Assembly (NCBI RefSeq): GCF_001194135.2
Contig: NC_069002.1
Location: forward strand, 8,809,441 to 8,873,440
From: Octopus bimaculoides
Taxonomy: Eukaryota
Reading direction: 5' to 3'
Length of the DNA stretch: 64,000 nt
Under the pieces are notes generated by a model that worked only from the letters and a program-made list of their open reading frames with translations, was not told the DNA's origin and did no database searches. This document shows, piece by piece, positions 1-64,000 of this stretch (positions are counted from its first letter, which is position 1; every line of letters begins with the position of its first letter). The position numbers and the translations under genes are program-made.

Positions 1-322
1 TTTTTGTAACACCAGTAAATGAGCGGTTTTTTTGCCGTGCTTCTACTTTCTGTTGCTTCTAATTTTATTGTCGTTAGTGTTGTTGTTGCTGTTCCAGCTG
101 CTGCTGCCGCTGTTCACATTGCTTGTTATCGATGTTATTGTAATGGCCTCATTATTACTGCTATATTTTGTCGGGTACTAGAGCGGTTGCGGTAGAAATG
201 AATTCCTCTCGGCGACATGCTGCTCCGCTTCACATATCGTTGCTTCGCCAGTTATAGTTTCCGTTGTCATTGCTACTGCTTGATGCTCCTGTTGCTGTTG
301 CTGCTGATACTGCTGCTGCTGG

Positions 323-360
<38 letters not shown>
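323..360. repeat. (GAT)n trinucleotide microsatellite
   Basis: Perfect GAT run, preceded by degenerate (GCT)n. Confidence 0.95.
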
Positions 361-896
361 TAATTAATGCTCCTAGTGTTACTGGTCTTTATTACAGTTA
401 TGATGCTCTCCGGTGGGAGATATTGACAGTGAACGACAGTTTCACCTTCAAAGCCATCTTTCATTTTCTTCTCTTGCTGATCTGACGGTAAAGATGAAAG
501 TGAGGAAATCATTTTTGTTTTTTCAAAGGTTGCCCTGTGTGGCAAGTAACAAAAGAAGGCTTGCGAGTCTCGTACACTCCAGGAAAGCTACGCTTAATAA
601 CAAGATCTAACAAGAAAATTAACAAATAAAACCCTCTGGAAAAGAAAACAAGACTTCTAAATCAAAGGTTGTAAAATACATTCAAAAAGCGCTGAAAAAG
701 TGACACTGATAATTCTAATATAAATTAGTGAGCGTGCGTGTCTCTGTGCGCGCGCACTGGTGTATGTGTGTGTGTGTGTGTGTGTGCGAGTGTGAGTGTG
801 TGTGTGTCTTAATTACTGGACAGAAAACGAAGACAACACGCGTGGTTCGTTTTGACAAATGTCGTATTTGTTCAAAACATAAAAGAGGGAAAGATG

Positions 897-934
897 TTCT
901 TGACATTTTGGACACTGGACCTTCGTCAGAAAAA
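897..934 (-). ncRNA. Fossil type I hammerhead-like motif, probably inactive
   Basis: Minus strand: ttttt CTGACGA aggtccagtgtcc AAAA tg TC aagaa. CUGANGA core is intact; GAAA-CG-TC has decayed to AAAA-TG-TC, which matches two CpG transitions; 5-bp U/A stem I. Confidence 0.4.
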
Positions 935-1723
935 AAAATTAAAAGCATTATCTTTACTATCGAGATTTCATGCAGATGTTGTCCTTAGGTAATTTCCACC
1001 TCATTTAACTTTCTACCAATGTTAAAATCAATATAACTGTCGTTGCTTCTTTTAATACATTTCAGTTTAGTGTCAAACTATATGATGCACTACCATACTT
1101 AGTTCCATTTTGTTATGATCTGAGTTCATATCCCGCAGGTATCGTCTTCAACTTTTATTTCCTTACAGTCACAGCGGTGCCAATGTGTGAGAAATTATTA
1201 CACATTATTGTACGAATGTCTGATCTAATTAGATTATTTAATCATAAATGAGAATGGAAATTCGTGTTATTCACTCATATTGTCGCCGAAAACAACGATA
1301 ATTGTTTTTGAAAAAAAATGCAATTATCACCTGAAAAGTTTACGTATTAAAGCAAAAACGATAAAATAAAAGAATCTAGAACATAGGTGTTAGAAAGTAA
1401 TGCATGAGTCGATTAGAAATAATTCCATGTGAATATATGGAGGTGTTGGTGGTAGGAATTAAATGCGTCTGTAGAAATGGTGTGGGACGGGTCGGTTCGA
1501 AAACCCTTGCTTGGTGTGAAATACAGTCAATATTGGTAGCGTTAATTAACTGTTATGGGTGTTAATTTATTTCTATAATTATTGAGGAAATTGTTATTTT
1601 AATCCAGAAAATATGTGTAGGGCCAATATTTGCATAAATAGTATGTAAATATGAGAGTTTAATGCATATACGTATATATGTCCATATGTTTGTGTGTGTG
1701 TGTGTGTGTGTGTNNNNNNNNNN

Positions 1724-1757
<34 letters not shown>

Positions 1758-2014
1758 GTGCAGACCAGTTCGAGCGAAGCATTGTGTGATATTTCAAGTC
1801 AAACTTGTTCAAAAGCCAATACATTGTGAATTAAAATATAGAGAAAATGAAAATAGAAGAGCAGTTTACACCTTATTTTATATGTCAATATTTCGGTGTT
1901 AATAACACTTTCTCAAAGCAAAATGGAGGACGGTGCCGAGCTGGAAATTTTCACCAGATATGTGGGTGGAGTGTGTAACTTGCACAGACTGGTTTACAAT
2001 TCAATACAAGTGTT

Positions 2015-2285
2015 TTGTTGTTGTTGTTGGCACTCCGTCGCTTACGACGTCGAGGGTTCCAGTTGATCCGATCAACGGAACAGCCTGCTCGTGAAATTAA
2101 CGTGCATGTGGCTGAGCACTCCATAGAAACGTGTACCCTACCCTTTACGTAGTTCTCGGGGATATTCAGCGTGACACAGTGTGACAAGGCTGACCCTTTG
2201 AATTACAGGTACAACAGAAACAGGAAGTAAAAGTGAGAGAAGGTTGCGGTGAAAGAGTACAGCAGGGTTCGCCACCATCCCCTGC
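2015..2285 (-). mobile_element. SINE group A, 5'-truncated, with (CAA)n tail
   Basis: Near-identical to the complete copies at 41179-41567 and 47890-48265. Confidence 0.9.
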
Positions 2286-2294
2286 ATTGTCTAT

Positions 2295-2440
2295 GTCCCG
2301 GCAATGTAACGTAACGGTTCGGCAAAAGTTTCTGATAGAAGTACCAAGCTTTATAAGTACTGCAGTCGATTTCTTTGACTAAAACCCTTCGAAGTGGCAC
2401 CCAAGGATAGCCAAAGTCCAATGTCTGAAACAAAAGTAAA
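2295..2440 (+). mobile_element. SINE group C, 3' half, diverged
   Basis: cggttcggcaaaag...gtcgatttctttgactaa...ctgaaacaa matches the other C tails. Confidence 0.8.
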
Positions 2441-3029
2441 TTTTAAAAAATCTAAAAACAAGGATAAAAGAAGATAACTTGTATATATTTTACCCGAGTA
2501 TTTGTCATAAGGATAGGATTTATAGATAACAAATCACAAGTACCTACATCTTTCCTACGATTTTCACATTTAGAGGGTTTCGTGGAACATCATAAGTACA
2601 CGTATCATCCGTTTTACGATAATACTTAGTATCTATGACTATTTCGCTATCATTTTTCTTACAATCTTACCACGAACCGTTCTTATAAATTTTCATACTT
2701 TCTAACTACTCCATTCGAAAATGTGTAGCATATACAAAATATATCCTCTCAAGTTCTTTTTAAGATATTTTAAAACCATTTTCCTGTTTCGTATATATAT
2801 TCTGACCGAGTGGTTTGTTCCGGCCCGAATAAATAATTACAGAAAAAGAAATATAAGTTGTTTTTTCATTATTCAGTAAGTTGTCATATATAAAATACGT
2901 TCTCGAGTCCTTTAAGGAGATTTGCCATTAGGATCTTTATTATTGTATTTTTCAACAGAGGCGAGTCATTCTTCATTACTAATGGGTTCACTATAAATTT
3001 TTTGTAATATGAGAAACATATACACGATC

Positions 3030-3424
3030 TAGCTGTGTGGATAAGACGCTCGCTCTGCAACCGCGGTGATTTGGGTTCGGTTCCTCTGCGTGGTATCTTG
3101 GGTAAGTGTTTCTACAATATCTCCAAGCTCATCAATGTTTTGTGAGTGAGTTTGGTAGATGGAAACTGCGGAGGCCAATCACATACACCCACGCCCATAT
3201 GTACACACATATGTACGCATAGGTGTGTGTATACATATCTGTATATGTGTGTATATGTATATATATATGTATGGATGGATGGATAGATGGATGGATAAGA
3301 ATTTATACACTTCGAGGGAACGTGAAATAATTCTTTTCTGGAGCGGTGAAAGTCGAAGCAGATGATGTTGTAAAATATTTACACACTATTATATGTATAC
3401 GTGTATTTATGTGTATATATATAC

Positions 3425-3479
<55 letters not shown>

Positions 3480-3725
3480 GTATGGATTTATGTATATGTA
3501 TATGCTTGTGTTAATCCGTCATCCCCACCCTTGTCACTTCCCAACCTGTCTTGATTTGTTTATGTCCATATAACATAGTGGTTCGGCAAAAGGAACGATA
3601 GAATACTACAAGACTTTAAAATATGTACTGGGGCCAATTTGTTTGACTGAAACTCTTTTAGGTGATGCTCCAGCATGATCGCAATCCAATGAGTAAAACA
3701 AGTAAAAGATGAAGGATGAAAGACC
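3030..3725 (+). mobile_element. SINE group C, full-length old copy with expanded internal (TA/TG) microsatellite
   Basis: tRNA-like head (gctgtgtgg...gggttcggttcc), ttgggtaagtgt block, ttggtagatggaaactg, microsatellite, then tail ggttcggcaaaagg...gctccagcatga. Confidence 0.8.
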
Positions 3726-4010
3726 TTGACAGTTCTGCATATAAACGTGTACTTAAAAAAGTGGTACAGTCCCCTTTAATGAATGTGTTCCACACAGCAA
3801 AATGTTAGTCCTGATAGACACATTCTTTTATTCTTTTATTCTTTTACTTGCTTCAGTAATTTAAAGGCGGTCTTACAAAAGAAATAATAAGCCCTGTGGT
3901 CGATTCATTCGACTAAACTTGCTCTAGGTGTTGCCACAGCAAGGTCGTAGTCTGACTGAAGCAAGTACAAGAGAGAATTCAAAATTAAAAAAAAGAACAA
4001 CAGTCCTTCC

Positions 4011-4246
4011 CGAGCCAAAGACTTATAAGGGATGTTTCCCGGACTCTGTGGCGTATATATTCCTTCCACTGGACCGGATACCGGTTGGTTCGCAGGATTA
4101 CTTACTTTTAGAAGTTAAGAAGACTGAAGCAACATATAGTGAAATGCTTCGCTCAGGAACGCAACTCATCGCCTCGCCTAAGAATTGAAACCACAATCTT
4201 ACGATCGTAACTGTAGTACTTTAACCGATAAGCCATGTGTCTCTCC
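4011..4246 (-). mobile_element. tRNA-derived CORE-type SINE with tail D
   Basis: Minus strand: A/B-box head, CORE-like gttcctgagcgaagcatttcac, tail ...ggtccagtgg...tatatacgccacagagtccgggaaac, similar to 59754-59946. Confidence 0.7.
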
Positions 4247-4567
4247 CAATATATCATCATTTTCATAAAATTACATTTATGAACTTCCAGAGCAAAACAT
4301 AATTACAATATACGATGCAGATATACAAGTTTTCAATAATAGCATTTTATATTTATTGAGTTTTTTAAACATATTTAATAGTTATATGTTGCTTAAATTG
4401 GATTTATAGATATTTTTTAACAAAACTTGATCTTACAGTGTGTCTTATTTAATCCAGCTAGATACTTCGAAACAAAAATACACGCATACACAGCCATTTC
4501 CATATACAAGTAAGTATGCAATATATATGTGTGTATATATGTAGTATGATAATATATATATGTATAC

Positions 4568-4599
<32 letters not shown>

Positions 4600-4612
4600 G
4601 TATGTATATGTG

Positions 4613-4659
<47 letters not shown>

Positions 4660-4661
<2 letters not shown>

Positions 4662-4818
4662 TTTCATTTGTTTCAGTCATTTGACTGCGGCCACGCTGGA
4701 GCACCGCGTTTAGTCGAACAAATCGACCCCATGACTTATTCTTTGTAAGCCTATTACTTATTCTATCGGTCGCTTTTGCCGAACCGTTAAGGTAAGGGGA
4801 CGTGAACACACCAACATC
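4660..4818 (-). mobile_element. SINE group C, 3' half
   Basis: tttgtttcagtcatttgactgcggccacgctggagcaccgc...ttttgccgaaccg. Confidence 0.9.
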
Positions 4819-5144
4819 TACACTACCACCTACACCACCACCTACACTACCACTTACACCACCACCACTTACAAATCCTCTTCCTCCTCCTTCTCTTCCT
4901 TTTCAGTCAATTCCAGTGATTTCACATTTTTCTTTAAAATTACAAACTGACAAAACATTGAGATAGAGAGAAGTTACGGAGTTCATGCCTTCACCGCCCA
5001 AGATTATTAAACAACCTAAGTGAAGCGCTCACACAAATTCCGCACCACCATCACATTTTTCAAAATATTAATTGCTTAATTGTTTAATTAGCTAAATACT
5101 TCATTAATTTTCATTTCGATTAAATCAATTGGTTTTTATTCAAC

Positions 5145-5290
5145 TGCATCATCATCGTCGTCAACATCATAATCATCATCGCCATCGTCATAATCACACA
5201 CATGATCATCACCAACACCACCATCACCACCATCATTACCATCATTATTTACCATCATCATTATCGTCATCATCGTCATCATCGTCATCA
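5145..5290. repeat. Compound (CAT/CAC)n low-complexity repeat
   Basis: Degenerate triplet repeat. Confidence 0.85.
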
Positions 5291-7076
5291 TTTTGTTTCA
5301 ATGATTCATAACTGCAAAATAAATCAAATAAGAAATTTTGAAAAAAAAATAAAATAACGGATAAATTTGATTAAATCCACAAAAAAATGTATCGGAAATA
5401 AACTTATAGAATATAATTTTTCTACTGAAGAACTCATTATTTGTTTGTTTGTTTTTATCTTTAATGAAATAATAACAACAACAATAATAATGATAATAAT
5501 GTTTTTTTTTATGAAACGCTGAAGGTTCACAAATACACGCTGAGGACGGTACAGGACACTACAATACAAATAAAGTGGGATTACAGAATAAGAAAGACGT
5601 GTAAGCAAAAGAATAATAAATAACATCCTAATAATCTAAAGAGGCTGATTTTCCAAGGACTGCGCGTGGAAACCCCACAAGACCACGATCCACCTCATCT
5701 CTAGGGCAAGTGTCCTCGCTTCTTCATTCACTCTCAGTCTAGAAGCGCAATACGTTCACCCACCATGCCTATCCCCTTTCACCCTCACTTTCCTTTTCAA
5801 GTGAAATTTGAAAAATTGATGAGAGCTTGGGGGAAGCGGAAAATACTTGCCCTTAGCCTTTTTAGTCGCCTCCGCCATGCAACTATTTTCGCTGTGACCA
5901 TCAGCCAAAGAAACACTGCTGATAGCACAGGCTTGAGACGTAACAGTGGCGACGAGGATTTCGTAGCTCACACAGCCACTGTATAGTATTGAGATATAAC
6001 AGTGTTTCCTTATATTTATCTGTTTCCCTTTGCTTGTTCCTAATTAATTTTGTAGTCCTACTATTGCTATTTTCTAGTAGTTCTTTATCTATACCAAGCT
6101 TCCGCCACCACTACCTTTTTATGCAAAATAGATATATTCTGTCAGCTTTTGGATGTGAGCTTCTGAAGGCCGTCAGTAATTTCTTGCTTTTCAGTCTAAA
6201 CTTTTTAATTCTCTCGACTTTTAGTCGATTATATTGGAGCTGTAATTTATAACTGGGATGACTAACATATTTGTGAAGTTTTTAATGACAGAGATGATCG
6301 TTAACTGTAAAGAGACAGTGTATGCAGTGAAAATGAGATCTAAATGTTGGTTCTAATGACATAACTTAACGTTGATTTCAATAAAATCGCCCGGAGGTGA
6401 TTATAATGTCACAGCTCTAGGTTTTAGCTGTAATGAAACGGTGTTTATAGTAATGAGAGCTTAGAAGTATTTTTAAAGATACACCTCAAAGGTGGTCGGA
6501 ATTAAATAGTTTAGCAATGGATGTAATGTCTCAAATCTGTATATATATATATATATNNNNNNNNNNNNNNNNNNNNNNNNNNNNNNNNNNNNNNNNNNNN
6601 NNNNNNNNNNNNNNNNNNNNNNNNNNNNNNNNNNNNNNNNNNNNNNNNNNNNNNNNNNNNNNNNNNNNNNNNNNNNNNNNNNNNNNNNNNNNNNNNNNNN
6701 NNNNNNNNNNNNNNNNNNNNNNNNNNNNNNNNNNNNNNNNNNNNNNNNNNNNNNNNNNNNNNNNNNNNNNNNNNNNNNNNNNNNNNNNNNNNNNNNNNNN
6801 NNNNNNNNNNNNNNNNNNNNNNNNNNNNNNNNNNNNNNNNNNNNNNNNNNNNNNNNNNNNNNNNNNNNNNNNNNNNNNNNNNNNNNNNNNNNNNNNNNNN
6901 NNNNNNNNNNNNNNNNNNNNNNNNNNNNNNNNNNNNNNNNNNNNNNNNNNNNNNNNNNNNNNNNNNNNNNNNNNNNNNNNNNNNNNNNNNNNNNNNNNNN
7001 NNNNNNNNNNNNNNNNNNNNNNNNNNNNNNNNNNNNNNNNNNNNNNNNNNNNNNNNNNNNNNNNNNNNNNNNNNNN

Positions 7077-7109
<33 letters not shown>

Positions 7110-7126
<17 letters not shown>

Positions 7127-7335
7127 TGTGTCGGTTTGTCTCCCCAGCATCGCTTGACAACCGATGCTGTCGTGTTTGCGTCCCCGTAACTTAGCGGTTC
7201 GGCAAAAGAGGACGATAGAATAAGTACAAGGCTTAGAAAGAATAAGCTCTAGGGTCAATTTGCTCGACTATAAAGGCGGTGCTCCAGCATGGCCACAGTC
7301 AAATGACTGAAACAAGTAAAAGAGAGTAAAAGAGA
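7110..7335 (+). mobile_element. SINE group C, 3' half following (TG)n and a gap
   Basis: catcgcttgacaaccgatgc...aaaggcggtgctccagcatggccacagtcaaatgactgaaacaagtaaaaga. Confidence 0.9.
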
Positions 7336-9166
7336 GTATATATATATATATATATATATATGTAAAATTTATGAACACTGTATATATATATGTAGAGGGT
7401 GTTCACAAATTCTCGTTACAGCTTCCGTAATTTATTATATTGTATCGTCTAGACGTGTTGCGTGCAACCAATAAAACCTGTGTCGAATTGTTCTGGTGAT
7501 AACTATACTGTTATCCTTCTGTTTCATTTTTCTCAATTTCTCTATGTATATATGTATGTATGTATGGATGGATGGATGGATGTATACATGCAGATTTGTA
7601 TGTGTTGTTTTATGTATGTCTTCTCATACATATAGTTGTATATCTAGTGTGGTATAGTGAAACTTTATAGCCCTTCCCGTTAAAAAGTGGTAGTATAATT
7701 AAAACAATGTCATATTTTAAACCTGAGAAACGTCTTGCATAGTTCTACTGTGTGCGTCCGTGTGTATAGTTGTGGGTTGTATCGAAACAGTTCAGCGTTA
7801 GATGTATTGAAGTGGCTCAGTGATGGTTGTAATGACACAACGGAGATATGCTTCTTTTTAAATAATTTATTGACGGTTGCAATAACATAGCTCATTAATG
7901 ATTGCCGGAATAACTCCTACATTTGATGGAATAACACAGTTTAAATGTACTAATAACACAACCTCACAACAGCAAGAAAATTGACTTAATCTCTTGTGCT
8001 TTTTTTGTTTGTTTTTTACTCAGGAGTCTCTACTACAAATTGATTTTTGCGCTGAGACTTAAGTAACTGATATTCACAGCCAATGAAATGTACGTAAGAT
8101 GACGTAAGTAAATATTTAAACAAACTTTTCTGCTTTGTTTTACTTTCTATACATACATATATACGTATGTATATATGTATGCATGTATGCATATATATAT
8201 ATNNNNNNNNNNNNNNNNNNNNNNNNNNNNNNNNNNNNNNNNNNNNNNNNNNNNNNNNNNNNNNNNNNNNNNNNNNNNNNNNNNNNNNNNNNNNNNNNNN
8301 NNNNNNNNNNNNNNNNNNNNNNNNNNNNNNNNNNNNNNNNNNNNNNNNNNNNNNNNNNNNNNNNNNNNNNNNNNNNNNNNNNNNNNNNNNNNNNNNNNNN
8401 NNNNNNNNNNNNNNNNNNNNNNNNNNNNNNNNNNNNNNNNNNNNNNNNNNNNNNNNNNNNNNNNNNNNNNNNNNNNNNNNNNNNNNNNNNNNNNNNNNNN
8501 NNNNNNNNNNNNNNNNNNNNNNNNNNNNNNNNNNNNNNNNNNNNNNNNNNNNNNNNNNNNNNNNNNNNNNNNNNNNNNNNNNNNNNNNNNNNNNNNNNNN
8601 NNNNNNNNNNNNNNNNNNNNNNNNNNNNNNNNNNNNNNNNNNNNNNNNNNNNNNNNNNNNNNNNNNNNNNNNNNNNNNNNNNNNNNNNNNNNNNNNNNNN
8701 NNNNNNNNNNNNNNNNNNNNNNNNNNNNNNNNNNNNNNNNNNNNNNNNNNNNNNNNNNNNNNNNNNNNNNNNNNNNNNNNNNNNNNNNNNNNNNNNNNNN
8801 NNNNNNNNNNNNNNNNNNNNNNNNNNNNNNNNNNNNNNNNNNNNNNNNNNNNNNNNNNNNNNNNNNNNNNNNNNNNNNNNNNNNNNNNNNNNNNNNNNNN
8901 NNNNNNNNNNNNNNNNNNNNNNNNNNNNNNNNNNNNNNNNNNNNNNNNNNNNNNNNNNNNNNNNNNNNNNNNNNNNNNNNNNNNNNNNNNNNNNNNNNNN
9001 NNNNNNNNNNNNNNNNNNNNNNNNNNNNNNNNNNNNNNNNNNNNNNNNNNNNNNNNNNNNNNNNNNNNNNNNNNNNNNNNNNNNNNNNNNNNNNNNNNNN
9101 NNNNNNNNNNNNNNNNNNNNNNNNNNNNNNNNNNNNNNNNNNNNNNNNNATATATATACGTATGCA

Positions 9167-9202
<36 letters not shown>

Positions 9203-9819
9203 CATATATATATAATAAAAGTTACAGCTGCGAAAAATTGTATAATTAATACCAACATCAGTGCTTGTTATCAATAAAATTACACGCGTAATTTGTACAC
9301 AGCGACATTTCCACGCGTTACAAAAAAAATTATGTCTAAACGAAAAAAGATCAATATATATATTTAATATTTTTCTCTTTATGAATGCTTTTGAACTTCT
9401 GATTTTTCCATCAAAATCGTATGACCTGTAATTCCGTTGGCATGTATTTTATGACCTGTAATTTTGTTAAAATATACTTTATGAAAACACTAACCAAAGG
9501 CAACGGAATGATAAGCACGGAGAACGTTGATAGTGTTGTTTTTTTTTTCTTTAATTAATACTATCACTAGTGTTGTACTTGGTTTGCGAGATTCTTAATG
9601 TAATTTCGCGTGTTAAAACATATTTAGTAGTATCTTGGGTGGGGGGTCATTATGCAAATGATAAACACACGCACTGATTCTATTTCACTTCTTTTTGTCG
9701 AACATACAAATAAAGACAGAGAGTGTAAATACAGAGTAAACAATCGATGAAGACAAACATTAAGGGTCGTTAGGGCAAAGTGAATTGTAATGAGTAACGC
9801 CTGAGAGAAAATTTGAAAG

Positions 9820-9870
9820 AATATAGAATAAATATAGAATAAATATAGAATAAATATAGAATAAATAGAA
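9820..9870. repeat. 11-bp tandem repeat (AATATAGAATA) x about 4
   Basis: Direct reading. Confidence 0.85.
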
Positions 9871-10547
9871 GAGAAGAAAACAGTAGAAAATAAAACATCG
9901 GGAGCCGAGAAAAATAACATCCAACCCGGTGAACGTCAAGTCCAGAAAAAGAAAGGGGCAATAGAAAAGACCTGTAGTCACATGTGAGCAACAGAGGTTG
10001 AGAGGAAGGGAGACAAGAGAGAGGATGAGGGAAAGAAACAAAAGGAGTGAAGAGAAGAGAGAAGAAACGACAGATAGTAAGGAGTGGAACGAACACGGGT
10101 AGAGGAAGCAAAGAAGGTTATAGTGGGATAGAGAGAAAGACAGAAAACAATGTGTAGTCGCAGGAATTATATATAGATGTAAGAACTTATTGTTGGCATA
10201 ACTTTACACACACACTTATATATATATGTATATGTACCTCCTAGATTTCGATTATCTCCCCTATACTGGAAGAAATCCCTAATCCCCCTATCTAGAACTC
10301 TTCTTTTTCAGACTGGAGCGAACACGTTACAATGAAGTAGAGAAATTTGAAAAGACAACACGAAACCGGTTATTTCTCAAAATACAATGTTTATATACCA
10401 AAAAGATTTTATAACATTTTTCTAACATTTTTCTGACATAATTTAAATATATACTTTAACCATGTAACACAAGCCTTCTGTAGATTTTTCACTCTTATCA
10501 TCTTTTATACATCCAACCACGTGCTTTCATATACCAACTTTCTCACC

Positions 10548-10579
<32 letters not shown>

Positions 10580-11265
10580 TATATNNNNNNNNNNNNNNNN
10601 NNNNNNNNNNNNNNNNNNNNNNNNNNNNNNNNNNNNNNNNNNNNNNNNNNNNNNNNNNNNNNNNNNNNNNNNNNNNNNNNNNNNNNNNNNNNNNNNNNNN
10701 NNNNNNNNNNNNNNNNNNNNNNNNNNNNNNNNNNNNNNNNNNNNNNNNNNNNNNNNNNNNNNNNNNNNNNNNNNNNNNNNNNNNNNNNNNNNNNNNNNNN
10801 NNNNNNNNNNNNNNNNNNNNNNNNNNNNNNNNNNNNNNNNNNNNNNNNNNNNNNNNNNNNNNNNNNNNNNNNNNNNNNNNNNNNNNNNNNNNNNNNNNNN
10901 NNNNNNNNNNNNNNNNNNNNNNNNNNNNNNNNNNNNNNNNNNNNNNNNNNNNNNNNNNNNNNNNNNNNNNNNNNNNNNNNNNNNNNNNNNNNNNNNNNNN
11001 NNNNNNNNNNNNNNNNNNNNNNNNNNNNNNNNNNNNNNNNNNNNNNNNNNNNNNNNNNNNNNNNNNNNNNNNNNNNNNNNNNNNNNNNNNNNNNNNNNNN
11101 NNNNNNNNNNNNNNNNNNNNNNNNNNNNNNNNNNNNNNNNNNNNNNNNNNNNNNNNNNNNNNNNNNNNNNNNNNNNNNNNNNNNNNNNNNNNNNNNNNNN
11201 NNNNNNNNNNNNNNNNNNNNNNNNNNNNNNNNNNNNNNNNNNNNNNNNNNNNNNNNNNNNNNNNN

Positions 11266-11309
<44 letters not shown>

Positions 11310-11322
11310 CACACGTATATTC

Positions 11323-11465
11323 AATGGGCTTCCACAGTTCCTGTGTACCAAATTCACTCACAATGCGTTATTCGGCCCAGGACAATAATAGAAGACACTT
11401 ACCGGGGGTGATGCAAAGCGGGACTGAACCCGAAACCACGTGGTTGCAATGCGTGATTGCACCTA
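11323..11465 (-). mobile_element. SINE group C, 5' half (tRNA-like head)
   Basis: gggactgaacccgaaaccacgtggttg, agaagacactt, accaaattcactcaca. Confidence 0.8.
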
Positions 11466-11703
11466 CAGCTATAACAATACAACTATGATCTTTCGCAACT
11501 TACTGTAAAGCGCGCAACCAATAGACCGTTATTATTACTATGACTTCATCCTAATAATGAGGCCGGGAAGGTCTCGAAAACGTTAATGAAGTTATAGATT
11601 TAGGAATGCTTTTGTACCAGACTGGAACATAAATGATTTATCGGGAAGTGTGAAACGTCTTTAACAGAAAAAATATCAAATTTGAATATCATGGGTCTTT
11701 AAT

Positions 11704-11756
<53 letters not shown>

Positions 11757-12388
11757 GATTGTGTTTTTCTTTCAATGAACAATTGACGTAGCTGTCAGAT
11801 GCTTAATGATGGAGAATTGAACCCAAACATTATTGGAATAAAAACAATTTTCCAGTTCCAGCTATTTTATATTTTATTATTGTTAAATATATTTCTTTAT
11901 TTTTACATTTCTGTGTTTTTTTTTCTANNNNNNNNNNNNNNNNNNNNNNNNNNNNNNNNNNNNNNNNNNNNNNNNNNNNNNNNNNNNNNNNNNNNNNNNN
12001 NNNNNNNNNNNNNNNNNNNNNNNNNNNNNNNNNNNNNNNNNNNNNNNNNNNNNNNNNNNNNNNNNNNNNNNNNNNNNNNNNNNNNNNNNNNNNNNNNNNN
12101 NNNNNNNNNNNNNNNNNNNNNNNNNNNNNNNNNNNNNNNNNNNNNNNNNNNNNNNNNNNNNNNNNNNNNNNNNNNNNNNNNNNNNNNNNNNNNNNNNNNN
12201 NNNNNNNNNNNNNNNNNNNNNNNNNNNNNNNNNNNNNNNNNNNNNNNNNNNNNNNNNNNNNNNNNNNNNNNNNNNNNNNNNNNNNNNNNNNNNNNNNNNN
12301 NNNNNNNNNNNNNNNNNNNNNNNNNNNNNNNNNNNNNNNNNNNNNNNNNNNNNNNNNNNNNNNNNNNNNNNNNNNNNNNNNNNNNNNA

Positions 12389-12497
12389 AGAAGAAGAAGA
12401 AGAAGAAGAAGAAGAAGAAGAAGAAGAAGAAGAAGAAGAAGAAGAAGAAGAAGAAGAAGAAGAAGAAGAAGAAGAAGAAGAAGAAGAAGAAGAAGAA
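12389..12497. repeat. (AAG)n microsatellite
   Basis: Perfect run next to a gap. Confidence 0.95.
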
Positions 12498-12609
12498 ATA
12501 ATTATAGAATCAAATTGAAAGTTTGCAAGAAAACTGAAAGATACCAAAATCAAAAATACAAAAAAAAATTATTATATTTATTTATTAATGTTGATTGTTG
12601 AATATAAAG

Positions 12610-12980
12610 TAATGAGGATTGGAAAATATTGTTGAGGGGGGTGAGAGAGTGGAAGAGAATAAGAATAGGGTGGGGTGAGGATATAAATTGAGGAGGAGAG
12701 AGAGAATAAGGAGGGAGGTTGAGAAAGAGGAAGAGAGAGACACAGAGAGCGATGAGAAAATAGGCAGGGGTAAAGAGACGGAAGGGCAGGAGAAAAAAAC
12801 GAGTTGAGAGAGAGAGAGGGGGGGGTAAATAGGAAAAATTGAGAGATGAGAGACCGGTCAATAAAAATGAAATGTGTGAGAGAAGGTAGAGGGAAAAGAG
12901 AAAGAGGAGAGAGAGAGAAGTGAAAATAGAAAGAGGGAGAGGTGTACGTAGAAGAGAAGAAAAGAAATGAATGAGGAGTG

Positions 12981-13018
<38 letters not shown>

Positions 13019-13075
13019 AAACTGATAGGGAGATGAGAAGAGAAGAAGGTAAAAAAAAAGAAAGACAGGGAGATT
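12610..13075. repeat. Purine-rich (GA) low-complexity tract
   Basis: About 450 bp strongly A/G-biased on the + strand, with (GA)n cores. Confidence 0.8.
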
Positions 13076-13104
13076 TTGTGATTGTGTGAGAAATGTGAAA
13101 ATTT

Positions 13105-13278
13105 CTTTTCTACTCTAGGCACAAGGCCCGAAATTTTGGGGAAAGTGGGCCCAGTCAATTAGATCGATCCCGGTACGCAACTGTTACTTAATTTTTCGAC
13201 CCAGAAAAGATGAAAGGCAAAGTCGAAACCTCTATCTCGCGATCGAGAATGCAACACCCAAACGACCACGCCACGCAT
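13105..13278 (-). mobile_element. Chimeric SINE: CORE-family tRNA head fused to group B body and tail
   Basis: Minus strand: gcgtggcgtggtcgtttgggtgttgcattctcgatcgcgagatagaggttTCGActttgcctttcatc...aaaatttcgggccttgtgcctag. Confidence 0.75.
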
Positions 13279-14296
13279 TATTTGTTCGTGCAAGATTATA
13301 TGACAATAATGGTTTAGCCCATTATAAAGCAGATTGTTATTGCAATAATGGTTTAGTCCAAACTAGTATTTTACATTAGCTTGTATCAATGATAAAATCA
13401 ATTTATAATTTAAATATCACTGATCTTCCAATAATAAAATCAAATTTTGTTATCCGGTGCAGCGAACAATTTGCAATATCAGTACATTTGTTATACATAT
13501 TGACGATACCATAAATTGGTGTTATATTTTCTATATTTAATAATTTATGAAATTTTGATTTAAAAATACAGAAAAGATCAGATCAGATTTATTCAGAGGA
13601 AATCAATCAGCAACATTGATTATAGGTGATTCCTATAGACATTCTTTGTATCTAATGAAATATTGAATGCAATTGGCTCATTCAATCATGCCTTCAATTC
13701 CATATTTGCTGTAATATCGATAAATGAAGGAACATTGTGTGTTTGGGGTGGAGTATGTCACGAAACAGGACCTTAAAATGTATTAACACTTTACTTTCAG
13801 AACCCATTTTGCGCCATATCTTCTTTTGTACCAGCAGTTTAATCATGTTATAAATTAAGCATTTTATTTCCATTTCTTATTTTTTAACCATATTTTTAAA
13901 AATGAACTGGCACCCTGTCGTTTAGGATGACAAAATTTACTAACAGAAGTAACTTCATAAATTTCACTTCAATCCGCACACCTCGTTAAATTCGTCTACA
14001 AATTTCTTATTTACTTTTGCGACGTTTCGTGTTGTTTTGCTGTTGACGGAATAACTGGGGTTTTTTTTTTTTTTTGGTTACAAAATAAGCTACACAAAAC
14101 GTGTTTTTAAATTACGTGTATTTACCGTATATACATATATAAGTTGAAAACTTTCTTTTAACATTTCACGTAACGTCTATGTTCCACGCTGTCATGAGTT
14201 GGAGAGTTATTAGTGGAGAAACTTGGTATCTCAACTACTAGCAATTGAGACTTGCGTAATCTAGACAGCAATTTTACATTTCATTATTCTCTTTAA

Positions 14297-14321
14297 TCCG
14301 GGCAACGCCGAGTATTTCTGC

Positions 14322-14324
<3 letters not shown>
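14297..14324 (+). mobile_element. Helitron-like 3' terminus
   Basis: GC hairpin tccgggcaacgccgag, then tatttctgCTAT and T; resembles the CCGGGCAACGCCGGG...CTAG|T ends of non-autonomous Helitrons; 5' end not located. Confidence 0.5.
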
Positions 14325-14369
<45 letters not shown>

Positions 14370-14370
14370 A

Positions 14371-14495
14371 TATCACGTTATCACATGATCGACCAAACTC
14401 TCGAATGTTGTTATACACCGCTGATCACAATGCACTTCGCATTGTTTTAGCTTTCGAATGATATCACCCTGCTGATTTCGCAGGTAGTCCAATGT
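14371..14495 (-). mobile_element. SINE 3' tail type F (orphan)
   Basis: Reverse complement gctaaaacaatgcgaagtgcattgtgatcagc...gatcatgtgat matches the tail of 45942-46193. Confidence 0.75.
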
Positions 14496-14874
14496 AAATA
14501 AGCGTATATGTATGTATGTATGTACGTACGTACGTATGTATGTATTTTAGCGTTTATAAATTTCTTTTTATTACACCTTAATGCTTTTTAAATGATATAA
14601 GAATAAATATTCAACCGTAAATATATATTTACATTACTTAAACTGAACGTTTTTGTGTAGATGTATACAAAAGATGCGAGTGAATTAAAAGTTCGTTTTA
14701 TTTTTATAGGTCTATATCGTTTATATCACTGTCCAAACACACACATACATACACACACACACTCACACATGTACATGCACACACACACGGTTATATATAT
14801 TTGTATACGTGTATGTGTGCATATGTATACATATGTGCGAGTGCGTCTTGCCGAAGTCGGGGTTTCTGTCTATC

Positions 14875-15051
14875 GAAGCTTAAATTGTTGATCAAAGACA
14901 TTAATAGCAGTGTCAGATAAATATGCAAATTTATGTAAATATTATTGGCGACGAATCAAATATTAATTAAGCGGAGTCTTGAAAATTTATGAAATATAAT
15001 AGAGATTGAAAAGTTTAATATAGAAATTTTATTTAATTCTGGAAGAGAAAT
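14875..15051 (+). repeat. Unclassified dispersed repeat, copy 1 (inverted copy at 41702-41926)
   Basis: gaagcttaaa..tgatcaaagacattaata...cagataaatatgcaaattt.atgtaaatattattggc shared, plus aatt(c/t)tggaagagaaat. Confidence 0.7.
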
Positions 15052-15153
15052 ATGGCTGAAGGTAGATATAATAATTTTGTTATCTTCCTCATTAGATATG
15101 AGACTGCACTTTGTCAGTGTCATAGTGCGAGATATATTATATCTTTTTTATAA

Positions 15154-15479
15154 GTGAAGGTGAGTGGCTTAGTCATTAGGGGCATTCGGCTCTCGATCGT
15201 TAGGTCATGAGTTCGTTTCTCGCCGGCGCTTTGTGTCTTTTGAGCAAGACACTTTATTTCACGTTGTTCCAGTCCATTCAGCTAGCAAAAATGAATAGCA
15301 ATTGTAATTCAGAGGGCCAGCCATGACACATTCTGTTTAATGCTGAATCTCCCTGAGAACTACGTTAAGGATACACGTGTCCGTGGAGTACACAGCCACT
15401 TGTACATTAATTTCATGATCAGGCTGTTCCGTTGATCAAATCTACTGAAACACTCTTCATCGTAACCGACAGTGTACCA
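15154..15479 (+). mobile_element. CORE-type SINE carrying the group A 3' tail
   Basis: Head gtgaaggtgagtggcttagt...gagttcgtttctc, CORE ttgagcaagacactttatttcacgttgttccagtcc, tail gagaactacgttaagg...ctgttccgttgatc. Confidence 0.85.
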
Positions 15480-15756
15480 ATTATCTTTTATCCTTTACAT
15501 CTTATTTGTTTCGATCACTGGACTGCGGCCATGCTGGGGCATAGCTCTGAGTCAAAGTTGACTTCACAATGTTAAGAACTCAGAGCGAATAAAACCGGAA
15601 CGATTATTGCAAAGCAATCCATCGACCGCTCTGGTGCCTCCACCAATTGCTCATCTATTTGTCAGTTAAACGTTGCATTGTTCCTATCTTTTAATCTTTT
15701 ATTTTTACTTGGTTAAGTGATGGACCTATGAAATATTGAAGTCCTAGATATATATC

Positions 15757-16083
15757 GTGAAGGCGCACGGCTCAGTGGGCTCGCAGTCATGAGGTTGTGA
15801 GTTCGATTCTCGGACCAGGATGCATGTTGTGTACTTGAGCAAGACACTTTATTTCACGTTGCTCCAGTTCACTCAGCTGTAGAAATGAGTTGTGACTTCA
15901 CTGGTGCCAAGCTGTATCAACCTTTGTCTTTCCCTTGGATAACATCGGTGGCATGGAGAGGGGGGCTGGCATGCATGGGCGACTGTTGGTCTTCCATAAG
16001 AAACGTTGCCCGGACTTGTGTCTGGGAGGAGAACATTCTACGTGCAATCCCATGGTCATTCCTGACCGAAGGGGGTCTTTACC
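15757..16083 (+). mobile_element. CORE-type SINE with tail E
   Basis: CORE cttgagcaagacactttatttcacgttgctccagttcactcagctg; tail cccttggataacatc...catgggcgactg...cccatggtcattcctgaccgaaggg, also at 62956-63130. Confidence 0.85.
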
Positions 16084-16146
16084 TCTTTGCCCTTTTAAAT
16101 ATACTACTAAACCAAATATGGCCTGAATTTAAAACTTTATCTGTCC

Positions 16147-16813
16147 AACTCAGCTGAATAAAAATAATAATATCATGAATATAGCTTGGAGAGGAATGTG
16201 TCCAACGAAACGTAACTTTAATCCGGATACACTTTGTGTAGACTAAACTTCCCATTTTGAAAGTCTGGTTCTATAGAATGCGAGATAACCATTTCATTCA
16301 ATTGTCAGATTAGAAACTAAAACTTGGAAGTAAATCTCGTAGACGATTTACTGAAACGAATTATCAGTCATTGTCCACTTCACTAATCAACAAACTGACA
16401 AATTCAACAGTTTAGTGGGGAGAGAGAGGGGGGAGAGAGAGGGAGAGAGAGAGAAGTGCTAGAAAGTGAGAGAGGGTCTGAGAGAAATAGAGAGAGAGAG
16501 AGAGAGTGGGGTATTTAATGGATTGTATTGTGAAGATGGCGGAAACTGTATTTGTTTGAGTTTATCGAGAGCCAGCGATTCTTGAAAAAAAAAAAGAGAA
16601 AATAATAAAGAAACAAAACAAAAAAGAAAACCTACAAAAGAAAAATAAACAAACAGAATTTCATATATGAATTGAATTCCGTCTCACGGTCTGCTGCCCT
16701 CTAAATCCGAACTAGTCATGTCTTTGTAGACAGTAAGACAGACTAACAGACAGATAAGTAAATATAGGTCGACATACATAAATAGGTATTTCTATGTATC
16801 TTGTGATGAGTTT
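16147..16813 (+). promoter_or_regulatory. Promoter-like or first-exon-like segment, copy 1 of an inverted duplication
   Basis: (GA)n tract, AAGATGGCGG (YY1-type motif), CA|GTAAGA donor-like site; homologous to 39988-40872 on the minus strand. The duplication is certain; the promoter role is inferred. Confidence 0.45.
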
Positions 16814-16814
16814 T

Positions 16815-16945
16815 GACAGCTGAATCGACTAGGGTAACGAGAAATAAAGTATTCTGCTCAAGAACCTGTAGCATCAAGGAAGCAAATTATCGGAAACCGG
16901 AACCGAAATTGTATCACTGTATTCCATTGCTTGGTATTTACCTCT
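16815..16945 (-). mobile_element. Degenerate CORE-type SINE
   Basis: Minus strand: ggttccggtttcc...gttcttgagcagaatactttatttctcgttaccctagtcgattcagctg. Confidence 0.6.
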
Positions 16946-17245
16946 GGTACTACAGACACCGCCGCAACATGTGTTATCGCATTTAATCAGACTAGAATTA
17001 TTAGATTTAGATATGTTATCATATATAATCAGACTAGAATAGTTTACACTGGTTATAATATTCGATATTGATTTTTTTGTCCTTTAATGTAAGAGATACA
17101 TACACATGTATCTAATATTATATGTATATATTTTATCAATTTTTCTGTACGACTGATAATTCGCTTACCACTCGTGATGGTATTTTAATAATATCATTCT
17201 TATATATATATGAAGTCGTCAATTATGGAACACGTCTGTCACTAC

Positions 17246-17287
17246 ATAAACCTGATGATTGCATAATGCATGAAAGTACTAGTTTAT
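17246..17287 (+). ncRNA. Minimal type I hammerhead ribozyme motif
   Basis: ataaac CTGATGA ttgcataatgcat GAAA gtac TA gtttat: 6-bp stem I, TGCA/TGCA stem II, palindromic GTAC stem III. Confidence 0.7.
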
Positions 17288-18074
17288 TTCAATATTGTAA
17301 TACTGTAAAAATTGCAAATAAAAAAACCTGAAAATCAAAACTTAGAATTTCATAGGTTAATATATTTTTTCATTACACAATCATGCAAACTCGGATATAT
17401 ATATATATANNNNNNNNNNNNNNNNNNNNNNNNNNNNNNNNNNNNNNNNNNNNNNNNNNNNNNNNNNNNNNNNNNNNNNNNNNNNNNNNNNNNNNNNNNN
17501 NNNNNNNNNNNNNNNNNNNNNNNNNNNNNNNNNNNNNNNNNNNNNNNNNNNNNNNNNNNNNNNNNNNNNNNNNNNNNNNNNNNNNNNNNNNNNNNNNNNN
17601 NNNNNNNNNNNNNNNNNNNNNNNNNNNNNNNNNNNNNNNNNNNNNNNNNNNNNNNNNNNNNNNNNNNNNNNNNNNNNNNNNNNNNNNNNNNNNNNNNNNN
17701 NNNNNNNNNNNNNNNNNNNNNNNNNNNNNNNNNNNNNNNNNNNNNNNNNNNNNNNNNNNNNNNNNNNNNNNNNNNNNNNNNNNNNNNNNNNNNNNNNNNN
17801 NNNNNNNNNNNNNNNNNNNNNNNNNNNATATATATATATATACAAAATACATCTCACCTCGGAGGCTAGTCTTTCGTATCAAGGAACAGGAGATAGCTAC
17901 TTAATACTTAGTCGAAAAAAAGCGATAATGATACTTTTAAACCTCCCGATAAGAGAGAAAGTAACGACTTTTGCCTTATCAGAGTGAAAGATATAATTTG
18001 TATCAGAAGGAGATGTCCAAAAATATCTGCAAGATGCCGCCTTCACACCTGACATGCTAAGTTCGTCTGAAAGG

Positions 18075-18501
18075 CGTGTGCATGTGTATGTGTTTACGCG
18101 TGTGCGTATGCATGTGATTGTGCACGTGTGTGTGTTTGTGTATATATGTTTGTGTATGCGAGTTTGAGTATGTGTTTCTGTGAGTATATTGTGTATGTGT
18201 GTGTATGTATGTATGTATGTGAGTACAGGTGTGTGTGTGCATGTGTATGTTTGGATCTGTGTGTGTGTGCGCGTGTGTTTTTGTGTATGCGTCTGTGTTC
18301 GTGCGTGTATGAATGTTCGTGCGCGTTTGTGTTTGTGTGTGTTTTTGTCAGTGAGCGTGTGTGTTTCTGTTAGTGTGTGCATTGTATGTGTGTGCACGTG
18401 TATGTTTGCTTGTGTGTGTGTGTGTGTGCGTGTGTGTGTGTGTGTGCGTGCGTATGCGTGCGTGCGTTGATGTGCGTGTATGCATGTATGTTTGTGCGTC
18501 C

Positions 18502-18550
<49 letters not shown>

Positions 18551-18750
18551 TGTGTTTCTGTGAGTGTATGCATTGCATGTATATGTACACGTGTATGCTT
18601 GCCTGTGTCTGCGCGCGTGTGTGTGTGTTTGTGTATGTGTGCATGTATATTAGTGCGCGTCTGTGTTTATGTGTGTGCGTTTTCTGTGTGTTTGTGCTTG
18701 TGTGTGTGCGCATCAGGGTTTTTTGTGCGTTTGTGCTTGTGTGCACCTGT
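18075..18750. repeat. Long compound (TG/TA/CG) microsatellite-like tract
   Basis: About 670 bp of degenerate dinucleotide repeat. Confidence 0.9.
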
Positions 18751-19050
18751 GTTTATTTTTGTACCCTTCCACCATTTGACAACAGGTGTTTATTCGTTTA
18801 AGTTCCCTGCTGGCTATACCAAAATTCACACCAAAACCAGCTGAAAGTATCAACACCTTTAAAACTAAAGAATAATGGTGGAACATACTTACAAAACCCA
18901 AAACGGGTGTAAGCAAAGAAATAAAAGAGAAACAGATATATAACAGTTAAATGGGACAGGTAACAAAATTTGTGTGCCGTTATGGAGATTAGCTTCCCAG
19001 AAAATGTGAATGACCAAAATACTTAATTTCACGTTACTCTGCAACCTTTT

Positions 19051-19132
19051 CGTTGTTCCTGAGAAAAATGCTTCCATTTCCCGTTGCCCGCGATCACTTC
19101 GACATCTGACTTATGGAATACTGCACACCTGT
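19051..19132 (+). mobile_element. CORE-type SINE remnant, tail G
   Basis: gttgttcctgagaaaaatgcttccatttc...gcgatcacttcgacatctgac. Confidence 0.55.
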
Positions 19133-19204
19133 TTTCTTTTTTTGTTTTTTTTAATGGTTGAAGTAAAAGAAAAAAATGCAAATCTATGAGAAGCTTATGG
19201 GGAG

Positions 19205-19368
19205 CCTATAGTACTCAGTGTACTACTACACGCCTGATATCGAAGTGATTGCAGCTCAGCATGAAATTAAGTATTTTGCTCAAAAACACCATGAATTACC
19301 CAATTCAGGATTTGAACCCACGGTCTCGCGATCGTGGGTGCAACACCTTAATCACTGCACCACGCGCA
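19205..19368 (-). mobile_element. CORE-type SINE, tail G
   Basis: Minus-strand head gcgcgtggtgcagtgattaaggtgttgcac...gggttcaaatcc, ttttgagcaaaatacttaatttc, gcaatcacttcgatatcag. Confidence 0.75.
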
Positions 19369-19734
19369 CACACATAAACAGCAATGAAACATAGACACGT
19401 GTTTCATTGTGACACGCATTCATATTCTATCTTAGATCTATTAAATTCCTTTCTACCGTCACATCTGATCGTGATGGAATATTTATATGGCTTTTACATG
19501 GTTTTCCATCAATCATCAAAGACTCATTGCATATGACTTTTCTAAAGGCCTTTCAAAGTTTATTTATCATTCTTCCTACACTGAATTAAGATAATTCTTA
19601 GGATATTTATGCGCATTTTTTTTTTTTTTAGTATTTCTCCATGTCGTCTCAAACTTTTTCAGCAGTTGCTCGTCAGTCAATTTTGACCAATTTTTTCTTT
19701 ATGTGTGCGTGTTTATGCGCGCGCATGTTTGTGC

Positions 19735-19880
19735 GTGCGGTCGTTTGGTTTTGCTTTCATTACACATGGTAAAAAACACGACTGGCACCTTGAGCAAATG
19801 TCTTTTACTGTAATCTCGGATCGACCAAAGCCGTGTGAGTGTATTTGGTAGACGGAAACTGGAAAAAAACCCGTCGTATA
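19735..19880 (+). mobile_element. SINE group C, 5' half running into (TA)n and a gap
   Basis: ggcaccttgagcaaatgtc...gaccaaagccgtgtgagtgtatttggtagacggaaactg...cccgtcgtatata. Confidence 0.85.
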
Positions 19881-20078
19881 TATATATATNNNNNNNNNNN
19901 NNNNNNNNNNNNNNNNNNNNNNNNNNNNNNNNNNNNNNNNNNNNNNNNNNNNNNNNNNNNNNNNNNNNNNNNNNNNNNNNNNNNNNNNNNNNNNNNNNNN
20001 NNNNNNNNNNNNNNNNNNNNNNNNNNNNNNNNNNNNNNNNNNNNNNNNNNNNNNNNNNNNNNNNNNNNNNNNNNNNNN

Positions 20079-20135
<57 letters not shown>

Positions 20136-20493
20136 GTATATAAACAGACATACATGTATCTATATGTACATACACACACATATTTCTTCTATCTCATGCC
20201 TTCTTTCCATATCCGACAAAGGCATTTCATATCTCTCCTTCACCACCATCACCATCACCACCATCACCATCACCACTGAGCCTGTATATTCATCCGCTCT
20301 CTATCAATTCATTTCTTCTCTCTATCCTACGCTGTTTCTCACTTTCCCTTTTGTCTTTCTTCCGTCTTTCTCTGTTATTCATGTTTTCTTTCTTTCCATT
20401 TGCACTTATGCACTCACTCACAAACGCGCATACATATACACACGCAACTGCACACACATGTAGTATGTGTAGATGTATGTCTATACACACATG

Positions 20494-20538
<45 letters not shown>

Positions 20539-21139
20539 TTGTATACACACATAATTTGTTGCATACACGCACTGACACACGTGTGTGTGTGTGTTCTTAC
20601 GTACACGCTTTAAACACATATAAATCTATATACATATATGTTTACCTGTATGCATATATATATTTACGTATACGCACACATGCTTGTAGACACATGATAT
20701 ATTTTTTTCTAATTTTTCATTTTTTCTTTTTTGAATATTGTTTTCTTTTCCACTAAGCAGAGATGTAGAAACGCGTGCGCCCGGGCATGTGTGTATGCGC
20801 TCGCGTGTTAGCATGTGAGTGCGCGTGCGCATGTGCACGCGCGCGTATAAGCGTGTGTGTGTGTGCGTGTATGTGAATTTGTGTGCGTGTGTGTGTATGA
20901 GTAGTTGGTGTCTTTCACATACCCACCCCACATACACACACACACACACACTCACGCACACACACACGCACACACACGCACATCATAATCTGTAGCATTA
21001 GAATCGGGGAAATTAGTAAGCCAGGAATTAGAGATGATGAAGTCGTAGACATTTTGAAACAGGCATTTCTGACTCGTTCCGGAGGTATGGTAAGGATGAT
21101 ACAGTTCTATATTTAAGAGATGAGGAATATTTAAGGGAT

Positions 21140-22128
21140 GTGGCCGCTCAGATCGCCACCCCTGCTAGCTATGCAAATGACACAAAAGTTTCTCAGACGA
21201 TACAAACTTCTGGAAATATTGCGGATCTACAACGGGAGGCGGACGCAATATACATTTGGGCAGAGGACAACAACATGCAGTTTAATGCAGGAAAATTCCA
21301 GGCCCTAAGTTACTAGCACAGAAAGCTAAACGACATGCAGACAAAATACACTGGCCCGAGAGGAATTGCAATCCCTGAATCAAAAACAGTGCGTGACCTG
21401 GGCATTGACATGAGCAATGATACATCTTTTCAAGTGCATATTACCAATTTGGTAACAAAATGCAGACGGCTGGATGGATAGATCCTCCGAACTTTCAAAA
21501 CGCGAGAAAAGGAGATATTGATGATCCTTTGGGGGACATACGTCCTCAGCCGCTTGGACTACTGCTCCCAGCTATGATCACCACTTCGGAGCTCGAAGCA
21601 ATCCAACGAAGCTACACTAAGAAAATCGTCTCCATGCAACGTATCAGTTATTGGGGAAGACTGAAAGAATTAAAGCTCTTCTCCCGAGAACGAAGGCGGG
21701 GAAGATATGCTGTGATATACATCTGGAAAATCCTAGAAGGCCTTGTATCAAACTTTGGCATTGAAGATTACTCAAACTGCAGAATGCGGCGCCACTGCAT
21801 AGTGCCAAAGATCCCAGCATTACCATCCAAATACAGAACCAGGTACTGTAACAGCTTGGGCTTCAAGGGCCCACAGTCTTTCAATATCCATCCAAAATGC
21901 CTGAGAGACTTGTATGGTGTGGATGTAGGTGTCTTCAAAACAAAACTGGATCCCCCTCCTGTCAAAGGTTCCGGATGAGCCTACCTCAAGGTAGGAAACA
22001 CAGATGAGGGCAGTGGCATCAAACTCCCTCATTGACCAAATGCCATATATCAGAGGAGGTTTCAAATAATGGCGTAGCTCAGTCAACTGTGGTGCCCCAA
22101 CACGACCGCAGCTTTGAACCTGAAACAG
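21140..22128 (+). mobile_element. 5'-truncated CR1/L2-type LINE: ORF2 reverse transcriptase C-terminal half, with stops and frameshifts
   Basis: SYANDTK (YADD motif, 21170-21181), LQREADAIYIWAEDNNMQFNAGKF, VRDLGI, LSRLDYCSQL*SP, LEAIQR, ERRRGRYAVIYIWKI, VPDEP, SNSLIDQ; stop at 22067-22069; 60-bp 3' UTR. Confidence 0.92.
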
Positions 22129-23099
22129 TTTAAAAAATTAACGAATTAAAATATTATTCTATAAACATTTGATATCTTATTTAATATCAGGAACCTATCA
22201 ATGATGATCTCAGTCGCCACAGTCTCAAGATATGATATAATATATGTAAACCCATATAATAGATATATAAACAGGGTTAATTCAGGTGTTTCTCTGTCAA
22301 TTGAAAAATGGTGAACAACCTTCAATCGATCCTCGAAATTTACTAGCTTCGCATCCTGAGGTGTATAGGACGTGACGTTAACCTCTCTGTGCAAAATATT
22401 GTGAAACGAAATCGGAAGACTTGTTAGCATTTTACATCCGTTATCGTACATTTTTGGTGATAGGAATAAACAAACTCGGTTGTTTTGAAATTAAATTCAA
22501 TCAAAAAATATTTAAATTAGATTAAAATGCATTATTCAGATGTTAAGTAATTACTTTTTGAAATTATTAACATAAAAACAAATTATTTTGTATCAAACTT
22601 TGTATAAAATTATTCTAAATGAATTGTTTTGCATTAAAATGAATAAATAACATATCTAACTGGTTTTTAGCTACAATAACTGTGGGTGAGAATATATTCA
22701 GACATTAAATGTGATGTAAATACGAAACTAAAAACATAATGAACATGATTTTTATTCATGAGAGTTGTGCGAAGCCATAAGTCACTGTTTATACAAACTA
22801 ATTGGAACATCTTTTTATTTTAAATTAACAATAAACATACATAAAAGCGTTAGCTTAGAAACATCGAGAAAATGTAATAACATTTTTACCAACGCTACGA
22901 AACTTAAAACGATAGCTTCAAACTGTGCTTGGCCAAAATTAGCTTCTTTGCTGAGAAAGACTTTCGTCGTGGCTATCTCAAAGATCGACACAGTAATTTT
23001 TATTTTGCTTTTTTATAAACGTGAAGAACAAAAATATCATACCCGTAGATAAGAGGCTGAATTTGAAGCATATATATATTACATACATACATACATATG

Positions 23100-24792
23100 T
23101 ATGTATGCATGTGGCACATGCATGCATGTGCCACAAACTTTAAAGATTACAATGAATTCGCAATTTAGTAACCCTCAAAGTCCGACACATTACGTGCCAA
23201 AAAATAGAAATATGAAACTTATTTGTAATATGGATTTTTACTTTTACCTTGAAAAATAATGAAGAAATGCCTGTCCGCTTTGTTTATAACGATTGTTTCG
23301 TTACTGAATGAGCGTAGCCTACAAAATTTTAAAGACATTTTGCTTTAAGACATTCCTTCTAAAGCAGTGAACCTAAAGAATTTTTTGAAAGGCTATCGGA
23401 TTCTTTCAGCAAACAGAAGCATTGTTTTGAGACTAATATTCACACTATAGACATAGCGGAATACTTAAGGGCATCTTTTGAAGCTGCTTATTTTAATTGC
23501 AAGAGATAAAAAAATAAACATATAGCATCGGTGAAGATATTTCAGTGATAAAAATGACAACATTATATGGAGATGAATTATGGAGAGTTCTTTTGTCAAA
23601 TAATAATGTTAGTAGTCATACTTAAAAAAACATAATGACAACCAATTCGAGCAAATTATTGAAAGAAATTGAAGAAAAAAGTAAAAATCGCAATTTAATT
23701 AGAAGAGATGATTGACATTACAAACGCAACACAATTATTGGAATATGTCAGAAATTGTCACGAGAATAGTATCCACAAAAACTTGTTGATCTGTAGGTCG
23801 TTAGATGAAAGTACTTCAGGTGAAATTATTTTTCAAAATTAGATTATTGTTCCCGGGAAGCTGCCCTTGAATGGAATATCTACGTTGGCGTATTTGCTGA
23901 TGGCGTAGCCGCTATGACAGGAAGGAAAATTCAATTTCAATTTCAAGTCAAATATGCAAGCAAAAATCCTATTACTTTCACTCTTTGCATGGCTCATCGA
24001 GAGACGTAAGTGTCGGAGGAAATTTCTGTAGATCTCAATGCAAGGTTACAAGATGCAGTTGAAATTATTAAGTTTATTAAAAGACGTCTTTTCAATAGTT
24101 TCCTCTTCACAAATATCTGTAATGAAATAGAATCCAATTTCAGCGAACTTATTCAGAACAGGAGTGCAGTGGTTCTCAAAAGAACGAGCTTCGAAACGGT
24201 TATTAGAATTTAAAAATTGTTGTAATATTCCTGACGGGACAAAAATTCAGATTTCACAAATAAGATTGGTTATGCAAATTATTTTGTTTGTCGGATGCTT
24301 TTGGAAAACTTAATGAATTTTATGCCTCTAAAAGTAAACAAGAAAAATATTTTCCTACTTAAATTTAAAATTCAAGTTTCCATAAAAAAATAAACATGTG
24401 GAAATAAAAATATTAAAAAAAAACAGAAAAGGAATAAATTGGAAAGGATCTCATATACATTTTTTTTTTTTTTTATATATGAACAGAATTTTGATTTGAT
24501 CAAGCAAATAATAATTGATCGCTTGGAGAATCTAGAAAGCATTACCAGAAATACTTTTCGCCATCATTATTCAATGACCAATCAGACTGGAGCCAAAATC
24601 TAGTCTCAGTTAAAATAGAGCGTGAGAAACAGCTGACACTAAGAGAAATGGGAAGAATATGTAGAAGAACTTTCGAATGATTCAACTCTGAGAAATCTTT
24701 AAACGGTTTTGGTCTTAGTGTTGTTGTTGAAATTAGCATTTGAAACCTTTCTACAATTTGTCAGAAAGTATTTGTGAAAAATAGATCGGAAG
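23100..24792 (+). pseudogene. Decayed hAT DNA transposon (Buster/Charlie, ZBED5/FAM200-like transposase)
   Basis: Frameshifted motifs YL*YGF, EPKEFFERL, YLRASFEAAY, EEMIDITNATQLLEYVR, SGEIIF, FADGVAAMTG (23899), CMAH (CxxH, 23986), QWFSK, DWLCKL, LS.DSTL; right end lost in a gap. Confidence 0.88.
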
Positions 24793-36989: not shown

Positions 36990-37410
36990 ATCAATCGACC
37001 CGGAGGGAAGAAAAACTAGTGGACCCTGGAAGTATTTGAACTCAGAATTTAAAGCAGTATCACTCAATATTGTGTTTTATTTTGTCATTCGATGCTCCAC
37101 CAATTTTGATACCTCACTGCTATAATGAAAACAATGGATTCTCCCATGGCATCCTCATCAATGGTGCAACTGATTAAATGAGCTCAATAACTAGTGCTTT
37201 TACTGCATTCTATTTTGTCGTCCGGTGCTCCACCGATTCTGACACCTCACTGTTATAATCAAAACAATGTATGACTGGTACTTTATGTTACCGATCTCGG
37301 AAGTATGAAATTCTAAGATGACTCGCATGTAGTTCGAACTCTAGGCATAAGGGCGGTGACTAAACGTAGCAAGAATTTTTATCTGATGCACCTACTGACT
37401 CTAACAATTG
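36990..37410 (-). mobile_element. Degenerate group B SINE cluster with a locally duplicated head
   Basis: atttgaactcagaa B-box complement; attttgtc..tc.gatgctccacc.att.tga.acctcactg.tataat occurs twice. Confidence 0.55.
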
Positions 37411-38538
37411 TTGGGAGTGTCGGGTAGCAGTGTACACAGCCATTTATCTCTCCTATTCTATCATAACCACCATCGGTATGTAACTGTATTTCATACGGCC
37501 CAGTCTACCTAGGTGTAAAGGGACACCCAGATGAGGAAAAACACAGAGCTTAAAGCGATGACCAACTTAAGGAATATCCCTTCAAGTTGCCGCCCTAAGT
37601 TCAAATCCTGCCGTGGATGCCGATTACAAAGGGACTAAGTGTTCATCAAAAATATATACATGAATGCATACGTAGATACATATATACATACATAGACATT
37701 CACATATATATCCCTACATACATACATATATACGCACATACATGCATACATATATACATACATATTCGATTCTAAATACGTACATATACGCATAAAATTT
37801 TAGTATACAGTTACTTATGTATGTGTCTAGACGTGCAACAGTATGTATGAGCACACTTACATAAAACAAAATATGCAGATCTGCACATGCACTGACCCTA
37901 AATACTGCACATATACACACAAACATACACAACTGCCTTGTTGATGTTGTTGAAATTCCAGTGAAGGAGCCTTGGATCTAGGTTAGAAACCGGCTCTTTC
38001 TCTATTGGCGAGAAATCAAAAAATAAAGCCAAATAATAACATACATAAATATACATAGACACACAGAGATATATGGGTGGAGTTTACGACATGCACAAAC
38101 TGGTTTTCAATTCAATGCAAATGTGTACATGTCACAACCACCGTTCACTTACATGAGCAAGAAATACCAACTACACACCATCCTCACGTTGTTTGACACA
38201 GGGCTGTTAATCCCGAAATATCGAAATATAAGGTAAAGTATAAACTGTTGTTCTGTTTACTTTCTATTTTCATTCTTCTACATTCCAATTTCATGGTATT
38301 TGCTTTTATACAAGCTTAGTTATAACTGCACGTGGATTGTTGGCCATTTTTCCTTATTTTTCCTTCTTTCCCTTTGGACTTTTTTCTTTCCGACGAAGAG
38401 CTATACTCGAAACGTTAACAACAACTCCCTCCCTTCACCGAGCGTCAAATTAATATATTTCTTGTGTACGTCCTTACGTTCGTTTCTTTTCTTTCTTTTT
38501 CTCTGTTTTTTTAAAAATTGCTTGTTCTTTGAATTGAC

Positions 38539-38574
<36 letters not shown>

Positions 38575-38892
38575 TGCACACACACTTCTAAGAGATTAGA
38601 GACTTCACCCATTCACTAATAAAACTATCTATTTATCTATCAATCCATCTATTTATATATGCGTGTGTACACACACATATATATATGTACATATAAATGT
38701 ATATATGTATATATATGTATATATATATATATGTGTTTATATATGTATATATGCATATACGTATATATACATATATGTACGTATATATGCATTTGCATAT
38801 ATCTATGTATATTTGTATATATATATTCATATATATACATATATATATGTGTATATATATACATATACATATATTGATCCTTCTCTTCCTCC

Positions 38893-39049
<157 letters not shown>

Positions 39050-39147
39050 TCTCTGCATATGTATCTGTTTGAGTATCTCTTATCATTAAACAAGAAAATC
39101 AATATGTCAAGATCTAGCCTCTTTACCATATTTGACAGCATTTACAG

Positions 39148-39253
39148 TTCACATTTCCTCCCAAAGAAATGTCCCAGGCAATCAACGAACGTCATAGATC
39201 AGGGGTTTCGGGTTACTATGGAGAGCAGACTCAAGAAAGGGACTACCAAAATT
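39148..39253 (+). CDS. Candidate internal exon (106 bp), product unknown
   Basis: tttacag acceptor and TT|GTAAGT donor; open as FTFPPKEMSQAINERHRSGVSGYYGEQTQERDYQN; no recognised homology. Confidence 0.3.
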
Positions 39254-39403
39254 GTAAGTTGACGCTTCTTTCAAGCCGGTTATAGTGATCACTGTAAATA
39301 GTAGTAAGCTGGGAAACACAACAACGTGATTTCAATTCCGTTTTCAATCATTTCATTTAACCGTTCTTTTGAATATCACTTCAAGATCCTGTTCTTCTTG
39401 CAG

Positions 39404-39696
39404 TGTGGTGGCTTTTGTGTGTCAAAGACCCTGAGGGCTGTGCTGGCGGAGGGAAAGCTAAGAATAGAGGCCTGACTAATATGGACCACTTTTTCATTAA
39501 GGTTAAAAGGAGTTTTCGGAAAGGGACACTCCTCCTACCGAGAGAAAAAGAAACAAGCAAACTTACAGAAGTTTTGATGACATTTCAAAACCAACAAGTC
39601 TTGGGTGACTTGGAACTGAAAAGGTTTTCTCTCAGGGTGACTTGGAACCCAAAAAGGGGGCGGGTGGAAGAGATGCTCTACAGACCGATAGAATAA
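39404..39696 (+). CDS. Candidate downstream exon, product unknown
   Basis: ctgttcttcttgcag acceptor 150 bp after the donor; phase-compatible and open (WWLLCVKDPEGC...), ending inside a SINE C tail. Confidence 0.22.
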
Positions 39697-39987
39697 GTAG
39701 CAAACTTTTTTTAAATAATTAGTACTGAGAAGGTTCATTTCAAGCAACATCCCTTCAAGACGGTGCTATAGCATGGCCGCAATCCAGCGACTGAAGTTAA
39801 AGATGATACTGCTATCATTTCCAACTCTCCCTATTCCTCTCGTCTCCGTTTACATGCAAAGCAGAAGGAGTTACTTGATAGCTTCGTATCTTGTCTATAG
39901 ACGCAACAAAATCGCTGAAGGCGAAATACGAACCGCTGACCTTTCTGCTGGTAATCCGGTCACCTAAACACTGCACCACCATCAAGC

Positions 39988-40872
39988 AAACTCATCACAA
40001 GATACATAGAAATACCTATTTATGTATGTCGACCTATGTTTACTTATCTGTCTGTTAGTCTGTCTTACTGTCTACAAAGACATGACTAGTTCGGATTTAG
40101 AGGGCAGCAGACCGTGAGACGGAATTCAATTCATATATGAAATTCTGTTTGTTTGTTTATTTATTATTTCTTTGCAGGTTTTTTCTTTTCTTTTTCCTTT
40201 TTTTTCCCCCCTTTATTTATTATTTTGTTTTTTCAAGAATCGCTGACTCTCGATAAACGCAAACAAACATAGTTTCCGCCATCTTNNNNNNNNNNNNNNN
40301 NNNNNNNNNNNNNNNNNNNNNNNNNNNNNNNNNNNNNNNNNNNNNNNNNNNNNNNNNNNNNNNNNNNNNNNNNNNNNNNNNNNNNNNNNNNNNNNNNNNN
40401 NNNNNNNNNNNNNNNNNNNNNNNNNNNNNNNNNNNNNNNNNNNNNNNNNNNNNNNNNNNNNNNNNNNNNNNNNNNNNNNNNNNNNNNNNNNNNNNNNNNN
40501 NNNNNNNNNNNNNNNNNNNNNNNNNNNNNNNNNNNNNNNNNNNNNNNNNNNNNNNNNNNNNNNNNNNNNNNNNNNNNNNNNNNNNNCCTCTCTCTCCACA
40601 CTTTCTTTTAAACTGTTGAATTTGTCAGTTTGTTGATAAATGAAGTGGACGATGACTGATAATTCGTTTCAATAAATCGTCTGAGAGAGTTTCTTCCAAG
40701 TTTCTAGTTTCTAATCTGGCTATTGAATGGAATGATTATCTTGTATTCTATGGAACCACACTACCAAAACGAGAAGTTTAGTCTACACAAAGTGTAACTG
40801 GGTTAAAGTTTCGTTTGGTTGGACACATTCCTCTCCAAGCTCTATCCATGAGTCTATTATTTCTGCTTAGTT
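39988..40872 (-). promoter_or_regulatory. Promoter-like segment, copy 2 of the inverted duplication
   Basis: Reverse complement of 16147-16813; gap within the (GA)n tract. Confidence 0.45.
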
Positions 40873-41178
40873 CTATAAACTCGTGAAACATCTGTCAGTT
40901 ATATTATGCCCCCGCTACCTATTCCCAACGCAGAAAACATACTAAACGAACTAAAAGCAAGGCATACCGACGAAATAGGATATCTTCTCGTGGCGGATGG
41001 TACCCTTTTGCACCACTCAGGGGACAACCCTCCAACTCATGGGTCTCTTTCAATTGTCATTGGTAGTAAACGTTTTACGAGGTCGAGAGTGGAAATCCTA
41101 CCTCAACCTCTTTCAGTTACCTTTTACGACCCGCAATGGAAACGTTGGATCTAACTTTTGACGTGCTATTCTCTATAT

Positions 41179-41567
41179 TTGGTTGTTGGCACTCCGTCGC
41201 TTACGACGTCGAGGGTTCCAGTTGATCCGATCAACGGAACAGTCTGCTCGTGAAATTAACGTGCAAGTGGCTGAGCACTCCACAGACACGTGTAACCCTT
41301 AACGTAGTTCTCGGGGATATTCAGCGTGACACAGTGTGTGACAAGGCTGACCGTTTGAATTACAGGCACAACAGAAACAGGAAGTAAGAGTGAGAGAAAG
41401 TTGTGGTGGAAGAGTACAGAAGGGTTCGCCACCATCCACTGCCGGAGCCTCGTAGAACTTTAGGTGTTTTCGCTCAATAAGCACTCACAACGCCCGGTCT
41501 GGGAATCGAAACCGCAATCCTATGACCGCGAATCCGCTGCCCTAACCACTGGGCCATTGCGCCTCCA
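41179..41567 (-). mobile_element. SINE group A, full length, 13-bp TSD
   Basis: Head gtggaggcgcaatggcccagtggttaggg...ggtttcgattccc; TSD ctattctctatat (41166-78) / ctattctccatat (41568-80). Confidence 0.93.
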
Positions 41568-41701
41568 CTATTCTCCATATAGCGCGACTTAAAGCCTAAG
41601 AATAAACAATTCTTTTTTCACTAATTGCATTTTATTTTACTTTTAATGTGTTCCGTTGTTTGGATATTTTTCCTGAAATTGGTTCTTCAGTTTTTCTCAA
41701 A

Positions 41702-41926
41702 ATTTCTCTTCCAAAATTATCCAAAATTCTTATGTCCATCTTTGGTGATATTTCTTTTTACACAATTAAACAATTAAACAAAATTCTTCCGTTCCTCATT
41801 ATGTCTTGTTTTTGTTCTACAAATTTTCATGTTGCGGCTTTGGTTTGGTGCCAATAATATTTACATAAAAATTTGCATATTTATCTGGCATTCTTATTAA
41901 TGTCTTTGATCAGCAGTTTAAGCTTC
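41702..41926 (-). repeat. Unclassified dispersed repeat, copy 2
   Basis: Inverted homolog of 14875-15051. Confidence 0.7.
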
Positions 41927-41988
41927 CAATATCTGTGCTTGTGTGAGCGTTTGCGAGAATGCGTGTATGCGTGTGAGCGCGCCCATGT

Positions 41989-42040
<52 letters not shown>

Positions 42041-42227
42041 GTGTGTGTGTGTGAGTGTGCGTGCGTGTGTGTATATATAGATATACAAAGCCAAAACAGG
42101 ACGAAATTTAATTAACTCTTAGCTTTGTATCTCTACAGAAACAGTGTGTAAATACGCACACTGTTATTTCATATGTCACTGAAATACAGTTATACATATA
42201 TACATACATAAATGCATACATACAAAC

Positions 42228-42302
<75 letters not shown>

Positions 42303-42447
42303 CTCTCGCGTTGTATGCTCTGTAGCACGTATTAATTAATAAACTTCAGTGCAATAATGACGAAGTCTTGTATTGGTGCTAAGCCAACACTTTGATACCC
42401 TGAGCATACAAAACTTATTGGATTATCCTCCGTGTATCACCTGATCT

Positions 42448-42975
42448 AAGGCGGTGAGCTGGCAGGATTGTATCGTTAGCATGTCGAACAAAATGATTAG
42501 TGTTACGTTCTGAGTTCGAATCCCACCGACGTCAGCTTTGCCGTTCATCCCTTCGGGGTCGATAAAATAAGTACCAGTCAAGTACTTTGAATCGATGTAA
42601 TCAACTGCCCTCCCCACCATCCACCCAAATTTCAGGCCTTACGTACACAGTAGAAACAAAATGCTGAGCGGTATTTCTCCCGGCGCTTTACGTTCTGAGT
42701 TCAAATCCCGCCAAAGTTAACTCGGCCTCTCATCCTTTCGGGGTCGATAAAGTAAGCACCAATCAAGTACTTGGATCGATCTAATCGATTAGACACCTCT
42801 ATCCCAAATTTCAGACCTTACGCCTACAATGGAAACAAAATGTTGAGCGGTATTTCTTCTGTCTCTTAATGTTCCGAGTTCAAGACCCACCGAAGTCAAT
42901 TTTGCATTTCATCCCTTCGGGGTCGATAAAATAAAGTACAAGCCACGTTCCTTCCCCTCAAAATTACTAACCTTG
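42448..42975 (+). mobile_element. SINE group B, tandem trimer
   Basis: Three bodies; copies 2 and 3 start at the same junction gaaac|aaaatg(c/t)tgagcggtatt. Confidence 0.88.
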
Positions 42976-42989
42976 AACCCTGCAACAGA

Positions 42990-43600
42990 CCGGCGTGCTA
43001 TCGTTTCTGCCAGCTCGTCGCCTAAAAATAAACTGAATATCATCATAGCAAATTTTGGCACAAGGCCAGCAATTGCGGGGTAAGGGTAAGTCGCTTACAT
43101 CGACCCCAGGCTGGTGATCAACTGGAACTTATTTATCGATCCCAAAAGGATGAAAGGAAAACTCGACCTCGACCGAATTTGAACTCACAGCATGAAGACG
43201 GATGAAACGCCACTAAACATTTTGTCTAGCTTGCTCATGATTCTGCCAGCTCGCCTCTTTTATTATTGATGTCAAATGTTGGCACAAGGCCAACTGGTAC
43301 TAAACTTTATTGACCCTTGAAAGATGAAAGGCCAATTCGACCTCCGGCGGGCTCACGATTCTGCCAGCTCACCTCTTTTATTACATATTTTATTGATTTC
43401 AAATGTTGGCACAAGGCTGGCAATTTTGCTGTTGAAATAAGCCAATTACACCCACCCCAGTGCTTAACTGGTACTAAATTTTATCGATCCCTGAGAGATG
43501 AAAGGCCAATTCTACCTCAGCCGAATTTAAACTCAGGACTTGAATACGGACGAAAAGCCTCTAATTGTTTTGTCCGGCGTGCTGACGAATCTTCTAGCTA
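42990..43600 (-). mobile_element. SINE group B, one head plus three copies in reverse orientation
   Basis: ggcacaaggcc tails at about 43066, 43279 and 43408; ttctgccagctc heads. Confidence 0.85.
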
Positions 43601-44029
43601 ATTTCCTTTACTAATATTTTATTGAAATCAGAATGATAAATGCTAAGGATAAAAACGTCCTTGGCGATGTTTGAAATCAGGAAGCTAAGAAATTGGATTG
43701 AATTTTCTAAAGTCTATATTACGACTCTGTACACTTCCTGCTGTACCAAGGAATCACCTCAGTGTCTTTGATAATAGCAATTTCTTTGTTGGCAGCAATA
43801 GTTGTGTCAATAATGGTGCTGCCATCGTTTAATACCTTTATTGATTACAGTTTCTGATAGAATATATTATTATCTCTAACGCGGATGTATATATATATGT
43901 GTGTACATGCGTTAATAAATATACACATATNNNNNNNNNNGCGTGTGTGTATAATTGTACATATGCTATGTGGAAACATTAAACGCGATATGTTTTTCCT
44001 CTCGCAGTTTCTCTCTCTCCCTTTCTCTT

Positions 44030-44067
<38 letters not shown>

Positions 44068-44069
44068 AT

Positions 44070-44100
<31 letters not shown>

Positions 44101-45729
44101 CTCTCTCTCTCTCTCTTTCCATTTCTTTTTCCTTTATTCCCTTGTCAATGAGCGTTGGCTTTTCCATTTTTCCCGAGCGTCAAACTAATACATCTGCTTG
44201 TTTTTCCCTTACCTTATCTCTGCCTATTGTTTCCTGTACATTTGAACCATATGTGTGTATGTACGTGTGTGTGTGTGCTTCGTGTGTATATGTACGTGTG
44301 TGTGTGTGTGTGTGTGTGTAATGATTTACATACTTGTGTATTTGTTTAATTTGATAATTTAAAAATAAACTTAATATATCAATTATATATCAATCCTAGA
44401 ACGGTTGCCAGAGTGATACTGTGAATGAAATGTGCACTTACTGAACAGAGACTGCACAAAAAAAAATTGCAGTAAGGTTATTGGCCTCTTTCGTTATTTT
44501 CATATCATGTTCATCCGTCCGTTGCAGAAGAATAAATGTTAATATTCAACAAAATTAAATATTGATGGTTACTTTCAACGAAATCGCTACTAAAACCAAG
44601 CGTACAGAGAAAACCAATCAACACAACCTATTTAACAATATAAACAAGAGATTTGAAAAGCATAAATTTCAGTACCTAAATTGTACTCAATTTCCACATC
44701 GTGTAGAAAGGAGTTGGTATCATATGGAATTACTATGAGGTATTTTTTTTATTCACCAAGCTTTTAACACAAATATTTGCGGAATATTTTTTTGCATAAG
44801 ATAGCTTTATACTGAAACTGGTTTGAAGTCAATAGTTTTTAAATACTCATTTACTATACACGTAATGAAAACTGCTTTAGATGCTGATGTACCACAAAAA
44901 GTATAAAGCCAATGTTGTTTTACGTCAAAAGAATCTAGAACCTTCGAGAGAACATAAAATAATTCGTTTTTAACAGAGGGACTAGAAGTAGATTAGGTTA
45001 TAAATATTCCTTTGTACTATAGGCACAAGGCCTCAAATTTGGGGGGCGGGGGTTCTATTACGAAGTTCTTAAAATTTCTAGTTGGTGGTAATCGATTGTG
45101 TATAGCACTATTTCATTCTTTTTGGAAATCTTCAGCATGAGTTAACCTGTAAATTATTAATTCGGTATATTACGAATAGAGACATTTCGTTAAATTAAAT
45201 TAAATAAATATTAAAGATGAAATTAATTACTATCCGGAAGAAATAGTGAATTTATGTAAGAAGTGGGTGCATAATATGATGTTTGTGTACTCATTTTGCT
45301 TGGTGTTTAGTGTCCGAATTAAACAAGATTTTAGGCATTGTGCCATAACAGAAACATTCCAACAGACAATGATGATTTATCGACATCACACGAAATATGG
45401 AATCGGTGGCATGATTGAGTGAATGAACCAGTTATATTTAATATTTTACTAAAAGCAAAGAATGTCTGCAGAAATCATACATAATCAATGTTGATGATTG
45501 ATTTCATTAGAATTAATCTAATGTGATTTCTTCTTTTATTTTTATGCTAAAATTTCATAAATTATTAACTCTTGATAATATGACACCAATTTATATGTGT
45601 AACAAATGTGCTAACATAGCAAATTGTTCGCTACACCGGATATCAGAGATTGGTTTTATTATTGGAATACCAGTGATATTTAGATTATAAATTGATTTTA
45701 TTATTGATACAAGTTAATATAAAATACTG

Positions 45730-46270
45730 GTTTGGACTGAACCATTATTGCAACATAATATTTCACTACATAATGGCCTAAACCATCATTGTAATGGAAT
45801 AATTCACTATGTAACGGACTAAACTACTATCGTAATGTAAATAATTGCCCATATAATGGACTGAACCATTATTGTCATGTACGAGTTCACTATATAATGG
45901 ACTGAACTATTACTGTCACGTAAGAGTACACTAGTACACTAGTGAAGGCGCGTGGCCTAGTGGTTAGGCTTTTGTACTCACGATCGCTAGATCGTGGGTT
46001 CGATTCCCTGATTAGCCGGCACGTTATGTCCTTGAGCAAAACACTCCATTTCACGTTGCTCCCCCTTTCGATCACCGGGGAAAGTTGGCCTGCTCGTCTA
46101 GCCAACAGGGTGGTATCATCTGAAGGCTAAACCGATACAAAAACGCATTGTGACCAACATATGATAGCCCGGTCGGTCACGTGATCACCTAAATAGTACA
46201 CTATACAACCTACTAAACCATTATTATAATGCAATAGTTGGCTATATAATCGACTAAACAGCTTAGTTGA
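45730..46270. repeat. About 41-bp minisatellite (about 7 degenerate units) interrupted by a SINE
   Basis: Unit approximately tggactgaaccattattgtaatgtaatagttcactatataa. Confidence 0.8.
45942..46193 (+). mobile_element. CORE-type SINE with tail F, 10-bp TSD
   Basis: gtgaaggcgcgtggcctagtggttagg...gggttcgattccc, tccttgagcaaaacactccatttcacgttgctcc; TSD TAGTACACTA at 45932-41 and 46194-203. Confidence 0.9.
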
Positions 46271-46613
46271 TGTTACAGTCAACTAAATTTATTCAATCAT
46301 AATCAATTGATATTCATTTCCATGTTCCACACCCTATTAATCTATTTGTATGTATAATATATATGTATGTATGTGTCTATTTGTGAATGCATGTGTATGT
46401 GTCAATTTGTGTCTGTATGTGTATTTGTGTATAATAGGTGAAATATCACAAATGGAACGAAAGAAACAAGAGACGGGCAGATGGACAACGTGAGAGGTTA
46501 CAACAGGTAGAGAAATATTCGAAATCAGTGCACAAAATGTAAATACATACACAACACACACACACACACACACACACATACATACATACGTACATACATA
46601 CATACATACATAA

Positions 46614-46644
<31 letters not shown>

Positions 46645-46680
46645 CATATATATATACTTTATTTAAAAGCAGCAGAAATA

Positions 46681-46738
46681 TAACAAAAAAACCGTTACTC
46701 TGAGTTTCACGTTCCCGTTCATCGGACAGTTTTGTTAG
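46681..46738 (-). ncRNA. Type I hammerhead ribozyme motif (U4C core variant)
   Basis: Minus strand: aaaactgt CCGATGA acg-ggaa-cgt GAAA ctcagag TA acggtttt; all three stems pair. Confidence 0.75.
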
Positions 46739-46767
46739 ATTTTTCTAACAAAACTGTCCGATGAACG
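46715..46767. repeat. Perfect inverted repeat, 24-bp arms with a TTTT loop, right arm cut by a gap
   Basis: cgttcatcggacagttttgttaga tttt tctaacaaaactgtccgatgaacg. Confidence 0.95.
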
Positions 46768-47251
46768 NNNNNNNNNNNNNNNNNNNNNNNNNNNNNNNNN
46801 NNNNNNNNNNNNNNNNNNNNNNNNNNNNNNNNNNNNNNNNNNNNNNNNNNNNNNNNNNNNNNNNNNNNNNNNNNNNNNNNNNNNNNNNNNNNNNNNNNNN
46901 NNNNNNNNNNNNNNNNNNNNNNNNNNNNNNNNNNNNNNNNNNNNNNNNNNNNNNNNNNNNNNNNNNNNNNNNNNNNNNNNNNNNNNNNNNNNNNNNNNNN
47001 NNNNNNNNNNNNNNNNNNNNNNNNNNNNNNNNNNNNNNNNNNNNNNNNNNNNNNNTATATATATATATATAAATTGGTGCTATACACAATGAGTACTATG
47101 CTGAAAGAAGAAAGAAAATAGACTGACGTTTTGGGGTGAGTCCTTTATCAAATTAGAGTAAGAAGCAAGGAAAAGTAATAAGGTAAGAAATGAAACTTTT
47201 CTGAAGCACATGTGTATCTTCCTGCTACATGGTATAAAGTGTGAGTATATA

Positions 47252-47305
<54 letters not shown>

Positions 47306-47499
47306 TTTATCGTTAAGATATTCAAGATTTTGGCAGAATAATTTGATTGACTCACAGCGTTTATTGTTTTTAAAACTGCATGGGATTCATAAGAAAATAT
47401 GGAATCTAAACAATAAAAAATAATGCTATAACTTAATTGTGTTTTCTAAACATCATGTGAGCAAGAAAAGCGTGTGTCCATATACATAAATATAAAAAT

Positions 47500-47880
47500 G
47501 TAAAATACAACAAGGAACGTTAGCAAACGTGAAAAAATGTTCGATAGAATACTGGAGAAAAGTGAACGACTGTCAAACACACGAAACAACGTGGGATATA
47601 GAAAAAATAGAACCGGAAACGAAACGGAAATTACATACTTATAACAACGATATACACAAATCTCTCTTACGGGCAATTATATTCAACAGGATGAATAATG
47701 CCCACAACATACACTCAACTAAAAGAGAAGACAAGAAAAAAAATACATGAAGTTACGTCATTCGTCCGTGTTGCCAACTTACACCTACGTGAGAAATATG
47801 AGTAAGGCAGAAGCAAAAAGCGAACTATTCTACGACAGCCTGGAAAATATGTCAAACATAAAAATAAATATGGACGATCA
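47500..47880 (+). pseudogene. Possible heavily decayed APE endonuclease fragment of an RTE-like LINE
   Basis: Collinear motif remnants TTRNVS (TWNVR), HETTW (QETxW), PTY...ELFYDSLE (YAPT...FYxxL). Confidence 0.35.
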
Positions 47881-47889
47881 AGCATAATC

Positions 47890-48265
47890 GTTGTTGTTGT
47901 TGTCACTCCGTCGCTTATGACGTCGAGGGTTCCAGTTGATCCGATCAACGGAAATTAACGTGCAAGCGGCTGAGCACTCCACAGACACGTGTACGCTTAA
48001 TGTAGTTCTCGGGGATATTCAGCGTGACACAGTGTGACAAGTCTGGTCCCTTTGAATTACAGGCACAACAGAAACAGGAAGTAAGAGTGAGAGAAAGTTG
48101 TGGTGAGAGAGTACAGCAGGGTTCGCCACCATCCCCTGCCGGAGCCTCGTGGAGCTTTAGGTGTTTTCGCTCAATAAACACTCACAACGTCCGGTCTGGG
48201 AATCGAAACGGCGATCCTATGACCGCGAGTCCGCTGCCCTAACCACTGGGCCACTGCGCCTCCAC
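47890..48265 (-). mobile_element. SINE group A, full length, 11-bp TSD
   Basis: TSD caagcataatc (47879-89) / caagtataatc (48266-76); small internal deletion in the tail. Confidence 0.92.
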
Positions 48266-49284
48266 CAAGTATAATCAAGCAAGTAATAAACAAGCATTGA
48301 ACAAGAAATTTTAAATGTGTGTGTATGTGTGTATGTGTGTGTATGTGTGTACGTATGTATGCGTATAGGTATGTATATAACACATTTTAAATATGGAAAA
48401 ATTGCCCAACACTTTGAGTGGGTGAAGACCAGCGCAAACCGGATCCCGGTCAGTTAAGTAACCCTTTTCTTCTACAAAGCCATTTTTAGTGTATGCACAT
48501 GAAAATGCATACACTAAAACGGTTTCCTATACAGAAGACGCAAAGTAACATACGATTCACCCTTTTTTTTCTTTTCTCCTTCTGACTTGTGTTATATATG
48601 TAAAAGTTGTCTTATGAATACGTACACGAATATATTTTCTGTTAAGCTTTAATACGAAAATATTTATTCTGTGAAAACGCATTTTCCTATTTCTATTTTC
48701 AAACAAATGAATACTGAGAACAGAACTATTTTTTCCCCTTTCCCTTGGTGTTAAAAAGCTAAACTTTGTTTTAATTCCACAAAAAATATATATGTATATA
48801 AAAAGAATTTAATGCATTTTCGAACTTTCCTCAGTACTTTTTACATACTCACACAATATATATATATATATGTGTGTGTGTGGGCATATGCGTGTATGTA
48901 TATATATATATANNNNNNNNNNNNNNNNNNNNNNNNNNNNNNNNNNNNNNNNNNNNNNNNNNNNNNNNNNNNNNNNNNNNNNNNNNNNNNNNNNNNNNNN
49001 NNNNNNNNNNNNNNNNNNNNNNNNNNNNNNNNNNNNNNNNNNNNNNNNNNNNNNNNNNNNNNNNNNNNNNNNNNNNNNNNNNNNNNNNNNNNNNNNNNNN
49101 NNNNNNNNNNNNNNNNNNNNNNNNNNNNNNNNNNNNNNNNNNNNNNNNNNNNNNNNNNNNNNNNNNNNNNNNNNNNNNNNNNNNNNNNNNNNNNNNNNNN
49201 NNNNNNNNNNNNNNNNNNNNNNNNNNNNNNNNNNNNNNNNNNNNNNNNNNNNNNNNNNNNNNNNNNNNNNNNNNNNNNNNNNNN

Positions 49285-49315
<31 letters not shown>

Positions 49316-49401
49316 TATATATATATATATTTATATATGATAGATAGATAGACGGACGGACGGACGGACGGACGGACGGACGGACGGACGGACAGTCGGA
49401 A

Positions 49402-49457
<56 letters not shown>

Positions 49458-49504
49458 GGACAGAAAGGCAAGCAATCAAGCAGGCAGGCACTGAATTTTT
49501 ATAT

Positions 49505-49543
49505 CGCGACTCTCGAGTTCCACGCCACTGCATTCTTCAAGCG
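49505..49543 (-). ncRNA. Fossil type I hammerhead-like motif
   Basis: cgc TTGAAGA atgc-agtg-gcgt GGAA ctc-ga-gag TC gcg; all stems pair, two core substitutions. Confidence 0.4.
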
Positions 49544-50457
49544 TAAATTGTTCAAGTGTTCCCATGTTTCTAACTTGGTGTTGTTGATATATTCCTGTTT
49601 GTTGGCGTGGTTGGGGTTTCATATTTATATTTATTCGTTTGCATTTTCCTTTTGCTAAATGCCAGTGATTTTCTGCTTCGGCTATTTTATGATGAACGGC
49701 CTGTTTTTAAGACGCTTATGAAGTTGTTGATCTACTTCAGGCTGTTCTTTTGTTAAGTTTGTTTCGGTATGTTTTCGGGGCACCTTTAATGGTATTGTGT
49801 TTGCAAATTCTGTCAGGAGATTTTTGAAAATGGTTATAAAACCAATTAAGGATAAGGATTGTTCGGTTATAAAAGATATTCCATGGCTGAGTGGCTCATG
49901 ATTTCTGTGATTTTCGGAAAAGTATCCTATTTATTTCAATGGGAATGTGGTTTTAGGGTGTGTTTAGAATGTATGTATGCGTGGTTATATATCTGTGTGT
50001 ATGTGTGTGTGCGCGTGAGTGTGCACCTGCTTGTACGATGTGCACACGTAGTGTGTGTCTGAGAGTGCGTGTGTGAGTGTGCACGCGTACCTGCATGCAT
50101 GTGCACACCTGTCTGTGCGCGTGTATGCGTGTGTATGCGTGTGTGTGCGCGCTCGCTCGCACGTGTGTGTGTATACGTGTGAGTGTGATATGTATATAAA
50201 GAATTTTGTTTGTAAAAATCCATTGAAGATCATGTGAAATTAAATTCTTAGGTTCCCAAGTGTGAATATGTGTGCAAGTGTTCAAACCTGAGTACGTGCG
50301 TTCGTGTGTGCAACGTAGCCGAGTCTTTATGTATGTATGCGTATGTGTGTGTGTGTGTGTGTGTGTGTATTTGTGTGCGTGTACGTGTGTGTGTATGGAT
50401 GTGTTCGTGTGTGTGTGGCATGTATGGAGACAGAGCCAATTCTTTAAATATCAGCTT

Positions 50458-50667
50458 CAAATTTTGACACACGGCCAGTAAATTAGAGGGGAGGGGTAAG
50501 TCATTTACATCGACCCTAGTACTCAAATTGTGCTTGTTTTATCGACCCCGAAAGGATATGAGACAAAGTCGGCCGCGATGGAATTTGAACTCAGAATGTA
50601 AGGACGGAATAAATGCTGTTAAGGATTTAGCCTGGTTTCCTAACGATTCTACTGGCTCGTCGCCCTA
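50458..50667 (-). mobile_element. SINE group B, full length
   Basis: atcgaccccgaaagga, gaatttgaactcagaa, ggctcgtcgccct. Confidence 0.85.
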
Positions 50668-50714
50668 ACAATTGATTATAATATTAAATAACGTGGTCAT
50701 TTATTAGTTATGTT

Positions 50715-51064
50715 GTTCGGAGTTCAGATTCCGCTGAGGTCGACGTTGTCATTTGTTTTACTTTCGTGGGATGGAGGTCGAAAAAATAAGTAGCTGTTGA
50801 ACAATGGATTCCATGTTATTAACTATCCCCTCCCCTCAAATTTCAGGTTTTGTGCTTATAGCAGAAAAAATTATAACTGTTATTATGTTCTGAGTTCGAA
50901 TTCCGCCAAGTAGAATTTTGTCTTTCATCTTTTCGGGGTCGATCCTGAAATGATGAAAGGCAAAGTCGACCTCGGTGTAATTTGAACTCAGAACGTAAAG
51001 ACAGACCAAAAAAACGCTAAGCATTTTATCCGACGTGCAAACGTTTCTGCCAGCTCGTCGCCTT
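50715..51064. mobile_element. SINE group B dimer (+) fused at TCGA to an inverted B 5' half (-)
   Basis: Foldback centred on tc|ga at 50939-50942. Confidence 0.8.
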
Positions 51065-51529
51065 AGCCAGTTTTTTAATATCAATTTACTTTTGTGCGTT
51101 CAGCATGATGTGTTCTCATTCTGCTTGTTTAGAGTGAAAACGTTTTGAGTAATTCTATTTTCTTCTTGTTTGTTTTGCTGTATAGGGAGATATTCTAGAT
51201 CGATTTACGTACGGCAATGCACGGTCAATCATTTCTCATTTTTATAATATGTTTGCAATGATGTGGCATTCTTTAAGCTCCCTGGACAAGGACATTGCAT
51301 TCATTACTTGATAGGGTATGACATAAGGTCAAACAGACAGACAGACAAGCAGACAGCTAGAGAAACCCAGCGCTTAGTATATAAAATAGGTTGTCATCAG
51401 AATGCTACTCAAACATCATTACACACACATATCTATATGCACGCATGCATATACATATCTCAATATGTATATAAATATCCGAATATGTGTATAAATGAAT
51501 GTATATACAGTAATGCCTCGATATACTTA

Positions 51530-51670
51530 GCGCTTCGGCAAAAAGAGACCGATAGAATAGTACTACGCTTATGAAAAATAAGTCCTGGGTCGATTTCTAC
51601 GTCCAAAGGCGGAGCTCCAGCATGGCCGCAGTCAAATGACTGAAACAAGTAAAAGAATAAAAGAATATAT
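51530..51670 (+). mobile_element. SINE group C, 3' part
   Basis: ttcggcaaaaagagaccgatagaat...gctccagcatggccgcagtcaaatgactgaaacaagtaaaaga. Confidence 0.88.
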
Positions 51671-51679
51671 ATATATATA

Positions 51680-51870
51680 AGGCATTTCGTCTGCCTTAAC
51701 ATTCTGAGTTCAAATTCTACGGAGGTCGATTCTACGGAGGTCAAATTCTACGGAGGTCGATCCCTTTCGGGATCGATAAAATCAGTACCAGTTGTACATT
51801 GGTGTCGATGTAATCGACTTACCCCCTCTTCCGAAATTGCTGGCCTTGTGCCAAAATTTGAAAGCAATAT
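51680..51870 (+). mobile_element. SINE group B with an internal triplication
   Basis: attctacggaggtc occurs three times after the B-box. Confidence 0.8.
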
Positions 51871-52875
51871 CACGTTAAAATGTTTATCGTAAATATGCTG
51901 TTTGTTTAATTATTTCTTTTCTAATCCATGACTTTGAAATTTCATCGGAGTTGGACCTTGTCCCAACTCATATCAGCACGATCCAAATATGGAATATTGA
52001 TACAAGAAGACAAGGAAATCTGCTGTAAATCGACATGGAAGCATCATTCGGCAATTTACTTGGCTTATTTCAGGATATTTCCAGCAGTTTCTGATGTTCT
52101 GAAATTACTATTTCTTCAACCTGCAGGCTTATATTTTTACTTACGAACGCTAGATTAGCTTATCTAATTTTATTACAGTGTGTGTGTGTCTGTGTCTGTG
52201 TCTGTATGTGCGTGTGTGTGTTTCATCTACGTCTGTATACATTCATACACATACATCTATGTTTGTATACAGACACGCGCACACACACACATGCACACGC
52301 ACACAAATGCACACATATACACGTCCACACACACGTACATACATACGCAGCATAAACTCACACATATATATATAAAGCTATTACACCTATACGTGTACTT
52401 GTCTAAGAATCTACATAGTTATGTATATGTATACATGCACGTATGCATGTATGTGTGTAGGTATGTATACATTAACGTGTGCATCTATGTATGTATGAAT
52501 GTATATATGAATGCATGCATGTGTGCATCTTAGTATGTATGTAGGGATTATGTCGGTAGGTACGTATGCGTGCATCCCTCTAAGTATACATGCACACATA
52601 AAGCTATGTATGTATGCATGCGTGTATGAAGGCATANNNNNNNNNNTGCATGTATGTGTGTAGGTATGTATACATTAACGTGTGCATCTATGTATGTATG
52701 AATGTATATATGAATGCATGCATGTGTGCATCTTAGTATGTATGTAGGGATTATGTCGGTAGGTACGTATGCGTGCATCCCTCTAAGTATACATGCACAC
52801 ATAAAGCTATGTATGTATGCATGCGTGTATGAAGGCATACATCTATGTATGCATTTAATGTAAAAAAACCAAAAT

Positions 52876-52961
52876 AAGCTGAATCAAATTAACACCAAAA
52901 TATATAGTGCATGTGTTTTTATTGGCTAAACTGGCAACATGACCATCCCCAAATACAACAA
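52876..52961 (+). repeat. Unclassified dispersed repeat (inverted copy at 57836-57924)
   Basis: aaattaacaccaaa...gtgtttttattggctaaactggcaa(c/t)atgaccatccccaa(a/g)tacaaca. Confidence 0.8.
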
Positions 52962-53007
52962 TATGATATATATATATATATACGTATGCTTCAGAACGAA
53001 GTCTTAG

Positions 53008-53165
53008 ACAACGGGCTTCTTTCAGTTTCCCTCTAACAAATCCATTTACAAAACTTTGGTCGCCTTGTTACAGTGGAAGACACTTGCCCGAAGTGCCATG
53101 CAGTAGGACTGAACTGAAGTTTTCATGACTGGCAGCAACCTTCTTAAAGACACATCCGCGCCTGT
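53008..53165 (-). mobile_element. SINE group C, 5' half
   Basis: cgggcttctttcagtttcc...gaagacacttgcccgaagtgccatgcagtaggactgaac. Confidence 0.8.
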
Positions 53166-54254
53166 ATCAATAATGGTAAGCTTCTTATCCACAATGCCAC
53201 CGCTGCGCCGATAGACAGCCTTGCTTTTTGAGAGAAAATACAGGAAGAATTTAAAATCAAATCAAACTTCTATTTAACTATAGCCTGTATTTTTTTTTTT
53301 TATTCAATCGAATATTTTTACAAAATATTAAATTGCACAGCGGAAGTGGATCATGGGCTTTAAAAAAAAATCGACTGAAGAATTTGTGCTATAATTAACT
53401 AAAATAATTGAAAAATATTTCTATTCTTTAAAGTTAATAAACGATAACTTTTATATTAAGAGCGGAAAATAGTTAGTGAAGTCAAAGCATCTAAAGATTA
53501 AATTACATTATTATTATGCTGTAATGCATTAGGAAACCGTTTTATGGCGACATTATTAATTCATAGTGCACTTAATGCATGTGCAATGATAGGGTTGAAT
53601 AAAAAATACCCTAGCGATACATTGACATGCACATTAGAAATTATAAACTACGACTATAATATTCCAAAACTAGGATTTATCAAAAGTTTATTCATGAAGG
53701 TGATACTTACTTAAAAGAAAATACGATGGACTTCAAAATGTTATTACTGAATGATAAAACTCCTTTATATTACGCTTCTGATTTAGAATGTCTTAACGTT
53801 AAAGTTGTTGTTCTTGACACTTGATATGACATCACTTATACAATGTTTAGATCAAGGGTTAATTTGTAATTGCAAAAGAACTTGTGAAAAAATTCCATTA
53901 AAAAATTCTGGTTGATGTTGAAGGAAACCAACTTACTGTTCTAGAAGTATGAAACATACACAAATGTGTGGGTGTATGTGTGTGTGAGTGTGTGTGTGTC
54001 TGTGAGTGTGTATGTGTCTTTCTGTTTACGTGTATGTGTGTGTCTGTATGCGTACGTACGTGTGTGTATAACATAGACATACATGCATATATATATATAT
54101 GTGTGTGAACGTGAGAGTGTGTGTGTGTATAACATAAATATGCATATTTATATGTATTTATGAAATATATGTATATACATATATATGTATATGTATATAG
54201 ACGTATATCTATATATATTTGTATATATATAACGTATGCGTGTGTGCGTATGAG

Positions 54255-54328
54255 TGTGGCTGTGACGTAAGAAGCTTGCTTTCTAACCACATGGTTCCGG
54301 GTTCGGTCCCACTGCGTGGCACCTTGGT
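54255..54328 (+). mobile_element. SINE group C, tRNA-like head only
   Basis: gtggctgtgacgtaagaagcttgc...ccgggttcggtcccactgcgtggcaccttgg. Confidence 0.8.
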
Positions 54329-54577
54329 GTAGAAAACAAACAGATGTATTAGTATANNNNNNNNNNNNNNNNNNNNNNNNNNNNNNNNNNNNNNNNNNNN
54401 NNNNNNNNNNNNNNNNNNNNNNNNNNNNNNNNNNNNNNNNNNNNNNNNNNNNNNNNNNNNNNNNNNNNNNNNNNNNNNNNNNNNNNNNNNNNNNNNNNNN
54501 NNNNNNNNNNNNNNNNNNNNNNNNNNNNNNNNNNNNNNNNNNNNNNNNNNNNNNNNNNNNNNNNNNNNNNNNNNNNN

Positions 54578-54618
<41 letters not shown>

Positions 54619-55227
54619 CCTTAGTAAAAGATAAATCTTTCTATTAGATTGGGAGAATGTAAACCTTCCTATTCTTAAAACAGCCCAAAATGATCGATGA
54701 TTTTCTTAAAGCACAAAAAAGGATTCCTATTGGCAATATCTGTTGGTGTTTAAAAGAGAACCGAACATTTTAGCAATGATGTATCTTAGAAAGGAGAGAA
54801 TATCAGACTGGAAGTGGTAATTCTTCAAGTGAGTTTAGCAATAGTTTGTGTATTTGTGCTGGAAGATAATCAATAACCAGAAATGTAGGCGGGAGAAATA
54901 ATTCCAACAGAAAGCTATAAAAGCTGCGATAAAATAATTGATGACGGAAAATGCCGGAAATGGGCGAATGAGAAGTGTTTAGTTCGCTAGAAATAGAATA
55001 GTTGTAGAGAATGAAATGGCTAGAATGAAAAAGTAAAGCCAGAGAGAGAGAGAGGGTGGGAGGGAGATGGAAAGTGAGATGGGAAGAGAGAGAGAGGATG
55101 AGGGAGGGGTGAAAGATAAATTAAAGAAAGAGGTTAAAAGTAAACTTGTACATGTGTGAATAAGTGTGAAAATGTTACTGCATACATATATATGTGTGTG
55201 TGTATGTGCGTGCGTTTGTGTGTAAAT

Positions 55228-55262
<35 letters not shown>

Positions 55263-55422
55263 ACGCACATATATATATGTATGTATTTATATAGACACAT
55301 CCACCGCCGCACACACACACAAAGATTCGTCTTAAAATTCCTAAGTCAGAAATTGATCTAAAATAATACTGTATACTATAAATGTATGTATATATATATA
55401 TATATGTACGTGCGTATGTAAG

Positions 55423-55460
<38 letters not shown>

Positions 55461-56731
55461 CACTCTTTATATANNNNNNNNNNNNNNNNNNNNNNNNNNN
55501 NNNNNNNNNNNNNNNNNNNNNNNNNNNNNNNNNNNNNNNNNNNNNNNNNNNNNNNNNNNNNNNNNNNNNNNNNNNNNNNNNNNNNNNNNNNNNNNNNNNN
55601 NNNNNNNNNNNNNNNNNNNNNNNNNNNNNNNNNNNNNNNNNNNNNNNNNNNNNNNNNNNNNNNNNNNNNNNNNNNNNNNNNNNNNNNNNNNNNNNNNNNN
55701 NNNNNNNNNNNNNNNNNNNNNNNNNNNNNNNNNNNNNNNNNNNNNNNNNNNNNNNNNNNNNNNNNNNNNNNNNNNNNNNNNNNNNNNNNNNNNNNNNNNN
55801 NNNNNNNNNNNNNNNNNNNNNNNNNNNNNNNNNNNNNNNNNNNNNNNNNNNNNNNNNNNNNNNNNNNNNNNNNNNNNNNNNNNNNNNNNNNNNNNNNNNN
55901 NNNNNNNNNNNNNNNNNNNNNNNNNNNNNNNNNNNNNNNNNNNNNNNNATATATATATATATATATATATACATATATATTATAAATACATAGAGAGAGA
56001 GAGACATAACGTGTGTGTACTTGTTGAACACATGTGTTATGTGCTAGTATGAGAGACAGGGAGAGACAGAGAGAGACAGAGAGAGACAGAGATAGAGAAT
56101 AGTAAGATAGGGAGAGAGAAAAGCGGGAATGGAGAAGGTTTGTGTGTTATTATATGTTCGCGTTATAAATCTGTTTAAAGAACTGTAAAATCTAGCGAAG
56201 TAAAGAAAATATAAAGGACAAAGACAGAGAGAGAGAGAGAGAGAGATGATGATGACGATGACGACGACGGATATGATGATGATGATGATGATGGTACCAA
56301 TTTGATAAATGAATTTTAATATCAGAAGTGAAAGAATACAACAGAATATTTTGAGTTACCATAAACGCACAGACACACACACACAAGCACACACACATAC
56401 ACACACACACACACACATACTCACTCACTCACAGACACACACTCACACACACTCTCACACACACAGTATAATTATTACATATCAACTGATTGGCGAACGA
56501 GATGTTGGATTCTCCATAATCTAGAATCGTGTAATAAATATTAATGTTAGATTGTGTGCCAAACGAATGGGGGAAATAAGAACAAGACGTTTAAGAGGTT
56601 TTTAACGAGGAATAAATCATAAACTGAGATGATTTTTACACAAGTATATTTCACAGGATGAAGTGAATTCTAGAAACAAGCATAGAACTCTCTCTTTCCC
56701 TCACTTTCTCTATCTCTCTCTCTCTCTCTCT

Positions 56732-56769
<38 letters not shown>

Positions 56770-57183
56770 TTGTGTGTGCATATNNNNNNNNNNNNNNNNN
56801 NNNNNNNNNNNNNNNNNNNNNNNNNNNNNNNNNNNNNNNNNNNNNNNNNNNNNNNNNNNNNNNNNNNNNNNNNNNNNNNNNNNNNNNNNNNNNNNNNNNN
56901 NNNNNNNNNNNNNNNNNNNNNNNNNNNNNNNNNNNNNNNNNNNNNNNNNNNNNNNNNNNNNNNNNNNNNNNNNNNNNNNNNNNNNNNNNNNNNNNNNNNN
57001 NNNNNNNNNNNNNNNNNNNNNNNNNNNNNNNNNNNNNNNNNNNNNNNNNNNNNNNNNNNNNNNNNNNNNNNNNNNNNNNNNNNNNNNNNNNNNNNNNNNN
57101 NNNNNNNNNNNNNNNNNNNNNNNNNNNNNNTATATATATACACATATAAGTATGTATGTATAGATAGATAGATAGATAGATAT

Positions 57184-57228
<45 letters not shown>

Positions 57229-57264
57229 TAAGGCATTGAGCACTTATTCTCATTCGATATTTAC

Positions 57265-57630
57265 GTGTGGGGGTGGCTGTATAATAAGAAGTTTGCTTCC
57301 CAACAACATCGTTCCGGGTTCAGTCCCACATCGTGGAACCTTGTTCAAATGTCTTTTACTATTGCCTCACGTCGACCAAATCCTTGTGCGTCGAATTGGT
57401 GGACTATAGCGGAAAGAACCCTGTCATATATACATACGTGTGTGCCTGTTTCTTTGTGTCTATATTTGTCCCCTATCACTGCTTTGTGTGCTTATGTCTC
57501 TGTTACTTCACGGTTCGGCAAAAGGAACCGATAGAGTAAGTACCAGGTTTTAAAGATTAAGCACTTCACTTTATTCTTTCGACTAAAATTCTTCAACTCG
57601 CTGCCCCTACATGGCCGTTGTCTTATGACG
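57265..57630 (+). mobile_element. SINE group C, full length, diverged
   Basis: Head, short internal microsatellite and tail are collinear with 25508-25868. Confidence 0.75.
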
Positions 57631-57717
57631 CTCACACACACACACACACACATGTATATATTAACACAAGAAAGACGACAGACAGACAGATGACAGACAA
57701 ACAGATAGATAGATAGG

Positions 57718-57786
<69 letters not shown>

Positions 57787-57835
57787 GTACCATACGTTTT
57801 TTGGTTTTTATTTTTTTATAAATTATAGAATTATA

Positions 57836-57924
57836 ATTGTTGTTGTACTTGGGGATGGTCATATTGCCAGTTTAGCCAATAAAAACACACGCACTGTATA
57901 TTTGGTGTTAATTTGCTTCAGCTT
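57836..57924 (-). repeat. Unclassified dispersed repeat, second copy
   Basis: Inverted homolog of 52876-52961. Confidence 0.8.
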
Positions 57925-58254
57925 TATATTACATTAATTATTATCGTTGTATCTGAAGCTACGCAACACTGTTCGATAAGCTCATATTTAGAATGTTACC
58001 AGTCAGTTCTAATTATTTCAGTTATGGATACTTAAATTCTTATCTGTTGCTGAATGTACTTTCTTTACTTAGAATGCATATCAACCGTCGACCAAACTTA
58101 GTTCTGTAGGTCTATAGAGATTTGTCTGCTACTTCTTCATCCATCCATCCATCATTCCATCTTCTCCGCCCCCTATCCTTTAAGGGTTCTTGTGGGTAGA
58201 GTCCTCAGGCCCCTCCCTCCTCCATAGGGTTCAACTGTTTTTTTTTTGTTTTTT

Positions 58255-58435
58255 TTTTGGCACTCCGTCGTTTACGACGTCGAGGGTTCCAGTTGATCCG
58301 ATCAACGGAACAGCCTGCTCGTGAAATTAACGTGCAAGTGGCTGAGCACTCCACAGACACGTGTACCCTTAATGTAGTTCTCGGGGATATTCATTCGTGA
58401 CACAAAGTGACAAGGCTGACCCTTTGAATTACAGG
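58255..58435 (-). mobile_element. SINE group A, 3' tail only
   Basis: ggcactccgtcg...gacaaggctgaccctttgaattacagg. Confidence 0.9.
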
Positions 58436-59634
58436 ATACTGGTTTGTTTATATCCCGGTAACTAAGCTGTGCAGCAAAAGACAACGACAGAATAAGAACC
58501 AGACTTTCAAAAAAAACTTCTGGGGTCGATTTGTTNNNNNNNNNNNNNNNNNNNNNNNNNNNNNNNNNNNNNNNNNNNNNNNNNNNNNNNNNNNNNNNNN
58601 NNNNNNNNNNNNNNNNNNNNNNNNNNNNNNNNNNNNNNNNNNNNNNNNNNNNNNNNNNNNNNNNNNNNNNNNNNNNNNNNNNNNNNNNNNNNNNNNNNNN
58701 NNNNNNNNNNNNNNNNNNNNNNNNNNNNNNNNNNNNNNNNNNNNNNNNNNNNNNNNNNNNNNNNNNNNNNNNNNNNNNNNNNNNNNNNNNNNNNNNNNNN
58801 NNNNNNNNNNNNNNNNNNNNNNNNNNNNNNNNNNNNNNNNNNNNNNNNNNNNNNNNNNNNNNNNNNNNNNNNNNNNNNNNNNNNNNNNNNNNNNNNNNNN
58901 NNNNNNNNNNNNNNNNNNNNNNNNNNNNNNNNNNNNNNNNNNNNNNNNNNNNNNNNNNNNNNNNNNNNNNNNNNNNNNNNNNNNNNNNNNNNNNNNNNNN
59001 NNNNNNNNNNNNNNNNNNNNNNNNNNNNNNNNNNNNNNNNNNNNNNNNNNNNNNNNNNNNNNNNNNNNNNNNNNNNNNNNNNNNNNNNNNNNNNNNNNNN
59101 NNNNNNNNNNNNNNNNNNNNNNNNNNNNNNNNNNNNNNNNNNNNNNNNNNNNNNNNNNNNNNNNNNNNNNNNNNNNNNNNNNNNNNNNNNNNNNNNNNNN
59201 NNNNNNNNNNNNNNNNNNNNNNNNNNNNNNNNNNNNNNNNNNNNNNNNNNNNNNNNNNNNNNNNNNNNNNNNNNNNNNNNNNNNNNNNNNNNNNNNNNNN
59301 NNNNNNNNNNNNNNNNNNNNNNNNNNNNNNNNNNNNNNNNNNNNNNNNNNNNNNNNNNNNNNNNNNNNNNNNNNNNNNNNNNNNNNNNNNNNNNNNNNNN
59401 NNNNNNNNNNNNNNNNNNNNNNNNNNNNNNNNNNNNNNNNNNNNNNNNNNNNNNNNNNNNNNNNNNNNNNNNNNNNNTTATTATTATTATTATTATTAAT
59501 AAATAATAACAATAATAATGTGGCTAGCAAGCATTAAAGCCAAAAAGGAAAATTTATAAATTTATAATTAATTATTAATTATAATTGTACCCTCAATTAT
59601 AATTAATAATTAATTATAAATTTATATATATATT

Positions 59635-59665
<31 letters not shown>

Positions 59666-59753
59666 CGCATATATAGAGAGAAAGAGAGGTAGATAGATAG
59701 ATATTATACATATTATATATATGTATCATATATATTATATCATGCTTTATATA

Positions 59754-59946
59754 GTGGAGGCGCGTGACCTAGTGGTTGGAGGATTATGATTGTCAGATTG
59801 TGGTTTCCATTCCTGGACTGGGCGATGTGTTGCGTTCTTGAGCAAAGCACTTAACTTCGCGTTGCTCCAGTCCACTTTGCTAACAAAAATGGGTATTCCG
59901 GTGACGGACCAACGTCCGTCTCACTGGGAATATAATATATACGCCA
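59754..59946 (+). mobile_element. CORE-type SINE with tail D
   Basis: gtggaggcgcgtgacctagtgg..., ttcttgagcaaagcacttaacttcgcgttgctccagtccac, gacggaccaacgtccgtc...tatatacgcc. Confidence 0.8.
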
Positions 59947-59954
59947 TACATATA

Positions 59955-60075
59955 CACAATGCTTTGGTCGGCCCGCGGCTATAGTAGAAGACACTTGCCC
60001 AAGGTGCCACGCAGTGGGACTGAACCCGAAACCATATGGTTGGGAAGCAAGCTTTTTACCACACAGGCATGCTTG
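59955..60075 (-). mobile_element. SINE group C, 5' half
   Basis: ggctatagtagaagacacttgcccaaggtgccacgcagtgggactgaacccgaaacc. Confidence 0.9.
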
Positions 60076-60854
60076 TGCCTATGTGCATATGTATATATAT
60101 GTATATATGTCTGTGTGTATGTGTGTGTATTTATATGTACGTACGTATGTATGTATGTATGTATATATGTATGTGTATGTGTGTGTATGCACATAAATGT
60201 GTATTTGTGTATGTATATGTGTTTGTGTGTGTGCGTGTGTGTGTGTTTTAAACATACATTTACAACTTCTTTTGTAAGCCGGAGATAAAATGCTTTTTAA
60301 AGATTCGTGGAATTTTGGAAGTTTTAAAATAATGCAATTGATGACGTAGAAGACTCGCGGGCATTTTAGAAGCCCGCCAAATTTCAACGGCGAATATTCA
60401 GGTAAGATAGCTTTTGGTGCTTTAAAGCATGTAATATTTAAAGCAATCTAACAGTTCGTTACAAACGTTACAAAAATACGTTACCTTTAACAGAAAATAT
60501 TACTGCATATTAAAACATATGTTAGCAATTACAGCTTGAGCATAAACTAAGCAACTATAGTGAAAATGTCCTACAAGATTACAGTAATAAAGCTCATTGT
60601 AATGAGATTTTAGAGACAAAATTAGCATATAGGGCCCGGATTCATTTTTTAAACCATTTTCGGGGGAAATAATGCGTCTTGTATGCGGCACATTTTTCCT
60701 TGTAAAACTTAAGCAGAATTAGTAATATTCTGCTATATTGTGTTATTTAAAAAAAAAAAACCTAGTTTCTTTGTTCCTTTGCAAAGATCTAACAAAAGTT
60801 AAAGACAAGTCATTTGTGGGAATTAGCAAAGTTTATGATAGGGAATATTACAGA

Positions 60855-61005
60855 AATCTCGAGTTCAAATTCCGCCGAGGTTAACTTTGCCGTTCATCCT
60901 TCCGTGGTCGGCAAAATAAGTACCAGTTATATACTGGAGTCTATGTAATTGACTTACTGTCTCCCCCGAACTTGCTTATCTTGTACCGAAATTTGAAACC
61001 AATAT
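60855..61005 (+). mobile_element. SINE group B, 5'-truncated
   Basis: gagttcaaattccgccgaggttaactttgccgttcatcc...aataagtaccagtt. Confidence 0.85.
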
Positions 61006-61032
61006 TACAGAAACCTACGCAAAGCCCTAGTC

Positions 61033-61178
61033 GAGACATGAGCAACCTTTTTAGTTAAGCCAGTCGCATTAGACATGGCTCATCATTTGGCAGGTCGCTC
61101 CACTAAGGAAATTCGAGGCAATTTTTCGTTAGGCGTACCATTCAGAAAGTCCCGTGGGCCGCAGTTTTCCCATGACTG
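61033..61178. mobile_element. hAT (Buster/Charlie-type) MITE, 146 bp, 8-bp TSD
   Basis: Imperfect TIRs gagacatgagcaacc / (rc) cagtcatgggaaaactgcggccc; TSD ccctagtc / ccccagtc with central TA. Confidence 0.8.
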
Positions 61179-61209
61179 CCCCAGTCTATGCTGAAGCGAA
61201 ATTATATCT

Positions 61210-61630
61210 TTCAACTTTTATTTGTTTCAGGCATTGGACTACGGCCAATCTGAGGCACCTTCTTGAAGGGTTTTAGTCGAACAGATCGATTTCAGTACGT
61301 CTATAATTATCCTGGAGATTAGTTTGGTAATTATCCTATCGGTATGTTTTGCCGAACTGCTAAGTTACGGGGTCGTAAACGAACAAACATCGGTTATAAA
61401 GCGATGGAGGTGGGGTAAACACAAGCACAAAGTCACACATAATTAAATGTACAAGATTGGGTTCCACACAGTCTCCGTCTACCAATTTCACTCACAAGAC
61501 AATGGTCGGCTTGTAGAAAAAAAACTATAGAAGAAAACATTTGCCCAACAAGCCGCGCAGCGGGACAGAACCCGGACCTATGTGGTTACAAGCGAGCTTC
61601 TTAGCCACACCACCATGCTTACGCCTATAT
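61210..61630 (-). mobile_element. SINE group C, full length, diverged, microsatellite barely expanded
   Basis: Tail tttgtttcaggcattggactacggcc through head gggacagaacccggacctatgtggtt. Confidence 0.8.
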
Positions 61631-62324
61631 AAACATTTGGTTTTTTGGGGGGTTTTTTTTTTTGGTTTTTTTGTTTGTTTGTTTTGGTCTTTTTCCAGCA
61701 GAGAAGATCAGATAGCGTTTGAAGTTAAATGGTAATTTTTTTTTCCCAGAATTCCTTGTTAGTACAATTCAATACGCCCACGCATATCTTTTGTTTGTCA
61801 TTTAGAATCTGTTTTGCAATGGAAACTGTAAAAAAAATATTAAGATCACCGAAGAATTTAAGCGTTAAAATTCATCTTTTATAAAACAAACAGATTTCAA
61901 AAAAAAAAAATATTTAAATTCGCTTAAAAATAAATACTAGCAAAATAAGTTTTAAAATTTTCTCCAGCACCACACGCGTTTATAATACAAGAAACAGGAA
62001 ACTAAAATCGGCATTAATATTCAATGTTTAAATTAAAACTCAGATTGCATTATTTCAATTTTTTAAAGCAAGATGCAAATTATGAAAACAATGTCGTTCA
62101 TTTGGAAATTTCATACCGAAAAATATTCCCTTGTGCCAGTTTTTACACTTTTCCTAAAAATATAAACCACATTGTAATATTGTAAAATATTGTATAATAT
62201 TGGTTTAGAATTACGCTAGATGATTCCGCATGATTCTTCCGTAAAATTCATTTTACAAGCAAAATAGTAATGTTTTTTTCTGATCTTTTAATCTTTTTCT
62301 GTTTTTTGGGGTTTTTTTTTTTTT

Positions 62325-62530
62325 GTTATTGGCCTGCGGCCATACCGGAGCATCGACTTGAAAGGTTTAGTCAAGCAAAGCTTAAGTTTCTTTTTACAAG
62401 TCTGGTACTTTGATACATACTTTTGCACTCTCCTTTGCCGACTTGCTATGTTGTGTCGAAGGGATGTAATCAAACCAACACTGGTTGTCAAGTGCTAATG
62501 GAAACAAAGATACACACACACAAACACATA
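62325..62530 (-). mobile_element. SINE group C, 3' half, diverged
   Basis: ctgcggccataccggagcatc, ctggttgtcaagtg. Confidence 0.65.
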
Positions 62531-62584
62531 CTTATACATTTACAAATATATATGTATATATAGATATATAGATACATACATGTG

Positions 62585-62625
<41 letters not shown>

Positions 62626-62955
62626 NNNNNNNNNNNNNNNNNNNNNNNNNNNNNNNNNNNNNNNNNNNNNNNNNNNNNNNNNNNNNNNNNNNNNNNNNNN
62701 NNNNNNNNNNNNNNNNNNNNNNNNNATTTAATGAAATTACATTTAAACAGAAGGACATATTTTTATAATTAAATCATTAAATATATCCACTCCCACCCTA
62801 GGGTAGGGTGGGTGTGGGTGTTAACTCATAGCAGGGACCCTGAGAGAGCCAGAGTTGACCTGGGAGTAATGGTGGCCAAGAGGTGGTTATACATTCCTCC
62901 AAACTCTGGACCTTTCGAACCAGGGTCCCATTAGATGTTATATCCAGGACATGAA

Positions 62956-63130
62956 CCCTTTCGGTCATGAATGACCATGAGATTGCACCTAGACTGTTCC
63001 CCTCCGAGGCACAAGTCCGAGCAAGGTTGTTTATGGATGACCAGCAGTCGCCCATGCATAGCGGCCTTTTCTCTCCACACTACTGATGTTATCCAAGGGA
63101 AAGGCAAACGCCGATACAGCTTTGCCAAGC
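62956..63130 (-). mobile_element. SINE tail E (same as 15757-16083)
   Basis: ccctttcggtcatgaatgaccatg...cagtcgcccatgcat...gatgttatccaaggg. Confidence 0.8.
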
Positions 63131-63959
63131 TGCATCCAGGGCATATTGTATATATAACATGTATTGAATAACGCAATGGTACACGAAAATGTATGCTATA
63201 CATATAACCTACATTGAATTATTGAATTATGGCAAACGAGAATAGAGAACAGAGCACAACATAATATAGCAGAATAAAGGATTAACAAAATATAAAAGAA
63301 CGGTGGGGGTGAACTTGAAGGATATAGAAAGAATACACGAACGTACCAAGAATCGAATTGTGGAATCAGTGATGCTGACTGTCTGTCGACAGTAGGTGAT
63401 GGCGGCTGTTCAACGCTATCTTCCAGCTTATGACATAACATTTACGATGTTCTTGTCTACGTTGTAGTATTGATGGTACATCACCAAATAAGTCTTTAAT
63501 CTCATTTGAAAAAGTATCTTATTTTCACATTCCATGATATTTCTTCAGCTTTCTTCGTCATTTACATGTTCTTTTCATTTTTCTGAGAAAAACCAAAGGA
63601 AATATATATATATACACATATATACATACATGCATATATATACATATATATATATGCGTGTGTGTGAGTGTGTATATGTATATATATATATACACACATG
63701 TATGCATGTATATGGATAAGAAAAAACGATTTTCTTTTGTTATCTTAATACTGAATGTTATCTTCAGAATGGATTTTCCTCTTCGCCATCTTTTCTATAC
63801 TCTTGCTGTTGTAATCCTTCGTATGTGTATATATACATATTCATACATATATACATTCATACACGTATAGATATATGTATATATGTATATGTACATGTAA
63901 TATACGTATATATATATATATGTGTCTGTGAGAGTGTGTCTGTGTATATTTATATATAT

Positions 63960-64000
<41 letters not shown>

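What the first reader, a model, noticed from the sequence alone, without database searches (positions are those of the whole stretch)
22085..22128. The LINE 3' end matches the 3' tail of SINE group C: a candidate LINE-SINE partnership
Seen: the LINE ends GGTGCCCCAACACGACCGCAG-ctttgaac-CTGAAACA. SINE C copies (7278-7314, 25818-25854, 36370-36406, 51611-51646, 4670-4710 minus) end GGTGC(T/C)CCAGCATGGCCGCAG-tcaaatga-CTGAAACA. That is 17-18 of 21 matches (all differences transitions), the same 8-nt spacer, then 8 of 8. Both can form a stem (ctgtggt/accgcag in the LINE; gcggt/gccgc in the SINE). Known: CR1/L2-clade LINEs mobilise SINEs that share their 3' stem-loop (e.g. eel UnaL2/UnaSINE1). Inference: this LINE family or a close relative drove the most abundant SINE in the window.
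Basis: partly seen in the sequence, partly recalled or inferred. Interest (0 to 1): 0.72.

Follow-up and report, generated by a model that had tools for sequence, protein, structure and literature searches.

The report
Octopus LINE and SINE share tail
A decayed copy of a CR1-like jumping gene in this octopus-type genome ends in the same roughly 55-base, two-hairpin tail as the window's commonest short repeat, which fits the known way that short repeats borrow a long element's copying enzyme and names a likely driver of the octopus SINE expansion.

Summary
Window 22091-22127 matches the SINE C tail consensus at 25/37 positions (17/21, 8-nt gap, 8/8). None of 200 Markov-simulated windows reached 25.

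The block is the LINE's own 3' end, not a stray SINE fragment. Ten contigs from elsewhere, including Argonauta hians and a copy with an intact 954-aa EN+RT ORF2, carry the same tail just after the ORF. A covariance model built only from six of those external LINE tails picks out five young SINE C tails (46-60 bits), the window LINE tail (45 bits) and six older SINE C tails. Nothing else in the window has E below 0.1.

The tail ends in AAAC(A) plus octamer repeats that are also shared.

Tail identity among LINE lineages averages 89%, against 68% for coding DNA. The window's LINE lineage has the most diverged tail, so a sister lineage (L004/L009 type) is the likelier driver.

This is a new example of a known kind, the stringent LINE/SINE tail partnership. 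CR1 clade membership was not tested by phylogeny, and mobilisation is inferred.

The parts
21143..22077 (+). 5'-truncated, decayed ORF2 remnant of the LINE. It runs from the YADD-box region (here YANDTKV) of the RT through the C-terminal domain. There are frameshifts near 21583 and 21952 and several in-frame stops.
   Evidence: Six-frame reading. tblastn of P0001-P0004 gives 52-67% identity in three frame segments, 21143-22057. blastn is collinear with L001 at 70%.
22083..22127 (+). LINE 3' tail. HP1 spans 22087-22108 (outer stem 22087-22090 with 22105-22108; inner stem 22092-22095 with 22100-22103; loop 22096-22099). HP2 spans 22109-22122 (CAGCU/ACCUG, one C.C mismatch). AAACA is at 22123-22127.
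   Evidence: Model R1, built only from six external LINE tails, scores 45 bits, E 4e-12, at 22083-22140. Column mapping comes from alignment A1.
22128..22151 (+). Three degenerate octamer units (GTTTAAAA AATTAACG AATTAAAA), the LINE's terminal microsatellite. The exact end is uncertain.
   Evidence: Read directly. Compare (AATTAAAG)2 in L011 and (ATTTAAAG)3 in L012 of the same lineage.
7270..7328 (+). Tail of a young SINE C copy (body 7140-7324).
   Evidence: R1 60.4 bits, E 3.5e-17. nhmmer E 1.4e-60. JC 0.09.
25510..25866 (+). Full composite SINE: tRNA-like head with CORE-like unit (25510-25650), internal (TG)n, C body, and tail at 25810-25866.
   Evidence: R1 57.8 bits.
36363..36420 (+). Tail of a young SINE C copy (body 36229-36418).
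   Evidence: R1 46 bits, E 2e-12..
51603..51660 (+). Tail of a 5'-truncated young SINE C copy (51525-51658). Its terminal AGTAAAAGAATAAAAGAATA is identical to that of LINE L009.
   Evidence: R1 58.7 bits..
4656..4712 (-). Tail of a 5'-truncated young SINE C copy (4658-4818).
   Evidence: R1 51.1 bits..
61205..61620 (-). Old full composite SINE, with head, CORE-like unit, unexpanded TG-rich linker, C body, and tail at 61210-61264.
   Evidence: R1 23.6 bits, E 5e-5. JC 0.22.
57275..57629 (+). Third composite SINE copy (head 57275-57459, C body 57483-57629). Old, with a degraded tail.
3656..3713 (+). Tail of an old SINE C copy (3524-3711).
   Evidence: R1 35.7 bits, E 5e-9.
15494..15551 (-). Tail of an old SINE C-related copy.
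   Evidence: R1 23.5 bits..
39754..39806 (+). Tail of an old SINE C copy (39681-39803).
   Evidence: R1 22 bits, E 1.6e-4.
3922..3976 (+). Tail of an old SINE C copy (3873-3972).
   Evidence: R1 20.7 bits.
62281..62362 (-). Tail region of an old SINE C copy (62321-62501).
   Evidence: R1 16.5 bits, E 0.011..

Best explanation
Window 21143-22151 is a 5'-truncated, mutated copy of an octopod LINE. The element has an APE endonuclease and a reverse transcriptase in one ORF2, and its organisation is CR1-like.

Its short 3' UTR is a conserved module with four parts:
- Hairpin 1: (U)GGY.GUGC-NCCA-GCAU.GRCC(A).
- Hairpin 2, directly abutting hairpin 1: CAGYC, a loop of 3-8 nt, then GRCUG.
- AAAC(A).
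- One to three copies of an A-rich octamer, such as AATAAAAG.

The window's commonest SINE is a composite: a tRNA-like head, a CORE-like unit, an internal (TG)n, a ~135-nt body and a tail. Its last ~55 nt are a homologous copy of that module.

The most likely mechanism is the stringent type of 3'-end recognition. The LINE's RT binds the hairpin module of its own RNA and primes on the terminal repeats at a nicked target. SINE RNA carrying the same module is copied in trans.

What is shown: homology of the tails, that the tail belongs to the LINE family, that the tail is conserved above coding DNA, and that both stems covary.

What is inferred: that the RT binds this module, and that this LINE family moved the SINE. 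The driver was probably an L004/L009-like lineage rather than the window copy's own lineage.
For: Tail belongs to the LINE family:
- The tail follows ORF2 in L001, L002 (Argonauta hians), L003, L004, L008, L009, L011 and L012-14.
- The window LINE is collinear with L001 through the tail.

Tail homology between LINE and SINE:
- Model R1, made only from six external LINE tails, finds in the window five young SINE C tails (46-60 bits), the LINE tail (45 bits) and six older SINE C tails. Nothing else has E below 0.1.
- In the reverse direction, a SINE C profile hits the LINE tails of L001-L004, L008 and L009 over profile positions 132-187 only.
- The terminal repeats are shared. SINE 51611 and LINE L009 both read AGTAAAAGAATAAAAGAATA.

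Conservation:
- The tail 21-mer averages 89% identity among LINE lineages, against 68% for the neighbouring coding DNA.

Structure:
- The same two-hairpin MFE is predicted independently for L001-L004 and the SINE consensus, with z -2.1 to -4.0, and by RNAalifold.
- At lineage level, 93% of cells are paired against 20-47% when partners are slid.
- Four pairs show changes on both sides, and 0 of 500 shuffles reach the observed covariation score.
- HP2 pair 4 is U-A in the SINE and C-G in the LINEs. The HP1 pair is C-G, U-A or U.G.

Element type and specificity:
- An intact 954-aa ORF2 with Exo_endo_phos and RVT_1 exists in L011.
- A second SINE family in the window has a different tail, so the match is specific to SINE C.
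Against: - There is no experimental evidence of binding or trans-mobilisation.
- The window has only one LINE copy, and its tail is the most diverged: 17/21, one broken pair in each hairpin, and z only -1.3.
- The covariation rests on nine lineage-level sequences, and the tested structure was derived from the same sequences.
- No target-site duplications were found that would tie the insertion signatures of LINE and SINE together.
- LINE and SINE ages could not be compared without genome-wide consensus sequences.
- The RT clade (CR1 versus L2 or others) was not placed by phylogeny.
- The source species of most external contigs is unknown. They are 'metagenome' or read-assembly contigs.
Confidence: 0.78

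Rival explanations
1. Coincidental juxtaposition: a severely 5'-truncated SINE C copy (tail only) landed right behind an unrelated LINE fragment.
For: SINE C is very abundant, with at least 16 copies in 54 kb of sequenced bases. 5'-truncated copies exist.
Against: The same block sits after the ORF in ten independent contigs from other samples, representing about five lineages besides the window's, with no SINE body upstream. The alignment with L001 is collinear through the tail. The window's tail shares lineage-specific pre-tail sequence and its octamer type with L012.
Confidence: 0.02
2. The tails are homologous, but the direction or the driver differs. Either the LINE lineages acquired the module from the SINE, or both took it from a third element. 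Alternatively, another LINE that carries the same module, not sampled here, is the real engine.
For: Tail exchange between LINEs and SINEs is known in general (PMC5786205). The SINE's HP2 stem (CAGUC/GACUG) is not found in any sampled LINE. Only a handful of LINE copies were sampled.
Against: The module is present in LINE lineages that are only 62-75% identical in coding DNA. That suggests the module is older than the oldest SINE C copies seen here (JC about 0.3). A more distant LINE relative (47% aa identity) lacks it. No other LINE-like sequence in the window carries it.
Confidence: 0.12
3. The shared block is conserved for a host or RNA-level function unrelated to retrotransposition, such as a processing or stability signal, and the SINE is moved by another LINE through its terminal A-rich repeats alone.
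For: The terminal repeats are A/T-rich and are often followed by (TA)n. RTE, Dong and L1-Tx1 elements are also recently active in octopus (PMC13282606, PMC9115989).
Against: The block sits at the extreme 3' end of both elements, directly before the terminal repeats. That is where stringent-type LINEs carry their RT recognition hairpin (PMC3747384, PMC8665684). The stems are conserved while the HP2 loop varies freely in sequence and length, which is typical of a structural recognition element.
Confidence: 0.05

Closest known systems
UnaL2 / UnaSINE1 of the eel (L2 clade): the experimentally proven stringent LINE/SINE pair
   Same: The SINE's 3' ~50-60 nt are homologous to the LINE's 3' end. A conserved stem-loop lies just upstream of short terminal tandem repeats. 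There is no poly(A). (PMC3747384 for the system.)
   Different: Here there are two abutting hairpins rather than one described stem-loop. The terminal repeat is an A-rich octamer rather than TGTAA. The C-terminal protein motif looks CR1-like rather than L2-like, though that rests on memory only. Nothing has been tested experimentally.
Amniote CR1 LINEs and their SINE partners (for example the tortoise Pol III SINE with CR1)
   Same: EN and RT lie in a single ORF. The 3' structure is a hairpin plus an approximately 8-bp microsatellite thought to be the RT recognition site (PMC8665684). Copies are heavily 5'-truncated, and no clear target-site duplications are seen.
   Different: The octamer is AATAAAAG, AATTAAAG or ATTAAAAC rather than ATTCTRTG. 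The tail sequence is unrelated. The host is an octopod mollusc. RT phylogeny was not done.
Octopus SINEs OK / OR1 / OR2 (Ohshima & Okada 1994), annotated today as 'tRNA-Core' or 'tRNA-Deu'
   Same: This is an abundant octopus SINE with a tRNA-like head and the CORE-type CCTTGGG motif (PMC4824008, PMC4758252, PMC8967140, PMC5786205).
   Different: I could not obtain the OK/OR1/OR2 consensus sequences, so identity with any of them is untested. None of the held papers names a LINE partner or a LINE-derived tail for octopus SINEs.

Membership tests
LINE/SINE pair with a common 3' tail (stringent type) | The SINE's 3' end is homologous to the LINE's 3' end. | tested here: met
   The LINE-only model R1 finds SINE tails at 46-60 bits. 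The SINE profile finds LINE tails at E 7.7e-10 to 1.3e-4.
LINE/SINE pair with a common 3' tail (stringent type) | The tail is an integral part of the LINE family, not an insertion. | tested here: met
   Ten external contigs, representing about five LINE lineages besides the window's, carry it after ORF2. The alignment is collinear. The tail is more conserved than the ORF, 89% against 68%.
LINE/SINE pair with a common 3' tail (stringent type) | A conserved stem-loop with compensatory changes lies in the tail. | tested here: met
   Cells are 93% paired against 20-47% when slid, and four pairs show changes on both sides. This is computational only and rests on nine lineages.
LINE/SINE pair with a common 3' tail (stringent type) | LINE and SINE have the same terminal repeats. 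| tested here: met
   AGTAAAAGAATAAAAGAATA occurs in both SINE 51611 and LINE L009. L004 has a closely similar end, GGTTAAAAGAATAAAAGAATAT.
LINE/SINE pair with a common 3' tail (stringent type) | The LINE's proteins mobilise the SINE in trans through the tail. | not testable with these tools
   This needs a retrotransposition assay.
LINE/SINE pair with a common 3' tail (stringent type) | The activity periods overlap within the same genome. | tested here: inconclusive
   Both elements occur in the window. SINE copies fall in two age classes, JC 0.04-0.10 and 0.22-0.32. The LINE's age cannot be estimated from one copy.
CR1 clade of non-LTR retrotransposons | APE endonuclease and RT lie in a single ORF. 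| tested here: met
   P0237 in L011 is 954 aa with Exo_endo_phos, Exo_endo_phos_2 and RVT_1. The same domains are found in Argonauta L002. The window copy keeps only the RT C-terminal half.
CR1 clade of non-LTR retrotransposons | The 3' end has a hairpin followed by an approximately 8-bp microsatellite (PMC8665684). | tested here: met
   Two hairpins plus octamer units. The octamer sequence differs from the amniote ATTCTRTG.
CR1 clade of non-LTR retrotransposons | The RT domain falls within the CR1 clade in a phylogeny. | not tested
   No reference LINE RT set was available. The only lead is the C-terminal motif ...LSYWERLRELKLYSLERRR..., which I remember as CR1-like.
L2 clade (UnaL2-like) | Terminal TGTAA-type repeats and an L2-type RT and C-terminus. 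| tested here: not met
   The terminal repeats are A-rich octamers, not TGTAA. RT phylogeny was not done, so L2 is not formally excluded.
tRNA-derived CORE-SINE | A tRNA-related pol III head. | tested here: inconclusive
   ARAGORN and Rfam call no tRNA. By eye there is a box-B-like GGTTCAGTCC in the head.
tRNA-derived CORE-SINE | The CORE-type central motif CCTTGGG... | tested here: met
   CCTTGGGCAAGTGTCTT with up to 3 mismatches occurs six times in the window, five of them within SINE head units, against 0.1 expected. The motif is described in PMC5786205.

The most novel reading that the evidence does not exclude
One CR1-like LINE family may have fed the octopod-specific SINE expansion through both published bursts (JC about 0.2 and about 0.09). 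It would have done so through a two-hairpin 3' module that is conserved across LINE lineages only 62-75% identical in coding DNA. This pairing appears not to have been described. It may still be live, because copies with an intact ORF2 exist and CR1 and SINE insertions are reported as recently active in O. vulgaris.
Probability: 0.45. Interest if true: 0.55.

Novelty: new member of a known kind. Interest (0 to 1): 0.45.

Why it matters
SINEs are the largest repeat class in Octopus genomes. One annotation puts them at about 40% of the repeat content (PMC8967140) and another at 11.6% of the O. vulgaris genome (PMC13282606). Their expansion is often invoked in discussions of cephalopod genome novelty.

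In the papers I could search, these SINEs are labelled only 'tRNA-Core', 'tRNA-Deu' or 'unclassified'. None names an autonomous partner. The search for active octopus LINEs has focused on RTE and Dong elements (PMC9115989).

A defined tail module and a defined LINE family would help in several ways:
- They give a concrete, testable candidate for the engine of the expansion.
- They give a way to classify the 'unclassified' SINEs by tail.
- They provide a 58-position model for annotating 3'-anchored copies.

Conceptually this is a further example of a well-established mechanism, not a new one.

Tried and rejected
- Metagenome DNA scan: searching JGI metagenome contigs for the tail pattern returned only two GC-rich bacterial chance matches, L006 and L007.
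- Unavailable sources: the SINEBase supplementary consensus sequences (OK/OR1/OR2 and the CR1/L2 tail alignments) are not held. Albertin 2015 is not held.
- tRNA detection: ARAGORN and Rfam (gathering, then permissive) found no tRNA or other family in the SINE heads or anywhere in the window.
- Target-site duplications: none of 7 nt or more was found around two full SINE copies or the LINE. The (ACAG)n on both sides of the copy at 57275 is ambiguous.
- Contigs without a tail: L005 (P0110) and L010 (P0140, chimeric) do not reach a tail. P0139 has no contig on record.
- Pfam: no family for the window ORF 21460-21978 and none for the putative ORF1 fragment of L011.
- In-window blastn: the LINE fragment matches nothing else in the window. 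The SINE profile misses the window LINE tail at E below 0.01. Only the structure-aware model and the external LINE copies made that link solid.
I rejected it as the conserved fold in favour of the fold.
- CpG decay as an explanation of the HP1 C-G/U-A switch: rejected for the 3' partner, because that G is preceded by G, not C (alignments).

Full report
**1. What is in the window**

The window is a gap-rich draft eukaryotic assembly with 27 N runs and 9,678 N. Its repeats are octopod in character. The best named protein relative of the LINE is from Argonauta hians. A second SINE family in the window recurs at 89% identity beside a LINE copy in an external contig.

At 21143-22077 there is a 5'-truncated remnant of a non-LTR retrotransposon ORF2. 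It begins at the RT's YADD box (here YANDTKV) and runs through the C-terminal domain. It has two frameshifts, near 21583 and 21952, and several stops.

The block is therefore essentially the whole 3' UTR.

**2. The observation**

Against the SINE consensus 37-mer, the LINE site scores 25/37: 17/21 with all four differences transitions, then 0/8 in the gap, then 8/8. In 200 Markov simulations of the window, the best score on either strand was 20-24 and never 25.

**3. The block is the LINE's own tail**

Two protein searches and the contigs encoding the hits gave ten further contigs whose sequence reaches past the ORF:
- L001, L004, L008 and L011, from ENA 'metagenome' contigs.
- L002, from the Argonauta hians genome.
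- L003, from ENA.
- L009, from NCBI GCA_024449705.1.
- L012-14, from Logan read assemblies.

All ten carry the block at the same place.

The window LINE aligns collinearly with L001 at 70% identity from the RT through the tail. L012-14 share the window copy's lineage-specific pre-tail sequence (...GGTTTCAAATAAT..CAGTCAAC..), so they belong to the window copy's own lineage.

L011 has an intact 954-aa ORF2 with Exo_endo_phos, Exo_endo_phos_2 and RVT_1. The Argonauta copy has the same domains, broken by frameshifts.

A relative from another organism with 47% amino-acid identity (L015) ends differently and is not hit by the tail model.

Among the LINE lineages, coding DNA just upstream averages 68% identity, whereas the tail 21-mer averages 89%. 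Among the non-window copies the 21-mer is 86-100% identical.

**4. A non-circular test of the LINE-SINE link**

I built a covariance model, R1, from six external LINE tails only. It contains no window sequence and no SINE. I then searched the whole window with filters off. The hits, in order, were:
- Five young SINE C tails at 46-60 bits, E 2e-12 to 3.5e-17.
- The window LINE tail at 45 bits, E 4e-12.
- Six older SINE C tails, E 5e-9 to 0.011.
- Nothing else with E below 0.1.

In the reverse direction, a profile of the SINE's 3' half hits the LINE contigs only over its last ~55 positions. The elements share only the tail, not the SINE body.

**5. Anatomy of the tail**

Independent MFE folds of L001-L004 and of the SINE consensus all give the same structure (z -2.1 to -4.0). 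RNAalifold agrees.

- Hairpin 1: an outer stem (U)GGY/GRCC(A), a 1x1 G.G internal loop, an inner stem GUGC/GCAU, and a loop NCCA.
The stem is CAGYC/GRCUG. The loop varies freely in sequence and length: TGCG, ACT, AACTC, ATAT, GTAAACTA, and AAAT or CAAT in the SINE.
- Then AAAC(A).
- Then one to three A-rich octamers: AATAAAAG in L004, L009 and the SINE; AATTAAAG in L008 and L011; ATTAAAAC in L002 and L003; ATTTAAAG in L012.

At the level of seven LINE lineages plus the young and old SINE consensus sequences:
- 93% of cells are paired, against 20-47% when partners are slid by 1 to 3 columns.
- Four pairs show changes on both sides.
- 0 of 500 shuffles reach the observed covariation score.

The two clearest covarying pairs are these. 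HP2 pair 4 is U-A in the SINE and C-G in the LINEs. The innermost pair of the HP1 outer stem is C-G in four lineages, U-A in three and U.G in one. The 3' partner of that HP1 pair is not in a CpG context, so methylation decay alone does not explain the switch.

It is the MFE only for the window copy, where a G-to-A change breaks the inner stem.

These statistics rest on few sequences, and on a structure derived from those same sequences. They support a conserved fold but do not prove one.

**6. What 'SINE C' is**

Wherever its 5' end is complete, it is preceded by (TG)n.

Three times it lies collinear, in the same orientation, with a tRNA-like head plus a unit carrying the CORE-type motif CCTTGGGCAAGTGTCTT. 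These are at 25510-25866, at 61620-61205 on the minus strand, and at 57275-57629.

I therefore read it as the 3' half of a composite SINE of roughly 350-420 nt whose internal (TG)n expands. Many copies are 5'-truncated, as expected for LINE-mediated copying.

ARAGORN and Rfam do not call the head a tRNA, so 'tRNA-derived' remains a visual judgement.

The copies fall into two age classes: JC 0.04-0.10 for six copies and 0.22-0.32 for ten. These resemble the bursts reported for octopus at JC about 0.09 and about 0.2 (PMC13282606). Both classes keep the tail. They differ in the HP2 loop, which is AAAT in the young class and CAAT in the old one.

**7. Which LINE lineage**

The SINE's 21-mer matches the LINE lineages as follows:
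- L004: 20/21.
- L001, L003, L008 and L009: 19/21.
- L002: 18/21.
- The window copy: 17/21.

Its terminal AGTAAAAGAATAAAAGAATA is identical to that of L009. The window copy's lineage (with L012-14) scores lowest with R1, at 37-45 bits against 70-79 for the others. No sampled LINE has the SINE's CAGUC/GACUG stem.

The likely driver is therefore a sister lineage of this family, not the lineage represented in the window.

**8. Mechanism and comparison with what is known**

The arrangement is a short 3' UTR with a hairpin module and a terminal short tandem repeat, shared by a LINE and a SINE. That defines the 'stringent' LINE/SINE partnership reviewed in PMC3747384 and proven for UnaL2/UnaSINE1.

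EN and RT in one ORF, together with a hairpin and an approximately 8-bp microsatellite, is also the hallmark given for CR1 (PMC8665684).

I infer that the RT binds the two-hairpin module and primes on the octamer repeats, and that SINE RNA is copied in trans.

Assignment to the CR1 clade rests on the element's organisation and on a C-terminal motif recalled from memory. RT phylogeny was not done.

**9. Novelty**

In six full-text searches and the papers I read, octopus SINEs are classed only as tRNA-Core, tRNA-Deu or unclassified. No LINE partner or LINE-derived tail is named. Ohshima's 2013 review of LINE/SINE pairs never mentions octopus.

Repbase or Dfam entries, or papers not held in this library, may already record the pair.

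This is a new member of a well-known kind. It is useful for cephalopod repeat biology but not conceptually surprising.

Noticed in passing
window 41195-41568 (-), 47900-48265 (-), 27421-27492 (-), 45953-46011 (+); L011 3464-3538: A second SINE family with a clearly tRNA-like head (GGAGGCGCAATGGCCCAGTGGTTAGGG...GGTTTCGATTCCC). It has a ~370-nt body ending in ...GGAGTGCCAACAAC(AAC)n and an approximately 14-nt target-site duplication (ATATGGAGAATAG/ATATAGAGAATAG). Its tail is different and gets no R1 hit, so it presumably has a different LINE partner. Its head recurs at 89% identity beside the LINE in contig L011.
   Followed up: partly
window N runs at 6557-7076, 19890-20078, 26647-27169, 29089-29867, 54357-54577, 58536-59477: At least six of the 27 assembly gaps abut the composite SINE, usually at its internal (TG)n. 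That microsatellite evidently breaks the assembly, and this also hides many head-to-body junctions.
   Followed up: partly
protein P0139: A 94-aa protein that is 70% identical to the LINE's C-terminus is deposited at NCBI and UniRef as 'hypothetical protein, partial [Escherichia coli]'. This is almost certainly eukaryotic (octopod) contamination in a bacterial record.
   Followed up: no
L001, L004, L008, L010, L011 (ENA 'METAG' scaffolds COWA16-1 and XUSH22-1); L005, L012-14 (Logan SRR118693xx): Octopod LINE copies, and in L011 an octopod SINE, turn up in assemblies labelled as metagenomes. They are presumably host or prey DNA. The species could not be identified with these tools.
   Followed up: no
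window 7329-7362, 51661-51670, 4600-4655; L001 1773-1815; L008 and L009 after the tail: Both SINE and LINE copies are often followed directly by a (TA)n microsatellite after the octamer ...AAAAGAATA. This could be a shared target preference, or it could be expansion seeded by the tail's terminal AATA. I did not resolve which.
   Followed up: no
L002 34-1540: Upstream of the Argonauta LINE lie two ORFs (218 and 238 aa) of another retroelement. One has a weak zf-RVT match. They are unrelated to the finding.
   Followed up: no
window 57200-57230 and 57675-57700: (ACAG)n lies on both sides of the old composite SINE copy at 57275-57629. This could be a long target-site duplication, or the SINE may have inserted into a microsatellite.
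   Followed up: no
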